Shown: piece by piece, positions 1-64,000 of the stretch
How the letters are laid out: every line of letters starts with the position of its first letter
How positions within the stretch are numbered: the first letter of the stretch is position 1
Assembly: GCA_049510745.1 (NCBI GenBank)
Contig: JBEKYR010000016.1
Coordinates: forward strand, 28,743-92,742
Direction: 5' to 3'
DNA from: Verrucomicrobiota bacterium
GTDB taxonomy: Bacteria > Verrucomicrobiota > Verrucomicrobiia > Limisphaerales > Palsa-1400
DNA length: 64,000 nucleotides
Notes under the pieces: model-generated
Told to the model about the DNA's origin: nothing
Seen by the model: the letters and a program-made list of their open reading frames with translations, nothing else
Database searches by the model: none
Made by a program: the position numbers and the translations under genes

Positions 1-2407
1 CCGGATCGAAAGTGCGGGAGGCCAGCGTTTGCAGCGTGGCGGAGTCGTTGGCCGGTGTCTGCCAGTTGGCGTAGAGTTTGGCGCGCGGAAGCGCGCCCGT
101 AAATTCCATCAGCGCATATGCGCCTTTTTCGCCCAGTTCCACCGTCAGATCGCCCTGGTCGGTTGGCTGCGAAATACCCGGTTTGAGGCGGATGTCGAAG
201 AGCGTTTGGATGCGGAAGCCGTGGTGGGAGGGATCGACCCGGTCGTTCAACATGTCCACCGCATTGGCTGTGGCCAGGATGTAGCGGGTGTTGGTCAGTT
301 GCCATAAGCGCATGGCCGGCCACAAGTCGGTGGTACGAATATCAGTGCCTTGCAGCTCGAAGGCCTTGAGGAAAGCCCGGTCCAGGTCGGGCAGGTGGGG
401 CGCCTGGGCGAAGTCGAGGGTTTGGATATTGTGGCAAGGGAAATCATTTTGCAGCCAGAAGAAATACAGTTCGCCGAAGCCCTGGGTGATGCCGCTGCCG
501 GGGCCTCTGGGTTCGAGCTTGCCGATGACGCGGTGCTCGTAGGGCTTGTCCTGGAGAAGGTCCACCACCGGGTTGAGCGAGTACTTCTCGGTGTAATCGT
601 AATACCGGATCCAGGGAGCGTCGGCGCGCGCCAGATCGGCGATCATCAGCACGGCGAGGAAAATCCAAGCCGTCTTGGCGCTGGAACCGGTCCAGGCGCC
701 GCTGAGGATGGCAATCAGCAGGAGAGCCGACAGGGTCAGATAAACGATAAACCAGACGACGGCGCCCAGAGCGAACCCGGCGACTTGCGCCGCCAATGTC
801 GAGGTGAAGTTTTGGTTCTCGAGGTAGGCGATCAGGGCAGTCTTGGAGTTTTGCAGGAGGAACCATCCCACGCCCGCCGCCGCGATGAGCAGGAGGCTGA
901 AGAGCGTCCATTTCTTTTCAAATCCGGAAACCTTGGCCCACCAGAGAGGCAAATGGGTTGGGAGCGCCTCCGTGCGCCTGGCCGGGTTGCGCAAGTAACG
1001 GCGCCAGAGCACCTCCATGCCGTAGGCCGCCAGGATCACCCAGGCAATGTGAAAGGGGTGGAGGAATTTGATCGGGTTGCGCATGGTGGAGAAATACGGC
1101 AGGTGGTAGAGGAGGCGATAGAGAAAGCCGTATCGCCCCCACGCCGCCAGCAGCGAAAAGAGGGCGACGACGCCCCAAAACCCGACGGCCAGCCGTTCGG
1201 CCTTGGACAAGGGCGAGTTGGCGCGCCAGAGATTGGCCAGGGCAAAGATGGCCAGCAGAGACACCAGAGTGCCCGCGCATTCGCCGCTGCCCGAATAGCG
1301 CCAGAAAGCGCCACTTTTTTTGATTACCGTGACGGTGGCGTCCGTGCGGGTCTGGCGGTCGTCGGCGTTGAGAGCTTTGATCAGTTCCGGCGCGGCCCTC
1401 ATGCCTGTCGCCGTTTCCTGCCGCACCTTGGCATCGGCGCCTTGCAGGAGAGGAATTCTGGGGTCTTGTCCAATCAGGCCCCAATAGGCGCTGGAATGGT
1501 CGCGTTGCGTGATATTCTGGCTGAGGCGATAGCCAAAGAGACCGGGCACAAAAATATCCAGGGTTTCCCATCTGGGCAGGCTCCATTGCGTGGCGGCGTT
1601 CCAGCGCTGTTGTTTGGTGGTGACGTCCTGCTCCATGGCCGCGACGCCTTCGATTTGAGTTTGAACGAGCGATGAGAGGGTGTGGGCGGCACAAAAGCCC
1701 GCGGAAAAGATAACCAAGACTTCCGAGACCATGGCCCGCAAGATTCTCTGACCGGGGGGAGATTCCTCCAGCAAAGCCCGAAACAGGATAAAAACACCGA
1801 GACAAACGCTGAGAATGGCGCCGAGATCGAACCCCTCCATCAAGCCCATGCCAACGGCCAGGCCGGCCAGAACGGCTTTGGCCCAGATTTGTTTAATGGA
1901 TTTGGTCGAGAGGGCTGCCAGGGCCAGAAACGCCATGCCGGCGGCGATATTCCAACTGCCCAAACCCCAGCAGGCCACGGAAAAAAAGTGCATGTTCAGC
2001 CCCGCCGCCACCGCCCCCAGCGCGCAAACCGCGGGGTTGAATTGCAATTGCCGAAAGAAGACCCAGGCGGAGAAGCCGAGGAAGAACAGGGTGAAGGGCG
2101 CGTAGATTGATAAGAATAATTCCGGCGAAAGGACGGTTCGCATCAGTGCGGAAATGGTGGGTGAAGCAGCGGTGGTTTGGCCTCCCAGCCACGCCAGGTT
2201 GGCCCAGCATCCGGCAAACCGTTCCGGCAGGCGATTTTCCTCCGCCTTCAAAAAGCCCAGCGGAGTATCATTGGCAAAAAGAATCTGGTGCGGAGCAAAG
2301 CTGTTATGGAACAAAACGGCCAGGACGATCCCCAGCAATGCGGCCATCGGCCACCACTGGTTTGAGGTTGACCTGGAATTGGCCGGCCCGGCGGGTACTG
2401 CGCGCAT
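1..2407 (-). CDS. YfhO-like multi-pass membrane protein (putative GT-C glycosyltransferase), 3' end runs off the window
   Basis: Manually translated open frame from ATG at 2407 (MRAVPAGP...LFHNSFAPHQILFANDTPLG...) to the window edge. Many TM segments; motifs FVPGLFG, YFSTMRNPIKF, LTNTRYIL, ALPRAKLY resemble the YfhO family. Missing from the ORF track because there is no stop in the window. Confidence 0.7.
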   Translation of the reverse strand, partial: MRAVPAGPANSRSTSNQWWPMAALLGIVLAVLFHNSFAPHQILFANDTPLGFLKAEENRLPERFAGCWANLAWLGGQTTAASPTISALMRTVLSPELFLSIYAPFTLFFLGFSAWVFFRQLQFNPAVCALGAVAAGLNMHFFSVACWGLGSWNIAAGMAFLALAALSTKSIKQIWAKAVLAGLAVGMGLMEGFDLGAILSVCLGVFILFRALLEESPPGQRILRAMVSEVLVIFSAGFCAAHTLSSLVQTQIEGVAAMEQDVTTKQQRWNAATQWSLPRWETLDIFVPGLFGYRLSQNITQRDHSSAYWGLIGQDPRIPLLQGADAKVRQETATGMRAAPELIKALNADDRQTRTDATVTVIKKSGAFWRYSGSGECAGTLVSLLAIFALANLWRANSPLSKAERLAVGFWGVVALFSLLAAWGRYGFLYRLLYHLPYFSTMRNPIKFLHPFHIAWVILAAYGMEVLWRRYLRNPARRTEALPTHLPLWWAKVSGFEKKWTLFSLLLIAAAGVGWFLLQNSKTALIAYLENQNFTSTLAAQVAGFALGAVVWFIVYLTLSALLLIAILSGAWTGSSAKTAWIFLAVLMIADLARADAPWIRYYDYTEKYSLNPVVDLLQDKPYEHRVIGKLEPRGPGSGITQGFGELYFFWLQNDFPCHNIQTLDFAQAPHLPDLDRAFLKAFELQGTDIRTTDLWPAMRLWQLTNTRYILATANAVDMLNDRVDPSHHGFRIQTLFDIRLKPGISQPTDQGDLTVELGEKGAYALMEFTGALPRAKLYANWQTPANDSATLQTLASRTFDP

Positions 2408-2422
2408 AGTGGTTCCGAACCG

Positions 2423-3559
2423 TTAAGTCGCCCTTGGCTTGGAGGCCATCGTTTCCAAATTGGGATGCCCATATCGCAATTCGGCTTCCAGTGAAGCTTC
2501 ACCGGGCGTCCGTGCCACCCCAAACGCCGCCGGGGACCGCCCCGCGCGGCGGTTGGCCCGCTCGATCAAATGCGCCGTATTCGCGCGAATAAACTCAATC
2601 GTGGACGCCTTCAACTCGACCGCTCCCGCGCCGCTGCATCCGTTGTCGCCCATGTCCCTGGCGTCGGTCGCCTTGAGCTTCTGGAACTCCATGTTGCAAG
2701 CCGCTCGTTCGAGCATTAAGCCGGTATGGGGCGCACCCAGCCATTGCAGGATTTCGCCCAAAATTCTCTTTGGGTCGGCCAAAAGCTGGTCATACGAGGC
2801 GAAATAAACCGGCGCCCCATTTTCCGCCGCGTCCAAATAGCCGGAAAGATGCTGAATCCATCCGGGCAGCGCTTCGCGACAGAACGCATTGATTTCGAAT
2901 TGGTCGCCCGCCATCAGGCACTTTTCCATCACCAACTTTTCCCGCAAATGGTGGTGGTAGAGCGACACCAACGCATCTTCAGGCGAGCGGAACAAATAAA
3001 GATGGCGGCAACGCCGAAATGCCGGCTCAGTGCGATAGCGTTTGCCGCAAAACCTTTTCCCCAACTCTGCAAACGAATCGTGGGTCTTGAGCAAGACGCC
3101 GGGCGTGCGGACGGTCTTGTTGCGCGCGGCGACCAGGCTGCGGTAAAAGTCCGCGATAATTTCATCCGGATGAATGTCTAATTTCGTCGTTGTGTCGATT
3201 CCCTGGTTTTGCAGAAACACATCCGAAAGAAGATATCGCGTCCATGTATTTCCCGAGCGGGGGAAGGAGGTGACAAACGTGATCGGCACTCCCTCGGCCA
3301 GCAGGTTCTTTATCTCGCGCGTATTATGCGCCTCAATGAACTTGAGGCGCAACAGCCGGCGCACCGGCGCCATCCCCTCGTTCAGGACACAGGGAATCCA
3401 CCGCATCGTTTTGGGATTGAAGAGCAGCCGGAGAGCCATGCGAAAGCCTTCCCACATGAGCTTCAAAAAACTCGTCGCCGCCGCGGTCTGCGGCCTTGGC
3501 GAATCCTTTCCTTGATCGTTCTGCCTCACATGGAACCATTTCTCTTGAACATTCTCCAA
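2423..3559 (-). CDS. sulfotransferase domain protein
   Basis: 5'-PSB motif VTSFPRSGNTW, KTH, 3'-PB motif RSPEDALVSLYHH, SYDQL. Start codon uncertain. Confidence 0.8.
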   Translation of the reverse strand: MENVQEKWFHVRQNDQGKDSPRPQTAAATSFLKLMWEGFRMALRLLFNPKTMRWIPCVLNEGMAPVRRLLRLKFIEAHNTREIKNLLAEGVPITFVTSFPRSGNTWTRYLLSDVFLQNQGIDTTTKLDIHPDEIIADFYRSLVAARNKTVRTPGVLLKTHDSFAELGKRFCGKRYRTEPAFRRCRHLYLFRSPEDALVSLYHHHLREKLVMEKCLMAGDQFEINAFCREALPGWIQHLSGYLDAAENGAPVYFASYDQLLADPKRILGEILQWLGAPHTGLMLERAACNMEFQKLKATDARDMGDNGCSGAGAVELKASTIEFIRANTAHLIERANRRAGRSPAAFGVARTPGEASLEAELRYGHPNLETMASKPRAT

Positions 3560-3817
3560 GTTCTTGCGAAGGCCTCGAACACATGCCTGCCGGCACCGTT
3601 AAGGGTGCGCCTGCGGCACGGATGTGATGAGTGTCCTCGCACTTTGTGAGGTAATACCTTACAAATCTGGGCGGGGGTGTCAAGGGGTTTTCTTACCTAT
3701 TTCATTGGCCCTGAACAGAAACCGCGTTTTGTGCGTTTTCTCCGGCGGAAGGGGCTGTGGCGGACCCGCCGCGCTGACTTGCTTGTTTGCGCGCCGGTTT
3801 CTGCCTACCTTGGGTGG

Positions 3818-4525
3818 ATGGCGAAACCCGATGCGATTGAGTTGCGGGACGGAACGGTCGTGCCAATCCTCTATGAGGACCGTTCCGTGCTGGCCATCGA
3901 CAAACCGGCGGGGTGGATGCTCGCGCCGGCGGGCTGGGATCGGACCGCCCGGAATTTGCAACGGGCGCTCATGCTGTCCATACAGGCGGGGGAGTATTGG
4001 GCGCGCTCCCGGAACCTTAAATTCGTTCGCTTCATTCATCGGCTCGACGCGGAAACCAGCGGGGTGCTGTTGCTGGGCAGGAGTCTGGGAGCGGTGAGCG
4101 TTCTGAGCCGCCTTTTTGAAGCGCGACGCGTGCGCAAGAAGTATCTGGCCGTGGTGCGCGGCATCCCCAAGGAAACCAAATGGAGCTGCCGGCTGAAGAT
4201 TTCCGCCGAGCCGGATGAAACAGGCCGGATGCGGGTCGATGAAAGGAATGGGAGGGAAGCGGCCACGGAGTTTCTGGTTCTGCGGCAGGGCCGGGACGCG
4301 GCCTTGATCGAAGTGGTGCCCGTGACGGGGCGGACGCATCAAATCCGTGTTCATCTGGCGGCGGCGGGGCATCCGGTGATGGGCGATGGCCTTTATGGAG
4401 GGAAGGGGCCGGAACTGGGGTTGCGCGCGGTGGAACTGGCCTACACCGACCCGTTTCAGAACCGGCCCGTGCGGGTGGCGGCGCCGGCGGAAGAGTTTCT
4501 GCGGCGGTTTCACTTTGCCTCTTGA
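3818..4525 (+). CDS. RluA family pseudouridine synthase
   Basis: ILYED, DKPAG, HRLDAETSGVLL (catalytic Asp), TGRTHQIRVH, GDGLYG. Start set at ATG 3818. Confidence 0.92.
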   Translation: MAKPDAIELRDGTVVPILYEDRSVLAIDKPAGWMLAPAGWDRTARNLQRALMLSIQAGEYWARSRNLKFVRFIHRLDAETSGVLLLGRSLGAVSVLSRLFEARRVRKKYLAVVRGIPKETKWSCRLKISAEPDETGRMRVDERNGREAATEFLVLRQGRDAALIEVVPVTGRTHQIRVHLAAAGHPVMGDGLYGGKGPELGLRAVELAYTDPFQNRPVRVAAPAEEFLRRFHFAS

Positions 4526-4550
4526 ATTGGCGCGACGCTTGTACTACTGT
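4522..4550 (+). promoter_or_regulatory. sigma70-like promoter for bioB, probably leaderless transcript
   Basis: TTGAAT(4522-4527), 17 bp spacer, TACTGT(4545-4550); ATG follows 7 nt later with no Shine-Dalgarno. Confidence 0.4.
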
Positions 4551-4557
4551 GTCAACC

Positions 4558-5595
4558 ATGATTGGAGACTTGGTTGACGCAAACATTCAGACCGAAATAT
4601 CCGGCTTGACGCAGCGCGTCCTGGACGGCGGGGAGATTTCGCGGGAAGAGGCGCTCCGGCTGCTGGACCTGGAAAGCAGGGCGGACATTTTTGACTTGAT
4701 GGCGGGCGCCAACCGGCTGCGGGAGCACTTCAAGGGCAACAAGATTCATCTCTGCTCGATCGTCAACGCCAAGGCGGGCGCCTGCTCGGAGAATTGCAGT
4801 TTTTGCGCCCAATCTTCGCGCTACCAGACCGGCTCGCCCCAGTACGGATTCATCGACCCTGAACCGGTGGTTGATGCCGCCGAAGAGGCCAGCCGCAACG
4901 GCGTGACGGCGCTGGGACTGGTGGCGGCCTGGCGCGGCCTGAACGAAGGGCCGATGCTGGAGGAGGTCTGCGAGCGCATTCGCGAACTGGCGCAGAGCGG
5001 CAAGACGCGGCCGGACGCCTCGTTGGGGATCATTAAGAGCCAGCGGGTGGCGGATCGCTTGAAGGAAGCGGGCCTGGAATGCTACGGGCACAACCTGGAA
5101 AGCTCGAAGCGGTTTTTTCCCAGGCATTGCACGACGCACACTTACGAAGACCGGCTGAAAACGATCTTCCACCTGAAGAATGCGGGCATAAAAATCTGTT
5201 CCGGGGGCATCATCGGGATGGGCGAAACGCGGGAAGACCGCTGCGACCTGGCGTTCGCGCTCAAAGAGATAGGGGCCAACGTGGTGCCGGTGAACATTCT
5301 CAATCCGATCAAAGGCACGCCCTTCGAGAACAACGCGCCGCTGGCGCCCTTGGAGATATTGAAGACGATTTCGTGTTTCCGCTTCATTTTGCCGCGGCAG
5401 GAAATCATGATCGCCGGGGGGCGGACGGTGAATTTGCGCGACGTGCAGAGCCTGGTTTTCGCCGCCGGCGCCAGCGCGTTGATGGTGGGCAATTATCTCA
5501 CGACCCTCAATCAGCCTGTGGAAAAGGACCTGCAAATGCTCAAGGACCTCGGCCTGGACCCGAGTTGGGACCATCACGGGTTTGCGGATCAATAG
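4558..5595 (+). CDS. bioB: biotin synthase
   Basis: Radical SAM motif CSENCSFC, YGHNLES, CSGGIIGMGE, VPVNILNPIKGTP, GNYLTT. Confidence 0.96.
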   Translation: MIGDLVDANIQTEISGLTQRVLDGGEISREEALRLLDLESRADIFDLMAGANRLREHFKGNKIHLCSIVNAKAGACSENCSFCAQSSRYQTGSPQYGFIDPEPVVDAAEEASRNGVTALGLVAAWRGLNEGPMLEEVCERIRELAQSGKTRPDASLGIIKSQRVADRLKEAGLECYGHNLESSKRFFPRHCTTHTYEDRLKTIFHLKNAGIKICSGGIIGMGETREDRCDLAFALKEIGANVVPVNILNPIKGTPFENNAPLAPLEILKTISCFRFILPRQEIMIAGGRTVNLRDVQSLVFAAGASALMVGNYLTTLNQPVEKDLQMLKDLGLDPSWDHHGFADQ

Positions 5596-5611
5596 GCACT
5601 CAATTGCCCTT

Positions 5612-6358
5612 GTGCAGCGTTCAGGCATAAATGTCGGCGGTTACCGGGGCGAGGGCATTGACATCCAAAATGTCCTTCAAGGAGTCGAGCGCGCCATCGC
5701 GGGGAAGAATTGGGTGCGGGACGGAGAATTCCCGGCCTTGCGCCGTCTGACGCCGTCGTCCCGGAAGCGCCTTTATATATCGACGGGCATTCACGGGGAC
5801 GAACCGGCCGGCCCGCTGGCGCTGTTGCAGTTGCTGGAAGAAGACCGCTGGCCCAAGGAGGCGGCCCTGTGGATTTGCCCCTGCCTGAATCCGACGGGTT
5901 TTCCGCTGAATCAGCGGGAGAATGCCCAGGGCATCGACTTGAACCGCGATTACCGGCATTTCCGGTCGGCGGAGGCGCGGGCACACGCGGCCTGGCTGCA
6001 AGAGCAACCGCGCTTCGATCTGGCCCTTTGCCTGCACGAAGATTGGGAGGCGCACGGTTTCTACCTTTACGAATTGAATCCCGACGCGCGCCCGTCCCTT
6101 GCCGAAAAGTTGGTGGAAGCGGTCGCCAAAGTCTGCCCGATCGACCGTTCGCCGGTGATCGAAGGGCGGGAGGCGCGCGACGGCATCATCCGCCCGAAGA
6201 TCAACCTGGCCGAGCGGCCGCAATGGCCGGAAGCATTCTATTTGATCAGCCATAAGACCCGCCTGAGCTACACACTGGAGGCTCCGTCCGATTTCCCATT
6301 AGCCACGCGCGTCGCGGCCCTGGTCACCGCGGTGCGGGCAGTGCTGGAATTGCCATGA
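5612..6358 (+). CDS. M14 family metallopeptidase / succinylglutamate desuccinylase-like protein
   Basis: GIHGDEPAG (HxxE), NPTG, RENAQGIDLNRDY, LHED. GTG start approximate. Confidence 0.82.
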   Translation: MQRSGINVGGYRGEGIDIQNVLQGVERAIAGKNWVRDGEFPALRRLTPSSRKRLYISTGIHGDEPAGPLALLQLLEEDRWPKEAALWICPCLNPTGFPLNQRENAQGIDLNRDYRHFRSAEARAHAAWLQEQPRFDLALCLHEDWEAHGFYLYELNPDARPSLAEKLVEAVAKVCPIDRSPVIEGREARDGIIRPKINLAERPQWPEAFYLISHKTRLSYTLEAPSDFPLATRVAALVTAVRAVLELP

Positions 6359-6362
6359 ATCC

Positions 6363-7109
6363 GTGCCGTTGTTCAAACGAAAGCCGCGCGGGGCTGTCCA
6401 AACGTTGATGAAACAGTTCTTGTCGAAGCAACGCTGGGCGAATTATTGGCGGGAATCCAAATCGCTGGTGCTGACCGTCCTGATCCTGACGGCCGTGCGC
6501 TCGGCCATCGCGGATTGGAATGATGTGCCGTCCGGGTCGATGAACCCGACGATCGTTCAAGGCGACCGCGTGTTTGTCAACAAGCTGGCGTACGATTTGA
6601 AAGTGCCGTTCACCACCTGGCACGTCGCCCAATGGAGCAATCCCAAGCGGGGCGACATCGTGGTGTTTTTTTCGCCCGTGGACGGCACGCGGCTGGTCAA
6701 GCGAGTGGTGGGCGTGCCGGGCGACCGGATCGAACTGGTCAACGACCGGCTGTTCCTCAACGGGCGCGCCGCACAATACGAGCCTTTGTCCGCCAGCGTG
6801 GGACGGGACGTTCCGCCGAGCGTCCACGGGCCGCGTTTTTTCGCGGCGGAGAAGACCGGGGAAAACCCCCGCCACGCGGTGACGGTGTTGCCGCTGGTGG
6901 CGGCGCGGCGGACGTTTGGCCCGGTGACGGTTCCCGGCGGGGAGTATTTCATGATGGGGGACAATCGTGATGACAGTTACGATTCGCGATTTTGGGGAGC
7001 GGTGGAACGCGAGCGCATCGTCGGGCGCGCGTCGCTGGTGGTGCTGTCTTTGGACCGGCAACATTATTACGCCCCGCGCTGGAACCGGTTTTTCACCGGA
7101 TTATTTTAA
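6363..7109 (+). CDS. lepB: signal peptidase I
   Basis: VPSGSMNPT (Ser), GDRVFVNK, LVKRVVGVPGD (Lys), GDNRDDSYDSRFWG. Start could be ATG 6408. Confidence 0.92.
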   Translation: MPLFKRKPRGAVQTLMKQFLSKQRWANYWRESKSLVLTVLILTAVRSAIADWNDVPSGSMNPTIVQGDRVFVNKLAYDLKVPFTTWHVAQWSNPKRGDIVVFFSPVDGTRLVKRVVGVPGDRIELVNDRLFLNGRAAQYEPLSASVGRDVPPSVHGPRFFAAEKTGENPRHAVTVLPLVAARRTFGPVTVPGGEYFMMGDNRDDSYDSRFWGAVERERIVGRASLVVLSLDRQHYYAPRWNRFFTGLF

Positions 7110-8051
7110 TTGACTGGCCAGCCGCCCGCCCAGACCCGCGGCGTCGGAAATGGGGGCGCGGGCGCGGGCGCGCCGGACCTGGGTTTGGAGAAAGGAGACG
7201 GCGCGCAAATCAATTTCCTTGCCGACAATCGTCGCATAGGCGCCGACGGGCGTCTGGCATCCGCCGCCCATGGCGCGGAGGAAGGCCCGCTCGGCTGTGA
7301 CACATTGAAAAGTCGCCTCGTCATTGAGTTCGTAACAAATCCGGGCGAGGCGTTCGTCGTCCGCGCGAATTTCCAGGCCGATCGCCGCCTGCCCGACGCA
7401 CGGCAGCATCTCGTCCGGCTCGAGCATCGCCGCGAGCAAGCCGGGGGGCGCGCCGCCGCCCGTCAATTGGCCCGCGGTTGTGATGCAAAACCCCAAGCGG
7501 CCCAGACCGGCAGCGGCCAGAATGGTGGCGTCCATCTCTGGGTGCCCGGCCAGCTTGCGCAGGCGGGTGCCAACGTTGCCGCGAATTTCCATGATTTTGA
7601 AATCGGGCCGCGAGGCCAGCAGTTGGGCTTTGCGCCGGGTGCTGCTGGTGGCGACGGTCAGACCGGGCGGGAAGCCGGCCAGCGCAAGGCCCGGCGGGAG
7701 GGGGCTTTTATAGATCAGCACGTCGCGGACGTCGGCGCGCTTGCCGGCCACGGCCCCGAGGATCAAGCCCTGCGGCAAATCGGTCGGAAGGTCTTTGAGG
7801 CTGTGGACGGCCAGGTCGGCGCGATGCTTCAACAAGGCGGTTTCCAGTTCCTTGGTGAAAAGGCCCTTCGGCACGGCGGGATCGAGGCGCGTCATGGAGG
7901 CGGCCTGCAATTTGTCGCCGCTGGTTTTGATGATCTTCAACTCGAAGGGCAGGGCGGGAAAGGCGCGGCGGCACTGGGCCAGCACGGCGTTGGATTGAGC
8001 CAGGGCCAGCGGGCTGCCGCGGGTGGCGATGAGGATGGGTTTCTCTTTCAT
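7101..8051 (-). CDS. hemC: hydroxymethylbilane synthase
   Basis: IATRGSPLALAQ, KGLFTKELE, AVHSLKDLP, TSSTRR, RGNVGTRL, GGGCQTPVG. Confidence 0.96.
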   Translation of the reverse strand: MKEKPILIATRGSPLALAQSNAVLAQCRRAFPALPFELKIIKTSGDKLQAASMTRLDPAVPKGLFTKELETALLKHRADLAVHSLKDLPTDLPQGLILGAVAGKRADVRDVLIYKSPLPPGLALAGFPPGLTVATSSTRRKAQLLASRPDFKIMEIRGNVGTRLRKLAGHPEMDATILAAAGLGRLGFCITTAGQLTGGGAPPGLLAAMLEPDEMLPCVGQAAIGLEIRADDERLARICYELNDEATFQCVTAERAFLRAMGGGCQTPVGAYATIVGKEIDLRAVSFLQTQVRRARARAPISDAAGLGGRLASQLK

Positions 8052-9103
8052 GCGCTTGCGGGCAAGTTGGTGTTGACATGCATGCACCCCTCCGGCGAAG
8101 AGAGTTTGAGGGAGCGGGCCTTTTCCCGGATAATGGCCTCGCAGCGGGCGATTTCCTCCTTGCGCTGTTGGAGATAATCGCCGGCGATGGCCTGCAAATC
8201 GTCGATGTTGTAGAGATAGACGTTTTCCAGGAAATTAACCGCCGGGTCGATGTCGCGCGGCACGGCGATGTCAATCAAAAGAATGGGGCGGTTTTTCCGC
8301 AGTTTCATCAGCGGCTCCAGCCGGGGGCGGTCGAGGATGTAATGGGGTGCGGCGGTGCTGCTGATGAGGATGTCGATGCCGGGGAATTCCGCGGCCCAAT
8401 CCTCGAAGCGCACGGCGCGGCCGTCCAAGGCCCGCGCCAGTTCGACGGCGCGCTCGTGGGAGCGATTGGAGACGAGGATGCTGCGGGCGCCCCGGCTGAG
8501 CAAAGCGCGGGCGGTCTTCTCGCTGGTCTCGCCGGCGCCGACGACCATGACGGGATGGTCGCCCAGGGAACTGAAGAGCTTCTGCGCCAACTCAACCGCG
8601 ACCGAGCTGACGGAGACGCTGCCGCGCTGGATGTTGGTTTCGGTGCGGATTTGCTTGGCGACATTAAAGGCCTTTTGAAAAGCCTTGTTGAGCTGGCTGC
8701 CGGTGTGTTTGTGGGCCAGAGCGGTTTCGTAGGCCTTTTTGAGTTGGCCGAGGATTTCCGTTTCGCCCAGCACCATCGAATCGAGGCCGGAGGCGACTTT
8801 GAACAAATGCTCGAGCGTTTGGCGGTCGCTGAAGGAGTAGATTTCCTCTCGGAGCGGTTCCTGGCAATGGTGGTGTTCGAGCAGGAAGCGGCGCAACTCG
8901 GCGGCGGCCTGGCGCTCCGGCAAAGCGGTCGCCGCGTAAATCTCGACGCGATTGCAGGTGGAGAGGATGACCGCTTCGCGGGCCAGGCCGGTGGCGCGCA
9001 GTTTTTGGAGCGCGGCGGGAATCGCCGCTTCGGCGAAGGCAAAGCGTTCCCGGACGGTGACGGGCGAGGAATGGTGGCTCAAGCCGATGACGATCAGGGG
9101 CAT
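8048..9103 (-). CDS. hemA: glutamyl-tRNA reductase (short form)
   Basis: LSTCNRVEIY, GLDSMVLGETEILGQ, GAGE, DIAVPRDI. Confidence 0.95.
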   Translation of the reverse strand: MPLIVIGLSHHSSPVTVRERFAFAEAAIPAALQKLRATGLAREAVILSTCNRVEIYAATALPERQAAAELRRFLLEHHHCQEPLREEIYSFSDRQTLEHLFKVASGLDSMVLGETEILGQLKKAYETALAHKHTGSQLNKAFQKAFNVAKQIRTETNIQRGSVSVSSVAVELAQKLFSSLGDHPVMVVGAGETSEKTARALLSRGARSILVSNRSHERAVELARALDGRAVRFEDWAAEFPGIDILISSTAAPHYILDRPRLEPLMKLRKNRPILLIDIAVPRDIDPAVNFLENVYLYNIDDLQAIAGDYLQQRKEEIARCEAIIREKARSLKLSSPEGCMHVNTNLPASA

Positions 9104-9104
9104 G

Positions 9105-9929
9105 TTAAAACTTGTGGGACGGCGAGAGGAGGTTGACGCCCCAGAAAGTCAGGAGGACAAAGGCAAAGGCGCCCACCGCGCCCCAGGCGAAGCGGCGGCC
9201 GGATTGGGCAAAGCGGCTGTGCAGGACCAGCAGCGCCAGGTAGAGGCACCAGACCAGCCCGGACCAGATCACCTTCGGGTCCGAAGCGGAGCGCAGTTCG
9301 GGCCGCTGGCGGAACAGGAAGGGGATGAAGGCCAGCCCCGCGGTCAACAAGACGAATCCCGCCCACAACAGGCGGCTGGTGATGATTTCCAGGCGGTCGA
9401 TGGGCGGCATAAGGGCAAAAACGGCGCGGAGCTTGTGAAATTTGAGGTCGTGTTCCTGAGTCAAGTACATCACGGCCGCGACCGAGCTCAAGCCGAAGGC
9501 ACCGTAGGAGAGGAGGGTCAGGGCGGCGTGCAGGCTGGTCAGGGCGTTGCCGAACTGCGGTTTGTTCGCGTGAGGGGCGTCCAATCCGGGCATGAGGGCG
9601 AAGACGCCGATGGCAAAGATGACGGGAGCGGCGAAGGCGCCCAGATGGCGCAGGCGCGGCCAGAGACCGAAGACCAGATAGACCGCCACGATGGTCCAAT
9701 CGACAAAGGTCATCGCTTCATAGAGGTTGTTGACGGGGCAGCGGTCAAAAGTCAGTCCGCGCATGAGCATGGCCTTGAGATGCAAAGCGAAGCCGGCCAG
9801 GAGCAGGGCGTAGTTGACATGGTCGTGCTGGCGGAAGCCTTTGCGCCAGAGAAAAACAGAATAGACGGTGCTGAGGCCGTAAAGGGTTACGGCCAGCAAA
9901 AACCAATGTCGATCCGTCAGCCAGGACAC
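9105..9929 (-). CDS. CcsA/HemX-like cytochrome c assembly membrane protein
   Basis: About 8 TM segments, conserved His (SLHAAL), DPK motif; directly upstream of hemA. Confidence 0.8.
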   Translation of the reverse strand: MSWLTDRHWFLLAVTLYGLSTVYSVFLWRKGFRQHDHVNYALLLAGFALHLKAMLMRGLTFDRCPVNNLYEAMTFVDWTIVAVYLVFGLWPRLRHLGAFAAPVIFAIGVFALMPGLDAPHANKPQFGNALTSLHAALTLLSYGAFGLSSVAAVMYLTQEHDLKFHKLRAVFALMPPIDRLEIITSRLLWAGFVLLTAGLAFIPFLFRQRPELRSASDPKVIWSGLVWCLYLALLVLHSRFAQSGRRFAWGAVGAFAFVLLTFWGVNLLSPSHKF

Positions 9930-10049
9930 GTCCCCAAGGTAATGCGGCCCCCTTTGGCCGCAAGGAGGAATTCCGGGGAAAGGATGAAGGAAGAAGGAAG
10001 AAGTGGCCGGGCGAACCTATGGGGGATCGGATACGGTGGATACTGGCAT

Positions 10050-10253
10050 TCAAGGCGGGCGCACGGCGGGTGGTTGCCAGTCGAGATGCCAGTAATAATG
10101 CCACAGGTCTTCGAGTTTCACCAATTCGGCATGGCCATCAGTCATCCCCATGTTGATCGAGCCGGGCATTTTTTGGCCGGCCGGAACATTTTGCGGGGCC
10201 TTGGAAGTGTTGCGGTCGCCATGCCGGGCAATGGTGCAACGCCCCATCTGGTT
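10050..10253 (-). pseudogene. orphan C-terminal fragment of a prepilin-type N-methylation / H-X9-DG domain protein
   Basis: Reads NQMGRCTIARHG...PGSINMGMTDGHAELVKLEDLWHYYWH...PP*, like C-termini of PVC prepilin-type proteins (N-x3-DGH). No N-terminal FTLIELL motif upstream. Confidence 0.55.
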
Positions 10254-10509
10254 GGGTGAGACGCCTACTTGACATAGCAATACCAGGGACGCCCACAAGC
10301 GAGGGCCAACACCGGGCTGATTGATGATATCCCATTGGGATATTCCGCGTATTCCGCGAAGCCCGCGCGACGGAGAAAAAAAACGCCGCAAGCGGATTTC
10401 GAGGCGGAGGCTCGTCGCTGCAGCGCGGCGCCCGGAGACGGGGCGCAGCGGATCGCCGGCGGGATTTGAGATTTGAGATGGCAGAGGAGGGAGAGGCGTT
10501 GGTTGGGAG

Positions 10510-11469
10510 TCAAGGCAACGGGAGGACGCGGTAGAAGCGGTTGGAGGATTGGAGGGGGTCGAAGAGGAGATTGGTGATGCCGTTCCCAACTACGGGTGAG
10601 CCGAGATTGAACCAGGTGTTGGAGTCGAGGCTGGAGGCCCATTGGACCTGGTAGAGCATGTTGGTGACGGAGTTCCAGGTGACGGCGACGCCCTGGGCGA
10701 TGGCGAGGGTGGTGTCGGGTTTGACTTCCGCCAGGGCGGTGACTTCGGCCTGGCTCAGGGCGTGGTTGTAGATTCTGACTTCGTCAATCACACCGGTGAA
10801 TTTGTAGTCGCCGTATTCGGAGTTGATGCCGATGCCCAAGCGGGCGGTCCCAGGGAAGAGGGGGCCGGAAAAGGAATCGGTATTGGGCAGGAGCACGCCG
10901 TTGGTGTAGTAGGACACGGTGGCGCCGTCCCAGGTGGCCGTGAGGTGAATCCACTGGCCGGCGATCACGTTAGCCTGAGCGATGTCCCCAAAGTCCCAGG
11001 GTTGGGTGCCGTTGGAGTCCAGTTGCACACCAAAGTGACCGCCGGAAATGCCGAACCAGTAGCTGAGGTAGTAGGGAGGATTGCCTTCCTTGGAGAAGAT
11101 GGGTGAGCCAGCCGGATTGTCGCACCGAACCCAGGCGGCAAAGGAGGCAGCGTTGGAGAGCTGGAGCGAAGGGCTGTTCGGGATGTAAACGCCAGTGGCG
11201 CTGGAGCCGTCGAAGTAAAGGGCGGAGCCATGGCGGCCCTGGGTCCAGGTGAGAGCGGTGGCCCCGACGAGGGTGCCGTTGTTGCCGTAGCCGGAGCTGT
11301 CGGTGATGGTGGTGCCCTGGCCTTCGTCGAACGCCCAGTAGCCGACGAGTTCGGCGCGGCTCTGAACAATTGACAAGAGGAGGACGGAGAAGGAAAGCAA
11401 ACGGACCAGAGCACGCTCGTTGGATGCGAGGTTTGGGAAGGCGAGAAGACGGACGGTGTTTTTTTTCAT
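10510..11469 (-). CDS. secreted LamG/concanavalin A-like domain protein with C-terminal beta domain
   Basis: Signal peptide; LVGYWAFDEGQGTT, WIHLTATWDG, FTGVIDEVRIYNHALS; C-terminal YQVQWASSL...W...RFYRV. Confidence 0.85.
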   Translation of the reverse strand: MKKNTVRLLAFPNLASNERALVRLLSFSVLLLSIVQSRAELVGYWAFDEGQGTTITDSSGYGNNGTLVGATALTWTQGRHGSALYFDGSSATGVYIPNSPSLQLSNAASFAAWVRCDNPAGSPIFSKEGNPPYYLSYWFGISGGHFGVQLDSNGTQPWDFGDIAQANVIAGQWIHLTATWDGATVSYYTNGVLLPNTDSFSGPLFPGTARLGIGINSEYGDYKFTGVIDEVRIYNHALSQAEVTALAEVKPDTTLAIAQGVAVTWNSVTNMLYQVQWASSLDSNTWFNLGSPVVGNGITNLLFDPLQSSNRFYRVLPLP

Positions 11470-11694
11470 AGGATTCAGAGTAGCTTCATTCTCGGACAAA
11501 ACTCGACTCGAAGAGTCTGTACCATAATCGACGGGTGATTCTGGGCTAATTCCGGGTTTTTGCAAGCATTTTTTTAAGAGCGCGTCAATCAATAACATTT
11601 TCAACTTCTATCGGTGCGGGTGAATAACATACGATCAGGGAAGGCAGCCGTTTCCCGAAAGGCGCCGGGTATGGGATTAAGCGCAGGCGATTTG

Positions 11695-13044
11695 CTATTT
11701 CGCGGGCGGGGGAGGGGGCATGGACTTCGAAACTTGGGTCACGGCTTGTTGAAGCGTCAGGTGCTGTCCGTTGATGAGTTCGGCCAGCGTGCCGGTCACG
11801 TCGGCGGTGGCGGGAGAGGTGCCTTGCACCATCCAGGTCCCGCCGTTCCAGACCACAATGCTCGTTCCCGGGGCCATGGCCTTGACGAAACTGCCGTTGT
11901 CCGCATAGGAGGCCAGTTGACCATTCGGGTCGGACGCGGTCACGGCCAGCACGCCGGGATAGGCGGCGGGATAGGTGTCTTCCGTGCCGGGCGTATTGCC
12001 CGCCGCGGCGACGATTTGAATGCCCTTTGAGGTCGCCTCCTGAATCAAACTGCCCAGCAATTGACTGTTGCCCGTGCCGCCGGAACTGACGTTGATCGGA
12101 TTGGCTCCGGCGTTGATGGCGGCGAGGATTCCCTCCATGAGATCCATCGTGGTGGTGCTTTCGCCGTTTCCATAAACGATGACCGGCTGAATCATGCTGG
12201 GATTGGCGGACATGGCGCCCAACATGGTTTCGAGCATGCTGGTGGCGTGGGAGGGTTGGTCGGAAGGGGCGGAGGTCTGGCCCACGACATCAATGGGCTT
12301 GAGCATGTATTTCTGGAACTGATCGGGCGCATCGACGGCGGTATCGACCAGGCCGACGATCGGGCCGCTGGTCACGGGCTGCGGGTTGAGATTGAAGAGG
12401 GAACCGGATGGCGTTTGTGTTTGCGCCATCTGCACCGGGGCGGGGGGATCGACAACGTAATTGCCCTCCGCGGCGGCGACGGATGGGTCCGAGGCGAGGG
12501 ATTGCAGGGCGGCGTCGGCGCCGGCGGCGTCGCCAAATTGAAGGCGGTAGAGGCCGATGCGATCATCGCGCCCGACGATTTTGGCGCCGAGTTTTTTGGC
12601 CAGTTGATCGATGGTGTTGGTGTCGGCGCCGCGCTTGAGTTTGACGAGGTCTTCGTTGGCAATGCGGTAATCGCGCTTTTCCTCCTTGACCAGTTGCGTG
12701 GCCGCGCCCGGCGCGGTGCGATAGACAAACAAGCGGGAAACGCCGTTGGTCTGGTCCTTGGCGTAATTGAGATTGCCCAGCAGGCGGCGCAAGGCGTCGT
12801 TCTCCGAGAGGTCCTTGAACTTGACAGAGATCGAATTCGAGGCGCCCGGTTCGACATAGACTTTCCAGCCGGTGGCGCGGGCGATGTTTTTCAAAAGGGT
12901 GATGAGGTCGCTTCGTTGGATGTCGGCATCGACTTGATCCTGTTTGGCGCGCCAATTGAGGGAATTGTTGGCGCGGGCGGAAGCCGCCGCCAGGAACAGG
13001 GCAACGCAGACAACAACGGGCAACCATCTCGGAATTTTCATCAT
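11695..13044 (-). CDS. secreted S8 subtilisin-family peptidase with STN-like N-terminal domain
   Basis: Signal peptide; LVDTAVD (Asp), SHAT (His), AAAGN (oxyanion Asn), GTSPA (Ser), YPAAYPGVLAV. Confidence 0.78.
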   Translation of the reverse strand: MMKIPRWLPVVVCVALFLAAASARANNSLNWRAKQDQVDADIQRSDLITLLKNIARATGWKVYVEPGASNSISVKFKDLSENDALRRLLGNLNYAKDQTNGVSRLFVYRTAPGAATQLVKEEKRDYRIANEDLVKLKRGADTNTIDQLAKKLGAKIVGRDDRIGLYRLQFGDAAGADAALQSLASDPSVAAAEGNYVVDPPAPVQMAQTQTPSGSLFNLNPQPVTSGPIVGLVDTAVDAPDQFQKYMLKPIDVVGQTSAPSDQPSHATSMLETMLGAMSANPSMIQPVIVYGNGESTTTMDLMEGILAAINAGANPINVSSGGTGNSQLLGSLIQEATSKGIQIVAAAGNTPGTEDTYPAAYPGVLAVTASDPNGQLASYADNGSFVKAMAPGTSIVVWNGGTWMVQGTSPATADVTGTLAELINGQHLTLQQAVTQVSKSMPPPPPAK

Positions 13045-13158
13045 CCAGCGTAATATAGCAGGAAACGGGCACAGATGGCAAACCATCCGTTCACCGGCGC
13101 GTCTCACTTCCTGGACAGTGGCCGATGTTGGGGGAGGGGAAGGGTCGATCCACTGGGG

Positions 13159-13285
13159 GGAATGACGAATGACGAAATCCGAATGTCTAAAGAATGCTCA
13201 AAAGACCCAATGACGAAAACGGAACCGGAAGAACTCTCGTCATTCGGGCTTCGTCATTGTTTCGTCATTAGAGCTTCGTCATTCC
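13159..13285. repeat. long imperfect inverted repeat built from AATGACGAA / TTCGTCATT units
   Basis: AATGACGAA at 13161, 13168 and 13209; TCGTCATT units at about 13237, 13250, 13261 and 13275. Outer ends GGAATGACGAA / TTCGTCATTCC are exact reverse complements. Confidence 0.85.
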
Positions 13286-13395
13286 AAGGTTTTTACAGCA
13301 CGAAGGGCAGGGTGGGGGAAGGGGGATTGCGGCGGGCAAATAATTCCCCCATTGAGTGGGATGACACCCAAAATGCTTGAAATAGGGGCGATCCT

Positions 13396-13410
13396 GAGGG
13401 ATAATCCCTC
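13396..13410. promoter_or_regulatory. palindromic operator upstream of the AbrB-like gene
   Basis: Perfect GAGGGAT-A-ATCCCTC, 1 nt before the ATG. Confidence 0.5.
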
Positions 13411-13411
13411 T

Positions 13412-13639
13412 ATGAATGCGACGGTAATCGACAAGAAACGCCGAATGACCCTCCCGGAGTCGGTCTGCGAGGCGGTTGGCCTCAAACCCAATGACCAAGT
13501 GGAATGGCGTGTCGAGGCTGGGGAGATACGCGGACGGCGGCTTGTGGCGCAAAAGCCCAAGGAAGCGTTCCCGCCTGGCTCGTTGCTCAAGTACTTCACG
13601 CCGGAGCGGGACGAGGAAGAGCTGGCGATCCTGTCCTGA
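13412..13639 (+). CDS. AbrB/MazE/SpoVT family DNA-binding protein (orphan antitoxin-like)
   Basis: IDKKRRMTLPESVCEAVGLKPNDQVEW swapped-hairpin pattern; acidic tail. Confidence 0.75.
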   Translation: MNATVIDKKRRMTLPESVCEAVGLKPNDQVEWRVEAGEIRGRRLVAQKPKEAFPPGSLLKYFTPERDEEELAILS

Positions 13640-13841
13640 CTGAAATTGGAATAAGGCGTTGTTTCTGATTTTCCCGCGGGTCGCTCGTTGGTATTCCGCC
13701 GTTGGTATGGAAAGGACGGACACGGACACACACCGACGCACACTCTGGCAGGTTCATTGGCACTGTGAACCGCCTATTGCCGCGAAGGATTAAAATTTCC
13801 TTTCCACGCTTCGAAAATGAGATGCGTTTGCCCTGATCCCG

Positions 13842-15431
13842 TCACCGCGCAAGGCGGTAAAAGCCGGCGGCGCCGGAACTATTGAGGCCGACCCAAACGG
13901 TGTTATTCGTGATCCATTCCTGGGCCGTCACATTCGACCAGGAAACGGGCGGGGTCAAAGCGGAGGTTTGCTGCAACACAAAGACGGTGGGCGAGGCGGG
14001 CCAGGTGAGGACGGTGTTGGCGCCGGCGGGGGCCGCGGACAGGGCCGGAGCGGAAATGGCAAAGAAATCAAACGCCAGCGCATAGGTTTCCGAGGGAGTG
14101 ACGCTTTGGGAGGGGCTGCCGTACTTGATCGCCTCCAGATCGTAGGTGCCCGGTGGAAGGTGCGGGAGATAGAGATGCTGCACGTTGTCCACCGCACTGA
14201 CGCTGCACGCGAGGAGGGTGCTGTTGGTCGCGTTATACAAGAAGAGCGCCAGATTGTTGATGTTCGTCAATCCGGCCTGGCGTTCCCAAACCAGGGTGGC
14301 AGTGAGGGTGGAGTTGCTGGGCACGTTGAATAGGTAGTGGTTGATGGTGTCTTCTCCTGGAGCGTTCGAGATCGACTCAAAATCCCAGCCGAGGAGAGAG
14401 CCGATGGTTTCCCCGCTGGAAATGGGCGGATGAGCGCCGCCGGCCGCGACATTGATTTCCGCCGTATAGGTTTTTTGTCCGGCGGCCAGTTGTTCGTAAG
14501 CATAAAAGAGATTCAGCACGCCCGCGCCGTAGCGGGTATCGAGCGGAGCGTTGGTGGTGTGCGTCCAGTCGAACGGTTTGAGGGCGCCGTTGAGCAGCAG
14601 CGCCTTGACCGTGCGCCGGTCATCGGCGATGGAGATGTTGGGACCGCCATCACCGCGCGCGGCCGCTTGCAAGAGCACGGAGGCGGCGCCCGTCACGTAA
14701 GGCGTGGTGAAACTGATCCTCTGTCCGGGGGCGACCAGGTCCGGCTTGGATCGGCCATTGTCGGCGGTGGGGCCGGTGGCGACGTCGGCGCCCACGCCGT
14801 AGGCGGCGACGCCGATGCAATTGTAGGCCGTGCCCGGAGGCCCGACGCCGTTATTCAAGCCGTTGACCGCCGAGCAAAAGACATTGCCCTGGTCGGCGAT
14901 GTAAGAGTCGTAGGCGGAATTGACCGACGGTTGATCCGAGAGGCTGTCGAAAAAAGCAAAGCTTTGATTGACGACATTGGCGACAATGGCGAGGTCGTCC
15001 ACCACGATAAACGAATAGAAATAATCCGCCTCGTAGTTGAAATCGTGAGCCACGCCGGGCGCCACGCCCTGGCTGGCGCCAAAGAGGGCGAGGGCCACAC
15101 TGTCGGCGTGCGGGGATTCGGCGCCGAGGGAGTTGGTAAAAACGGTGGAACCGCCATTGGTTGAAACCCAGGTGAAGAAACTTTGCGGCTGGCCCACCGT
15201 GGCCGGATTGACCTCGAATTCCGGCGAATTGGTCGAGTCGAGGGCTTCCGGCTGGGCCACCACGACACCGTTGCCGGTCAAGGTCGAATCCAAGGCGCGC
15301 AGTCTGGTCACACCCATGGTGTCCAAATCTCCCGCTTGCCCGGCCAACGGCATCCAGGCCAGAAAGAGGGTGGAAAAAGAACGGGCGAAGGCAAGTTGAA
15401 TTGCGCGGGGCAAGTCAGTCGGCATTGTCAT
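13842..15431 (-). CDS. secreted S8-like peptidase (Glu-His-Ser variant) with C-terminal beta domain
   Basis: LTGNGVVVAQPE, SPHADSV, VNQSF, GRSKPDLVAPG, ISFTTPYVTGAA, VKALLLNGA, YGAGVLN; C-terminal WPAS...LQQTSAL...W...FYRL. Start uncertain. Confidence 0.72.
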   Translation of the reverse strand: MTMPTDLPRAIQLAFARSFSTLFLAWMPLAGQAGDLDTMGVTRLRALDSTLTGNGVVVAQPEALDSTNSPEFEVNPATVGQPQSFFTWVSTNGGSTVFTNSLGAESPHADSVALALFGASQGVAPGVAHDFNYEADYFYSFIVVDDLAIVANVVNQSFAFFDSLSDQPSVNSAYDSYIADQGNVFCSAVNGLNNGVGPPGTAYNCIGVAAYGVGADVATGPTADNGRSKPDLVAPGQRISFTTPYVTGAASVLLQAAARGDGGPNISIADDRRTVKALLLNGALKPFDWTHTTNAPLDTRYGAGVLNLFYAYEQLAAGQKTYTAEINVAAGGAHPPISSGETIGSLLGWDFESISNAPGEDTINHYLFNVPSNSTLTATLVWERQAGLTNINNLALFLYNATNSTLLACSVSAVDNVQHLYLPHLPPGTYDLEAIKYGSPSQSVTPSETYALAFDFFAISAPALSAAPAGANTVLTWPASPTVFVLQQTSALTPPVSWSNVTAQEWITNNTVWVGLNSSGAAGFYRLAR

Positions 15432-15519
15432 GGCAAACGTCGCCCCAAAAAGTGGCACAAGCCGGCTGGAATGCAATAGTTTGATTGAAATTGAGCGGCG
15501 CTCCAAGCATCTTGCCGGC

Positions 15520-16047
15520 ATGAAATGGTTTGTGATTATGGCGTTGCCGGCGATGCTCGCGCTGGCCGGGTGCGAGAAGAAAATGCCGCCGCCGGCCACG
15601 CCCGCGGCCGCCGTGCGAGTCTTTCCCACGCACGCGCAAGGGAAGTTGGCCAGCATCCGGCTTTGGCTCGGGCCGGCGGAAGTTGAGGCGGAAATGGCGC
15701 TGACGGATGAACAGGTGCAGACCGGAATGATGTTCCGCACCAATTTGGAAGAGAACGCCGGGATGATCTTTGTTTTTGGGCGACCGTCCCGGGCCGAGTT
15801 TTGGATGAAGAATTGCACTGTGCCGCTGTCGGCGGCTTATATCGACCCGGAGGGGGCCATCCTGGAAATCCATGACTTGGAACCGCAGAACACTAATTCC
15901 GTTTTCGCCGAAACTTCCAACATCCAGTACGTCCTGGAGGTCAACCAAGGCTGGTTCAAACGGCATCAGGTCGGTACGGGAATGTACGTGCGCACCGAAA
16001 GGGGAACGTTGCGGGAAACATTTTTCCGAAGAAGCGAGGGGCCGTAG
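15520..16047 (+). CDS. DUF192 domain lipoprotein
   Basis: Lipobox LAGC; GMMFR, GMIFVF, FWMKNC, YVLEVNQG. Confidence 0.88.
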   Translation: MKWFVIMALPAMLALAGCEKKMPPPATPAAAVRVFPTHAQGKLASIRLWLGPAEVEAEMALTDEQVQTGMMFRTNLEENAGMIFVFGRPSRAEFWMKNCTVPLSAAYIDPEGAILEIHDLEPQNTNSVFAETSNIQYVLEVNQGWFKRHQVGTGMYVRTERGTLRETFFRRSEGP

Positions 16048-16056
16048 CGCGCCAGC

Positions 16057-17340
16057 ATGAGATCGAAATCTGAAGAACTGTTCGCCGAAGCCTTGCGCTA
16101 TATTCCGGGCGGGGTCAATTCACCCGTCCGCGCGTTTCGGGCCGTCGGCGGGCAGCCGTTTTTTGCGCAGCGAGCAAAGGGCGCGCATGTCTTTGATGTC
16201 GATGGCAACGACTACATCGATTACGTGGGGACATGGGGACCCGCGATCCTGGGGCACGCGCCGCCGAAAATCATCCAGGCGGTGAAGGAGGCGGCAGAGC
16301 AGGGGACCAGTTTCGGCATACCCAATGCGCTGGAGGTCAAAATGGCCCGGCTGGTGTGCGGGGCCGTGCCGAGCGTGCAAAAGGTGCGGATGTGCAATTC
16401 CGGGACGGAAGCCTGCATGTCGGCCATCCGGCTGGCGCGCGGCTTCACCCGGCGGGACAAGATAATCAAGTTCGACGGCTGTTATCACGGCCATGCGGAT
16501 TCGCTTCTGGTCAAGGCCGGATCGGGCGCGCTGACGTTTGGAACACCCGACAGCGCGGGAGTTCCGGCGGCGTTCACGCAACACACGATTGTGCTGCCGT
16601 ATAACGAAAGGGAGCCGCTGGAGGCGGCGTTCGCGGCGAACGAGGGCCAGGTGGCCGGCCTGATAGTGGAGCCGGTGCCGGGCAACGCCGGGCTGTATCT
16701 GCCCAAGCCGGGCTACCTGGAATTTCTTCGTGACATCACGGCGCGGCACGGGGCCTTGCTCATTTTCGACGAGGTGATGACCGGATTCCGGCTGGGGTTT
16801 GGCGGCGCGCAGGAGCGTTTTGGCATTCGGCCGGACCTGAGTTGTTTTGGAAAGATCATCGGCGGGGGCCTGCCCGTGGGGGCCTTTGGCGGGCGGGCGG
16901 ACATCATGGATTGGCTGGCGCCGCTGGGGCCGGTCTATCAGGCGGGCACCTTGAGCGGGAACCCCGTGGCCATGGCCGCGGGCATCGCCGCGCTGGAGGA
17001 ATTGTCCGGCGGCAATGCCTACGCGAAACTTGAGAAGCTCGGCGCGGCGCTGGAAACGGGGATGCGGGAGGCGGCCAAAGGAGCGAAGATTGCAGTGCAA
17101 TTCAACCGCATCGGCTCGATGTTCTGCGGCTATTTTACCGAAGCGCCGGTGCATAACCTGGCGGACGCGATGAAGAGCGACCGGGCGCGATTTGCCAAAT
17201 ACTTCCACGGCATGTTGGAGCGGGGGATTTACCTGGCGCCCTCGCAGTTCGAAGCGGGTTTCATTTCCACCGCGCACACGGCGGAGGACATCGGGAAAAC
17301 GGTGCAAGCGGCCCGGAGCGTTTTTGGCAAGCTGGCGTGA
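16057..17340 (+). CDS. hemL: glutamate-1-semialdehyde 2,1-aminomutase
   Basis: [54 protein letters not shown]. Confidence 0.97.
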
Positions 17341-17343
17341 TGA

Positions 17344-17946
17344 TCAAGCGCCGGGCGGTTTTTCGGAGGCGGGGGGGAACTGGACGTTGGCGTACACTTC
17401 GGCCAACGCCACGGTGATGTTGAGCGAGGGCAGGGTTAGCTTGCCGTCCATGCCCACGACGTCCCGGAGCAACCATTCACCGCCGGCTTGCCGGATAAAC
17501 TGTTCGATCTGAGGTTTGTCTTGACTCACCAGGAGGTACTCGCGCAGGGACGGAATTTGGCGATAGAGGGCAAACTTTTTGCCGCGATCGTAGCTCTCGC
17601 TGGACTCGGAGAGAATTTCGGCAAGCACGGTGGGATTGAGCAACACATCGACCTGCTCGTCCTCAAATTGCTGGTCGCCGCACGCGACGGAAAGATCGGG
17701 GTAGGTGTAGAGTCCGGCAGCCTGGACCTTGACGCGCAGATCGGTGTTGTATGCCATGCAGGGGCTGCCTTTGAGTTGCTTGCTGAATTCGCTCGTTATG
17801 TTGACAGCGATGATGCTATGCCAGCGGGTGCCGCCGGACATGGCGAACATCTCGCCATCGAGGAATTCGCTTTTGTATTCCGCGCGGCGCTCGATTTCGA
17901 GGTACTCGGCTTCGGTCAACCGTTGAATGGGCTTGGCGACGGCCAT
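17344..17946 (-). CDS. Uma2 family endonuclease
   Basis: EFLDGEMFAMSGG, YTYPDLSV, EILSES, YDRGKKF, LREYLLVSQ. Confidence 0.9.
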   Translation of the reverse strand: MAVAKPIQRLTEAEYLEIERRAEYKSEFLDGEMFAMSGGTRWHSIIAVNITSEFSKQLKGSPCMAYNTDLRVKVQAAGLYTYPDLSVACGDQQFEDEQVDVLLNPTVLAEILSESSESYDRGKKFALYRQIPSLREYLLVSQDKPQIEQFIRQAGGEWLLRDVVGMDGKLTLPSLNITVALAEVYANVQFPPASEKPPGA

Positions 17947-17987
17947 GGCAAAATGTTAATCATCCAGGCGACCTAAAGCAAGGTGAT

Positions 17988-18401
17988 ATGCGCGTTCTTG
18001 GCATCGATCATGGAACAAAACGGGTTGGACTGGCTCTGAGCGACGAGACCGGGACCATCGCCCAGCCGCTGGAGTTTCTTGCCGCCGAACCGGCGGAAAA
18101 GCTCTTGAGCCGGCTTCGGGACATCGTCGCCGAACGGAAAGTGGCGGAGATCCTGGTCGGCATCCCGCGCAACATGAACGGCACCTACGGGCCGGCGGCG
18201 GAGAAGGCGCGGGGATTCGTGGCCGCGCTGGAACAAGTATTGACAGTGCCGGTGAAGACGTGGGACGAACGGCTGACCTCCGTTCAGGCCAACCGCTTTC
18301 TGATCGAAACGGGAATGAGGCGCGAGCAACGCAAGGAGCGCGCGGACCAGACGGCCGCCGCCATTTTGCTGCAAAGTTATCTGGACCATCGCAGCCGGTG
18401 A
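17988..18401 (+). CDS. ruvX: Holliday junction resolvase-like / pre-16S rRNA nuclease YqgF
   Basis: LGIDHGTKRVGLA, VGIP, WDERLTS, D..AA.ILLQSYL. Confidence 0.94.
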   Translation: MRVLGIDHGTKRVGLALSDETGTIAQPLEFLAAEPAEKLLSRLRDIVAERKVAEILVGIPRNMNGTYGPAAEKARGFVAALEQVLTVPVKTWDERLTSVQANRFLIETGMRREQRKERADQTAAAILLQSYLDHRSR

Positions 18402-19141
18402 AACTCAAGCTGACCATCGCTTACGACGGGGCGCCGTATGCCGGCTGGCAGGCGCAAAAAAACGGCGTGGGCGTCCAGCAGCGGGTCGAGGAAGCCGTGG
18501 CCAGAATTTTTCCCGGCGCTGGCCGCTTGCACAGTTCCAGCCGGACCGACACCGGCGTGCATGCGCTGGGCATGGTGGCGCATGTCGAAATCCCCGCGCA
18601 CGAGATGAAGATGCCCGTGGCGAAAGCCGCGCTGGCCATCAATGCGCATCTGCCGCGCGAAATTCGCGTGATGGCGGCGGCGCGTTGCCGGGCTGGTTTT
18701 GACGCGCGGTTCGACGCCAAAGGAAAGCAGTACCGTTACTTTGTCTGGGTGGGGGCGGCGATGAATCCGCTCCTGCGCCACCAGGCCTGGCACGTCACCC
18801 GGCCGCTGGACCTGGGCGCGATGCGGGCGGCGGCGAAGTTTTTTTTGGGCCGGCACGATTTCAAATCGCTGGCCGGCACGCGCAATTACGAGATGAGTTC
18901 CACCGTGCGGACGTTGACGCGCTGCGACCTCAAGCGCCAGGGGCCGCTCCTGACGTTCGTCATCGAAGGGGACGGTTTTCTTTACAAGATGTGCCGGGGC
19001 ATTGTCGGGACGCTGGCGCAAGTGGGGCGGGGGAAGATCGCCCCCGGCGAGATCCGGCACATTCTGGCCCGGAAGGACCGGCGGGCCGCCGGGATGACGG
19101 CCCCCGCCCACGGGCTGGTATTGTGGAAAGTTTTTTATTGA
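18398..19141 (+). CDS. truA: tRNA pseudouridine(38-40) synthase
   Basis: IAYDGAPYAGWQ, SRTDTGVHA, GRHDF, GFLYKMCR, TAPAHGL. GTG start overlaps the ruvX stop. Confidence 0.95.
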   Translation: MKLKLTIAYDGAPYAGWQAQKNGVGVQQRVEEAVARIFPGAGRLHSSSRTDTGVHALGMVAHVEIPAHEMKMPVAKAALAINAHLPREIRVMAAARCRAGFDARFDAKGKQYRYFVWVGAAMNPLLRHQAWHVTRPLDLGAMRAAAKFFLGRHDFKSLAGTRNYEMSSTVRTLTRCDLKRQGPLLTFVIEGDGFLYKMCRGIVGTLAQVGRGKIAPGEIRHILARKDRRAAGMTAPAHGLVLWKVFY

Positions 19142-19144
19142 CGC

Positions 19145-19609
19145 GTGAATGTTGTATTGGTCGAGCCGGAAATTCCGCCGAACACCGGGAACATCGCCCG
19201 CCTGTGCGCCGCGACCGGCGCGACGCTGCATCTGGTGGAACCCTTCGGCTTTCGACTTGACGACCGGCAGCTCAAGCGGGCCGGGCTGGACTATTGGCGG
19301 CATTTGAACTGGCGGCGCTGGCCGGATTGGCCGGCGTTTCAGAAGCAGCTTCCGTCCGGCGCGCGCCTGTGGCTGATCGAATCGCACGGGAGGCGGCATT
19401 ATGCCGAAGTGGAATACCAGGCGGGCGATTTTCTGGTTTTTGGGCGCGAAACGGCCGGATTGCCGCGGAAGATAATCGAGCAGTATCCCGGGGCGTGGCT
19501 GCGGGTGCCGATGTTTCACCGGGAGGTGCGCTCGTTGAATCTGTCCAACTGCGTGGCACTGGTGCTTTACGAAGCATTGCGGCAGCGAGGTTTTGGCGGC
19601 GAGATTTGA
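19145..19609 (+). CDS. trmL: tRNA (cytidine/uridine(34)-2'-O)-methyltransferase
   Basis: EPEIPPNTGNIARLC, RAGLDYW, FGRETAGLP, RSLNLSN. Confidence 0.94.
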   Translation: MNVVLVEPEIPPNTGNIARLCAATGATLHLVEPFGFRLDDRQLKRAGLDYWRHLNWRRWPDWPAFQKQLPSGARLWLIESHGRRHYAEVEYQAGDFLVFGRETAGLPRKIIEQYPGAWLRVPMFHREVRSLNLSNCVALVLYEALRQRGFGGEI

Positions 19610-19651
19610 CTCGTCAAGCGCGCGCGCGGAAGGTAGGTTCAGACCAAGGAC

Positions 19652-19726
19652 GGGCGATTAGCGCAGTGGTAGCGCAGCAGCTTTACACGCTGTGGGTCGG
19701 GGGTTCGAATCCCTCATCGCCCACCA
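19652..19726 (+). tRNA. tRNA-Val (anticodon TAC)
   Basis: GGGCGAT...ATCGCCC acceptor stem, TGGTA D-loop, anticodon loop TTTACAC, GGTTCGAATCC T-arm, encoded CCA. Confidence 0.97.
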
Positions 19727-19841
19727 TCCAACTGCATCTTCGCGGAATATCTGTCGCAAAATGATGTGAATTTGGTGAAATGATTTTAACAATGCAATCA
19801 GGCGGTTTGACAAAAGGCCACGTTTGGGCCACATTGGGCAC

Positions 19842-20060
19842 ATGAGCGCAATTGCCAAAAGCCGTATTGACCCCGAACTGAAACGCCAGGCTGAAGCCGT
19901 CTTGGAAGAGATCGGACTGAAACCACGGGCCGCATTGGAACTTTTTTACAAACAGATCATCAAGCGCCGGGCAATCCCGTTCCCTGTTCAAGCAGACAGC
20001 CCGGAAGATGAGGTTTTAAGCCCTGCCACCCGCCGCAATACGCTGGCTGATGAGTTTTAG
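19842..20060 (+). CDS. RelB/DinJ family antitoxin
   Basis: SRIDPELKRQAEAVLEEIGL...A.ELFYKQI....AIPFPV ribbon-helix-helix pattern. Confidence 0.88.
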   Translation: MSAIAKSRIDPELKRQAEAVLEEIGLKPRAALELFYKQIIKRRAIPFPVQADSPEDEVLSPATRRNTLADEF

Positions 20061-20062
20061 GG

Positions 20063-20389
20063 ATGAGAACAGTCCCGCAACCTGGCGAAGTTTGGTTTAT
20101 TGACCTGGGCATGGTTGGCAAACCGCGTTATGCGCTCGTTCTGGCGGCTCAAACCGATGCCCGATTGGCACTGGCCAGCGTGGTTTTGATCACCACACAG
20201 TTTGAGGACACGCCTTACGAGGTGACATTGCCCCGCGTGCCGTGGTTGCGGGAGCAAAGCTACATCAACGTCCAGAGCATCCAGCCGGTGAAGTTCACCG
20301 AATTCGTCCGCAAAGCTCCCGGAAAATTTGAGGCTCGCGTGCTGGGCGAAGTGGAAGCGGCGCTCAAACGCTGGTTGAAGCTCGAATAA
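20063..20389 (+). CDS. PemK/MazF family toxin
   Basis: PQPGEVWFIDLG...KPRYALVL, ITT, INVQSIQ; 2 bp after the antitoxin. Confidence 0.85.
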   Translation: MRTVPQPGEVWFIDLGMVGKPRYALVLAAQTDARLALASVVLITTQFEDTPYEVTLPRVPWLREQSYINVQSIQPVKFTEFVRKAPGKFEARVLGEVEAALKRWLKLE

Positions 20390-20706
20390 CCCACCAAACC
20401 CTGCCGACCGACCCAAAAGTGTCAAATTTGAATTCCGATGCTGAGAGGCTTTTTGGAATCTCGGTTTAGATCTGGGACAGAAGCAGGTGGTTTTTCAGGA
20501 ATTTCATACAACGAGTGAGGGAATTCATTTGTCCCTCTGGATGTATTGAATATAACATACATTGTGCGAAACCGCTAACCGTTTCGCGCCGGGTGATTTA
20601 CCTCGGAAATGCGAATTGGTCGATGAATCCGGGAGATTGGGTTTTGGCCATCATCTTCGGAGATTCTTTGTGGACAAAAGAGGGATTTTATGTAGATTGA
20701 AAGTAT

Positions 20707-21177
20707 ATGGCAATGGATACCATCGCAAAGAGTCCGGAAATCCAGCATCGAATCGCTGAATTATCCGGCCAGATCACAGCCGTCCAAGAGGAACTGGAAA
20801 CCATCATTCGTGGCCCCAAGGGGCTGAAAGTGATTTTGTCCGAGCTGCACGACCCCGCCAGCGGGCGGGTGGATGCGCAAAAGGTTGCGGTTTATATGGG
20901 GGTGCCGCTCAAACGACTTGCCCAAGGTCTGCAACTCAATTACAAGGCTGTTCACCGGCATCCCTCGGCGGTTTCCTTTCAACCCTCTCTCAGACGGGTG
21001 AAGCGATGCCTGGAAATCCTCCAGGAATTCTTCCAAAAACCAGAGACCGTCCGAGCCTGGCTGAATACGCCGCATCCCGACCTCGACAGCAGCACCGCTC
21101 TGGAAGTGATTCTGGCCGGCAATCCCGAAGCCGTTCTGAGAATTCTGGAAAACGCGGCGGCTGGAGTGCCTGTCTGA
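20707..21177 (+). CDS. Xre/MbcA/ParS family antitoxin
   Basis: HTH-like middle region; C-terminal VRAWLNTPHPDL....LEVI..G..EAV. Confidence 0.85.
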   Translation: MAMDTIAKSPEIQHRIAELSGQITAVQEELETIIRGPKGLKVILSELHDPASGRVDAQKVAVYMGVPLKRLAQGLQLNYKAVHRHPSAVSFQPSLRRVKRCLEILQEFFQKPETVRAWLNTPHPDLDSSTALEVILAGNPEAVLRILENAAAGVPV

Positions 21178-21779
21178 TGCTCCCCGCCGCCAAACTTGCC
21201 GCCGCGCTTGGCGCCACAAAACTCACTTCCGCCCACGGACCATGGTCGCGGGCGGTGGGCTATCGCCATCTGCTCAGGCCGCCCCCCGGCCTGACCGGGC
21301 GGACGCAACCCTTGTGGGGCGGAGCGGCGAGACTCGCCGGCGCCCGCTTCACGCCCAAGGGCAGTTTTGACTCGATCTATCTTGCCAATGACCCAATCAC
21401 CGCCTTCATCGAAGTATCCGCATTATTGGTGCTGCCAGGCGGCCCTGTGCCTGTCCGCTCCACACCTTGGGTGGTGGTAAGTGTCGATGGGATTTTGAAC
21501 AACCTGCTTGACCTGACGGATGCCGCCACGTTGGCCGCGTTATCAACAACGGAGCAGGAAATGACCGGCACCTGGGTAAAGGCCCCTGCCCCTCCAACCC
21601 AAATGCTGGGCCAGGCAGCGTATGATTCATGCCGGATTACCGGCATTCTGTACCGATCAGCCAAGAACCCGGACGGATTAAACCTCGTGGCATTCCCCGA
21701 CCGAATCTCAATCTCGCCTGGAAATTATTTGGAGGTTTATGATCCGCACGGAAACCTGACTCAGCGAATCAGCACGTGA
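21177..21779 (+). CDS. RES domain toxin (putative NAD+ phosphorylase)
   Basis: GARFTP, IYLA...TAFIE (Glu), LLDLTD, GILYRSA (Ser), NLVAFP; TGATG overlap with the antitoxin. Confidence 0.88.
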   Translation: MLPAAKLAAALGATKLTSAHGPWSRAVGYRHLLRPPPGLTGRTQPLWGGAARLAGARFTPKGSFDSIYLANDPITAFIEVSALLVLPGGPVPVRSTPWVVVSVDGILNNLLDLTDAATLAALSTTEQEMTGTWVKAPAPPTQMLGQAAYDSCRITGILYRSAKNPDGLNLVAFPDRISISPGNYLEVYDPHGNLTQRIST

Positions 21780-21897
21780 CTGGACGTGCCTCATCCAACC
21801 TGTCCGGCGGATGATGCAATTTCCAGATTAACCTTTATATGGGGTGAACACCCCATAGCGGGGCGCGGCGTTTTTTTGGTAATTATCGCCGCATCGA

Positions 21898-22464
21898 GTG
21901 AAACGTATGACGACGATTGAGCTTCCGGAACGAACGGTTCTGTCGGAGGAGTTGGAAATTGCCCCGGCCAAATCGGGGTATGCGCTCAATGTTGTGGGGG
22001 TTTATCAGGACCCGGTGACCCAAAGCTGGGCCGTGCCAATGTGCCGCCTGGTGACGCAACTGGCTGAGGAGGAGCGGGTCCAAAACCGCTGGTACCACGT
22101 CACTTCCCTAGGCGATACCAGGATGCTTGTGGATGCCGTTCACGCCGCCCGCGTGGCCGATGTGATTGTGGTCTCGATCTATGCCGCGGATGAACTGCCG
22201 GTTGAGCTTTACGTCTGGTTTGACGCGTGGTTGCCACGCCGGGTCATGCGGATGGGCGCCCTGACCGCATTGATTGGCGTCGATGGACCGCTGGACCCTC
22301 AGGCTGTCCGCACGCATGAGTATCTGTCAGCCGTGGCGCGGAAGGCGCAATTGGATTTTATCCCGCAAGCGCGCAAGCGGCCCGCCGCATCCCCCGTTTC
22401 CGCCCCTGGACATGAACTGGCTTACTGCTGGCCCCAGCCGAAGCGGCTCGAAATGGGCCAGTAA
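21898..22464 (+). CDS. hypothetical protein
   Basis: 188-aa ORF with alpha/beta pattern (VVGVYQD, ADVIVVS, GALTALI); no family recognised. Confidence 0.6.
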   Translation: MKRMTTIELPERTVLSEELEIAPAKSGYALNVVGVYQDPVTQSWAVPMCRLVTQLAEEERVQNRWYHVTSLGDTRMLVDAVHAARVADVIVVSIYAADELPVELYVWFDAWLPRRVMRMGALTALIGVDGPLDPQAVRTHEYLSAVARKAQLDFIPQARKRPAASPVSAPGHELAYCWPQPKRLEMGQ

Positions 22465-23615
22465 ACGAAGAAGGACTTTCCAATGACGTTGCGCTGCGGC
22501 AACGCTCCCCAAAAGCGCGAGTCCAGGCTGTTGACCGTGTTGTCGCCGAAGACCACGTAGCCTTCCGGCGGCACTTCGTTGACGCGCGCGTGGATGGTGT
22601 CTTCGGGGCTTCGGATGGTGCTGCGCGAGTCAAGCACGTGGCCGCTGTAATGGCTGTCGCGCGGCACGGTGGCCGGGTCGAAGCCATAGACGTTCTCGAA
22701 ATGCGGCATGGAAGCGTCCAACCGCCGCCCGTTGACGCGCGCATGGCGGTCTTCGCCGATGCTGACGGCGTCGCCGGGCAGGCCGATGAGGCGTTTGATG
22801 TAAAACTGGTCCTGGTTCTGCAACCCGGCGATGCCCTTGGTTTTGAAAACGACGATTTCGCCGCGCTGAGGCTGGCGGAAATTATATGTGACGCGATCCA
22901 CAAACAGATGGTCGCCGGTGGTTTCCTCGAAGGAAACAATGGGTTCGCCCTTGCGGAAAGACGTTTGACGGTCAAAGCCCGCCCGGCGGTCGAGATTATC
23001 GTCCGGTCCGAGCCAGATGGTGAGCGGGACTTCGCTATCGCGGCCGGCGTATCGGACCCAGATGGTTTGCATGTTGAAGAAGCGCAGGAAATGGTCCAGC
23101 GGGCCGACGCGGACAACCTGTCCGTCTTCCGGGGCGATGACCTGGTGGTAAATGGTTCCGTCCACCATCGCGGCCCATACTCGGAGCAAGGGATTGGGCA
23201 TTTTGAAGCCGGGATCGAAGCGCAGGTCTTCGGTCGTCACGCCGTAAAGGGTGGGCTGCATCGAGCCTGTCGGAATCTTGAACGGTTGCAGGAGAAAGGT
23301 GCGAATGCCCATAGCCACGACGATGGCGACGAGGAACACTTCGACGTTTTCGCGCCATTCGGCGTTCGGGTAAGGCTTGATCCATTTGTTGGCGGTTTTC
23401 TCCAATTCCTCCATTTGCTTTTGCAGCGCCTGCCTGGGCGCGCCGGAGGCGAGGACCGCGCGGGTCTGGCGCAAGGCGGTTTCCAGCGCCTCGATGGCCT
23501 GGGGCGAAAGGATGTCCCGCTGCGCGTTGAGCAGCCGTTGGACGTGTTTGCGCATGTCGGAGGCGTGCCGGACGGAGGCGGAGAGAAACCAGCGGAAGAT
23601 CGAATTGAAGTTCAT
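22422..23615 (-). CDS. lepB: signal peptidase I (long form, downstream of lepA)
   Basis: FKIPTGSMQPTL, GDHLFVDR, YIKRLIGLPGD, GDNTVNSLDSRFWG; lepA-lepB synteny. Confidence 0.92.
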   Translation of the reverse strand: MNFNSIFRWFLSASVRHASDMRKHVQRLLNAQRDILSPQAIEALETALRQTRAVLASGAPRQALQKQMEELEKTANKWIKPYPNAEWRENVEVFLVAIVVAMGIRTFLLQPFKIPTGSMQPTLYGVTTEDLRFDPGFKMPNPLLRVWAAMVDGTIYHQVIAPEDGQVVRVGPLDHFLRFFNMQTIWVRYAGRDSEVPLTIWLGPDDNLDRRAGFDRQTSFRKGEPIVSFEETTGDHLFVDRVTYNFRQPQRGEIVVFKTKGIAGLQNQDQFYIKRLIGLPGDAVSIGEDRHARVNGRRLDASMPHFENVYGFDPATVPRDSHYSGHVLDSRSTIRSPEDTIHARVNEVPPEGYVVFGDNTVNSLDSRFWGALPQRNVIGKSFFVYWPISSRFGWGQQ

Positions 23616-23620
23616 AGGGG

Positions 23621-25411
23621 TCAGGCTTTGAGCACCTCGATAAAGGCTTCCTGGGGGATGTTGACCGAGCCGAAGGATTTCATCCGTTTTTTGCCTTCCT
23701 TTTGTTTTTCGAGCAATTTGCGTTTGCGGGTGATGTCGCCGCCGTAACACTTGGCGGTGACGTCCTTGCGGAGGGCGCTGACGGTTTCGCGGGCGATGAC
23801 CTTGCCGCCGATGGCGGCCTGGATGGCGACCTGGTATTGCTGGCGGGGAATGACCTCCTTGAGTTTGGCGGCCAGGGCGCGTCCCCTGCCCTCCGCCTTG
23901 GCCCGATGCACAATGCAGGAAAAGGCGTCCACCGACTCGCCGTTGACGAGCATGTCCAGCTTGACCATGTCCGCGGCCTGGTAGCCGGCGTGTTCGTAAT
24001 CCATCGAGCCGAAGCCGCGGGTGAGGCTTTTGATGCGGTCATGGAAGTCAATCAAAATTTCGCCCAGGGGCATGGTGCTGGTGAGCATGACGCGGCGGGG
24101 GTCGAGGGTTTCGGTGTGATCGACCACGCCGCGTTTCTCGGCGATCAGCGCCATCATGTCGCCGATGTATTCGTTGGGGCAGATGACGAGGGAAAAGACC
24201 ATCGGCTCCTCGATTTTTTCGATGTAATTCGGCTCGGGCAGGAAGGCCGGGTTGTCCACCTCCTTGACGGTGCCGTCGGTCATGACGACGCGGTAAACCA
24301 CGCTGGGATAGGTGGCGATGATGTCCATGTCGTATTCGCGCCGGAGCCGTTCCTGGACAATTTCCAGATGGAGCAACCCCAGGAAGCCGCAGCGGAAGCC
24401 GAAGCCCAGGGCGACGGAGCTTTCCGCCTGATAGACGAAGGCGGAATCGTTCAGTTGCAATTTGGCCAGGTTGGCTTTGAGGTGTTCGTAATCGGCGGTG
24501 TTGATGGGATAAAGGCCGCTGAAGACCATCGGATGAAGCTCCTTGAATCCCGGCAGCACCGGCGAAGGATTCTTGGAGTCGGTGATGGTGTCGCCCATTT
24601 TGACTTCTTTGGGGCTTTTGATATTGGCCGTCATGTAGCCGGTTTCGCCGGTCTCCAGTTTTTCGCGGACGTAGGGCTTGGGATTGAAGCTGCCGACTTC
24701 CTTGACTTCCACCGTCTTGCCCGAGTGGAGCAATTTGACGTGCATGCCGGGGCGCAATTCGCCGCTGAAGACGCGGACGTGGGTGACGACGCCCTTGTAG
24801 GTGTCAAAATAGGAATCAAACCCCAGGGCCTGGAGGGAGGGCGCGCCGGTCGGCACGGGCGCCGGGATGCGATGCACGATGGCTTCGAGGATGTCGTCGA
24901 TGCCGATGCCCTCCTTGGCGCTGGCCAGGATGGCGTTGTCGCCGGGAATGGCCAGGATGTCTTCCATCTGGGCTTTGGTCGCCGGGATGTCGGCGTGCGG
25001 GAGGTCGATCTTGTTGATGATGGGAATAATGGTGAGGTTTTGTTTGGTGGCCAGGTGAACGTTGGCCACGGTTTGCGCTTCAACGCCCTGGGCGGCGTCG
25101 ATAATGAGCAGCGCCCCTTCGCAGGCGCTCAAACTGCGCGAGACCTCATAGGAAAAATCGACGTGTCCGGGGGTGTCGATGAGGTTCAACTCGTAAGTCT
25201 CGCCGTTGCGGGCGGTGTAGCGCATGGTGACGGGATGGGCCTTGATGGTGATGCCGCGTTCGCGTTCGAGGTCCATGGAATCGAGCAATTGCTCCTCCAT
25301 ATCGCGGGTGGCGACGGTGCCGGTGCGGTGGAGGAGACGGTCCGAAAGGGTCGTCTTCCCATGGTCGATATGGGCGATAATGCTAAAATTTCTGATGTGC
25401 GCTGCGTCCAT
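23621..25411 (-). CDS. lepA: translation elongation factor 4
   Basis: AHIDHGKTTL, DTPGHVDF, NKID, GFRCGFLGLLH, KCYGGDITRKRKLLEKQKEGK. Confidence 0.98.
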   Translation of the reverse strand: MDAAHIRNFSIIAHIDHGKTTLSDRLLHRTGTVATRDMEEQLLDSMDLERERGITIKAHPVTMRYTARNGETYELNLIDTPGHVDFSYEVSRSLSACEGALLIIDAAQGVEAQTVANVHLATKQNLTIIPIINKIDLPHADIPATKAQMEDILAIPGDNAILASAKEGIGIDDILEAIVHRIPAPVPTGAPSLQALGFDSYFDTYKGVVTHVRVFSGELRPGMHVKLLHSGKTVEVKEVGSFNPKPYVREKLETGETGYMTANIKSPKEVKMGDTITDSKNPSPVLPGFKELHPMVFSGLYPINTADYEHLKANLAKLQLNDSAFVYQAESSVALGFGFRCGFLGLLHLEIVQERLRREYDMDIIATYPSVVYRVVMTDGTVKEVDNPAFLPEPNYIEKIEEPMVFSLVICPNEYIGDMMALIAEKRGVVDHTETLDPRRVMLTSTMPLGEILIDFHDRIKSLTRGFGSMDYEHAGYQAADMVKLDMLVNGESVDAFSCIVHRAKAEGRGRALAAKLKEVIPRQQYQVAIQAAIGGKVIARETVSALRKDVTAKCYGGDITRKRKLLEKQKEGKKRMKSFGSVNIPQEAFIEVLKA

Positions 25412-25609
25412 GAGCGAATCGCTATCCGGGCAGAATAGGGGCGAAGGGGGCGCGCGAAAAGGGAATTTTTGGGTTGGGGACGGACAAGGACGGGCGCGCT
25501 GGTGGAATGAGTGAAGTTTGAATCAGTGAATTGGTGAAGGAGCGATGGACGGGCAACCAAAAGAAGCGGCTCGCTCTTGACACCGTTTCGATTACGCTGT
25601 GCGGCGAAA

Positions 25610-27748
25610 ATGCGTAATTCAATTCTGTTGCTGTGTGGCTGTGCGGCGTTGCTGGCGGGTTGCCGCACGGTACCCCCTGCCCCACCGCCGGCGCCTCCGG
25701 CCAATTTCACCCTGGCGGAGTTTCAAAGCCAGGCCGCCCAATACAATTCCATCATCACCGTTCCCACTTTTGAGACAACGACCAACGCCATCGCCGATTC
25801 TGTCAAGACCACGATTTCCAACGCCGAGTCGGGCCTCGACGCGATTGGCCGCCTGAAGCCCCCCGAGGCGACCTTTCGCAACACCGTCCGCGCCCTGGAC
25901 GACATCGGGGCCTTGATCGGCGCGACGGAGAACCGCCTTACGGTCATCAAGGAAACCAGCCTGGACGCGGCGCTGCGCGACGCCGCCACGGACCAGTTGA
26001 AGATTGTTGAGGCGTGGGCCGTCGGCCTGGATTATCGGGAGGACGTTTACCGGGCGGTCAAGGCTTACGCGGACACGCATCCCGAACTGCAAGGGGAGAA
26101 CGCCAAGCTGCTCAAGGACACGATGCGCGATTATCGCCGGGCCGGACTGGAGCTGCCCGAAGCGCAACGCGACGAGGTCGAGGGCCTGCGCAAAAAGCTC
26201 TCCGCGCTGGCAACCGATTTCGAGCGCAACGTGACCAAGGCCGAGCGCCGCCTGTATTTCACCAAGGCGGAATTGGAGGGGGTGCCGGAGGATTTTCTCG
26301 ACCAAAAGGGCGTCAAGAACAGCGACGGCACTTACAGCGTCATGGCCAACATCACCTGGCATTATCTCACCGTGATGGAAAACGCCCGCAACGAGCAAAC
26401 GCGCTTGAAAATGGAAACGGCCCGCGAGAACCTGGCCAAGGACGACAACGTTCCCCTGCTACAGGAGATTCTGGCGACGCGGGACACCATTGCGAAACGG
26501 CTCGGCTACAAAAGCTGGGCCGATTACGCGATTGAAATCAAAATGGCGAAGACGGCCGCGCGCGCCCAGGAGTTCCTGGAAAAATTAAAGGCGGGGCTGC
26601 AACCGAAATTCGACGCGGAAACCGCCCAGTTTCGCGCGCTCAAAGCCAGGGAAACCGGCGATCCCAACGCGCAAATTCACCTGTGGGACTGGCGCTATTT
26701 CGCCAACCAACTCAAGAAGGAAAAGTACACGGTGGACGAGGACGCGCTCAAAGTTTATTTCCCCTACCAACAGTGCCTGGATGGAATGTTTGCCATTTAC
26801 CAGAGGATTTTCGGCCTGCACTACCAGCGCGTCACCCCGCCCTACAAGTGGGTGGAGGACCTCCAACTTTACGCCGTGTCCGACGCCGCGACGGGCGAGC
26901 CGCTGGGCCTGTTCTACCTCGACATGTTTCCGCGCGAAGGCAAATACAACCACTTCGCCGAATTCGGAATTATTGACGGCAACCTGCGGGAAGACGGAAT
27001 GTATCAGCGCCCGACGGTGGCGTTGATCTGCAATTTCCCCGCGCCGAAACCGGACCGGCCGTCGCTCCTCCAGCACGGGGACGTGGTCACGTTGTTCCAT
27101 GAGTTCGGCCACGCCATGCACGCCATTTTGACCCGCGCCAAGTACGCCCGCTTTTCCGGCACGAGCGTGCCCGGCGATTTCGTCGAGGCCCCGTCGCAAA
27201 TGCTGGAGAACTGGCCCTGGGACAAAAAGGTGCTGGACAGCTTCGCGGCGGATTACCGCGACCGGTCGAAAAAAATCCCGCCGGAAATCCTCGGCCAACT
27301 CAAGGCGGCCAAGCTCGCCATTGAAGGCACCTATTACCGCCGGCAACTGGCGTTTGGTTTGGCCGACATGGCGTTGCACACCCAAATCCATGCCGACAAC
27401 GCCGGCGAAACCGTTGCGTTAGCGAACAAAACCGCCGGCGAGACGTTTTTCCCCGAGCCGCCGGACACGGCGTGGGTCGCCTATTTCGGCCATCTGATGG
27501 GTTACGACGCGGGCTATTATGGATACGCCTGGGCCGACGCGATTGCGGCGGACATGGCGACGGTTTTCGAGAAGGCGCACGACGGATTTTTTGACGAACG
27601 GGCCGGAGGCCGATTGCGGCGGGAGATTTACGAGAGGGGCGATTCGCGCGACATTGAGATTTCGATTGAAAAATTCCTCGGCCGCAAGGAATCGGTCAAG
27701 CCGTTCCTGAAAAAGATCGGCATGAACCCCGAGGCCGCCGCCAAGTAG
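25610..27748 (+). CDS. M3A thimet oligopeptidase-like metallopeptidase (lipoprotein)
   Basis: Lipobox LAGC; FYLDMFPREGKY, FHEFGHAMH, DFVEAPSQMLENW, GYYGYAWA. Confidence 0.92.
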   Translation: MRNSILLLCGCAALLAGCRTVPPAPPPAPPANFTLAEFQSQAAQYNSIITVPTFETTTNAIADSVKTTISNAESGLDAIGRLKPPEATFRNTVRALDDIGALIGATENRLTVIKETSLDAALRDAATDQLKIVEAWAVGLDYREDVYRAVKAYADTHPELQGENAKLLKDTMRDYRRAGLELPEAQRDEVEGLRKKLSALATDFERNVTKAERRLYFTKAELEGVPEDFLDQKGVKNSDGTYSVMANITWHYLTVMENARNEQTRLKMETARENLAKDDNVPLLQEILATRDTIAKRLGYKSWADYAIEIKMAKTAARAQEFLEKLKAGLQPKFDAETAQFRALKARETGDPNAQIHLWDWRYFANQLKKEKYTVDEDALKVYFPYQQCLDGMFAIYQRIFGLHYQRVTPPYKWVEDLQLYAVSDAATGEPLGLFYLDMFPREGKYNHFAEFGIIDGNLREDGMYQRPTVALICNFPAPKPDRPSLLQHGDVVTLFHEFGHAMHAILTRAKYARFSGTSVPGDFVEAPSQMLENWPWDKKVLDSFAADYRDRSKKIPPEILGQLKAAKLAIEGTYYRRQLAFGLADMALHTQIHADNAGETVALANKTAGETFFPEPPDTAWVAYFGHLMGYDAGYYGYAWADAIAADMATVFEKAHDGFFDERAGGRLRREIYERGDSRDIEISIEKFLGRKESVKPFLKKIGMNPEAAAK

Positions 27749-27751
27749 TTG

Positions 27752-29593
27752 CTAAAGCAACTGCGCCAGCAAGCCACACAGACCGATGCCGAGGGCGGCC
27801 AGGGAATCACCGGCGATCAAGCCGCCGCCGACCAGCGAGGTCGCGCTCATGTCGGAGGGGGCATCTTGCGACGCCGGACCGGGGCGGCGGGCCTGGCGGA
27901 ATTGGCGGAGGCCCGCCAGGGACGAAGTGATAATGCCGCCGGTGGCAAACCAAATCGTCGGCGGCAAACTGACAAAGCCGCCGAAGGACGAGGCGTAGGG
28001 ACTGGGCATGACGATGGCGTCGAAAACGAAGTCCGCCACCCGGCCGGCCCTGGTTTCTTTGGCCAAGCGGCGGCAGCGCTTATTGTTCTTGACAAGTTTG
28101 CGGATGACCTCGGTGACGAATCCGCCGGCGATCCCCAATTCGAGCGCCTTGAGGACAAAGCTCCTGGGATGGGTCAATCCCTCCAACGCGCCGACGAGTT
28201 TAAAGGTCATGGCCGATTGCCATTTATCCAGGCCCGGCGCGTCGGGGTGGGCGAAGCTGTTGACCTGGAGGACCGGATAGGCCGAGAGGAACACCTTGGC
28301 CAGGAGGACCGAGAGAGCCGACCCCATGACAATGCCGATGACCTGATAACGGAACTGAATGACGCGATTGGTGCCCAGGCGCCAGCCGGTGGAGCGGTCC
28401 TGCTGCATATCGACCCCGACGTTGCAGGCCACCAGGAGGATGGCCCCGCACATCAGGCCAACGGTCGGATCCTTCAAGCCCAGCGCGGCCATCATCATGA
28501 CCGTCAGGACGAACGCGCTGGAGATGGGGTTCCAATCTGAAATGCCGTCGGAGATGCCGTTGACAAGAAGAAAGACAAACGACAGCCCGACCGCGAAGGC
28601 CACAAAACCGAGCGGCTGATGCAACAGACAGGTGGAGACAAGCATCACGCAAACGGCCCAGAATATGACCCATGCGATTAGAAGGCGGGTATTGATCTTT
28701 TTCCAATCTTCCTGCGGCTGGGCCGGCAGTTTTTCCTTGAGTCGCTTGATCGCCTGACAGGCAATGATGGCCATATCGAGCACGGCCGCGCCGAGGATGG
28801 TCCCCAAAGCAACGATGAAACCGATCTTCTTGAACTGGTCTTTCTCGCCAATCCAGCCGTTGGATCGAAGCCAGGGAGTCAACTCGTAACCGATGATCGC
28901 GACGACCAGACTGGGAACGGCAATGCGCGCGCCGACGACCAGCCCGGCCCCGACCGTCGAGGCGGAAAATTCGGTGAAGTCGAATCCCGCTCCCAGTTTC
29001 CGAAACAACTCCGGCGCGCCCAGCTTGCCCAATCCGGCCAAAATCCGGGGGAACGTTCCCCCCAACAAGCCCGCCAAGGCGCCGCCGCCCAGTTTGGCCA
29101 CCGACTGTTTGAGCAGGGCCTTGTCGGTCAGCGCCCGCAGGATATTGGCGACGGCGTAGCCGGACGGAAAGGCCAGTTGCATCCGATCGACCAGAATCGG
29201 CGTATAGAGCATCCCCACCCCGACGCCGAACATGCCGACGCAAGTAAAGAACAAAATCAATTCCCAGAGCGGCGGCTGCTTGAACCCCAGCCAGACCATC
29301 GCCTGGATGAGCACGGCCATGCCCGAGAGGTTGGCGACCGAGGCCGACATGCTTTGGATGTAATTGGCGCCATGTTTGCCCTCCGAGCCGTAACCGTAAG
29401 TGACGACGCTCCCCAAGATGCCCGCCAGGACCTGCCCGCAGACGAAGAAGCCGATGGAAAAATTCATGTAGGCCGCCGAGATCGCCCCCAGCGGCCCCAG
29501 GAGAAAGATGGCCACGCAACTGAGCAGGATATGGTAAGCGGGCGTGTTGATTTTGGGCAAAAACGTCCGCGGTTTGATTTTATTTTCTTCCAT
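27752..29593 (-). CDS. OPT/YSL family oligopeptide transporter
   Basis: Many TM helices; NYIQS, LAFPSGYAVA, DMQQDRSTGWRLG, GGGLIAGDSL. Confidence 0.85.
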   Translation of the reverse strand: MEENKIKPRTFLPKINTPAYHILLSCVAIFLLGPLGAISAAYMNFSIGFFVCGQVLAGILGSVVTYGYGSEGKHGANYIQSMSASVANLSGMAVLIQAMVWLGFKQPPLWELILFFTCVGMFGVGVGMLYTPILVDRMQLAFPSGYAVANILRALTDKALLKQSVAKLGGGALAGLLGGTFPRILAGLGKLGAPELFRKLGAGFDFTEFSASTVGAGLVVGARIAVPSLVVAIIGYELTPWLRSNGWIGEKDQFKKIGFIVALGTILGAAVLDMAIIACQAIKRLKEKLPAQPQEDWKKINTRLLIAWVIFWAVCVMLVSTCLLHQPLGFVAFAVGLSFVFLLVNGISDGISDWNPISSAFVLTVMMMAALGLKDPTVGLMCGAILLVACNVGVDMQQDRSTGWRLGTNRVIQFRYQVIGIVMGSALSVLLAKVFLSAYPVLQVNSFAHPDAPGLDKWQSAMTFKLVGALEGLTHPRSFVLKALELGIAGGFVTEVIRKLVKNNKRCRRLAKETRAGRVADFVFDAIVMPSPYASSFGGFVSLPPTIWFATGGIITSSLAGLRQFRQARRPGPASQDAPSDMSATSLVGGGLIAGDSLAALGIGLCGLLAQLL

Positions 29594-29953
29594 TTGCTTT
29601 TGTGCGTGCGCCCGGTTAATAGAGACTGCGAGTGAACGCGCGCCGCCGCGCGCGACCGGTTTGTGCATCCATCTGCGTTCCATGATAAGTCGATTCAGGG
29701 ATTTGCGGAAAGTGAAATTGGCGTTATTGGGTTTGATGACCCTTGGCGTGGAGCGTTGTTCGCAAGCCGTTCCGAACTTGGAGCCGCACACGGAGCCTGG
29801 TCATCGAGCCGCCTGCCTTCGGACGCGGGAAATAAACTCCGGTTGAATTTACGATTTACGAGGTTTTTGTCAGCCGCAGGACTTCTTTGAATTGACTTCC
29901 AAGCCTATGAATGCTTTTCTGGAAAACGACGACCGGAACAAGGCGTTTTTGCA

Positions 29954-30424
29954 ATGAACCAGACAATGCCCAATTATCGCTTTCTCCTGGTATTCACGAA
30001 TGCCGGCAACCGCCATGCGGACATAGAAAAGGCCCTGGGTTGCAAGCCCACGCGTTGTTATATGAAGGGCGATGCAATTGACCTGGAATATCTCCCAAAT
30101 CAAACGTGTTCGGTGGACTGTTGGCTGCTGGAATCTCCGTTGTCTTCGGATGCTTCCGCTGCTGAACATTTTAACTACATGTCGTCAATTATCGAAAATA
30201 ATCAGCGTTTTATTCGGAGTCTCACTTGTGCTGGAGTGATGGCCGAGGTCCGGTGTATCCTCTATCATTCAGAGGAAAGTTTCGTTGTTCCTGGCAGCGT
30301 CGTGGCAACCCTCTCGAAATGCGGCATGCAGCTTTCAATTCGGAGTCAGCCGGGCACCGCAGCATTGATTCGTGCTGTTTTGAACGAAAATAAACAGAAC
30401 GCTCCGAAGAACGAACACTCCTAG
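29954..30424 (+). CDS. DUF4279-like hypothetical protein
   Basis: IEKALGCKPT...KGD...WLLES pattern; AT-richer than neighbouring genes. Confidence 0.55.
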   Translation: MNQTMPNYRFLLVFTNAGNRHADIEKALGCKPTRCYMKGDAIDLEYLPNQTCSVDCWLLESPLSSDASAAEHFNYMSSIIENNQRFIRSLTCAGVMAEVRCILYHSEESFVVPGSVVATLSKCGMQLSIRSQPGTAALIRAVLNENKQNAPKNEHS

Positions 30425-30617
30425 TTCAGTCCATTGGGTAATTCACTGATTCCGCCATTTACCGACTACGTCAGGACTGCCGACCCCGGCGCTTTTTCAC
30501 CAGCGCGCGCATCTCAGATTTTGGCAGGGATCGGACAGGGTCGCAGGAGGTCCAAAAACCGAGATACGCCCGTCGGCCCGCCCGGATTCCACATTTTTCT
30601 CGACAGAGGGGAAATTT

Positions 30618-30666
30618 GAATTTAGACTCCCCGCATTGCGGCTTTCAATGCGGGGAGTCTCAATTC
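30618..30666. repeat. 21-bp inverted repeat (hairpin)
   Basis: GAATTTAGACTCCCCGCATTG-N7-CAATGCGGGGAGTCTCAATTC, one mismatch. Confidence 0.8.
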
Positions 30667-30887
30667 TGAATTCGCCTAAATCCATGGCGAAGCTCTCACT
30701 CTGTTTACCCAATGGTGCCTGTCGCCGCGCCCTGATTTCCGCCGGTGAAAGGCCGGCGGGAGGGACCAAGCCCGCCTGCGCGCCGCGGCAGCGTCCCCGC
30801 CTGGGGATTGTCCAAAAACTGAGATGCGCCTTTCACCAGCCCTCTTTTGCGTTGAGCCTCACGGGCGGTCGTGGCAGACTGCCGCCT

Positions 30888-31859
30888 GTGAATGTATTCG
30901 TCACCGGGGGCGCGGGGTACATCGGGTCGGTCTGCGTCGAGGAACTGCTCGACGCCGGACATGACGTGACCGTTTATGACAATCTCACCGAGGGCCACCG
31001 GTCGGCGGTGGATAATCGGGCCGTGTTCATCCTGGCGCGCTTGAGCGACGTGAAAACGATCACCGCCGCGGTGCGCGACGCCAAGGCGGAAGCCATCGTC
31101 CATTTCGCGGCCAACGCGCTGGTGGGCGAATCGATGACCAATCCGGCCAAGTATTTCCGCAATAACGTCTGCAACGGCTTGAACCTGCTGGAGGCGGCGG
31201 TGGCCGCCGGTGTCAAGAAGTTTGTTTTCAGTTCGACGTGCGCGACCTACGGGCCGCCCGACCGCGTGCCGATGACGGAGGACCTGCCGCAGCGGCCCAT
31301 CAATCCCTACGGCGAATCCAAGCTGATGTTCGAGAGAATGCTCCACTGGTACCGCCAAATCCACGGGCTGGAATTTGTCGCCTTCCGCTATTTCAACGCC
31401 GCCGGGGCGAGCGAAAAATTCGGGGAGCATCACCGGGTCGAGACGCACCTGATCCCCAACATCCTGCAAGTGCCCCTGGGCCGCGCTCCGCGCGTGGAGA
31501 TTTTTGGGACGGATTACCCGACGCCCGACGGCACCTGCATTCGCGACTACATTCATATCGTCGATCTGGCCCAGGCCCATATCCTGGCGCTGGAACCGGG
31601 GCGGGAGGGTTTTTACAATCTTGGCAACGGCGATGGTTATTCCGTGCGGCAGGTGATCAACGTCTGTGAAAAAATTGTCGGACGGCCCATCCCCACCGTC
31701 GAGAAGCCGCGCCGGCCGGGCGATCCGCCCAAGCTGGTCGCCTCCGCCGAAAAGGCCGCGCGCGAACTGGGGTGGAAACCGGCGTATCCGAAATTGGAGC
31801 AAATCGTTGCCGATGCCTGGCGCTGGCATCAGGCGCACCCGGACGGCTACCCGGATTGA
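30888..31859 (+). CDS. galE: UDP-glucose 4-epimerase
   Basis: VTGGAGYIGS, FSSTCATYG, YGESK, RYFNAAGA, DGTCIRDYIH. GTG start. Confidence 0.95.
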   Translation: MNVFVTGGAGYIGSVCVEELLDAGHDVTVYDNLTEGHRSAVDNRAVFILARLSDVKTITAAVRDAKAEAIVHFAANALVGESMTNPAKYFRNNVCNGLNLLEAAVAAGVKKFVFSSTCATYGPPDRVPMTEDLPQRPINPYGESKLMFERMLHWYRQIHGLEFVAFRYFNAAGASEKFGEHHRVETHLIPNILQVPLGRAPRVEIFGTDYPTPDGTCIRDYIHIVDLAQAHILALEPGREGFYNLGNGDGYSVRQVINVCEKIVGRPIPTVEKPRRPGDPPKLVASAEKAARELGWKPAYPKLEQIVADAWRWHQAHPDGYPD

Positions 31860-34800
31860 GGTTCGGGTTTGCGGAAATCGCCGTAGCGCAAGGCCAGGGT
31901 CGGCAGCACCAGGAGGTTGAGCAGCGTCGAAGTGACAAGGCCGCCCACGATGACAATCGCCATCGGCCCTTCAATCTCGGTCCCCGCTTCGCCCGAGCCA
32001 AGAACCAGCGGCAGCAGGCCCAGGCCCGTCACCAACGCGGTCATCAAAACGGGCGAGAGCCGTTCGGTCGCGCCGCGCAGGGCCGCTTCCGCGCCCCACT
32101 CCATGCCCTCGACGGAAACCAGGTGCTCGAAGTGCGACACCATCATGATGGAGTTGCGCGCCGTAATGCCGAAGAGGGTGACGAAGCCGACCAGCGTTCC
32201 CAGCGACAGGCTCCCCTTGCCCGCGTCGCTGAACCAGCCGGTGAGAAACGCCGCCAGGACGCCCCCGACCAGCGCGAAGGGCACGTTGGCCAGGACCAAC
32301 AGCAGGTTGCGCCAGCGGCGGAAAACGACGCCCAGCAGCAGGACAATGCCGGCGCCCGCGAGCGTCGAGTATAAAATCAATTCCCGCCGCGCCGCCGCCT
32401 GCTGTTCGGCCGCCCCGCTGTACACAATATAAGCGCCGCCCGGCAGTTGCACCCCGGCCGCCACCTTCTGTTTGATGTCGGCCACGACCGAGGCGACGTC
32501 GCGGCCCTGGGTGTTGCAGGTCACCGTCTGGCGGCGGCGGGCGCCTTCGTGGGAAATCAGATAGCGGCCCGTGGCGGGGAAAATGTCGGCCAATTCCGCC
32601 AGCGGCATCCTCAGGCCGTCGCTGTTGCGCACCAGGAAGGAGCCGACGGACTGCGGGGCCTTGCGCAAGGCGGGATCGAGAATCAACTCGACGTCGAAGA
32701 CCCGGTTTCCTTCATAGACCTGGCCAACCAATGCCCCGGCGTAAGCCAACTCAATCGCGTCCAGCACCTCGACCGGACGAAAACCGAATTGTGTCAAGCG
32801 ATCGGCCCGGAGCTTGACCTCCAGGAGCGGCCCTCCGGGCGGCGCCTTTTGTTGGATGTCAAGCGTCCCCGGAACGGACTTCAAAATCTGTTCGATTTGG
32901 CGGGCTTTTTGATCGGCCACATCCAGATCGTCGCAAAAGATGTTGATCACCACCTGGGCCGTCTCGCCGCTGATGGTTTCGCCGAGGCGGTCGCCCACAA
33001 AGGTCGTCACGTCGTACACGATGCCGGGAAATTTTTCCAGCACCTGGCGGATTTGTTTCTCGACCTCTTCCTCCTGCGCGCCGGAAACGGGCTGCAATTC
33101 CACGTGCATCTCGCTTTGATTTGGCCCCCAGGTGTCCTCGCCCATTTCCGCCCGGCCGATCTGGTCCTCGACCGTTTTGAGGTGCGGAATGGCCAGGAGT
33201 TCGCGCGAAATGAGCTGCCCCAAGCGGCGCATTTCCGGCAGCGACGTTCCCGGCACGGTGGTGGCATGGAGCACAAAGTGGCCTTCGCGAAATGCCGGCA
33301 AAAACTCGCCGCCGAAAAACGGCAGCGTCGCCGCCGTCCCCGCCACCAAGAGCACAACGACGACGATCACCGTTCGCGGCCGGCGGCTGATGGCGCCCAG
33401 GGCGCGCCGGTGGCATTGCTTGAGCCAGACCAGGTAACGCGGCTCGGCGTGCGGTTTGACTTTTCCAAAGAACGCCAGGCAGATCGCCGGCGTCACCGTC
33501 ACGGCCACCGCGAGGGAGGCCATTGTCGCCAATAAAAACGCCGCGGCCAGCGGGGCAAAGAAGCGCCCCTGCACGCCGCTCATCGCCAGCACCGGCAGGA
33601 AGACCAGGGCCACGATGAACGTCGCATAGACGACGGCGGTGCGCACTTCGAGGGAGGCGTCGAGAACGACCGCGAAAACCGGGCGCGGGCGGGGCAGAAC
33701 GCGGTTTTCGCGCAGGCGCCGCATGATGTTTTCAACGTCAATAATAGCGTCGTCCACCACCACGCCGATGGCCACCGCGAACCCGGCCAGAGTCAGGGTG
33801 TTGATCGCCACCCCAAAATGGTCCAGAACAATGACGGCCGCCAGGAGCGAGAGCGGAATCGAGGCGAACGAAATGAAAGCCGTGCGCAGATCGAGCAGAA
33901 AGACCAGCAGGACGACGGCGATCAAGAGGCCGCCCAGCAGGAGCGAGGAGCGGACGTTGCGCAGGCCGTTTTCGATGAAGTTGGCGGGACGATGCAGCGA
34001 GGGCACATACTCGATGCCCTCGGCCGCGAAGGCCGGCTTCAATTCCTCCAGGGCGCGTTCCAGGCCGCGGGTCAATTCCATGGTGTTGGCGCCGTATTGT
34101 CCGCTGGCGGTGATCAATATGCCCGGCCGCCCCATGATCAACGCGTCGCCAAACTTCGGCTCCGCGGCATCGACCACCGAAGCGACGTCGCCGAGGCGGA
34201 CGCTCTTGCCCTCGTGGCGGGCGACGACGACCTGGCCGAGCATTTGCGCCGTCAGATTTTGGCCTTCGGTGAGAATGTTGAGCCGTTGTTCCGGCGTTTC
34301 GATGAACCCGGCGCCGCGCACGCCGGTGGCGTTGCGGGCGGCGTCGAGCACGTCTTGCACGGAAAGATCCAACGCCAGCAGGCGATCGGGCCGCAGCCGG
34401 ATTTGAATCTGGCGCACCTCGCCGCCAAAAACCGAGCATTTGGCCACGCCTGGCACCGCCAGCAGCCTTGGGATGACCGTCCAATCAGCAAACGCGCGCA
34501 ATCGCATCGGCGTGAGGTTGGTTGAGATCAGGCCGAATTTGAGGACATCCATCGTTGAGGAAACGAGCGGGAACATGCGCGGCGCTTTGACCCCGGCGGG
34601 CAGTTCGCCGGCGACGGTGGAGAGCTTTTCCGCGAGCATCTGCCGGGCGTGATAAACGTCGGTCCCATCCTTAAAGAGCGCCGTGACGACGGAAAGGCCC
34701 TGGATGCTCTCGGAGCGGATCATCTCCATTTCGCTGGCGCCGCCGATGGCGCTTTCGACCGGGCGCGTGACCAACACCTCGACCTGTTCGGCGGTCAAGC

Positions 34801-34963
34801 CGGGGGATTCGGTTTGCACCTCGACTTGCGCCTGCACGAACTCCGGCAGAACGTCCAGCTTCGCGTGCCAGGCGGTGTAAAGGCCGTAGCCGACGAGCAG
34901 GCAGGCGAGGGCCAGGACGATCCCGCGAAAGCGCAACGAATGTTGAACGAGCCACTGGAGCAT
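31847..34963 (-). CDS. CusA/CzcA family heavy-metal RND efflux permease
   Basis: 1038 aa; GVVVDDAIIDVEN, GITARN, ERLSPVLMTA. Confidence 0.93.
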   Translation of the reverse strand: MLQWLVQHSLRFRGIVLALACLLVGYGLYTAWHAKLDVLPEFVQAQVEVQTESPGLTAEQVEVLVTRPVESAIGGASEMEMIRSESIQGLSVVTALFKDGTDVYHARQMLAEKLSTVAGELPAGVKAPRMFPLVSSTMDVLKFGLISTNLTPMRLRAFADWTVIPRLLAVPGVAKCSVFGGEVRQIQIRLRPDRLLALDLSVQDVLDAARNATGVRGAGFIETPEQRLNILTEGQNLTAQMLGQVVVARHEGKSVRLGDVASVVDAAEPKFGDALIMGRPGILITASGQYGANTMELTRGLERALEELKPAFAAEGIEYVPSLHRPANFIENGLRNVRSSLLLGGLLIAVVLLVFLLDLRTAFISFASIPLSLLAAVIVLDHFGVAINTLTLAGFAVAIGVVVDDAIIDVENIMRRLRENRVLPRPRPVFAVVLDASLEVRTAVVYATFIVALVFLPVLAMSGVQGRFFAPLAAAFLLATMASLAVAVTVTPAICLAFFGKVKPHAEPRYLVWLKQCHRRALGAISRRPRTVIVVVVLLVAGTAATLPFFGGEFLPAFREGHFVLHATTVPGTSLPEMRRLGQLISRELLAIPHLKTVEDQIGRAEMGEDTWGPNQSEMHVELQPVSGAQEEEVEKQIRQVLEKFPGIVYDVTTFVGDRLGETISGETAQVVINIFCDDLDVADQKARQIEQILKSVPGTLDIQQKAPPGGPLLEVKLRADRLTQFGFRPVEVLDAIELAYAGALVGQVYEGNRVFDVELILDPALRKAPQSVGSFLVRNSDGLRMPLAELADIFPATGRYLISHEGARRRQTVTCNTQGRDVASVVADIKQKVAAGVQLPGGAYIVYSGAAEQQAAARRELILYSTLAGAGIVLLLGVVFRRWRNLLLVLANVPFALVGGVLAAFLTGWFSDAGKGSLSLGTLVGFVTLFGITARNSIMMVSHFEHLVSVEGMEWGAEAALRGATERLSPVLMTALVTGLGLLPLVLGSGEAGTEIEGPMAIVIVGGLVTSTLLNLLVLPTLALRYGDFRKPEPQSG

Positions 34964-35953
34964 TTAGTCCGCCTGGATTTGGGCTTTTTGTTCCTCGGAC
35001 AAGAGCAGTTGCGCCGCCTGCACCACCGCCCGATCCCCCGGCGCGCAGCCGTTGGTGGTGAACCATCCCTGCTCCAGCGGCGAGTCCAGCGTCACTTCGC
35101 GCCGGGTGAATTTGTTGTCCGTTCCCGCCAGATAAATCCACGTCTTGCCGTTGAACCGCACGATGGCCGAGTCCGGCAGCGCGACGCCCGATTGCGCCGG
35201 CCCCGGAATTCCCAGGCGCGCGGCCACCGCCGCGCCAGGGGCCAGCGCGGCGTCGGCGTGATCGATGCGCAAGAGGAACCCCTGCCCTTGCGTCTTTGGG
35301 TCCGCTTTCGATGCCGGCGAAACAAAGGCGGCCGGATATTCGTGATCGCGCCCAACGACCGTGACCCGAACGGCGGCCGGCTGGCCGGCGATCGTTTCGC
35401 CGATGGGCAAATCGACTTGAAGAAGGACCGTTTGGCGCGCGGCCAGTTGGTCCACGAGCGTTTGCCGCGCCGCCGCATCCAGAGCGGCGATGGCGCTGCC
35501 CCAATCGAGTTCCAGGTTGCGTTGCGCGGTCTGGAGCTTGATTTGGCCGGCGCGTTCTTCATTCTCCGCCGCGTCCAGCGTTTTGCGCGAGACGTTTTCA
35601 TCCTGCGCGAAAAGGGCCTTGGCGCGCTGTGTCACTTTGTGGGCCGCGTCCAAGGCCGTTTGCGCGGCGGCGATGTCCCCCTGCAAAACGATCAGGGGCG
35701 ACGGGTCGAGCACCGAACCGAAAGCGGTCCAGGCCGGTTGTTGCCGCGCGGCTTCCAGCGTTGCCACTTTCAGCCCGATCCGTTCTTGCGTCTCCGGCGT
35801 CAGACAGACAAGCGTTTCCCCCGCCGCGTTGCGCTCGACGGCGTAGGCGGCCGGCTCCTTCTTCTGTTCCGGCGGCGCCTTGTCATCCTTGTCGGCGCCG
35901 GGTTTGCATCCGGCCAGCGGCAGAAGCAGACAGATAAAAAACCATCGTCTCAT
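34964..35953 (-). CDS. RND periplasmic adaptor (membrane fusion lipoprotein)
   Basis: Lipobox LAGC; coiled hairpin; ALPDSAIV, QLLLSEE; between the TolC and RND genes. Confidence 0.85.
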   Translation of the reverse strand: MRRWFFICLLLPLAGCKPGADKDDKAPPEQKKEPAAYAVERNAAGETLVCLTPETQERIGLKVATLEAARQQPAWTAFGSVLDPSPLIVLQGDIAAAQTALDAAHKVTQRAKALFAQDENVSRKTLDAAENEERAGQIKLQTAQRNLELDWGSAIAALDAAARQTLVDQLAARQTVLLQVDLPIGETIAGQPAAVRVTVVGRDHEYPAAFVSPASKADPKTQGQGFLLRIDHADAALAPGAAVAARLGIPGPAQSGVALPDSAIVRFNGKTWIYLAGTDNKFTRREVTLDSPLEQGWFTTNGCAPGDRAVVQAAQLLLSEEQKAQIQAD

Positions 35954-37410
35954 GGTGTTCCTTTCGGCGGGCCGGGGTTCTCCAGGCGGTTGACGGCGCG
36001 CCAGTCATCCTCATCGAACAAGGGCCGCTGGATGGCGTTCTCCAGCGCTCCGAGCGCGTCCTGCACCTTGCGCAGCGATTCCAATCGCGCCCGCATGGCG
36101 GCGAACCGCTGCAATTGCGTATAGGACAAAGTCAGCCGGTCGGCCTCGCCCAGTTGGACCTGCTGTTCGGTCGCCTTTTCCAATTTCTGTTGCAGGGTTT
36201 GCGCCGCCTGATCGGCCTCGGCCCATTCGGCGAGCGCGAAATGATAATCCGCCGCCGCTTTTTCCGTTTCCTGGATGGCCTGCATTTGCAGGGCCAAAAA
36301 ATCGGCCGCCAGCGCGTCGCGTTTGGCCCTGGCTTCCGCGATGGGGCCTTGGTTGCGATCGAAAATCGGCAGCGTGAAGGACGGTCCAATGGAGAATTTA
36401 TGTTCGCCCTGGTCGAATTCGTAGCCCGGAGTGAGATGGAGGTCTGGATATTGTTTGGCAATCTCCAGCCGCAGGGCCGCGTCCACCGCCGCGTACTCCG
36501 CCAGCGCCCGCTGCACATCCAGGCGGTTGACCAAACCGGCGCTTTGCAGGGATTCAATGGAAACATCTTTTCTGGGCGCGTCAAAATCCGTCCAAGCCAG
36601 GGGAAGGTCCGCCACGGCCGAGGCCGGCAGGCCCAGGGCCGCCGCCACCGCGAGACGCGCTTGGGCGGCGCGGGTTTCCGCGGCGCGCAGGGCGATGGTG
36701 GCGTTGAGCGAGTCCATTTGGGCGGCGGCGGCCTCAAAGCGCGAGGCCTCGCCGGCCGCCAGGCGCTGGGCGAGCATATTGGTCAGTTGTCCCCGCACAC
36801 GGGCCTCGGAGCGAAACAATTCCAGCGCCGGTTGCGCGCCAAAGTATTCCACCAGCGCGCCGCGCAAGCGCGAGCGGACGTTCCAGGCGGTTTGGGCGAA
36901 AGCCAGGCGCGCGGCCCGCGTGGTCTGGCGCGCGGCCTCGAGACGCTTTTGGCGTTTGCCCGCTGTTTCAATGGGCACGTCCAGGCTCGCGCCAAAGAGC
37001 CACGGCGGTTCGCCGGCATAGGAATCGACGACCCACGTCGGCAACAGGCTCACGGAAGGATTGGGCCTGGCGCCCGCCGTCACTTCCGCCGCCTGGGCCG
37101 CGGCGATGCGCCCGCGGGCCGCCTGGAGATCGGGATGAAAATAAAGCGCCGCCAGGGTGAGGGACTTGAGATCAAACTCGCCGGGCGGCCAGGCAACGGG
37201 CGGATTGGTGAAATTCCTTTGCACGAACTCGCGCAGTCCCGGATCGTTGAGGGACCGGGCGCGAAAATCCTTCTCCGACTGGACCGGAGCCAGCGGCTGC
37301 GGTTGATAACTCACACAGCCGGCCAGTCCTCCAAGGAGAAGGAAAAGGAGCCAGCGCTTCAAAAGCACGCCACAATCAAAGAAAAACCGCCCGCCAATGC
37401 AAGACTTCAC
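35950..37410 (-). CDS. TolC family outer membrane efflux protein
   Basis: Lipobox LAGC; ARPNP, IETAGKR, QYPDL, LPIFDRNQGPI. Confidence 0.9.
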   Translation of the reverse strand: MKSCIGGRFFFDCGVLLKRWLLFLLLGGLAGCVSYQPQPLAPVQSEKDFRARSLNDPGLREFVQRNFTNPPVAWPPGEFDLKSLTLAALYFHPDLQAARGRIAAAQAAEVTAGARPNPSVSLLPTWVVDSYAGEPPWLFGASLDVPIETAGKRQKRLEAARQTTRAARLAFAQTAWNVRSRLRGALVEYFGAQPALELFRSEARVRGQLTNMLAQRLAAGEASRFEAAAAQMDSLNATIALRAAETRAAQARLAVAAALGLPASAVADLPLAWTDFDAPRKDVSIESLQSAGLVNRLDVQRALAEYAAVDAALRLEIAKQYPDLHLTPGYEFDQGEHKFSIGPSFTLPIFDRNQGPIAEARAKRDALAADFLALQMQAIQETEKAAADYHFALAEWAEADQAAQTLQQKLEKATEQQVQLGEADRLTLSYTQLQRFAAMRARLESLRKVQDALGALENAIQRPLFDEDDWRAVNRLENPGPPKGTP

Positions 37411-37413
37411 GAA

Positions 37414-38334
37414 TTAATTTCCTGTCATGTTAAAAGCGCCTCCCGTCAGGGGGTCTTGCGGAATCGCCTTGAGATACGCCGGAACCAGGTCCCCCCACCC
37501 TTGCGCCTTGCGTCCCTGTTCCAACTCATAGGCGCGGGCGGCCAGATGAATTTCCGCCGCGAGCAGCCGGTGGTGCTGAGTGTCATATTTGGCCAGCGCC
37601 CGTTCCTGGGGCTGTCGCCACGCGGGGAAGATGCGGCGGCCAACCGCATAGAAAAACCCATAGAAAAAGTGCGTGGGGCCGAAGGAGAGCTTTCTGCTGA
37701 ACATCGCCTCGTGCCGGAGGATTTCGGACTTCGGCTCCAGTTGGGCAAGCAACTTCTCCAATTGCTGTTCCGTCTGGTGCGATTGGGCGGCGTTGAGCTT
37801 TGGCACAATCGCGCCCAGCCCATCCAAGCCGATAGCTTCACAGGCGTCTCCCACCACTGAATCGATGAGGGCGCCGCCATGAGACAACTCAATCCCCACC
37901 GTGATACTCGTCAGATAGCTGGCGGCGGCGTCCATCGGCCTGCCCTCCAAGTCCGCCAGTCTTCCTTCCGCCGCGAAGGCCCAGGTCAAGTTCTTTAGCG
38001 TCCCCAAATCATCCACATGATACCCATACGCTACATCGCCGGACAAAGCGACTGCCGGCATCCGGCATTGGCGTGTCAAACCCAGACGCGCCCGTTCCAG
38101 GGCGGCAGAGTGCGTGGCCACGAATTGACGCAGTGTTTCTGCCGTCGCATGACGGACATCCGGATCCGCGCCCTGGACCATATGTCCAGCAGCCACCAGA
38201 TCAGCGTATCCATTCGGAATCGGGTCCGGCGGGTCCGGGGGGGTTGCGTTCCAAGAGCAGTAGCCCACCAGCACCGCCGCCGCCGCCACGCCAGCGCAGA
38301 GCACAACCATCCAAGTTCGACGACTGACTTTCAC
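37414..38334 (-). CDS. membrane-anchored hypothetical protein, tandem paralog 1
   Basis: N-terminal TM, PNGYADL; C-terminal AYELEQG...DLVPAYLKAIPQDPLTG. GTG start overlaps the upstream TGA. Confidence 0.75.
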   Translation of the reverse strand: MKVSRRTWMVVLCAGVAAAAVLVGYCSWNATPPDPPDPIPNGYADLVAAGHMVQGADPDVRHATAETLRQFVATHSAALERARLGLTRQCRMPAVALSGDVAYGYHVDDLGTLKNLTWAFAAEGRLADLEGRPMDAAASYLTSITVGIELSHGGALIDSVVGDACEAIGLDGLGAIVPKLNAAQSHQTEQQLEKLLAQLEPKSEILRHEAMFSRKLSFGPTHFFYGFFYAVGRRIFPAWRQPQERALAKYDTQHHRLLAAEIHLAARAYELEQGRKAQGWGDLVPAYLKAIPQDPLTGGAFNMTGN

Positions 38335-39257
38335 GGGGATGTGCTCATTTTGAAAGCGCCTCCCGTCAGAGGGTCTTGCGGAATCGCCTTCAGATAACCC
38401 GGCACCAAGTCCCCCCACCCTTGCGCCTTGCGTCCGTTTTCCAGTTCATAGCCGTGGGCGGCCAGTTGAATTTCCAAAGCGATCAGCCGGTGGTGATGAG
38501 TGTCATATTTGGCCAGCGCCCGTTTCTGGCTGCCGCCCCAGGCGGGAATTATCCCGCGGCCCAGTGTGTAAAGGAAGTATTGGGCGCCGCCGACGGAGTT
38601 TCTGCCGAGCATCGCATCGTGCCGGAGGATTTCGGAGGCCGGTTCCCATTCGGCGACCGCCTCCTCCAGTTGCTGTTCCACCCGGCACGATTGGGCGGCA
38701 TTGAGTTTCGGCGCGATCCTGTCCAGGCCAGGGCAGCCGAGGCTTTCGCAAGCGATTGCCACCAGCGCATCAATGAGGGTGCCGCCATGAGAGCACGCAA
38801 TCCCCACTTTGATGACCGCCAGATAGCTGGCAGCGGCCTCCATCGGCCTGCCCTCCAACTCGGCCAATTGCCCTTCCGCGTGGAAGGCCCGGACCACACT
38901 CTTTACCGCCGCCAGACCATTCAGACGGCGCATTTCATTGTTCGTCGTGGGGTCGGCCAAATAGATCGCCGGCAACCGGCATTGGCGCGTCAAACCCAAA
39001 CGGGCCCGTTCCAAGGCGGCGGAATTCGTGGCCACAAATTGGCGCAATGTCTCTGCCGTCGCCGTGCGAACATCCAAGTCCGCGCCATGTATCATTTTCC
39101 CCGCGGCGGCCAGGTCATTGTATCCATTTGGAATCGGGTCCAGTTCTCGCGGTTCGTTTGAATTCCAGGAAAAGAAGCCCACCAGCGCGATCGCCGCCGC
39201 CGCCACGACAGCGAAGAGCACAACCGGCCACGTTTGACGACTTGAATTCAGGGCCAT
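38331..39257 (-). CDS. membrane-anchored hypothetical protein, tandem paralog 2
   Basis: Aligns along its length with 37414-38334 (PNGYNDL, AALERARLGLTRQCR, DLVPGYLKAIPQDPLTG). Confidence 0.75.
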   Translation of the reverse strand: MALNSSRQTWPVVLFAVVAAAAIALVGFFSWNSNEPRELDPIPNGYNDLAAAGKMIHGADLDVRTATAETLRQFVATNSAALERARLGLTRQCRLPAIYLADPTTNNEMRRLNGLAAVKSVVRAFHAEGQLAELEGRPMEAAASYLAVIKVGIACSHGGTLIDALVAIACESLGCPGLDRIAPKLNAAQSCRVEQQLEEAVAEWEPASEILRHDAMLGRNSVGGAQYFLYTLGRGIIPAWGGSQKRALAKYDTHHHRLIALEIQLAAHGYELENGRKAQGWGDLVPGYLKAIPQDPLTGGAFKMSTSP

Positions 39258-39267
39258 GCATTCGTAA

Positions 39268-40638
<1,371 letters not shown>

Positions 40639-40659
40639 AGCGCCGAGTTCAAACTGGAA

Positions 40660-41301
40660 GTGCGCGTGAGGGAAACGATTGCCCATTTGATTCAATGGTA
40701 CCAGGGCGCGCTCGATTCCGGCGGCTATCCGCTGGTCGCGCTGCTGATGACGCTGGAGAGCAGCGTTCTGCCGGTGCCGAGCGAGGCGATCATCCCGCTG
40801 GCCGCCCAACGGGCGCATGCCGGCGGCCATTTGAGCCTGACGGGCGTGGTGCTGGCGGGGACACTGGGGTCGTGGGTGGGCGCGACGATCGTTTATTGGG
40901 CGGCGCGCCTGATGGGCCGTCCGCTGCTCCTGCGCTACGGGCGCTACGCGCGGGTGACGGAGGAAAAACTGCAGGCGGCGGAGCGGTGGTCGCGTCGGTT
41001 CGGCTCCTTTGGGGTGCTGGCGGGCCGGTTGCTGCCGGGGGTGCGGCAGACCATCGGCCTGCCGATGGGCATTGTCAAGATGGATTACTGGCTCTACGCG
41101 CTCTTCACCGTCATCGGCTCGGGCCTCTGGTGCGTTGTGCTGGCCTGGGTGGGCGTGGCCGCCGGCAACGACCCCAAGCTGATGGCGGGAGACGTGCGCC
41201 ATCTGACCCTCTGGCTGCTCGGCGCCTTGGCCGTCCTGGGGCTGCTCTATTATTTCCTGGTCCACCGCTACATCAAGCCCGACCCGGCGAAAGAAGTTTG
41301 A
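40660..41301 (+). CDS. DedA family membrane protein
   Basis: LESSVLPVPSE, GRLLPGVRQ, PMGI. Confidence 0.9.
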   Translation: MRVRETIAHLIQWYQGALDSGGYPLVALLMTLESSVLPVPSEAIIPLAAQRAHAGGHLSLTGVVLAGTLGSWVGATIVYWAARLMGRPLLLRYGRYARVTEEKLQAAERWSRRFGSFGVLAGRLLPGVRQTIGLPMGIVKMDYWLYALFTVIGSGLWCVVLAWVGVAAGNDPKLMAGDVRHLTLWLLGALAVLGLLYYFLVHRYIKPDPAKEV

Positions 41302-41333
41302 ACTTCAATCCATAAACTTTAAACTGGCGCGGC

Positions 41334-44300
41334 ATGACTTCGGCCGAAATCCGACAATCGTTCCTGGATTTTTTCAAATCCAAGGGGCACACCATCGTCC
41401 CTTCGTCAAGTCTAATGCCCGATTCGCCCGGTTTGCTGTTCACCAACGCCGGGATGAATCAATTCGTCCCCATCTTCCTCAACGAGCGCGCCCCCGACGT
41501 GGATAAATGGCCCGGCGCCATTGCGGGCAAGCCGACGCGCGCCGCCGACACGCAGAAGTGCATCCGCGCCGGCGGCAAACACAACGACCTGGAAGATGTC
41601 GGCCTGGACACCTATCACCACACCTTTTTCGAGATGCTCGGCAATTGGAGCTTTGGAGATTATTTCAAAAAGGAAGCGATTGATTGGGCGTGGGAACTGG
41701 TTGTAGAGAAATGGAAATTCCCGCCGCACCGCCTCTACGCCACCGTGTATAACCCCGACAAATCAAAAAACGATCCGAGCGATTTTGACCAGGATGCCTA
41801 CGGTTTTTGGGCGGCGAAGTTCAGCGCCGCCGGCCTCGACCCGAAAGTCCACGTCGTTCATGGCGGCAAGAAAGACAACTTCTGGATGATGGGCGAAACC
41901 GGCCCGTGCGGCCCCTGCTCGGAAATCCACGTCGATTTGACTCCCGCCGGCGACACCAATGGCTCGCTCGTCAACAAAGGCGACGCCCGTTGCATCGAGA
42001 TTTGGAACCTCGTCTTCATCCAATTCAACGCCAACGCGGACGGGACATTTTCGCCCCTGCCCGCCCGGCACGTCGATACGGGCATGGGCTTCGAGCGGGT
42101 GACGGGCATCATGCAGAACACGAAGAATTTCACCGACTTCATGCGCGTCATCTCCAATTACGAAACAGACATTTTCCGTCCGCTTTTCGACAAGCTGGAA
42201 AAACTGAGCGGCAAAAAATACGGCTCGACGCTGCCCGGGGAGGACACGCGCCCCCGCGTGTTGCAATCGCCGCCCCCGGCGATTGCCACCACATCCATCC
42301 CTGGCACAACCGAACCCAAGTACTCCCGCCGCAATCTCCCTCATTTCGAGCGCCCCTGGGCCAAATACATGGTCACATTTTCCACCAAAGAGCGTCGGCA
42401 ACTCACTCCGGCAGAGCGCGGAATCGTATTGGAGAGTGTTCTGTGCGCGTCCAGACAGAGGCAGTATCAGCTCTATGCTGCTTGCGTCATGCCCGACCAC
42501 GTGCATCTATTGTTCGAACCACAGATCAAGGGGGAAGATCAAGGTGGCAAGTCGATTTTCTGGTCGTTAAGCGAGATTCTGCAGGGCATCAAATCTGCAA
42601 GCTCTCACAACATAAGTAAGGCGTCGGGACGAAAGGGGCATGTTTGGGAGGCGGAATCCATGGACCGGATGATTCGGGGCGAGTCCGATTTGGAGGAGAA
42701 ATTTCACTATATTTGCCGAAATCCGTGGGATTCAGGTGTCGTCCCGCCAACGGAGGATTATCCCTGGCTATGGGTTCCTGAAATGGAAATGCCTGCTCCC
42801 GAAAACGCTGGCGAGAGACGGACTGCGGGGGCGCAGTCCGACGCACGCGAGGGCGCGTGCGCTCCCCACTCGCATTCCGAACAGATTCAAATCGACATCG
42901 CTTTCCGCGTCATCGCAGACCACATTCGCACGCTCAGCTTCTCCATCGCCGATGGAATTTTGCCGGGCAACAACGACCGCAACTACGTCTTGCGCCGCAT
43001 CCTCCGCCGCGCCGTGCGCTATGGCCGCACACTCGGTTTTCACGAACCGTTTTTCTATAAATTGGTGGAAGTCCTCGCTGAAACAATGGGGGACGTATTT
43101 CCAGAACTTCGTAATAAGCAGTCGCATGTCCAGGATGTGATAAAAGCCGAGGAGGAGGCATTCAACAAGACGTTGGATAAGGGGATCGCATTATTTGAGT
43201 CAGGAGCACAGCAGGATCAAATTAATTGGCATTGGAAACAGCTTGATGCGGCAATTAAGGAAGTTCTCAGTGACAAGTCTAGCACACCAAGAATTCTTGC
43301 TAACGACTTGAAATCTATTGCGGCAACCGGAGAACTTGTTTGGCCTGAAGTTTCAAACGTTCGCCAACTCACGAACACCTTCGGTTCACTTGAAGAGCGC
43401 GCGTTTATCAAGCGTCTTTATGAGTTTGCCAATGACTTAACTCTCGCGACAGTAACAGACGATTTTGAATCTCTACTTCCAGAGGCTGAAATTATTGAAG
43501 ACCTCGCTAGACGGATTTCAGCTTCCGCAGCCAGTGAACGAAAACAAGGCGTCGTTCCGGGCGGTTTTGCATTTACCCTTTACGACACTTACGGCTTCCC
43601 TCTCGACCTCACCGAGTTAATGGCGCGTGAACGCGGGCTGACCGTGGACACTGCAGGCTTTGAAAAACTTATGGACGAGCAGCGCGCCCGCGCCCGCGCC
43701 GCCCAGAAAAAGGAAATCGTCGCCGCCTCGAATGTTGATACGTCGCGTCCGACCGATTTCGTCGGGTTCGACCGCCTGCGCGCCGACGCCACCGTCCTGG
43801 ATGCTGTCAACATCAAGGACAAAATCGCCGTCACGCTCGACGCTTCGCCCCTCTACGCCGAGATGGGCGGACAGGTCGGCGACACCGGCGAGATTTCCGC
43901 CGGCGGAAAAATCTGGCGCATTGTCAATACTCAGAAAGTCGGCAACACCTTCCTTCATTTTCTGGCGGAGAAGGACGCCCCGGAGCCGGGCGCGAAAGTG
44001 GAGATTCGCGTGAACGTCCCGCGCCGCGCCGCCATTCAACGGCACCACTCGGTCACGCACTTGCTGCACTGGGCGTTGCACGAGGTCGTCAGCGCCGACG
44101 CCACCCAAAAAGGCTCCTACGTCGGGCCGGACAAGTTGACTTTCGATTTCAGCAGCGCGGCGCTCACGCCGGCGCAGGTCGGCGACGTGGAAAAACTGGT
44201 CAACGAACGGATTCTCGAAAACGCCGGCATCGCCTGGACCGAGGTTGCGTATGCCGAGGTCAAAGGCCGGAAGGATGTCATGCAGTTTTTCGGCGAGAAG

Positions 44301-45002
44301 TACGGCGACATCGTTCGCGTGGTGCAGATTGGCGGAAAGGCGGGCGCGTTGGACGGCTACTCGATGGAACTTTGCGGCGGCACTCACACGCGGGCGACGG
44401 GCGAGGTCGGATTATTCCGGATTCTGAGCGAGGGGGCGGTGGCGGCGGGCATCCGGCGCATCGAGGCCGTGGCCGGATTGCGCGCTTATGAAGTGTCCAA
44501 GGAAGAAGCCGCGTTGATTTCGACTGTGGCCGGGAAGGTCAATTCACCGGCGGCCGAGTTGGAAAAGAAAGTCGATTCGCTCCTGGCGCAGCAGAAGGAG
44601 TTGGAAAAACAGCTTCAGGCCATGCGCCAAAAACAGGCGGCGGAACTGGCGCGCGGTTTGGTGGCCCGCGCGGACAAATCCGGCCCGGCGCCCAGCATTG
44701 TCGAGCATCTCGGCGCGGCGGATGCGGATTTTCTGCAAGCCGTGGCCGACGCGATCAAAAGCCAGTTCAAAGGCGTGATCGTTCTCGGTGGCACAGCCGG
44801 CAACGCCGTGGCCCTGGTCGCAGCCGTCTCGCCGGAGTTCACCGCCAAGTTTCAGGCCGGGAAGATTATTCAAGCCATCGCGCCGATTGTCGGCGGCAAA
44901 GGCGGCGGCAAACCCGACAACGCCCGCGGCGGCGGCAAGGACGTGTCGAAGGTGGACGAGGCGTTGGCCAAGGCAAAAGCGTTAATTTGCCCGAATCCTT
45001 AG
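41334..45002 (+). CDS. alaS: alanine--tRNA ligase with two in-frame insertions
   Basis: FTNAGMNQF, HHTFFEMLGNWSFGDYFK, EIWNLVF, DTGMGFER, IADHIR, YVLRRILRR, LYDTYGFP, editing motifs HSVTH and CGGTH, GGKGGG. Uninterrupted 1222-aa ORF. Confidence 0.97.
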   Translation: MTSAEIRQSFLDFFKSKGHTIVPSSSLMPDSPGLLFTNAGMNQFVPIFLNERAPDVDKWPGAIAGKPTRAADTQKCIRAGGKHNDLEDVGLDTYHHTFFEMLGNWSFGDYFKKEAIDWAWELVVEKWKFPPHRLYATVYNPDKSKNDPSDFDQDAYGFWAAKFSAAGLDPKVHVVHGGKKDNFWMMGETGPCGPCSEIHVDLTPAGDTNGSLVNKGDARCIEIWNLVFIQFNANADGTFSPLPARHVDTGMGFERVTGIMQNTKNFTDFMRVISNYETDIFRPLFDKLEKLSGKKYGSTLPGEDTRPRVLQSPPPAIATTSIPGTTEPKYSRRNLPHFERPWAKYMVTFSTKERRQLTPAERGIVLESVLCASRQRQYQLYAACVMPDHVHLLFEPQIKGEDQGGKSIFWSLSEILQGIKSASSHNISKASGRKGHVWEAESMDRMIRGESDLEEKFHYICRNPWDSGVVPPTEDYPWLWVPEMEMPAPENAGERRTAGAQSDAREGACAPHSHSEQIQIDIAFRVIADHIRTLSFSIADGILPGNNDRNYVLRRILRRAVRYGRTLGFHEPFFYKLVEVLAETMGDVFPELRNKQSHVQDVIKAEEEAFNKTLDKGIALFESGAQQDQINWHWKQLDAAIKEVLSDKSSTPRILANDLKSIAATGELVWPEVSNVRQLTNTFGSLEERAFIKRLYEFANDLTLATVTDDFESLLPEAEIIEDLARRISASAASERKQGVVPGGFAFTLYDTYGFPLDLTELMARERGLTVDTAGFEKLMDEQRARARAAQKKEIVAASNVDTSRPTDFVGFDRLRADATVLDAVNIKDKIAVTLDASPLYAEMGGQVGDTGEISAGGKIWRIVNTQKVGNTFLHFLAEKDAPEPGAKVEIRVNVPRRAAIQRHHSVTHLLHWALHEVVSADATQKGSYVGPDKLTFDFSSAALTPAQVGDVEKLVNERILENAGIAWTEVAYAEVKGRKDVMQFFGEKYGDIVRVVQIGGKAGALDGYSMELCGGTHTRATGEVGLFRILSEGAVAAGIRRIEAVAGLRAYEVSKEEAALISTVAGKVNSPAAELEKKVDSLLAQQKELEKQLQAMRQKQAAELARGLVARADKSGPAPSIVEHLGAADADFLQAVADAIKSQFKGVIVLGGTAGNAVALVAAVSPEFTAKFQAGKIIQAIAPIVGGKGGGKPDNARGGGKDVSKVDEALAKAKALICPNP
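42238..42286. repeat. left end: REP-like palindrome plus hairpin
   Basis: GGGAGG-ACACGCG-CCCC-CGCGTGT-T, then a perfect 10-bp hairpin GCAATCGCCG-CCCC-CGGCGATTGC (42263-42286). Confidence 0.85.
42819..42866. repeat. right end: hairpin plus inverted REP-like palindrome
   Basis: Perfect 9-bp hairpin CGGACTGCG-GGGG-CGCAGTCCG (42819-42840), then CGCACGCG-AGGG-CGCGTGCG-CTCCC (42842-42866), whose reverse complement matches the left REP at 20/25 positions. Confidence 0.85.
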
Positions 45003-45110
45003 GCGAGATTGGGGAAAGATCCGGGCCAATCGCACCGAATACCAGTGGCATCCCCGGCCCGCAGTCAATGCGGGAATCCGGGCGGGAATCGCTCGTCCGC
45101 AAACCACGGG

Positions 45111-47108
45111 CTATTTGGATGTGGCGCGGGCGGCCTGGTCAGGCAGGCCGGCCGGGTTTCCGATCAGCGCCCTGGCCTCGCGCAACAGCGCGCGGGAGAT
45201 GATCCAATCGTGCCAGTCGCCGTTGTCAACTTCTCCCTGGTCGATCTTCGGCATTTGGGAATCCATGACTGCGACGGCTTTGTCCAGCGATGCTCGCGCC
45301 TCATCGGGCTGCTTGAGTTGGAATTGAGCCATGGCCAGGACAAGGTTGGCACTGGAGCGGATATATGGATTTTGCTGACTCGCAGGCGCCTTCAATAATT
45401 CCGTCGCGTTGGCGAAGCGGCCTTGCCGATACTCGGCCAGTCCGTCGTTCAACTGAAAATACGGAAGGTAAACATTGTCTTTTCCCTTGGTGACGGCCAG
45501 GCCGGCCAACTTCGAAACGGCGGCAAGGTCCACTCCGGAATAGGCCGTAGCCAGGCAACTCTTGGACATGCGTTCCGCAACCATCGGATCGGTCGTCCCG
45601 CCAAACCGGGTCAGTATGTTTGCGCAAAGGCGCTGGTAGGCGTCCTGGTCGTTGCATTGGACCAGCAACGTTGCGAGACGAAGGTAGTCAAGATGCTCGT
45701 CCGGTGTCAGCGCAATCACACGGGAGAAGTCTGCCGCGGCGTCTTTCCAGCGGCCGCGTCTGGCCAGAAACTGACCACGGGCGCGCAAAAGATCAGCGCT
45801 ACTGGTTTGGCTGACAACCTCGGGGGTCAGGATGGTCCCAAAGAGTTTCTCAGCGTCATCGGTTTTCTTCTCGCCAGCGAGGACGTCGGCCAGTATCTGC
45901 ACGGTTGCCGCCCAGCGGGCGGAATTGGTTTCCCAAAGTTTCTGTTCCAGCGCCAGCTCTTCGCGCAAGGCCGCCTCGGCCTCGGCCAGCTTGCCTTCGT
46001 TCCGGAACGCCTCAGCTTGCCTGTGAAGAACATCTGGTTTGTTGGTGCCCTTTTTGTAACCCTCCAGCGTCTTCTCATATTCCTGTTTGCGTCCGCCCTC
46101 CGCAAGACCGGCTGCCTGCTCTTCCACGGCTATCGCCCGGTCCTGCTTTCCTTCCATGAACAAAGCGCAGGCCAATGTATCCAGAATGTCAGGATTCTGG
46201 CTCTTGGAAGCCTCGACAGCGCGGGTGGCAATTTTTTCGGCCAGCGCCAAATCGGGTTTTTCAATCGTCACGTCGCTGACCATGGTCCAGGCCAGATCAT
46301 TCCCCAAGGCGGAGTTCTCCGGGTGCGCATCACTCAATTGGCCGGCGAGCTTGAACGCGGCCTCGTAGTCCTTTTTTCCGAGGAGCAGGTTGAAGCGCGG
46401 CTCACCCAGCTCGAACCGCTGGTCCTCCGGCGTCAACTTCTCAATCTCGTCGATTTTGGCGACGGCTTCATCCCACTTCTTTTCGTTGCGCGCGGCCCGG
46501 TAATCCTTCCAAAGCGCGCCCAAACGCGCCTGATTTTGAATCTGCCGGGCGTAATCCGCGGCGGCTTTATCGGTGTCGAACTTACCCGCCAGCACATCGT
46601 CAATGACCGACTCCTTCAATTCCATGGGATGGCCGATCCACGCGATGCGTCCATCCTTGCCGATGAGGAAGGCCGACGGAATGCCGTTGCGGCCCGCCGC
46701 CGCCATCCAAGTCTGGGACATGACCCCTTTCTCGTTGGTCTTCTTGTCATCCAAGGCGACGCGGTAAGTCATCTTGTCCCCCATCTTCTGGACGAAAGGC
46801 GCGACCAATTCATCGTCCCGCTCCCAGCAATCCTGGCCGACGACCACCAGGCCCTTGTCTTTGTATTTGACGTAAATTTCGTTCAGGTGCGGAATGGAGA
46901 CGCGGCAGGGGCCGCACCAGGTGGCCCAAAACTCGACGATGTAGGCCTTGTCAGGATCGAAGCCCGTGACCGGGTCGCCTTGAATCCATTGGCCATTTTG
47001 AATTTTTGGGGCGCGGTCACCCACTTTGACGGTGGGCTCGTCTGCGAAAAGCGCGGGGCCGGAAACCAACGCCAGCACCAACACTCCAGAAAAGATTCGT
47101 GGTTTCAT
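45111..47108 (-). CDS. secreted TlpA/redoxin-family disulfide reductase with TPR repeats
   Basis: Signal peptide; KVGDRAP, EFWATWCGPC, GIPSAFLI, WIGHP; TPR-like helices (NDLAW, ILDTLA, RGRWKDAAADF). Confidence 0.85.
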   Translation of the reverse strand: MKPRIFSGVLVLALVSGPALFADEPTVKVGDRAPKIQNGQWIQGDPVTGFDPDKAYIVEFWATWCGPCRVSIPHLNEIYVKYKDKGLVVVGQDCWERDDELVAPFVQKMGDKMTYRVALDDKKTNEKGVMSQTWMAAAGRNGIPSAFLIGKDGRIAWIGHPMELKESVIDDVLAGKFDTDKAAADYARQIQNQARLGALWKDYRAARNEKKWDEAVAKIDEIEKLTPEDQRFELGEPRFNLLLGKKDYEAAFKLAGQLSDAHPENSALGNDLAWTMVSDVTIEKPDLALAEKIATRAVEASKSQNPDILDTLACALFMEGKQDRAIAVEEQAAGLAEGGRKQEYEKTLEGYKKGTNKPDVLHRQAEAFRNEGKLAEAEAALREELALEQKLWETNSARWAATVQILADVLAGEKKTDDAEKLFGTILTPEVVSQTSSADLLRARGQFLARRGRWKDAAADFSRVIALTPDEHLDYLRLATLLVQCNDQDAYQRLCANILTRFGGTTDPMVAERMSKSCLATAYSGVDLAAVSKLAGLAVTKGKDNVYLPYFQLNDGLAEYRQGRFANATELLKAPASQQNPYIRSSANLVLAMAQFQLKQPDEARASLDKAVAVMDSQMPKIDQGEVDNGDWHDWIISRALLREARALIGNPAGLPDQAARATSK

Positions 47109-47240
47109 AGTTTTACTTGGGACTTCGCATTTGACTTCTTGCCCACCACCGGTGTGGGCCTTTTTCTTGACTTTGACCCTTCTCGACAGATTTGCAAGCC
47201 TTCTTTCCAGTCCGCCCTTGGTTGTGATCGCATCCCGGTT

Positions 47241-47411
47241 TTTAGCAGCGCCGTAGGCGCGACCTCTTTGTAGACCACCGTCGCCTCTAGAATCAGAGCC
47301 TCGTAGAGGCGACATCTGCTTTGCGGCCGCCTTGGCTATGCCGCTCCTACCGAGTTCCTATTCCATTGGATCGGGTTGATCTACAAAGATTTCGCTCCTA
47401 GCGGAGCTAAA
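47241..47411. repeat. REPIN-like element (four REP-like units forming a long inverted repeat)
   Basis: Left arm TTTAGCAGCGCCGTAGGCGCGACCTCTTTGTAGA; reverse complement of right arm TTTAGCTCCGCTAGGAGCGAAATCTTTGTAGA; inner units AGCCTCGTAGAGGCGACATCT and ATGCCGCTCCTACCGAG. Confidence 0.75.
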
Positions 47412-47645
47412 GATCATACTTCCCTGTCCAAAAACTGGGATTCGCCCCCAGCGGCTCCCCAGTATTGTATTTCCGGCAGCAGGGAAGATCGGGTATTCTC
47501 GTTCCATGCAAGACAATTTGACGGTCAAGCAAACCCGGTCGCCCTTGGTGGCAAAGTCCACAATGGACGAGATCCGCGTCAGCTTCGACAACGGAGTCGA
47601 AGCGAGCCACTGGGGCTGGATCGTGAGCACGATTGGGTGATGGCG

Positions 47646-47702
47646 ATGAACCTGCCTGAATCCAAAGGAACTTACGTGCTGATCGCCTTTGTGGCGCAGA
47701 TT
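47646..47702 (+). pseudogene. possible N-terminal remnant of a DUF123/GIY-YIG nuclease gene
   Basis: MNLPESKGTYVLIAFVAQI resembles the KGTYVL start of DUF123 proteins; similarity ends abruptly. Confidence 0.35.
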
Positions 47703-47736
47703 AGCGGCTTTCTGGGAGCGCGGTCATGCCCAAGCT

Positions 47737-48963
47737 TCAGTGCCGCTTGGACGCAAGCAGCTTTGCCAGCTTTTTAATTCCCCCTTCAATCCGCTCCGGT
47801 CGCGCGTTGGAAAAATTCAGGCGCAGCGTGTTTTTCCCCGCGCCGCCCAGATGAAATTCTTCGCCCGGCACGAAAGCGACGCGCCGCTCCAATGCCGCCG
47901 GCAGCAACTCGCCGGCGTTGATCTGTTTGGGCAAAGTGACCAACAGAAACATTCCGCCCTCCGGCCGCGTCCAGGTGGCGTTTCCCGGAAAATATTTTTC
48001 CAGCGCCGTCAGCATCGCGTCGCGGCGCCGGCGGTAATTACGGCGGAGCACCGGCTTGAACTCCTCCAAAAAGCCCCGGCTCACCAGTTCCAACGCCAGA
48101 TGCTGGCTCAGAGTGCCCGTGTGCAGGTCCGCCGCCTGCTTGGCCTGCGTCAGTTTTTCGATGACCGCTGGCGCGGCGATCACCCAACCCACCCGCAGGC
48201 CGGGCATCAACACCTTTGAGAATGTGCCGGTGTAAATGACCCGGCTGTCAAAACCGGATGCCCCCCGATTGCGCGCATCCAGCTCCAACAAATTGGGCAG
48301 CGCGCCGCCGTTATAGCGCAAGTCACCATAAGGATTGTCTTCAACGATCGCCATGGAGTGCGCGCGGACGAGCGCAACAAGTCTCTTGCGTCTCGCCAGC
48401 GACAGCGTCGTGCCGCGCGGGTTTTGAAAGTTGGGCACGCAATAAACCGCCTTGGGCTTTGCCTTCAAGAGCGGTTTCCATTCCTCCACCCGCATGCCGT
48501 CGCTGTCACACGGGCTGGGCAGAAACTCGGCCCCGGCCGTCCGCCAGGCCGAAAGCAGCGCGAGGTAGGTTGGGTTTTCCACTATCACCCGGTCGCCCTC
48601 TTCCAGCAGGATGCGGCCGATGAGGTCCAGCGCTTGTTGGCCGCCGGCGGTGATCAACACATTCTCGCGTTGAACCCGCAACCGGCCGGTTGAAAACTTT
48701 CGCGCCAGCCAATCGCGCAATTCCGGCAGGCCTTCCGTTGCGGAGTATTGCAGCGCCTGCCCGCCCGATCCATCCAGCACCGCCATCAACGCCGATTTGA
48801 CGCGGGCCACCGGAAACAACTCCGCGGCGGGCAGCCCGCCCGCAAAGGAAATCATCTCCGGCCGCGACGCCACCTTGAGCAATTCCCGCACGGCGCTGCG
48901 CCTCATCAGCGCGGTGCGTTGGGCGAAACAACGGCTCCAGTTCATTTCCGATTCGGGTTTCAT
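47737..48963 (-). CDS. PLP-dependent aminotransferase class I/II (LysN/ARO8-like)
   Basis: ISFAGGLP, QYSATEG, PNFQNP, EDNPY, GTFSKVLMPGLRVGW, PEGGMF. Confidence 0.92.
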   Translation of the reverse strand: MKPESEMNWSRCFAQRTALMRRSAVRELLKVASRPEMISFAGGLPAAELFPVARVKSALMAVLDGSGGQALQYSATEGLPELRDWLARKFSTGRLRVQRENVLITAGGQQALDLIGRILLEEGDRVIVENPTYLALLSAWRTAGAEFLPSPCDSDGMRVEEWKPLLKAKPKAVYCVPNFQNPRGTTLSLARRKRLVALVRAHSMAIVEDNPYGDLRYNGGALPNLLELDARNRGASGFDSRVIYTGTFSKVLMPGLRVGWVIAAPAVIEKLTQAKQAADLHTGTLSQHLALELVSRGFLEEFKPVLRRNYRRRRDAMLTALEKYFPGNATWTRPEGGMFLLVTLPKQINAGELLPAALERRVAFVPGEEFHLGGAGKNTLRLNFSNARPERIEGGIKKLAKLLASKRH

Positions 48964-49046
48964 TCCTCACAACAATGCGCCGCCGCCCTCGTTGCGCCCA
49001 ATACTTCTTTATTCCCGCGGTCATGCCTCTGCGGCATAATCGCTTC

Positions 49047-49934
49047 ATGGAACTGCGTCATCTGCGCTATTTCGCGGCCGTGGCCGGTGAACTGAACTTC
49101 ACCCGCGCGGCGCAAAAGCTGCACGTGGCGCAACCGGCCCTGAGCCGCCAGATCCGCCAACTGGAGGACGAACTTGGCGTAAAATTGCTCGAACGCACCC
49201 GCCCCGGAGTCCAACTCACCAAACCCGGCCACGCGTTTCTCGCCGAAACCCGCGCCATTCTCGCGCAAAGCGAACAGGCCATCCGGGTCGCGCGCAAGAG
49301 CGGTGAACCCGGCAACGCCCAGTTGAACCTGGGCTACATCTGGGGATTGTTCCATTCCTTCGTGCCGCCCGTCCTCGAACGCTTTCGCCGCCGCTCTCCC
49401 GAAACGGCGGTTCACCTCTTCGACCTCGCGCCGCTCGTCCAGGCCCGCGCCATTCTCGAAGGCCGGCTCGACGCCGGATTTATCGGTTTCGCGCACGAAG
49501 CCAGTTGCGCCGGATTGAGCCGGCGCAAAGTCGGCTCCTGTGCATTCGTCGCCGCGTTGCCCAAAGAGCATCGGGCCGCCCGCAAATCCATTGTCCAACT
49601 CGCCAGCCTGGCCGATGATTTTTTCCTCGGCATCTCCGCCGAGACTTTTCCCGGCGCCTCCCGGTATGTCACCGACGCCTGCGTCCGCGCCGGATTCCGG
49701 CCCAAGATTCTGCAAATGGTCGAGCGCGGTTACACTATCCTCGGTTTGGTGGCGGGCCATTGCGGTGTCGCCCTGCTGCCTGAATCCTTGAAGGCGCTGC
49801 CCCACCCCGGAATCATTTTTCGTCCTCTCGCCGATCCCCCCGTAGCCGATCTTTTTCTGGCCTGGCGCGCCAATTCAACCCCGGCCGTGCTTGACGAATT
49901 TCTGGCCGCGCTCCCTTCACCGCCGCCTGGTTGA
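49047..49934 (+). CDS. LysR family transcriptional regulator
   Basis: MELRHLRYF...NFTRAAQKLHVAQPALSRQIRQLEDELG; divergent from the aminotransferase. Confidence 0.95.
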   Translation: MELRHLRYFAAVAGELNFTRAAQKLHVAQPALSRQIRQLEDELGVKLLERTRPGVQLTKPGHAFLAETRAILAQSEQAIRVARKSGEPGNAQLNLGYIWGLFHSFVPPVLERFRRRSPETAVHLFDLAPLVQARAILEGRLDAGFIGFAHEASCAGLSRRKVGSCAFVAALPKEHRAARKSIVQLASLADDFFLGISAETFPGASRYVTDACVRAGFRPKILQMVERGYTILGLVAGHCGVALLPESLKALPHPGIIFRPLADPPVADLFLAWRANSTPAVLDEFLAALPSPPPG

Positions 49935-50028
49935 AGCAGATCGGATGCAAAAAAATGCTGGACGGCGCGGAGCCGGACTGGTAAACGTAACCGCGTCATA
50001 GACAACAGTTTTTTGTTTTAAGGCAACC

Positions 50029-50223
50029 ATGAAAAAAGTATTGACTCTCGCTCTCCTCGCCGTCGTTTCCTGGGCGTTGGTGGGCACTCCGGCGCATGCC
50101 GTCCAGGTTTCCCAATCTTCCGACGGCACGGTCCTGGTCAAGGGCAAGAAGAAGCAAAAGAAACACAAGAAGCATAAGAAGCAGGAGAAGACACAAGAGA
50201 AGACGCAGGAGAAGACTCCTTAG
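50029..50223 (+). CDS. small secreted Lys-rich protein
   Basis: Sec signal MKKVLTLALLAVV...AHA; tail KGKKKQKKHKKHKK followed by QEKT x3. Confidence 0.6.
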   Translation: MKKVLTLALLAVVSWALVGTPAHAVQVSQSSDGTVLVKGKKKQKKHKKHKKQEKTQEKTQEKTP

Positions 50224-50279
50224 CGCGCGCCCACCCAGGGCCGGGCCTTGCGGCCTGACAATTCAGTTTTGCCCCTTTC

Positions 50280-50313
50280 AAGCCCCGCTTGCAAACCGGC
50301 GGGGCTTTTTGTT
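50280..50313 (+). terminator. intrinsic terminator
   Basis: AAGCCCCGC-N10-GCGGGGCTT followed by TTTGTT. Confidence 0.55.
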
Positions 50314-50327
50314 CACTGGCATCGGAT

Positions 50328-51527
50328 ATGAAAGAGCAGTTCGACTCGATTGAAGCGGTGCTCGGCGACTTGCGCCGCAGCCGGATGGTGATCGTGGTGG
50401 ATGACGCCGATCGCGAGAACGAGGGCGATTTCATCATGGCGGCCGAATGCGTCACACCCGAAGCGATCAATTTCATGGCCAAACACGGGCGGGGGTTGAT
50501 CTGCGTGCCGACGACCAACGAGCGGTTGAAGCAATTGGGCATCGACCAGATGGTGGTGCAAAACGCCGAGAATTTCCGCACCGATTTCCAGGTCAGCGTC
50601 GATGCCGCGCGCGGCGTCACCACCGGCATCAGCGCCGCCGACCGGGCGTTGACGATCAAGATCATGGCCGACCCGACGGCGGTGCCGGAGGATTTGGTTC
50701 AGCCGGGGCACGTCTTTCCGCTGCGGGCCAAGCCGGGCGGGGTCTTGCAGCGGGCCGGGCACACCGAAGCGGCGGTCGATCTGGCCAAGCTGGCGGGGCG
50801 GCGCGCCATCGGGATTGTGTGCGAGATCATGAGCGAGGACGGCTCGATGGCGCGGCTGGGGGAATTGAAGCGGCTGGCGCGCAAGCACCGGTTGAAGATT
50901 TGCAGCATTGCCGATTTGATCCATTACCGGCGCACGCGGGAAAAGCTGGTCGAGCGGGTCGAAGTGGTGAAGATGCCGACGGCCTACGGAGATTTCGACC
51001 TTCACCTCTACCGGTCGAACCTCGACGGCCAGCACCATTTGGCGCTGGTGCGGGGCCAGGTTGCAGGGAGGAAGAACGTCTTGGTGCGCGTGCATAGCGA
51101 ATGCCTGACGGGCGATGTTTTTGGGTCGCGCCGCTGCGATTGCGGCCCGCAGTTGCAGGAGGCGATGCGGCGGATCGCGGCGGCGGGGCACGGGGTCATT
51201 GTTTATATGCGGCAGGAAGGGCGCGGCATCGGCCTGGCCTCCAAGATCAAGGCCTACAAATTGCAGGAGCGCGGGTTCGACACCGTCGAGGCCAATCTCA
51301 AGCTCGGTTACGGGATGGACCTGCGGGAATACGGATTGGGGGCGCAAATCCTGGTGGATTTGGGATTGAAGACGATTTCCCTGCTGACGAACAATCCGAG
51401 AAAAGTGGTCGGATTGGAAGGTTACGGCCTGGAAATCATCGAGCAACTGCCGATCAGAATCCGGGCCAATCCGCACAACGAAAAGTACCTGAAAACCAAG
51501 CGGGAGAAAATGGGGCATTTGCTCTGA
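50328..51527 (+). CDS. ribBA: bifunctional DHBP synthase / GTP cyclohydrolase II
   Basis: DDADRENEGD, PGHVFPL, RAGHTE, RVHSECLTGD...RCDC, QEGRGIGL, TNNPRK. Confidence 0.96.
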   Translation: MKEQFDSIEAVLGDLRRSRMVIVVDDADRENEGDFIMAAECVTPEAINFMAKHGRGLICVPTTNERLKQLGIDQMVVQNAENFRTDFQVSVDAARGVTTGISAADRALTIKIMADPTAVPEDLVQPGHVFPLRAKPGGVLQRAGHTEAAVDLAKLAGRRAIGIVCEIMSEDGSMARLGELKRLARKHRLKICSIADLIHYRRTREKLVERVEVVKMPTAYGDFDLHLYRSNLDGQHHLALVRGQVAGRKNVLVRVHSECLTGDVFGSRRCDCGPQLQEAMRRIAAAGHGVIVYMRQEGRGIGLASKIKAYKLQERGFDTVEANLKLGYGMDLREYGLGAQILVDLGLKTISLLTNNPRKVVGLEGYGLEIIEQLPIRIRANPHNEKYLKTKREKMGHLL

Positions 51528-51542
51528 CGCGGCAAAGTAACT

Positions 51543-52031
51543 ATGTTGACACCGGTTCAAAAACGGGAAATCCGCCGCAGCAACGGCTCCTTTGCCATCA
51601 TTGCCTCCCGTTACAACGCCCGATACGTCGATGCGATGGTCGAGGCGGCGGAACGGGAATTGAAGAAGGCGGGCGCGAAAAGAATCCGCCTGGTGCGGGT
51701 GCCGGGAGCGTTTGAGATTCCGGCGGTGGCCGCGCGGCTGGCGCGCGCCCGCCCCCCCTGCTCCGCCATCATCTGTCTGGGCGTGATTTTGCGCGGCCAG
51801 ACCACCCACGCCCAACAGATCGCCGACGCGGTCAGCGCCGGGCTGGCGCAATTGCAAATTCAACACGCGCTGCCGGTCATCCACGAAGTGCTGCTGCTGG
51901 AAAACGAAGGGCAGGCCGTCGCGCGCTGCCTGGACAAGAAACACAATCGCGGGAGGGAAGCGGCGCAAACCGCGCTGGAAATGGAGCGGGTCATGCGGTC
52001 GCTGGGGCGGCGGGAAAAGGTTGCCCTTTGA
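51543..52031 (+). CDS. ribH: 6,7-dimethyl-8-ribityllumazine synthase
   Basis: SRYN, VPGAFEIP, CLGVILRGQTTH, NRGREAA. Confidence 0.93.
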   Translation: MLTPVQKREIRRSNGSFAIIASRYNARYVDAMVEAAERELKKAGAKRIRLVRVPGAFEIPAVAARLARARPPCSAIICLGVILRGQTTHAQQIADAVSAGLAQLQIQHALPVIHEVLLLENEGQAVARCLDKKHNRGREAAQTALEMERVMRSLGRREKVAL

Positions 52032-52097
52032 CCCTCACAAATGGGGCTGGTTGACAATTCTTTGAACGTGTGATTAGGTGGAGAGAGATCGTTCGAC

Positions 52098-52325
52098 ATG
52101 CAAATGGTGCGAATAAAATTCTCTGACGCGGCCAGCGAGGCCGAAGGGTTTGTGGCTCTGGCCAAACGGGTCAAAGTCATTTGTTTTTCGGACAATACGT
52201 ATGAATTTGCCCGCTCCGGCTTGAAACTGCTGGACGATTTGGGAATTGCCTACGATGTCCTTGCCGAAGAAGGCTTCGACAGTGCCTGCCACGCGCTACG
52301 AAATCCTGCTGCCCCTAAAGTATAA
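52098..52325 (+). CDS. small hypothetical protein
   Basis: 75-aa ORF with upstream TTGACA and GGAG; overlaps the next ORF. Confidence 0.6.
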   Translation: MQMVRIKFSDAASEAEGFVALAKRVKVICFSDNTYEFARSGLKLLDDLGIAYDVLAEEGFDSACHALRNPAAPKV

Positions 52326-52599
52326 CGACGGCGGCAGCGTTGAACCCGAGAAGCTCCTGCAAACCAAACAGGACCTTGTTCAAAAATTTGGCGCGTTGAC
52401 GGTGGACCCGTATCCCGTTCAGGGTTTCTGGACATATCAGGGCACTTCTTATCAAGACGCGCTTCTTCGCTATATCGTGGATGTCGAGGAGGATACGGCG
52501 GCGGTCCAGGTGTTTTTTGGCGAATTCAAGGAAATCCTCAAGGCACGTTTCCGGCAGTTGGACGTGTGGGTCGTGGCTTATCCAATTCGAGTCGTTTGA
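52282..52599 (+). CDS. small conserved-looking hypothetical protein (ferredoxin/P-II-like pattern)
   Basis: RYEILLPLKYNDG...FGALT...GFW...Y.D...YIVDV...LKARFRQ; GTG start inside the previous gene. Confidence 0.65.
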   Translation: MPATRYEILLPLKYNDGGSVEPEKLLQTKQDLVQKFGALTVDPYPVQGFWTYQGTSYQDALLRYIVDVEEDTAAVQVFFGEFKEILKARFRQLDVWVVAYPIRVV

Positions 52600-52725
52600 T
52601 TACGGCCCAGTCCATGAATTTCTCTTACAAGCAGGATTCGACTTTGTGAAATGTGTTACAAAGGACTTGCGCGGAGTTTCCGGGCTGTTAGGTTGCAGCC
52701 GGTTCGGTTCTTGTCTGACACAATT

Positions 52726-53463
52726 ATGCGTATGAAGAGATTTGCATTGGCACTGACTGTGGCCGCCCTGGCGGGTTCGCTGCCCAGCGCCGTCGCCGGC
52801 GACGTGACGGGAAAAGTCACGTTGAAAGGAACGCCTCCGGCCGAGAAACCAATCGCGTTTGATGATACGTGCAGCAAGCTGCAACCCACGGTCACCACCA
52901 CCCGCCACTACGTCGTCGGCAAGGACGGCGGCCTGGCCAATGTTTTTGTTTATATTTCCAAGGGTCTGGAAGGGAAAAAGTTTACCGCGCCGACCGAGGC
53001 CGTTGAAGTGGACCAGCAGGGCTGCAATTACCAGCCCTACGTCAGCGGCGCCATGGTCGGGCAACCGTTGCGGATCAAGAACTCGGACCCGATCATGCAC
53101 AACATCCACGCCTTGCCCAAAGCGGAGGGCAATACCGAATTCAATTTCGCCCAGCCCAACCAGGGCGATGTCAACGACACCAAGTGGACCAGCAGCATCA
53201 AATCCCCGGAGGTCATGGTGAAAGTCAAATGCGACGTGCATCCCTGGATGTTCGCTTACGTGGGCGTGGTGGATCATCCCTATTTTGCGGTCACCGATAA
53301 GGACGGGAATTTCAAGATCGCCAATGTTCCGGCCGGCAAATACACCCTGACGGCGTATCATTTGAAGGCGCATGGCGCCAAGCCGGGCGAAACCCAGGAG
53401 ATCACGGTGGCCGATGGTGCTGTCACGGCCAATTTTACGGTCGCGGTGCCGGCGCCACAGTAG
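52726..53463 (+). CDS. secreted carboxypeptidase-regulatory-like / cupredoxin-like protein
   Basis: Signal peptide; DQQGC, HNIH, CDVHPWM (type-1 Cu-like ligands), PYFAVTDKDGNF, VPAGKYTL. Confidence 0.8.
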   Translation: MRMKRFALALTVAALAGSLPSAVAGDVTGKVTLKGTPPAEKPIAFDDTCSKLQPTVTTTRHYVVGKDGGLANVFVYISKGLEGKKFTAPTEAVEVDQQGCNYQPYVSGAMVGQPLRIKNSDPIMHNIHALPKAEGNTEFNFAQPNQGDVNDTKWTSSIKSPEVMVKVKCDVHPWMFAYVGVVDHPYFAVTDKDGNFKIANVPAGKYTLTAYHLKAHGAKPGETQEITVADGAVTANFTVAVPAPQ

Positions 53464-53541
53464 AGGCGGCCCGGCAGAGCCGCATCGAAGCAGTTTCTCC
53501 CAGGATTCTCCGTTCCTGGCCGGTGGATTTTTACGGAGACG

Positions 53542-54777
53542 TTGTTGTTTGCGTTGTTGTTTGCAGTGAGTTTGACCCAGGTTCATAACAATTGGCGGAA
53601 GCGTTGTGCGGTTTTCACCGCACTGGCAGCGTTTGCCCTGGTTTGCATGGGCGGTCTGGTGACGAGCCACGAGGCGGGCCTTTCGGTGCCGGATTGGCCG
53701 AACACTTACGGCTACAACATGTTTTTCTTCCCCGTTTCCAAGTGGATCGGAGGCATTTTCTACGAGCACACCCACCGGTTGGCTGCCTCGGGTGTCGGTC
53801 TCCTCACCACCGTCCTGGCCTTGTGGCTCTTCGGGCGAAAAGCGCGCCCGCTGCTGCGCTGGGTTGGAATTGTTTTTCTTGTGGCTGGCGCCGGCCTTTG
53901 CGTCAAGTTCCCGGCCCACACCGCGGAAAATCTTCTTCTGGCGGGCATCGGATCAGCCGGGTTGGCTGCCAGTTTTTACTGGCCTGACTGTGAACCAGCC
54001 GCGAAATGGCTGCGCGCGCTCGGAGTAACCGCCTTCCTGGCGGTGGTGGCGCAAGGGGTGTTGGGCGGATTGCGCGTGACGCAATTGAAGGACCAACTGG
54101 GAATCTTTCACGCCGCCCTGGCGCAACTTTTCTTGCTGCTGGTTTCCGCGATGGCCCTGTTCCACACCGATTTCTGGCGACGCCTGCCTGTCCGGGCGGA
54201 AATCGACCGGCATCGGTTGCGTCCTCTCTTCGCGGCCACGACCGGCTTGATTCTGGCGCAACTCATCCTCGGCGCGGCCATGCGGCATCAACACGCCGGG
54301 CTCGCCATCCCGGATTTTCCAGCCGCTTACGGCAAAATCTGGCCGGACACCAGCCCCGCCGCCGTTGAGCGCTACAACCAAAACCGGCTCGAAGCCGCGG
54401 GCGAAAAACCGATCACCGCTTTCCAAATCGAATTGCAGATGGCGCATCGGATCCTGGCGCTGCTGGTAATTGCGGCGGTGGGAGTTTGCCTGTGGCGGTC
54501 GTGGCGTTATTTGGGGCTTGGGCATGGGCTGACCGGTTTCTGCGGCCTCTGGTTTGGGCTGGTTTTGATTCAGGTTTTCCTCGGCGCAGCCACGATCTGG
54601 ACGGGCAAATCCGCCGACGTGGCCACCGCCCACGTGGCTTGCGGCGCGCTCTGCCTGGTGACGGGCGGCCTGGCCTCCCTTGTTTCGTTTCGATGGCTCG
54701 CGGCTCCGCTGGCCCCGGTGCCTCTTGGGGAAAAGAATGGACTGACTCCTTTGCTCTCCTCATCGAAAGCAGCATGA
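53542..54777 (+). CDS. ctaA: heme A synthase (COX15/CtaA)
   Basis: GGLVTS, PDWP, YEHTHR, QGVLGG, HAALAQ, MAHR, ATAH. Start approximate. Confidence 0.88.
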   Translation: MLFALLFAVSLTQVHNNWRKRCAVFTALAAFALVCMGGLVTSHEAGLSVPDWPNTYGYNMFFFPVSKWIGGIFYEHTHRLAASGVGLLTTVLALWLFGRKARPLLRWVGIVFLVAGAGLCVKFPAHTAENLLLAGIGSAGLAASFYWPDCEPAAKWLRALGVTAFLAVVAQGVLGGLRVTQLKDQLGIFHAALAQLFLLLVSAMALFHTDFWRRLPVRAEIDRHRLRPLFAATTGLILAQLILGAAMRHQHAGLAIPDFPAAYGKIWPDTSPAAVERYNQNRLEAAGEKPITAFQIELQMAHRILALLVIAAVGVCLWRSWRYLGLGHGLTGFCGLWFGLVLIQVFLGAATIWTGKSADVATAHVACGALCLVTGGLASLVSFRWLAAPLAPVPLGEKNGLTPLLSSSKAA

Positions 54778-55697
54778 AAGCCGCAGCCCAAATACTCGAT
54801 GCCGCGCCGCCGCTGGCCAAAGCACCCGCCACGGAAAAGTCATGGGCGTCGGTTTTGAGCGAATTGTTCAAAATGCGGCTGACGACGTTGGTTCTTTTGA
54901 CAACGCTGGTCGGGTTTTATCTCGGCTCCAGCGGGCCGGTGTCGTGGGTCTTGATGGTGAACCTGCTGCTCGGCACGGCTCTGCTGGCCGGCGGCGCTTC
55001 GGCCCTGAACCAACTGCTGGAGCGGGAGCACGACGCCAAGATGCGCCGCACGCAAGACCGTCCCCTGCCCTCTGGACGCCTGACGCCGGAAAGCGTTCTC
55101 CTCATCGGAGGGGCTTGCGCGGTGGGCGGGATGCTCCATCTGGCTCTGACGGTCAATCTGGCCACGGCTCTTTTGGGCGCGCTGACGCTGGGCAGTTACA
55201 TCCTGGTTTATACGCCCCTCAAGCGGGTCACCACCTTGAACACGGTCATCGGCGCGATTCCCGGCGGACTGCCGCCGCTGATGGGCTGGACGGCCGCGCG
55301 CGGCGAGATTACCGGGGACGGCTGGTCGCTCTTTGCCATCCTCTGTTTCTGGCAGTTGCCGCATTTCCTGGCCATCGCGTGGATGTACCGGGACGAATAC
55401 GCCAAGGCGGGCTTTGTCATGCTGCCGGTGGTCGATCCGACCGGCGAACGAACCGGCCGCCAGGCCCTCTGTCACACTTTGGGACTGCTTCCCATCAGCC
55501 TCTGTCCGTTCCTCTTCAAACTGGTCGGGCCGGTTTATCTGGTCGGAGCCGTAATCTTGGGCGCCGGCTACGTGTGGAGCGCGTGGCAGTTTTCGCGGCG
55601 CCTGACCTTGCAGCGGGCGCGGGTGCTCTTTTACGCCTCAATCCTCTATCTGCCGTTATTATTGACGCTGATGGTGCTGGATAAAGCCGGGACGTGA
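54774..55697 (+). CDS. ctaB: protoheme IX farnesyltransferase
   Basis: NQLLEREHDAKMRRT..RPLP, YTPLKR, GAIPG, WQLPHF, DEYAKAG. Confidence 0.95.
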   Translation: MKAAAQILDAAPPLAKAPATEKSWASVLSELFKMRLTTLVLLTTLVGFYLGSSGPVSWVLMVNLLLGTALLAGGASALNQLLEREHDAKMRRTQDRPLPSGRLTPESVLLIGGACAVGGMLHLALTVNLATALLGALTLGSYILVYTPLKRVTTLNTVIGAIPGGLPPLMGWTAARGEITGDGWSLFAILCFWQLPHFLAIAWMYRDEYAKAGFVMLPVVDPTGERTGRQALCHTLGLLPISLCPFLFKLVGPVYLVGAVILGAGYVWSAWQFSRRLTLQRARVLFYASILYLPLLLTLMVLDKAGT

Positions 55698-55784
55698 TTG
55701 GAACACATGAGCGCCGTTGACACGGGACATATATTGAAATTAGCATGTAACTCAAAATTGGCCTTGCCAACGCAATAAAGAGTC

Positions 55785-57647
55785 ATGGAATCGACAATCC
55801 AGGCAGCGACCCACGCTCCCGCCGCAGGGCACGAGGAGCTTGGTTTTTGGCGGAAATACATCTTTTCCACCGACCATAAAGTCATCGGCATCCAATACGG
55901 CGTGACGGGCTTGATGTTCCTGTTTTTTGGCTTCTGCCTGATGACGATCATGCGTTGGCAATTGGCGTATCCCGGCCATCCCGTCCCGATAGTCGGCCAT
56001 CTGCTTTACCGGGTCTTGGGCGAGGACATGGTCGGCAAGGATGCCGCCGGGAACGTCGGGGTGATGATGCCGGACCTATACAATTCCTTCGGGGCGATGC
56101 ATGGGACGATCATGGTGTTTCTGGCCATTGTGCCGCTGGCCTTTGGCGCGTTCGGCAATTTTGTCACCCCGCTGCAAATCGGCGCGCCGGACATGACCTT
56201 CCCGCGCGTGAACATGGTCAGCTACCAATTCTATTTCCTGGGCGGCGTTTTGATGCTGGCCAGCTTTTTCATTCCAGGCGGCGCGGCCAAATCGGGCTGG
56301 ACCTCCTACTCGCCGCTGGCCACGGTGGCCGATATGGGCCAGCATCCCAACGGGCAAACGTTTTGGATTATCGGGATGGTGTGCCTGATCAGTTCCTCCC
56401 TGCTGGGCGCGGTCAATTTCATCACCACCATCATCCAATTGCGGGCCAAGGGACTGACCTGGATGCGGCTGCCCTTCTTCGTCTGGGCGCAATTTGTCAC
56501 CGGCTTCCTCCTGCTGCTGGCCTTTCCGCCGCTGGAAGCCGCCGCCGTCCTGCAACTGATGGACAATCTGTTGCACACGAGCTTTTTCCTGCCGACGGGC
56601 CTGGTGGTGTCGGGCCAGCACCTGCACATCAGCGGCGGGGGCAGTCCTCTGTTGTGGCAGCACCTGTTCTGGTTCCTGGGCCATCCGGAAGTGTATGTGT
56701 TGATACTGCCGGGCATGGGCATCGTGACCGAAATCATCGCCTGCAACACGCGCAAGCCCATTTGGGGCTATCGTTCGATGGTCTATTCGGTGCTGACCAT
56801 TGGTTTTCTGTCGTTCATCGTCTGGGCGCATCACATGTATTTGACTGGCATGGGAACGCGCGTCGCGACTTTTTTCCAGACGACCACCATGATGATTTCC
56901 ATCCCGTCGGTCATCATTTTGACGGCGCTGTTTATTTCCCTGTGGGGCGCTTCGATGCGCTTTAACACGCCGATGCTCTTCGCCTTGGGGTTCCTCCCCA
57001 TGTTTGGCATCGGGGGCTTGACCGGCCTGCCGCTGGGCTTCAACGCCAGCGATATTCATTTGCACGACACCTACTACGTGATCGCGCACTTCCATTACGT
57101 CGTCGCGCCGGGGACGATCTTCGCGCTCTTTGCGGGGATTTACTACTGGTATCCGAAAATCACCGGGCGGTTCATGAATGAGTTCTGGGGCCGGGTCCAC
57201 TTTGCCCTCTCCTTCATGTGCATGAACCTGGTTTTCATGCCGATGTTTGTCCAGGGCATGGCGGGAATGTCCCGCCGCCTCTACGATGGCGGCGCCACCT
57301 ACGCGGCGCAGGACGGGATCGTTGGCTTGAGCAAATATGTCCTCGGCCTCAATGTTCCCATTTCCCATGCGGTCTGGGCTTTGGGCCTCTCGCAAATACC
57401 GTTTGTCATCAATTTCTTTTGGAGCATCAACCGGGGCAAGAAGATCGCCTCGGACAACCCGTGGCAGGCCACCACGCTGGAATGGCAGACGCCCACGCCT
57501 CCTCCGCATGGCAACTTTGAAGGGCCGGTGGAAGTCTTCCGCGGGCCGTACGAATACAGCGTGCCCGGCCATGCGACCGATTTCATTCCGCAGAACGAAC
57601 CCCCGACACCCTCACCCGTACCCAATGGAAATCCCGTACGCAGTTAA
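55785..57647 (+). CDS. ctaD: cytochrome c oxidase subunit I (A1-type signature)
   Basis: TDHKVIG, MHGT, PDMTFPRVN, GHPEVY, WAHHMY, LHDTYYVIAHFHY, GMSRR. Confidence 0.96.
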   Translation: MESTIQAATHAPAAGHEELGFWRKYIFSTDHKVIGIQYGVTGLMFLFFGFCLMTIMRWQLAYPGHPVPIVGHLLYRVLGEDMVGKDAAGNVGVMMPDLYNSFGAMHGTIMVFLAIVPLAFGAFGNFVTPLQIGAPDMTFPRVNMVSYQFYFLGGVLMLASFFIPGGAAKSGWTSYSPLATVADMGQHPNGQTFWIIGMVCLISSSLLGAVNFITTIIQLRAKGLTWMRLPFFVWAQFVTGFLLLLAFPPLEAAAVLQLMDNLLHTSFFLPTGLVVSGQHLHISGGGSPLLWQHLFWFLGHPEVYVLILPGMGIVTEIIACNTRKPIWGYRSMVYSVLTIGFLSFIVWAHHMYLTGMGTRVATFFQTTTMMISIPSVIILTALFISLWGASMRFNTPMLFALGFLPMFGIGGLTGLPLGFNASDIHLHDTYYVIAHFHYVVAPGTIFALFAGIYYWYPKITGRFMNEFWGRVHFALSFMCMNLVFMPMFVQGMAGMSRRLYDGGATYAAQDGIVGLSKYVLGLNVPISHAVWALGLSQIPFVINFFWSINRGKKIASDNPWQATTLEWQTPTPPPHGNFEGPVEVFRGPYEYSVPGHATDFIPQNEPPTPSPVPNGNPVRS

Positions 57648-58473
57648 ACCCCGCCCGGACACGGGCCTTTACAATGCCAAAGTCGGCATTTGGCTCTTCC
57701 TGGCATCGGAAGTGATGCTCTTCGGCGCGCTCTTCTGCTCCTACATCCTCCTGCGCGTCAACGCCCCGGAAGGCCTGTGGCCGCATCATTGGCTCAACAT
57801 CTGGCTGGGCATGACCAACACCATCGTCCTTATTTTCTCCAGCGTCACGGTCGTTCTCGCGTGGGCCTCCCTCAAAATGGGCCAGTTCAACCGCTACAAG
57901 CTCTACCAGGGCATCACCCTTCTTTGCGCCTTGACCTTCCTCGCCATCAAATCGGTCGAATACCGCGACAAGTTCATCCACTACAAGGTCGTCCTCTCGG
58001 ACGGACGGATCGCGGACGGGCATTTGCAGAAGGCCGAAACGACCCTGCCCGTGTCCTGGCGTCTTCAACCCGTGATCGTGGACGGGCATTTGCAGGGGGG
58101 AGGGCAAACGGCCACGAACACGGGCCGGCTCGTGCTGGAAGGCTGGTGGCCAAACGATGAGGCCGCGTTGATGAACCCGCCCCTGGGCCATGAGACGCAA
58201 AGGATCGAAATCCCCGTCAAGCAAATCAAGTTCATGGAGAATTACGGCCCGTGGCACAACACTTACACCGCGATTTATTTCACCTTGACTGGTTTGCACG
58301 CCTTGCACGTCGTGGCCGGCGCCATTGTCATCTTCGCCATTTGGGGTCCCCTGGCCAAGGTCTGGGAGCGGGACCCGGAACGTTACATCAACCGCGTCGA
58401 AGTCTCCGGCCTGTTCTGGCACTTCGTCGATCTCGTCTGGATCTTCCTCTTTCCCGTCCTTTATCTCTTATGA
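57625..58473 (+). CDS. ctaE: cytochrome c oxidase subunit III
   Basis: GIWLFLASEVMLF, NTIVLIFSS, TGLHALHV, FWHFVDLVWIFLF. Confidence 0.93.
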   Translation: MEIPYAVKPRPDTGLYNAKVGIWLFLASEVMLFGALFCSYILLRVNAPEGLWPHHWLNIWLGMTNTIVLIFSSVTVVLAWASLKMGQFNRYKLYQGITLLCALTFLAIKSVEYRDKFIHYKVVLSDGRIADGHLQKAETTLPVSWRLQPVIVDGHLQGGGQTATNTGRLVLEGWWPNDEAALMNPPLGHETQRIEIPVKQIKFMENYGPWHNTYTAIYFTLTGLHALHVVAGAIVIFAIWGPLAKVWERDPERYINRVEVSGLFWHFVDLVWIFLFPVLYLL

Positions 58474-58820
58474 GCAACCCTCCCTCCTCCTCTCCGGCGC
58501 TGCGCGTTGACGAGCAAACGGTCGAAGAAATGCGCCACCATGTCCGGCGCTACTTGATTGTCGGCGTCGCCCTGGCCATCGGCACGGGCCTGACCGTCTG
58601 GGCCTCGCTCTTCAATTTTGGCAGCCGCGAGATCAACATCGTCGTCGCCCTTATGATCGCCTCCTGCAAAGGCTGTTTGGTGGCGGGCTTCTTCATGCAC
58701 CTGATTTCGGAGAGAAAGATGATTTATTCCGTGCTGGCTGTGACGGCTTTCTTTTTCGCGGCGTTGATGTATCTTACCGTGTCTTCGATGGCGCACGAGA
58801 ATCTCGTGCATATCCGATAA
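58470..58820 (+). CDS. cytochrome c oxidase subunit IV family protein
   Basis: 3 TM segments, KGCLVAGFFMHL. Confidence 0.88.
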   Translation: MSNPPSSSPALRVDEQTVEEMRHHVRRYLIVGVALAIGTGLTVWASLFNFGSREINIVVALMIASCKGCLVAGFFMHLISERKMIYSVLAVTAFFFAALMYLTVSSMAHENLVHIR

Positions 58821-58821
58821 T

Positions 58822-59028
58822 ATGTCACTGAAAGCGTTCCATATTGTATTTGTGGTCATGTCGATCCTGCTGGCCTTTTTCTGCGGGATTTGGCTGTTGC
58901 ACGAGTACGCCGTGGAGCATGACACCGCGGAATTGGCGGCCGCCGTCCTGTTCCTGCTGGCGGGCGGAGGATTGCTCTGCTACGGCAAATCCGTCCTGCG
59001 CAAACTCAAACACATCAGCTATCTATGA
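58822..59028 (+). CDS. small 2-TM membrane protein
   Basis: MSLKAFHIVF..., two hydrophobic helices, tightly coupled within the operon. Confidence 0.7.
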   Translation: MSLKAFHIVFVVMSILLAFFCGIWLLHEYAVEHDTAELAAAVLFLLAGGGLLCYGKSVLRKLKHISYL

Positions 59029-59288
59029 AAAGACTCGTTCGCTCCGCCCTCCTCCCTGCCCTGCTCTTGCTGGCCTCGCCGTCCGCGGTCTGGGCCTGCG
59101 CCGCCTGCTTCGGCAAATCGGATTCCGCCATGGCGCGCAGCCTCAACGCCAGCATCTTTACGTTGATGGGAATCATCGGCACGGTCCTGCTCGGCGCCGC
59201 CTCGTTCTTCGTGTTTCTGGCCAAAAGAGCCGCTTCCGTGGCCCAAGCGGAGCAATCGGCCGGCTCCCCCTCGCAACCCGAAGCGTAA
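59025..59288 (+). CDS. small exported CxxC membrane protein
   Basis: Signal peptide ending VWA, then CAACFG and one TM helix; ATGA overlap. Confidence 0.7.
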   Translation: MKRLVRSALLPALLLLASPSAVWACAACFGKSDSAMARSLNASIFTLMGIIGTVLLGAASFFVFLAKRAASVAQAEQSAGSPSQPEA

Positions 59289-59291
59289 ATC

Positions 59292-60143
59292 ATGCAAGAA
59301 TCACCCAAATACGGACTGAACTGGCGGTTGTTTTTCCTGTCGGCCCTCCTGCTCATTCTTCCAACGTGGTACGTCGTCTATCATATTTCGCCGTCCCACC
59401 TGCCGCAAAACGACTCCGGCCAGGGCGCCGGGATCGATTCTTTGATCATTTATGTCCATGTTCTCATGGGCGCCCTCTTCGTGGGCTGGGTCGGTTACTT
59501 TTTTTACGTTCTCCTTCGCTTCAACAAGGCGCGCAATCCGACGGCCGATTACGCGGGCGTCAAAAGCCATGCCTCCACCTGGCTCGAAGGCGTGGTCGCG
59601 ATGGTTGAGGCGGTCCTGCTCATCGGCTTCGCCATTCCCGTCTGGTCGCGGGCGGTGGATAAGTTTCCCAAGGACAGCGAGGCCACCGTCATCAAGGTGA
59701 TCGCCCAGCAGTTTCAGTGGAACGGCTGGTATCCCGGCCCGCACGGCGTCTTCTGCGCCAATGATGAAAAATTCTTTGCGGGCGACAACACCTTCGGCCT
59801 GGACAAGAGCGATCCGCACTACAAGGAGAATTTCATCGTCGCCAAGGACCTGGTCGTGCCGGTCAACAAGCCCGTCCTGGTCTATCTCAGTTCCCTGGAC
59901 GTCATCCATTGTTTCGCCTGCAAGCCGCTGCGGGTGACGCAGGACGCCATTCCCGGCATGGTTTTTCCCGCCCACTTTACCCCGGTCAAGATGGGGACTT
60001 ACCAGATCAATTGCGCGCAACTGTGCGGCGTTTCCCATTCGGTCATGCGAGGGACCATCAAGGTCGTCTCGCAATTGGACTACGATAAATGGGTCGCTGA
60101 AAAATCCAAGGCGGGCGCCGGCGCCGGCGGCGGGTATGAATAG
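59292..60143 (+). CDS. ctaC: cytochrome c oxidase subunit II
   Basis: TM helices, DVIH, CuA motif CAQLCGVSHSVM; no CxxCH domain. Confidence 0.92.
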   Translation: MQESPKYGLNWRLFFLSALLLILPTWYVVYHISPSHLPQNDSGQGAGIDSLIIYVHVLMGALFVGWVGYFFYVLLRFNKARNPTADYAGVKSHASTWLEGVVAMVEAVLLIGFAIPVWSRAVDKFPKDSEATVIKVIAQQFQWNGWYPGPHGVFCANDEKFFAGDNTFGLDKSDPHYKENFIVAKDLVVPVNKPVLVYLSSLDVIHCFACKPLRVTQDAIPGMVFPAHFTPVKMGTYQINCAQLCGVSHSVMRGTIKVVSQLDYDKWVAEKSKAGAGAGGGYE

Positions 60144-60194
60144 CAGACGCGGGCCGGCGTTGCCCGCGCGCCGTTTCCCCCGTCGCGTTTCCGC

Positions 60195-60818
60195 ATGAAT
60201 TCGCCAGATCGAAAAATTCAATGGGCCGTTTGGGGCGGCCTGATCCTCACGATCTCCGCCATCCTCGCCGCCTTTGTCGCCGCGCCCTCCAAAGGCAAGC
60301 CCCTGCCCGTCTATGGCGCCCTGCCCCCCTTCCAACTCACCGACCAAAACAACCGGACGACGACCCTCGAGAGCCTGCGCGGACAAATCTGGATCGCCGA
60401 CGTTATTTTCACCCGTTGCGCCGGCCAATGCCTCATCATGTCCGCGCACATGAAGGACCTTCAATCCGCCCTGCCCCCCGGCTCGCCCGTCAAACTGCTT
60501 TCCTTCACCACCGACCCCGCCTTCGACACCCCCGCCGTCCTGAAAAAGTACGCCGGCCGTTTCGGCGCGCGGGACGGCCAGTGGGTCTTCTTGACCGGCG
60601 ACAAAGCCGCCCTACGCCGCGCGACCGTGGACGGCCTGAAACTCACCGTCGTGGACAAAGCGCCCGGCGACCAGGAAAACGCCACTGATTTCTTTATCCA
60701 CAGCGCCAAATTCGTGCTGATCGACAAAAGCGGGCGCATTCGGGGTTATTACGACGGCGAAACCCCGGAGGCCGTCACCCAGGTCCTGGCCGCGGCCCAA
60801 TCCCTGGCCCGCGAATGA
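60195..60818 (+). CDS. SCO family copper chaperone
   Basis: FTRCAGQC, DPAFDTP, IHS, LIDKSGRIRGYY. Confidence 0.92.
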   Translation: MNSPDRKIQWAVWGGLILTISAILAAFVAAPSKGKPLPVYGALPPFQLTDQNNRTTTLESLRGQIWIADVIFTRCAGQCLIMSAHMKDLQSALPPGSPVKLLSFTTDPAFDTPAVLKKYAGRFGARDGQWVFLTGDKAALRRATVDGLKLTVVDKAPGDQENATDFFIHSAKFVLIDKSGRIRGYYDGETPEAVTQVLAAAQSLARE

Positions 60819-60837
60819 CCGCCATTTCCTGCCGCCC

Positions 60838-61269
60838 ATGACCCTGCGCGACCTGCCCGCCGTCAACGCGACCCTCAACGGGTTGAGCGCGATCCTTCTC
60901 GCCGCCGGCTACGTCTTCATCAAGAAGAAAAACATGAAGGCGCACCGCAACTGCATGATCGGCGCCTTCGCCACCTCGACGCTGTTTCTGGCCTGTTACC
61001 TCACGTATCATTTTCTGGTCCACACCCTGACGCGATTTGAAAACCCGGCGTGGTTCCGGCCGATTTACCTGGGCATCCTGCTGACGCACACGCTCCTGGC
61101 CGTGGTCATCGTGCCGTTGGTTTTCATGACGTTAAGCCGCGCCTTGCGGGAGCGATTTGACCGGCACAAAAGCATCGCCCGCTGGACCTGGCCGATATGG
61201 ATGTACGTCTCGGTGACGGGCGTGGTGGTGTATCTGATTCTGTATCAAATCTTTCCGCAGCGGCAATGA
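60838..61269 (+). CDS. DUF420 domain membrane protein
   Basis: LPAVNATLN, AHRNCM, YLTYH, THTLLA, HKSIARWT.PIWMYVSVTG. Confidence 0.92.
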   Translation: MTLRDLPAVNATLNGLSAILLAAGYVFIKKKNMKAHRNCMIGAFATSTLFLACYLTYHFLVHTLTRFENPAWFRPIYLGILLTHTLLAVVIVPLVFMTLSRALRERFDRHKSIARWTWPIWMYVSVTGVVVYLILYQIFPQRQ

Positions 61270-61299
61270 AGGCGGCGGTGAAACGGCGATGAAAACCGT

Positions 61300-61328
61300 T
61301 TGACGGGAGGGGGGGTTGTTTGTACATT
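61300..61328 (+). promoter_or_regulatory. sigma70-like promoter of tRNA-Asn
   Basis: TTGACG(61300-61305), 17 bp spacer, TACATT(61323-61328). Confidence 0.55.
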
Positions 61329-61345
61329 AGGTGTTCCATGAGGCA

Positions 61346-61420
61346 TCCAAAGTAGCTCAATGGTAGAGCACGCGGCTGTTAACCGTGTGGTTGTAGGTTC
61401 GAGTCCTACCTTTGGAGCCA
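61346..61420 (+). tRNA. tRNA-Asn (anticodon GTT)
   Basis: TCCAAAG...CTTTGGA acceptor stem, anticodon loop CTGTTAA, GGTTCGAGTCC T-arm, CCA end. Confidence 0.97.
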
Positions 61421-61486
61421 ATTTTTCGATTTGAATCTGAGATCTCAGTTCAGGTTAATCGGGCGAAGTGATTGAAGCTGAACGCG

Positions 61487-61768
61487 TTATGAGCCGGTGG
61501 CCGTGCGGATCGACAGGATTTCCTCGCTTCCATTCTCCTGAAGCTCGAATGAAACGTCGCCAACGATAATGCGCCTCTGTTCGGCGCCTGCCTCCCGAGC
61601 AACCTTAACCAGCGAGCGAGCCAAGGCGGAGAGGGCACGGTTCTGAGCTGGTGTGAACCGTTGCCCAACGGCACCTCCGATGCTGCGGTGCTTGCGATCT
61701 GCACCGACTGCCAGTGCGCCGAAAGCCTCGCCATCAGCCGCTTTCTGCAGGTCGATTCGCTGCTTCAT
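61487..61768 (-). CDS. small hypothetical protein, candidate antitoxin
   Basis: 93-aa ORF whose ATG overlaps (ATGA) the stop of the reconstructed GNAT gene. Confidence 0.6.
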   Translation of the reverse strand: MKQRIDLQKAADGEAFGALAVGADRKHRSIGGAVGQRFTPAQNRALSALARSLVKVAREAGAEQRRIIVGDVSFELQENGSEEILSIRTATGS

Positions 61769-62297
61769 AATTCTACTATGCCTCGCCTTTTGATTTCATC
61801 AAGCAATTGTTCCGCCGTCGCCACTTCGAGTGTGTAAACCGAGTTTCCCTCCGCCGATCGGCGGGGCTGTTTGGCCATGCCCAAGCTCTCATAGAAACTG
61901 GCGGCTCCCGGGAGTGATTCCAACCAAATCCGACGTACTTAAGCCCCCGACCCGCCGTGCGGTTGGCAGGGTTGGTCGCCAAGTAATCAACAATAATGCC
62001 TTTGGCCATTCCCGTCCTTTCCCCCGCGAGGTCCAGTGCCATAAGACCCTGGAGATTCCCGGCCGCAAAAGCCGCATAAGACTCAAACTGACCGCCCGAC
62101 ACCTTGCACTCCTGGAAAATGCTCCACCAATCCCAAGTACGATCCTCGTCGCGGGGCCGATACCGCCAACTTGTCCATAACAGCAAGTGCTCCTCAACGG
62201 CGATGTGGATAAGCCCGGGGACTCGTCCTCCAGACTTTTTGTCAACAAAGTCAGCAGCCAAAGGAAATTGCATCTTGCCCGTGAGCATATTGCCCAC
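61765..62297 (-). pseudogene. GNAT acetyltransferase (toxin-like), frameshifted by internal deletion
   Basis: First frame ...LQGLMAL...IVDYLATNPANR...KYVG; second frame RIWLESLPGAASFYESLGM...IVEL*. Junction near 61930. Confidence 0.7.
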
Positions 62298-62441
62298 ATG
62301 AAATCAGGTCAACCAGGCAAGCAATTCCTCAGGAGGGAGATCAATTTCTCCAGAAATTGTCCTTCCATTCTGGAGGGACATCCTCTACTTTTCACGAGTT
62401 GTCAATTGCCCGGTCACTTTCTCTTGTTAACACGGAATTGT

Positions 62442-64000
62442 ATGAAAACTATTATCTGCCTTGCGCTTGGAATCCTCGGATTCACCTTGCCTACCGTAGC
62501 GTCTGTCAGTGTCGTTGATTATTGGCATCTGGGCGAAAACGATCCCGGCGCCGCCGCCAACAGCGCGATGACCAACAGCCTGGACAGCGTGGGAGGCCGA
62601 ACGTGGACGCTCACCAACTCCGGCGCGCTGACCTATTCCGCGAATGTTTCCACGAACGCCGGCGCCGCCACCGGCTCTTACGTCGCGCTCCGATTCACCA
62701 ACAGCGCCTACGCAACATCGGCGGTGATTCCGGGTCTCAGGACTAATTTCGGGGTCGAGTTGTGGGTGAATCCGGCGACGGCAACGGGCTCCCAATCTAT
62801 TTTCTACAATGGCGACTCCGGCGCGAGCGGCTGGGGTTTGTATGTCTCCGGCAATACGTTCACCGGGCTTTTTGGCGGCGTCTCCTTCATCTTCGGCTCG
62901 GTCACGTTCACGCCGGGAACGTGGAACCACGTGGCGCTGGTGGAGTCGGACACGGTGGCCACGCTGTATGTGAATGGCGCCGTCTCAGGCACGCTTCCGC
63001 GCACCCCCGCCAGCCCGGCGGGCCAGATCACCGTGGGCGCAAACCACGGTGGGACCGAGAACTTTTCGGGCCTGATTGACGAAATCCGCGTGTTCACCTT
63101 TGCCTCCAATCAATTCAGCGTCGATGATCTGCTGCTCCATCAATCCCCTGTATTCACGATCAGCCCCACCAACCTGATTGAAGCCCCGGCCGGCGGGATG
63201 GACAACGTGAGCCTGGCTGTGTCGCCGACAAATGTCTCCTGGAGCGCCGCCGCCAATGCGCCCTGGCTCCATCTGGCGGCAACGAACGGCGTCGGCAACG
63301 CCACGATCCCTTTCAGCTTTGATCCGAACACGAATTCCGGCGCCACCCCGCAAAGCGGCGCTCTGACCATTGCCGGCCAGACTGTGTCCATCACCCAGGG
63401 TTGCCCAATCGCCATCACCAGCGCCAATAACGCCACCTTTCCGACCAGTCTCAGCAACTCGTTCACCTTCATTGCCGTTGACGTGCCCGCTCCGACGTTC
63501 ACAACGTCAAGTCCCTTGCCCGCGGGCGTGAGCCTCAGCCCCGCCGGAGTTTTGAGCGGCGTTCCGCCGGAGGGTTCAGGCGGCATTTACCCGTTGGCCA
63601 TTGTGGCCGGCAACGGCATTTCGCCAAACGCCACGCAGAATTTCACCTTAAACGTCATCGAACGCAGCGCCCTGGTGGTGAACCCGGTCACTTTCAACAC
63701 CAACGGATGGGGTTGGACGCTCAACGGCTCCACCGTTTACGATGGTTATTCGATCGCCAACAACGTGTTCACGCCGACCGATGGCTCGGATTCCGAGGCG
63801 ACCAGCGCTTGGTATGAGTATCCCCTTTCCGTCGGCAGCTTTCTGGCTTCTTTCACCTATCAGTCTGTTTTCGGGTACGCCGCCGACGGCGTTGCCTTTG
63901 TCCTCCAGACGGACACGAATGGCCCGGCTGCTCTCGGTGGCAATGGCGGTTACCTGGGCTACGTGGGCATCACGCCCAGCGTGGCGGTGATGCTGGACAT
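62442..64000 (+). CDS. large secreted multidomain protein (LamG, BACON-like, Ig-like, legume-lectin-like), 3' end runs off the window
   Basis: Manual translation from ATG 62442: signal peptide, YWHLGE, WNHVALV, FSGLIDEIR (LamG); WSAAANAPWL, LTIAGQTVSITQ (BACON); LPAGVSLSPAGVLSG (Ig); SAWY, ADGVAFVLQ, GGYLGY (L-lectin). Confidence 0.85.
   Translation, partial: MKTIICLALGILGFTLPTVASVSVVDYWHLGENDPGAAANSAMTNSLDSVGGRTWTLTNSGALTYSANVSTNAGAATGSYVALRFTNSAYATSAVIPGLRTNFGVELWVNPATATGSQSIFYNGDSGASGWGLYVSGNTFTGLFGGVSFIFGSVTFTPGTWNHVALVESDTVATLYVNGAVSGTLPRTPASPAGQITVGANHGGTENFSGLIDEIRVFTFASNQFSVDDLLLHQSPVFTISPTNLIEAPAGGMDNVSLAVSPTNVSWSAAANAPWLHLAATNGVGNATIPFSFDPNTNSGATPQSGALTIAGQTVSITQGCPIAITSANNATFPTSLSNSFTFIAVDVPAPTFTTSSPLPAGVSLSPAGVLSGVPPEGSGGIYPLAIVAGNGISPNATQNFTLNVIERSALVVNPVTFNTNGWGWTLNGSTVYDGYSIANNVFTPTDGSDSEATSAWYEYPLSVGSFLASFTYQSVFGYAADGVAFVLQTDTNGPAALGGNGGYLGYVGITPSVAVMLD

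Follow-up and report, generated by a model that had tools for sequence, protein, structure and literature searches.

alaS and its in-frame insert

We found that alaS, the alanyl-tRNA synthetase gene of a peat bacterium of the Verrucomicrobiota, carries a RAYT (REP-associated tyrosine transposase) unit within its reading frame. The gene lies in the window (the whole stretch of DNA analysed, 64,000 nucleotides), and its features are as follows.

41334..45002, forward strand: alaS, unbroken ORF of 1222 aa, the sole gene for alanyl-tRNA synthetase detected in this genome
42237..42286, forward strand: 5' REP unit, with tag GGGGAG (42237-42242), hairpin A (42244-42261) and hairpin B (42263-42286)
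42287..42317, forward strand: linker from the 5' REP unit to the RAYT core
42318..42773, forward strand: RAYT core, aa 329-480 (Y1_Tnp, NF047646, 4ER8)
42498-42506, forward strand: HUH motif of the RAYT core, H389/H391 (PDHVH)
42708-42710, forward strand: catalytic Tyr459 of the RAYT core (HYICRNP)
42774..42818, forward strand: linker from the RAYT core to the 3' REP unit
42819..42867, forward strand: 3' REP unit, inverted, with hairpin B' (42819-42840), hairpin A' (42842-42861) and tag GCTCCCC (42861-42867)
42868..42878, forward strand: remainder of the native loop (HSHS), preceding the conserved EQIQIDIAFRV, recognized from the empty sites of relatives
43206..43538, forward strand: second variable insert in alaS (site 2), aa 625-735, low GC, unrelated to the RAYT unit

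The reading frame of alaS is intact and has no internal stop, as the initial annotation had claimed. Its product is a full-length match to the alanyl-tRNA synthetase (AlaRS) family TIGR00344 (813 bits; cut-off 457), and both tRNA_SAD and DHHA1 (editing and C-terminal domains) were detected. We found no second alaS in this genome, which is 94% complete and a draft of 85 contigs. That is, the uninterrupted copy elsewhere that could have undermined the initial annotation did not turn up, and the host gene is single-copy and conserved.

About 210 extra codons had been described in alaS, starting at position 42238. The insert and its size stood, but that start is one base out of frame; the in-frame insert runs from 42237 to 42866. 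It is preceded by KKYGSTLP and followed by EQIQIDIAFRVIADHIR, and the junction residues are LP/GE...AP/HS (junction sequences LP/GEDTRPR and ACAPHSHSEQIQ). The empty site was located by comparison with relatives. For example, a relative of the same genus (G001) has an AlaRS of 905 aa with five residues (NGSAS) between LP and EQ, compared with 214 codons here. The insert site falls between the residues aligned to 272 and 279 of E. coli AlaRS; this is a short, variable loop within the part of the enzyme that recognizes tRNA.

All four motifs reported earlier (RRNLPH, PDHVH, HYICRNP and DYPW) are present in the translated insert. There is no in-frame ATG from 42237 to RRNLPH and no stop, also as reported; that is, the RAYT unit has neither a start nor a stop of its own and is stop-free in the frame of its host. 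A GTG (42258) and a TTG (42261) are in frame and lie inside the 5' hairpin.

The insert at site 2 has a GC3 of 0.37, compared to 0.75 in flanking alaS. In the relative G036, site 2 is occupied by a RAYT.

The RAYT core and its REP ends

The insert is a RAYT. On its own, it scored 37.2 bits against Pfam Y1_Tnp (cut-off 23) and 83.5 bits against the curated equivalog NCBIfam REP_Tyr_transpos (NF047646; cut-off 80), in agreement with the domain named in the initial annotation. The whole AlaRS protein scored 79.2 bits against the NCBIfam model, slightly below the cut-off. The score against the IS200/IS605 TnpA model NF033573 was 23 bits, compared with a cut-off of 55. The core matched 4ER8 in sequence (E 4e-4), with H389, H391 and Y459 aligned to the corresponding residues, and 4er8_A was also the best non-AlaRS match in a structure search (E 1.5e-6, TM-score 0.63 on the target). 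In an alignment of 61 AlaRS-RAYT proteins, all 61 had the HUH and Tyr residues unchanged.

The structure of the fusion was predicted with AlphaFold. In the model, the RAYT domain is confidently folded (residues 340-480, pLDDT 90-97) between two linkers predicted to be disordered (residues 301-332 and 484-514, pLDDT under 50). The model is poor for residues 1-110 (pTM 0.48) and gives no reliable position of the RAYT domain with respect to the active site.

The insert has REP ends of its own, as had been proposed. A terminal inverted repeat of 42 nt (42237-42278 and 42826-42867), 74% complementary, makes up the ends, and each end folds into two tandem hairpins. In the alaS frame they read GEDTRPRVLQSPPPAIA at the 5' end and ...GAQSDAREGACAP at the 3' end. 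The 5' end folded with -21.9 kcal/mol (z -4.6; 0 of 200 shuffles were as good) and the 3' end with -26.6 kcal/mol (z -3.6; 1 of 200). Two control stretches inside the insert gave z values of +1.5 and +0.15. The REP flanks have no stops in any of the six frames, compared to averages of 2.8 and 3.7 stops in shuffles; the fraction of shuffles with as few stops was 0.055 and 0.015, respectively.

The tag and hairpin A of the 5' REP match a genome-wide REP family with 33 copies at up to one mismatch (a reversed-pattern control gave none). Roughly 30 of these REPs are extragenic and have the same GGGGAGC/GCTCCCC tag and hairpin; only the two in alaS lie deep within a real ORF. A 704-aa frame on contig C31 that holds a REPIN was considered as a second in-frame host and rejected as a spurious GC-rich frame. 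Hairpin B has four fully compensated stems in the genome, and the hairpin B stem of the 3' REP differs from the genomic copies with full compensation. The genome has a single copy of this RAYT clade; its other RAYT-like matches are weaker and differ. The other good RAYT, on contig C20, is flanked by a different REP, of the GTAG type.

REP and RAYT are loosely linked. The same REP occurs without this RAYT clade (at E ≤ 1e-10) in G012 (20 copies), G035 (20 copies) and G022 (10 copies), and a second REP type is commonest in G009 (55 copies), also without such a RAYT. We therefore rejected a strict dependence of the REP family on this RAYT. The REP type of the flanks co-varies with the RAYT lineage: the tag GGGGAGC goes with type A, and GGGTAGC or GGGTGGC with type B.

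Relatives and other host genes

A six-frame search of 41 related genomes, independent of gene calls, gave 13 RAYT matches at E ≤ 1e-10: ten in alaS, two in priA and one weak match (a 332-aa frame). Of the ten copies embedded in alaS, nine were open and shared the frame of the entire gene; in the tenth, that of G026, the RAYT and C-terminal part do not share the frame of the N-terminal part. Some long contigs encode short AlaRS-RAYT proteins with out-of-frame tails (P0047, P0050, P0056, P0090 and others), reflecting either real splits or assembly errors.

The same RAYT clade is found in frame in priA, recG, metH, thrS, purH, dnaK and other genes. In a protein collection, 1717 proteins longer than 369 aa had the RAYT domain. 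Among the 120 matches listed of these 1717, 114 had the AlaRS domain PF01411, one was an AlaRS fragment, three were MetH and two were ThrRS. Thirty-five long representatives comprised 16 AlaRS, 5 RecG, 3 PurH, one each of PriA, PFL, DnaK, BirA and AroK, 3 methyltransferase-like proteins, 1 with tRNA_SAD only and 2 without another domain. In-frame Y1_Tnp domains, which the initial annotation had suggested seeking in other genes, are thus present in ThrRS and in many unrelated host proteins. Broken copies are under-sampled in this collection because its matches are gene calls. The wide collection also contains free-standing relatives of the RAYT (46-63% identity, 227-266 aa, starting with M and with REP-like peptides on both sides). 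Therefore, the in-frame habit is not obligatory for the wider clade, and the notion that the clade is never free-standing was rejected outside the 41 relatives.

We compared the history of the insert to that of its host. Among 113 close AlaRS proteins, the RAYT was present at the site described here (site 1) in 27 and absent in 86. This distribution needs 15 changes on the host tree, at least 13 of them forced by starred branches; with presence and absence shuffled, the average was 24.3 changes and never below 20 (trees were made with FastTree, and related sequences are not independent). Two members of one genus, G008 and G019, are 93.7% identical in the N-terminal part of the host and only 52% identical in the RAYT. 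In contrast, between G019 and G039, which belong to different families, identity is 79.8% for the host part and 84% for the RAYT. By these identities, two RAYT lineages use the same AlaRS site within one genus, and RAYT history disagrees with host history. Host and RAYT distances were correlated with a Mantel r of 0.18 (5 of 999 permutations as high); we relied on the direct identities because hypervariable regions inflate the host distances. In some relatives the AlaRS site is occupied by a REPIN only, and RAYT-bearing neighbors share the REP type (e.g., P0296 beside P0272). Direct REPIN repeats flank the RAYT in G019, G002 and G039.

The RAYT core is under purifying selection. Between G008 and G014, dN/dS was 0.151 for the core and 0.157 for the N-terminal part of the host. 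For the core, it was 0.037 between G016 and G017 and 0.034 between G002 and G017; in four other pairs dN was 0.10-0.27 with dS saturated. Part of this selection may be for clean folding of the core within an essential enzyme, rather than for catalysis.

Possible explanations and comparison with known systems

Based on these results we infer that the locus is probably an intragenic REPtron, that is, a REP/RAYT unit that would be translated, in active form, as a loop domain of the essential AlaRS. This is the main claim of the initial annotation (a mobile HUH/RAYT unit with REP ends, tolerated as a loop domain without intein splicing), and it fits all the testable points.

It is very unlikely that the insert is removed first, by DNA excision in part of the population, by RNA processing at the hairpins, or by protein cleavage or splicing. 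Paired inverted hairpin ends are substrates of the precisely excising HUH transposases, as in IS200/IS605, and the linkers, disordered in the model, could serve as protease sites. However, an insert lost ahead of translation would have nothing to hold it open and in frame, yet the linkers, which come in many lengths, are all in frame, and nine of the ten genome copies are open. No Hint domain or intein family was found with Pfam, and the junction residues differ among relatives; nor was there an Rfam match at E ≤ 1 over 41900-43300, as might be expected of a self-splicing intron or ribozyme. Contigs showed the filled form only. Six contig joints were seen, and none was counted as evidence of excision: the three that fall within the ends of the insert, 42261>42843, 42262>42847 and 42275>42843 (threshold 90%, sides of 21-25 letters), were read as REP cross-matches or REPINs elsewhere, and 42097>42894 (side of 28) is probably the empty alaS of another organism. 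It is hardly conceivable that the RAYT was joined to alaS by an error of assembly or binning. Although the genome is a draft and REPs are repeats, contigs of independent peat runs bridge both junctions with no differences (X6 records 20 and 22 and X8 records 26 and 30, from runs not flagged as a possible source; X3 record 13 covers 41960-43300, and X3 may be the source run). The chimeric assembly raised in the initial annotation was thus not borne out, and 9 further genomes as well as hundreds of proteins in databases share the architecture.

Two other explanations accept the fusion as real. The HUH domain could have been recruited for a new nucleic-acid function and kept for the benefit of the host, no longer mobile. 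The invariant catalytic residues and low dN/dS are consistent with such a role, as is the published view that RAYTs are domesticated, single-copy and vertically inherited. In addition, many host proteins work on nucleic acids (AlaRS, ThrRS, PriA, RecG and DinG-like helicases). Nonetheless, this domesticated fusion, an alternative in the initial annotation, is quite unlikely because the insert is patchy within single genera (the 13 or more changes described above), because its hosts also include MetH, PurH, DnaK, BirA, AroK and PFL, which have no common function, and because different RAYT lineages use the same site. Cognate REPs are also still present at its ends. Alternatively, the RAYT could be an inert passenger that no longer acts on DNA, retained since any imprecise loss would ruin an essential gene, with selection only for foldability. 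The presence of the REPs in relatives without this RAYT, and their number of only about 33 in the genome, would fit. We consider this unlikely: invariance of HUH and Tyr in all of the aligned homologues is beyond what foldability alone requires, the REP type of the flanks follows the RAYT lineage, and the cassette keeps turning up in new host genes.

If the insert is an intragenic REPtron, the RAYT unit would be transcribed and translated as part of AlaRS and would form a separate domain on two disordered linkers encoded by the GC-rich, stop-free REP hairpins, with both the AlaRS host and the RAYT passenger remaining functional. By analogy to TnpA-REP, the RAYT would recognize the hairpin and the tag 5' of it and cut at a nearby dinucleotide via Tyr459, acting as a nuclease on single-stranded copies of the extragenic REPs. 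The essential, constitutive host gene would supply expression and protection against imprecise deletion. Turnover at the AlaRS site across relatives may go through the repeats of the cassette: a bare REPIN in the loop and REPIN-RAYT-REPIN could be interconverted by recombination between direct REPIN copies, and lineages may exchange whole alaS segments with different cassettes. It is possible, but we hold this more tentatively, that the RAYT clade in Verrucomicrobiota normally lives inside the frames of essential housekeeping genes, in an intein-like refuge without splicing. The REPs would serve both as recognition sites and as stop-free disordered linkers, host promoters and ribosomes would provide expression, and the cassette would move between REPIN-holding loops by repeat-guided exchange.

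The transposase in alaS has given up its own expression signals, and in relatives it rides in the other host genes named above. AlaRS-RAYT genes should be annotated as neither broken nor chimeric, and AlaRS and the helicases offer natural permissive sites for domain insertion. If translated, the fusion would indicate that large enzymes tolerate a folded domain of 150 residues on repeat-encoded linkers in surface loops, a natural route to new multidomain proteins. In a literature search covering main texts, we found no paper describing an in-frame RAYT.

The alaS unit resembles REPtrons. Like E. coli TnpA-REP (4ER8), to which it is nearest in fold and sequence, it has the HUH and catalytic Tyr residues, REP hairpins in inverted orientation on either side, each with a short conserved tag on its 5' side (GGAG in alaS, one base off the classical GTAG), one copy per genome, and a dispersed, mostly extragenic REP family. 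Classical RAYTs are described as free-standing, extragenic and vertically inherited, congruent with the host tree, and REPINs, like RAYTs, are presented as extragenic partners of the genome with vertical inheritance (Bertels and Rainey 10.1101/2021.07.10.451892; Corneloup et al. 2021, PMC8266576). The alaS RAYT is single-copy but falls outside this description: it is read inside an essential gene, was gained and lost many times among close relatives, appears in many host genes, and has a history discordant with that of the host. Rickettsia palindromic elements (RPE) are in frame in ORFs whose products are probably still functional (Di Nocera et al. 2013, PMC3733652). The palindromic repeats in alaS are likewise in frame, and REPIN-only occupants of the same loop in relatives add to the likeness. 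Unlike RPE, which as described there have no transposase, the insert in alaS has the transposase itself as the in-frame passenger.

The alaS RAYT has the same HUH/Y1 fold as the IS200/IS605 TnpA proteins (IS608, ISDra2), and from this homology their hairpin ends and single-strand chemistry would be expected of it. Unlike those elements, it is not multi-copy, and a separate transposase gene that carries signals of its own is lacking. Inteins with homing endonucleases put a selfish nuclease domain into the frame of conserved, essential genes, among them helicases and aminoacyl-tRNA synthetases. Like inteins, the alaS insert is a putative nuclease domain in an essential gene, patchy among close relatives and with the same site reused. 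In contrast to inteins, it lacks conserved splice-junction residues as well as a Hint domain. Since nothing suggests protein splicing, the RAYT domain presumably stays in the mature AlaRS and, if translated, would represent a second route, in addition to that of inteins, by which selfish nucleases can shelter in essential genes.

Alanyl-tRNA synthetase with an in-frame transposase domain

We found that alaS in the window is a single long frame that contains a tyrosine transposase of the REP-associated kind (RAYT). The frame scored 813 bits against TIGR00344 (cut-off 457), identifying it as alanyl-tRNA synthetase (AlaRS), and the Pfam domains tRNA_SAD and DHHA1 were detected in it. The initial annotation had described an unbroken alaS with about 210 extra codons. 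We counted 214 codons between KKYGSTLP and EQIQIDIAFRV, compared to five (NGSAS) in the same-genus relative G001, one of the close relatives in which the predicted empty site was located. AlaRS in most relatives has 899-910 residues. The start first given for the insert, 42238, was one base out of frame and is corrected here. The features are:

39319-40638: enolase-like frame, upstream of alaS
40660-41301: membrane-protein-like frame, 213 aa, beside alaS
41334-45002, plus strand: alaS, 1222 aa
42237-42866: RAYT insert at site 1, in-frame extent
43206-43538: in-frame insert of ~110 residues (AlaRS 625-735) in a variable loop, site 2
45111-47315, minus strand: TPR and thioredoxin-like frame, 734 aa, downstream of alaS
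G000 (this genome) contig C20, 77229-77774, outside the window: free-standing RAYT, 89.8 bits on NF047646

The three neighbours, named from reading their translations, appear ordinary.

The insert alone matched Pfam Y1_Tnp (37.2 bits, cut-off 23) and the RAYT model, NCBIfam REP_Tyr_transpos (83.5 bits, cut-off 80), as had been proposed, and contains all the motifs first quoted for it; an IS200 model gave only 23 bits (cut-off 55). By sequence, the solved structure closest to it is 4ER8, in which the E. coli REP-associated tyrosine transposase binds a REP hairpin; the HUH and Tyr motifs of the two align. AlphaFold modelling of residues 1-625 gave a folded region at 340-480 (pLDDT 90-97), with pLDDT <50 at 301-332 and 484-514. 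The top non-AlaRS fold match was 4er8_A (E 1.5e-6, target TM 0.63); next came the transposases of ISDra2, IS608 and IS200. The model is poor over residues 1-110 (pTM 0.48) and so does not place the RAYT domain relative to the AlaRS active site. In E. coli AlaRS (3HXU), the corresponding position is a six-residue loop between residues 272 and 279. In AlaRS structures, the tRNA-recognition part begins at this loop.

A chimeric assembly was not indicated: contigs from other peat-metagenome runs (not flagged as a possible source) bridged both junctions without differences, and the stretch was present in 20 listed runs from 19 studies. The genome, which is 94% complete, showed no second alaS; the remaining weak match was a 693-aa frame with the editing region only.

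Between G008 and G014, dN/dS of the RAYT core (42318-42773; residues 329-480) was 0.151, compared to 0.157 in the N-terminal part of the host protein. Two older pairs gave 0.037 and 0.034 for the core, and another four had saturated dS with a core dN of 0.10-0.27. All 61 aligned AlaRS-RAYT proteins share L335, P336, H337, H389, H391, Y459 and N463, among other invariant residues. By pattern search, 116 of the 120 best database matches kept at least one HUH motif, and 10 of the 120 had two RAYTs.

The site 2 insert is foreign in composition (GC 0.45 and GC3 0.37, compared to GC3 0.75 in flanking alaS and a genome GC of 0.60) and had no Pfam match. It is common to G000, G011, G005, G028 and G039 and absent from the congeners G001 and G002. 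Loop length there was 21-149 residues among 105 close relatives with a measurable loop.

REP ends and the REP family

The insert has its own REP ends, as first described. A 42-nt terminal inverted repeat pairs 42237-42278 with 42826-42867, the outermost letters being GGGGAG (left) and GCTCCCC (right). Each end consists of two tandem hairpins with folding energies far under those of shuffled controls, which was not the case for two internal stretches. The REP flanks have no stops in any of the six frames. The right-hand hairpin and tag occur 33 times genome-wide at ≤1 mismatch (reversed control, 0), and only the two alaS copies sit deep within a real ORF. The adjoining hairpin (B) has four different stems in the genome, all fully compensated.

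The C20 RAYT, the one other good RAYT of the genome, is bracketed by classical GTAG REPs (GGTAGGG-hairpin), unlike those in alaS. It is a second, separate REP/RAYT system, and the alaS unit and GCTCCCC REPs thus form their own. In relatives, REP type tracks RAYT lineage, with tags GGGGAGC (type A), GGGTAGC (G039) and GGGTGGC (G019), one-base variants of the GTAG guide examined by Corneloup et al. 2021 (PMC8266576). Several genomes that have no RAYT of the alaS-insert clade at E ≤ 1e-10 (G009, G012, G022 and G035) are rich in REPs, with both types represented among them, which counts against a strict dependence of the REPs on this RAYT.

Most extragenic GCTCCCC-tagged REPs sit within a longer conserved repeat (e.g., G000 C1:68344-68480) with recurring flanks, GATGACCTATACAATTTGGATAGGAGAGCGAAGAAGC and GGGATGTACTGCAACGGTTCTTAGG, so the mobile unit outside alaS may be larger than two hairpins.

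Distribution and turnover

A six-frame search of 41 related genomes with the RAYT core gave 13 matches at E ≤ 1e-10 in 10 genomes and none in the other 31. Ten were within alaS, two within priA (G016, G036) and one, weak, in a 332-aa frame. The alaS RAYT of G036 is at site 2. In G026 (L046, contig C178), the N-terminal 300 residues are read in one frame and the RAYT and C-terminal AlaRS in another, and the 5' REP and a start codon for the downstream part are absent; sequencing error, gene splitting or frameshift could account for the break.

The protein collection, in which matches are gene calls, held 1717 proteins >369 aa with this domain. Among the 120 matches listed, 114 had an AlaRS domain, one was an AlaRS fragment, three were MetH and two ThrRS; many carry the JGI pipeline label 'alanyl-tRNA synthetase/REP element-mobilizing transposase RayT'. 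The 35 long representatives comprised AlaRS (16), RecG (5), PurH (3), PriA, PFL, DnaK, BirA and AroK (1 each), methyltransferase-like proteins (3), tRNA_SAD only (1) and no other domain (2). Free-standing relatives (46-63% identity; 227-266 aa) start with M and have REP-like peptides on both sides.

The MetH proteins (P0011, P0013, P0014) are cobalamin-dependent methionine synthases of ~1650 aa, each with two in-frame RAYTs. In the PriA helicase (L051, G016:C5; L055, G036:C269), a same-clade RAYT lies in frame immediately ahead of the Walker A motif, and direct repeats of REP-derived peptide bracket the G016 copy. More distant in-frame Y1/HUH domains (LPHWRQ...MPNHVH type, with repeated peptides on either side) occur in a DinG-type helicase (L054, G007:C168) and a 1441-aa UDPGP-like protein (L052, G036:C6), with a similar 1414-aa frame in G039 (L053, C54).

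We compared the window protein with the 120 AlaRS nearest to its N-terminal 300 residues (86-96% identity). Site 1 had a RAYT in 27, none in 90, and four were unscorable; 10 of the 90 had a REP-derived peptide of 30-54 residues. For 113 of these AlaRS, a host tree made without the insert columns required 15 changes in RAYT presence, 13 forced by well-supported branches, compared to 20-27 changes with shuffled labels; the trees are quick ones and the related genomes not independent. Between G008 and G019 (one genus), identity is 93.7% for the host N-terminal part and 52% for the RAYT; between G019 and G039 (different families), it is 79.8% for the host part and 84% for the RAYT. By these comparisons, host and RAYT histories disagree.

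Layouts also vary: REP(forward)-RAYT-REP(reverse) in G000 and its nearest relative, P0012; a full REPIN (paired REP unit) added 3' of the RAYT in G008, G014 and G017; and a RAYT between direct copies of the whole REPIN in G019, G002 and G039. REPIN-only alleles correspond to those of RAYT-bearing neighbours with the RAYT and a single repeat taken away (e.g., P0296 beside P0272), the outcome expected of recombination between direct repeats or of the reverse integration. Identity between P0019 and P0020 is 99% over the host N-terminal part, 100% over the RAYT and 84% over the C-terminal part, which hints at recombination within alaS.

Probable expression within AlaRS and comparison with known RAYTs

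From sequence and predicted structure, we conclude that the unit would be read through as an internal AlaRS domain, held by two REP-encoded, predicted disordered linkers, and that the RAYT is probably still active on its REPs. The essential host gene would provide expression for the unit and protect it against imprecise loss. Alternatively, the insert might be removed before translation. This is unlikely, since linkers of many lengths would otherwise have no reason to stay open and in frame; no intein, intron or ribozyme signature was found in or around the insert, in agreement with the initial view that intein splicing is not involved.

Full-text literature searches found no published description of an in-frame RAYT. 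In the available text of Di Nocera et al. 2013 (PMC3733652), the in-frame palindromic elements are the RPEs of Rickettsia only. The published accounts, as far as available, describe REPINs as almost exclusively extragenic and RAYTs as extragenic and vertically inherited. In contrast, the alaS RAYT is in frame within a gene, and its history disagrees with that of its host.

Follow-up and report, generated by a model that had tools for sequence, protein, structure and literature searches.

The two ends of the insert in the sole alaS gene of this verrucomicrobial genome are probably the terminal REP units of an in-frame REP-RAYT-REP cassette (a REPtron), and on sequence evidence they would serve a transposase and a protein linker alike. 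Since the recognition repeats of the RAYT lie in frame inside alaS, the same DNA would be both transposase substrate and linker. The window, that is, the whole stretch of 64,000 nucleotides that was analysed, contains the following features, numbered from its first letter.

41334..45002, plus strand: alaS open reading frame of 1222 aa, host of the element (ORF list and translation).
42237..42866, plus strand: putative REP-RAYT-REP cassette of about 630 nt (DNA comparison of filled and empty sites).
42234..42341, plus strand: left peptide linker GEDTRPRVLQSPPPAIATTSIPGTTEPK... (translation), its first part encoded by the left REP unit.
42238..42242, plus strand: left tag GGGAG, 5' of hairpin 1, in the same position as the GTAG guide of classical REPs.
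42244..42261, plus strand: left hairpin 1 (REP proper), 7-bp stem ACACGCG/CGCGTGT, loop CCCC.
42263..42286, plus strand: left hairpin 2, 10-bp stem GCAATCGCCG/CGGCGATTGC, loop CCCC.
42342..42767, plus strand: RAYT (Y1 HUH transposase) domain, AlaRS residues ~337-478 (NF047646, Pfam Y1_Tnp, 4ER8).
42777..42875, plus strand: right peptide linker ...PEMEMPAPENAGERRTAGAQSDAREGACAPHSHS (translation), its last part encoded by the right REP unit.
42819..42840, plus strand: right hairpin 2', 9-bp stem CGGACTGCG/CGCAGTCCG, loop GGGG.
42842..42866, minus strand: right REP, inverted, reading GGGAG-C-GCACGCG-CCCT-CGCGTGC on that strand.
42842..42861, plus strand: right hairpin 1', 8-bp stem, loop AGGG, followed by CTCCC at 42862..42866.

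The identity of the host gene is clear, as the 1222-aa product matches tRNA-synt_2c (E = 1.2e-175), tRNA_SAD and DHHA1 in Pfam. A tblastn search found alaS at a single locus in the assembly, 40 of 41 relatives likewise gave one match per genome, and orthologue comparison yielded an omega of 0.03-0.23 for AlaRS-N. The insertion site is empty in a genome of the same genus (G001) and also in most relatives, while 10 of the 41 related genomes, the window's own counted, carry a RAYT embedded in alaS. Compared with G001, the alaS of the window is longer by 627 nt (209 codons), and the codon interval from STLP to IDIAFRV measures 654 nt against 27 nt at the empty site; from REP to REP the cassette spans 42238-42866. 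The insert takes the place of a four-residue loop in human AlaRS (5KNN), located between the aminoacylation domain and the tRNA-recognition domain. A scan for promoters and terminators over 41000-45300 placed none inside the insert, and its counts were at the level of shuffled sequence. The empty site in G001 reads GCTCCC, resembling the tail of the element itself, and the flank 5' of GGGGAGC is pyrimidine-rich.

The anatomy described in the earlier note, with the left end composed of a REP (42238-42262) and a 10-bp hairpin with a CCCC loop and the right end of a GGGG-loop hairpin and an inverted REP, was recovered at the same coordinates. The identity of 20 out of 25 bases between the two REPs also held, as reverse complement; aligned as direct copies they agree at 7 of 25. 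Folded as single-stranded DNA, each end forms exactly two hairpins, with energies of -21.9 and -24.8 kcal/mol against shuffle means of -9.9 and -13.3 (z = -5.96 and -5.97; none of 200 shuffles was equally stable), and the opposite strand of both ends displayed the same folding behaviour. Translation bore out that both ends are linkers without a stop in the alaS frame, encoding ...STLPGEDTRPRVLQSPPPAIATT... and ...GERRTAGAQSDAREGACAPHSHSEQ...; the peptide of the insert starts G-E-D and ends ...H-S-H-S. An AlphaFold2 model of AlaRS residues 1-620, built on a 52-row alignment (mean pLDDT 59.1, pTM 0.38), is confident only in the core of the RAYT and in some of the catalytic domain, and is silent on how the domain is placed on AlaRS. 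The RAYT domain scored a pLDDT of 81-92 and linker residues 294-338 and 482-514 scored below 50; the REP-encoded linkers are probably flexible and disordered.

The embedded domain is assigned to the RAYT family by the NCBIfam equivalog model NF047646 (83.4 bits against a cut-off of 80, model positions 4-145 of 146) and matches Pfam Y1_Tnp. It also aligns with TnpA-REP of PDB 4ER8 (E = 4.6e-4), where PDHVHLL and FHYICRNPW line up with PEHMHCIW and YIYINP so that both the HUH motif (H389/H391, nt 42498-42506) and the catalytic tyrosine (Y459, nt 42708-42710) correspond. No change at the catalytic residues is seen among 10 orthologues or among 52 aligned proteins; across the 45 pairs that the orthologues form, pN is without exception far lower than pS, with synonymous divergence saturated. 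By tblastn the RAYT has one close copy only in the genome, and although there are eight Y1_Tnp loci, GGGAG REPs flank only that in alaS. Measured against a REPtron, the locus has the Y1 HUH fold with the tyrosine in a Y-x-x-x-N-P context, a score above the family cut-off, inverted flanking REPs and a dispersed REP family linked to the presence of the RAYT, but it lies inside the 1222-aa alaS frame and is not a stand-alone gene with its own start and stop, and the tag 5' of the palindrome is GGGAG(C), not GTAG or CGTC. A TnpA of the IS200/IS605 type does not describe it, with 22.9 bits for NF033573 against a cut-off of 55 and an element that is not multi-copy, and the Pfam matches of the 1222-aa protein contain no Hint or intein family. 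In common with intragenic REPs and RPE-like elements, both REP units are in the alaS frame and are absent from orthologues with an empty site.

The motif GGGAGCGCACGCGCCCTCGCGTGC, for which the earlier note had proposed a genome-wide count, is far from unique, with 3, 20, 26 and 33 genome matches at 0, 1, 2 and 3 mismatches and none at any level for the reversed, non-complemented control. Counted as tag plus perfect hairpin 1, the bipartite REP unit (tag, hairpin 1, hairpin 2) is present in 62 genomic copies with nine different hairpin-1 stems, of which the left stem ACACGCG accounts for 15 copies and the right stem GCACGCG for 14. By inspection a second palindromic segment follows in all 62, and it forms a perfect hairpin of at least 8 bp in 47 of them, with 19 stems (19 of 12,400 in shuffles). 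Both hairpin-2 stems of the window are unique in the genome, which argues against their having been refreshed by gene conversion here. REPIN-like elements of 137 nt share the end architecture of the alaS cassette, and the identity among genomic REPIN copies, 95-98%, suggests recent spread.

The abundance of type A REPs follows the RAYT, with counts of 85 and 29 in carriers (G008, G014) against 1, 0 and 2 in non-carriers (G001, G010, G024) and controls of 0. Type B counts follow it uncleanly: carriers G002, G017 and G016 have 42, 18 and 9, but the fourth carrier tested, G026, has 1, and G001, a non-carrier, contains 5. The type C hairpin of G019, searched as one fixed pattern in a family whose stems vary, was found only at that genome's own alaS flanks and so is not dispersed there; it was absent from G039, and G036 has two other sites with 2 mismatches. 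Across the genome of the window 35 frames span a REP with at least 40 codons on each side. None of the 20 such frames of at least 200 aa, alaS excluded, has a Pfam domain on both sides of the REP (15 have no Pfam family and 5 have a domain only downstream of the REP). By these criteria alaS is the only gene in the genome shown to hold REPs internally.

Comparison with other species indicates that the structure of the ends is kept while their sequence is not. Hairpins, whose absence from homologous inserts the earlier note had named as a refutation, occur on both flanks of 76 of 82 RAYT copies of other species, against 2 of 73 control pairs. The 127 distinct ends contain 60 different hairpin-2 stems, so that pairing and not sequence is conserved, much as the note had argued from the window alone; hairpin 2 is perfectly paired in 99 of the 127 against 36 of 12,700 shuffles, and its pairs 4-8 each occur as three to four pair types. 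As an end entered this count only if it had the tag and a perfectly paired hairpin 1 (63 of 82 left and 64 of 82 right ends), hairpin 2 alone is the unbiased test of pairing, and related copies in the end counts are not independent of one another. Relative to the nearest orthologous ends, the hairpin-2 stems of the window carry G:C to C:G flips with pairing retained: the ends in L073 and L081 have GCAATCGGCG, a compensatory flip of hairpin 2, and those in L078, L084 and L074 have CCGACTGCG, a compensatory flip of hairpin 2'. The tag is stable, with GGGA invariant in 128 aligned ends and the next G at least 90% conserved. Of the flanks in other species, 51 of 81 on the left and 52 of 80 on the right have GGGGAGC 5' of their outermost hairpin, and type C ends of some relatives have GGTAGC or GGTGGC. 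Hairpins and tag are conserved at the DNA level, whereas the peptides encoded by the ends are not.

The arrangement is widespread. All 10 alaS-embedded copies in the 41 related genomes are stop-free, and 1433 database proteins of 672-2139 aa have an internal RAYT, next to roughly 470 RAYTs that are short. AlaRS makes up 114 of the 120 best-scoring long proteins with a RAYT, and 83 of 87 related copies, at 80 loci, are held by AlaRS, MetH, ThrRS or RecG, inside or fused to part of the protein. The domain was also found in PriA and free-standing, and in the free-standing relatives the start lies upstream of the left REP and not within it. Three different loops of AlaRS have been used. The RAYT clades A, B and C are discordant with the relationships of their hosts: between G000, the genome of the window, and G019 pN is 0.05 for AlaRS-N but 0.33 for the RAYT, and between G019 and G039 the order is reversed. 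One genus (g7) has clades A and C at the same site, another (g1) has A, B and an empty site, and copies from AlaRS, ThrRS, MetH and free-standing genes are interleaved in the RAYT tree.

Twenty sequencing runs matched the DNA of the window, all of them peat or wetland metagenomes and none of them RNA. Contigs of four metagenome runs were mapped to 41900-43200, and as assembled contigs they cannot show rare variants. Contigs from three other samples span both insert junctions without differences. Five joints were seen in the mapped contigs, of which two (42261>42843 and 42275>42843) skip most of the insert. These two were considered as excision products and are taken to be REP-REP matches from elsewhere, the shorter side consisting of 24-25 matching letters mapped at 90% likeness. 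The search for excision junctions that the earlier note had recommended thus produced no trustworthy junction-skipping contig among the assembled contigs.

The ends could be explained in other ways. An inert relic, a cassette trapped long ago whose hairpins persist through youth or gene conversion and whose frame persists through the essentiality of alaS, is unlikely. The constraint on the frame is enough to explain the absence of stops, and REPs of such composition, read from their sequence, are stop-free in all six frames. A relic would nevertheless leave unexplained why the catalytic residues of the RAYT never vary and pN stays so far below a saturated synonymous divergence, why the hairpin-2 stems of the window, unique among the 62 copies, are perfectly paired and differ from those of orthologues by compensatory flips, why REP families are abundant only where a matching RAYT is present (type A counts), and why REPIN copies are alike enough to suggest recent spread. 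It is quite improbable, too, that the RAYT has been domesticated for a role in AlaRS such as regulation, nucleic-acid binding or localisation, with the hairpins as a by-product. How common the arrangement is in AlaRS, and how strongly the domain is conserved, would agree with such a role. Its distribution argues against it, being patchy to the extent that the site is empty within the same genus and few of the relatives carry the domain in alaS; three RAYT clades have been swapped at one site, three AlaRS loops have been used, and the RAYT also resides in ThrRS, MetH, RecG and PriA and stands free. Moreover, the DNA hairpins and tag are conserved while the encoded peptides vary.

Removal of the insert before translation, by pairing of the REPs or by RAYT excision in single-stranded DNA or mRNA, would restore an AlaRS of normal length, and we consider it very unlikely. 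The ends are indeed inverted copies, the two short-sided joints in metagenome contigs have the expected form, and HUH transposases of the IS200/IS605 type are described as excising elements precisely as single-stranded DNA circles (PMC8266576). Yet the whole insert (42230-42875) is no more structured than shuffles (z = -0.24), and its fold contains no helix between left and right, four local hairpins prevailing in both the MFE and the centroid structure. With no long-range pairing in this fold, the suggestion of the earlier note that the insert could be looped out through pairing between its two REPs was dropped. Joints of 24-25 letters are usually derived from repeats and REPINs elsewhere would give exactly such joints, both junctions are intact in the contigs of three other samples, and stop-free linkers would not be needed in an insert that is removed, yet the linkers are open in the 10 alaS copies and the 1433 proteins. 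No homologue examined has its frame closed at either end, a pattern that speaks for translation of the insert and against its removal. That the RAYT is instead translated separately from an internal start, the fusion being incidental, is scarcely credible. Free-standing RAYT relatives exist, and the left tag (GGGAGG, with GGAGG at 42239-42243) is Shine-Dalgarno-like with in-frame GTG/TTG at 42258-42263; against this, the spacing is about 14 nt, the GTG (42258) lies within the stem of hairpin 1, free-standing relatives begin upstream of the left REP, and the insert has no promoter-like site. Without a stop after the RAYT, such a product would still include the C-terminal 700 residues of AlaRS.

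The reading preferred here, a cassette with dual-use ends, can be put as a sequence of steps. The folded single-stranded end, with its GGGAG tag and two G+C-rich hairpins, would be the type of substrate that is bound and cut by RAYT-type HUH/Tyr transposases. Lacking start and stop codons of its own, the cassette would be transcribed and translated with alaS, the REP units being read as linkers and the transposase arising as a domain within AlaRS. So placed, the transposase may maintain the roughly 60 genomic REP and REPIN copies and, over evolutionary time, may shift the whole cassette among permissive loops of housekeeping genes. Dual use would place the ends under selection twice, to be stop-free and in frame for the host, and to be paired with the tag intact for the transposase. 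Selection on the ends as transposase substrates, proposed in the earlier note, is favoured by comparison: the 62 REPs, the hairpins in 76 of 82 homologues, the covariation, the invariant residues and the RAYT-linked counts all point to it. We infer that the cell makes the fusion protein, with an active RAYT inside it and cleavage taking place at these ends. Because the tag is GGGAG and not GTAG, the guide experimentally shown for TnpA-REP, the cleavage sites are only guessed. It is conceivable that these REPs are served by one of the seven other Y1_Tnp loci, although they flank none of the seven.

REPs are extragenic by name, and RAYTs are usually described as vertically inherited and regarded as domesticated, single-copy, stand-alone genes. 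Here an entire REPtron would be built into the reading frame of an essential enzyme. At each end about 50 nt face two unrelated readers, a putative transposase that requires a tag and paired stems and a ribosome that requires an open frame and a tolerable linker, which offers a test case for dual coding. The arrangement might account for both the expression and the persistence of a transposase that has neither promoter nor start codon, and it yields the testable hypothesis that an HUH transposase works as an internal domain of a tRNA synthetase. A search of the openly accessible literature, supplements aside, turned up no description of a RAYT lodged in a tRNA synthetase or another housekeeping gene. 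Large surveys of Y1 transposases have set aside 'unexpectedly long proteins', taking them for fusions or annotation errors (PMC6006769), a practice that would hide embedded RAYTs.

For the clade as a whole, there is about an even chance that REP-RAYT-REP elements follow a distinct transposon lifestyle, as a translated-through cassette in essential genes with no expression signals or stop of its own, dual-coded termini and a transposase that works tethered in AlaRS, ThrRS, MetH, RecG or PriA; such an element would move between loops and species, be protected from loss since imprecise deletion kills the host, and occupy the niche of an intein without splicing. Among known systems the cassette is closest in parts to REPtrons (E. 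coli YafM, PDB 4ER8; Stenotrophomonas and Marinomonas). These (PMC8266576) share with the cassette the Y1 HUH motif and tyrosine, two inverted hairpins with a conserved 5' tag flanking the RAYT, a dispersed hairpin family partly in inverted doublets (REPINs), and one cognate copy per genome with REP presence tracking the RAYT. The cassette differs from them in that it lacks its own start, stop and promoter, is in frame in an essential gene and has translated REPs, in its tag, GGGAG(C) instead of GTAG, in the double hairpin of each REP unit, and in a RAYT phylogeny at odds with that of the host.

Rickettsia palindromic elements, reportedly described by Ogata et al., and intragenic REPs are repeats without a transposase, while the passenger in the window would be an autonomous unit with the transposase included. 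For intragenic REPs, Di Nocera et al. 2013 (PMC3733652) describe in-frame palindromic repeats that add 20-80 residues to host genes which probably remain functional, their presence in the verrucomicrobium Opitutus terrae, their enrichment in replication and repair genes, and RAYT genes whose ORF overlaps the flanking REPs. Elements of the IS200/IS605 group have in common with the cassette a Y1 HUH transposase, subterminal hairpins that are recognised in single-stranded form and 5' guide tetranucleotides, but the element here is single copy and its ends are inverted copies of one REP, not a distinct left and right. Inteins, like the cassette, are selfish elements that occupy a conserved site within the reading frame of an essential housekeeping gene; they are translated with their host, are patchy among close relatives and are exchanged horizontally at one site. 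In contrast to inteins, the cassette encodes neither a Hint or splicing domain nor a homing endonuclease; the mature protein apparently retains the insert, whose mobility would come from a single-strand transposase acting on DNA hairpins.

The sole alaS of this genome carries a REPtron, that is a REP-associated tyrosine transposase (RAYT) flanked by inverted REPs, in frame within a permissive inter-domain loop. A tblastn search of the assembly (94% complete) found a single alaS locus. The cassette of about 630 nt (42237-42866, boundaries fixed only to within a few bases) lies in an open frame of 1222 codons (41334-45002, forward strand), and its ends consist of the following elements.

Left end, forward strand: tag GGGAG then G, 5′ of hairpin 1, read from the sequence
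42244-42261, forward strand: left hairpin 1, ACACGCG-CCCC-CGCGTGT, then T
42263-42286, forward strand: left hairpin 2, GCAATCGCCG-CCCC-CGGCGATTGC
42819-42840, forward strand: right hairpin 2′, CGGACTGCG-GGGG-CGCAGTCCG, then A
42842-42861, forward strand: right hairpin 1′, CGCACGCG-AGGG-CGCGTGCG, then CTCCC

By inspection the right end is the mirror image of the left, and 20/25 positions of the left REP agree with the reverse-complemented right REP. Folded as ssDNA, each end forms exactly its two hairpins (z = -5.96 and -5.97), a stability reached by 0/200 shuffles, and the opposite strand behaves alike. Both ends are translated in the alaS frame, yielding the peptides GEDTRPRVLQSPPPAI and RTAGAQSDAREGACAP. 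Coordinates, identity, folding and translation thus confirm the mirror-symmetric, stop-free hairpin ends described in an earlier note. No T-tract was present at the insert hairpins, and a promoter/terminator scan found no promoter-like or terminator-like sites within the insert.

Alignment to solved AlaRS structures is interrupted at residue 303 and picks up again at 520; the equivalent position in human AlaRS (5KNN 283/288) is a loop of four residues separating the aminoacylation domain from the tRNA-recognition domain. In G001, a genome of the same genus, the site is empty (STLP-NGSAS-EQIQIDIAFRV) and spans 27 nt versus 654 nt in the window. An AlphaFold2 model of residues 1-620, poor overall (mean pLDDT 59.1, pTM 0.38), is confident in the RAYT core (pLDDT 81-92); pLDDT drops under 50 across the REP-encoded residues 294-338 and 482-514, consistent with flexible linkers.

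Other alaS loops show insertions of their own. Within the window, alaS is extended in frame a second time at 43194-43538, by about 115 residues with neither REP-like hairpins nor a Pfam family; the loop concerned, after LDKGIALFE, harbours a RAYT cassette in other lineages. In the alaS of three related genomes (L004, L005 and L008 in G016, G026 and G039) short in-frame inserts without transposase occur at a third loop, after NTWLHF, and resemble translated REP units, e.g. GVPPASVGVSPTESS...ARDARQGDRDGR. The empty site of another relative (L015, G024) has a 27-nt linker, GGAAGCGCGGTTTCCCC..., that matches the first 12 bases of a type B REP at 10 positions and may be the scar of a lost cassette.

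The ends of the alaS insert are members of a dispersed genomic REP family. In the genome-wide count proposed in the earlier note, its 24-mer has 3, 20, 26 and 33 occurrences at 0, 1, 2 and 3 mismatches, respectively, within 5.6 Mb, and the reversed 24-mer has none. A structure-aware search (GGGAG, one base, then 7 fully matched base pairs closing a loop of 3-4 nt) recovered 62 copies with nine different hairpin-1 stems, among them GCGGGCG (17), ACACGCG (15), GCACGCG (14) and GCGGTCG (8). A second palindromic segment, judged by eye, follows 1-3 bases downstream of hairpin 1 in all 62 copies, which makes the REP with its extra hairpin the usual two-part unit of the family. This second hairpin, which lay outside the search criteria, is a perfect 8-11 bp stem in 47 of the 62, with 19 different stems, as compared to 19/12,400 shuffled tails. 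Inverted REP doublets of 137 nt (tag, hairpin 1, hairpin 2 ... hairpin 2′, hairpin 1′, tag) match the order in the alaS insert; one such REPIN-like doublet lies outside the window at G000:C9:43842-43978, and at least nine other places have one. The doublets sit within a repeat of about 210 nt found in at least 10 places at 91-99% identity, mostly 95-98%, which disrupts the assembly, as several copies are at contig ends. Among 20 distinct REP-spanning open frames of at least 200 codons checked against Pfam, no gene other than alaS was found to have an internal REP of this family: 15 lacked a Pfam family and five had a domain solely downstream of the REP.

The embedded transposase (AlaRS residues ~337-478) matches almost the whole RAYT model NF047646 of NCBIfam (83.4 bits, cut-off 80) and also Pfam Y1_Tnp, and scores far under the cut-off of the IS200 model. 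Its best solved relative is TnpA-REP of E. coli (4ER8, E = 4.6e-4), with which the HUH and Tyr motifs align. The transposase is under purifying selection with its catalytic residues intact: neither HUH nor the catalytic Tyr varies among 10 orthologues and 52 aligned AlaRS-RAYT proteins, and non-synonymous divergence is far under synonymous divergence in 45/45 pairs, synonymous sites being mostly saturated. The genome has eight Y1_Tnp loci, and GGGAG-tagged hairpins flank only the one in alaS. A second, distant RAYT (22.7% identical; G000:C20:77053-77836, outside the window) is free-standing between inverted hairpins tagged GGTAGGG and is a classical GTAG-type REPtron. The REP family thrives only where its RAYT is present. 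Type A REPs number 85 and 29 in two genomes with the clade A RAYT in alaS and 1, 0 and 2 in three without (reversed-pattern controls 0); type B REPs number 42, 18 and 9 in three carriers, 1 in a fourth (G026) and 5 in the non-carrier G001. Such tracking is the usual signature of a functioning REP-RAYT pair, as an association rather than proof.

The insert ends retain tag and paired stems across homologous inserts. A close RAYT homologue (47-100% identity) resides in alaS in 10/41 genomes of the order, the window's own included, always in a stop-free frame of >1000 codons, nine in the window's loop and one (G036) in a second loop; alaS frames range from 899 to 1336 codons across the 40 related genomes. 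Each of the ten inserts is bounded on both sides by hairpins in tandem. These come in three kinds whose stems are unrelated, and the kinds correspond to three RAYT clades: A (G000, the window's genome, G008, G014), B (G016, G017, G002, G026) and C (G019, G039, G036). A wider collection of species-representative genomes gave 492 confirmed relatives, the best 80 loci of which hold 87 RAYT copies. Complete flanks were available for 82 copies. In 76 of these each side has one or more perfect G+C-rich hairpins within 150 nt, and in 42 each side has at least two; in control host coding sequence 450-600 nt away, hairpins occur on both sides in 2/73 cases (mean 1.8 per flank at the copies versus 0.17 in the controls).

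For covariation, ends with a tag and a perfect hairpin 1 were required, and 63 left, 64 right and the window's two ends gave 127 distinct sequences; related copies are non-independent and hairpin 1 is paired by the choice of ends. GGGA is invariant. Hairpin 2, outside the selection criteria, pairs perfectly over 7 bp or more in 99/127 ends (shuffles 36/12,700); it has 60 different stems, and every pair from 4 to 8 occurs as three or four Watson-Crick types. Pair-keeping flips distinguish the window's left stem GCAATCGCCG from GCAATCGGCG in the nearest orthologous ends (L073, L081), and its right stem CGGACTGCG from CCGACTGCG in those of L078, L084 and L074. The encoded peptides differ between the window and orthologous ends and the pairing is retained, so that the covariation check proposed in the earlier note favours structure.

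The same note had suggested that the two REPs could pair with each other to loop out the insert, and the folding speaks against this. The fold of 42230-42875 contains four local hairpins in both MFE and centroid structures, no helix between the two REPs in either, and a whole-insert z of -0.24. Both junctions are spanned, with no differences, by contigs of three samples (X6, X8, X10) that were not among the flagged possible sources, so the filled form is a real and recurring one. Two short-sided joints skipping the insert in assembled contigs look like REP-REP matches from elsewhere.

RAYT relationships conflict with those of the hosts. Between the window's genome and G019, pN is 0.05 for the AlaRS N-domain and 0.33 for the RAYT, and the opposite holds between G019 and G039 (0.14 and 0.087). 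By tool-assigned genus labels, g7 has clades A (G008, G014) and C (G019) at one loop, and g1 has clade A (window), clade B (G002) and an empty site (G001). Branches from AlaRS (at three loops), from ThrRS, from MetH and from free-standing genes are intermixed in the RAYT tree.

In the protein database, where counts depend on word-based candidate collection and the length windows searched, 1433 proteins of 672-2139 aa hold a RAYT of this clade internally; the best 120 comprise AlaRS (114), MetH (3) and ThrRS (3), some with two copies. Short matches amount to 466 proteins of 89-284 aa, several being fragments of the embedded form. The 87 collected copies reside in AlaRS (57, three or more loops), MetH (14), ThrRS (11), RecG (1) and short frames (4). 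Further hosts of in-frame RAYT domains are PriA, RecG, a DinG-like helicase and an unnamed protein of ~1400 aa (L047, L048, L044, L051, L049, L050), and in L051, L049 and L050 the RAYT belongs to a more distant subgroup that has an additional N-terminal segment. Elsewhere in the phylum, 4/300 sampled genomes have a close homologue, embedded in all four. Free-standing relatives are also translated through their REPs (N-terminal ...GSARASRA..., C-terminal ...TAREARALP), which makes an open frame running from REP to REP a trait of the clade. The records bear the labels Verrucomicrobiota, Limisphaerales, Pedosphaera and Chthoniobacterales. Verrucomicrobia-like AlaRS-RAYT or MetH-RAYT contigs in bins labelled Acidobacteriota, Bifidobacterium or Nitrospirota (L081, L091, L096, L105, L129) are probably mis-binned rather than instances of cross-phylum spread. 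At three MetH loci of other species (L115, L129, L132) an N-terminal MetH module and RAYT are followed by a stop 6-26 codons after the RAYT, with the remainder of MetH as a separate downstream frame in L115; here the host gene seems split by the cassette, or its frame broken.

Most likely the cassette is transcribed and translated together with alaS, the REP units becoming flexible linkers and the RAYT an internal domain of AlaRS. By analogy, the RAYT would act on folded ssDNA REPs like TnpA-REP, for which the text of PMC8266576 describes in vitro binding of a hairpin with its 5′ tetranucleotide, and cutting at a dinucleotide close by. The ends would then be kept because they are required for RAYT recognition and occasional movement of the whole cassette, and residence in an essential gene would protect the cassette, since only precise, in-frame loss would be viable.

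REPs with RAYTs are well known. Among the cases described in PMC3733652 are in-frame intragenic REPs, including those of the verrucomicrobium Opitutus terrae and of Rickettsia, and RAYT genes whose REPs overlap the ORF. Searches of the main text of freely accessible articles turned up no description of a RAYT lodged in frame within a housekeeping gene, be it for a tRNA synthetase or another protein; automatic annotation already labels such proteins 'alanyl-tRNA synthetase/REP element-mobilizing transposase RayT'. The tag of the alaS insert, GGGAG, differs from the GTAG of the experimentally studied REPs.
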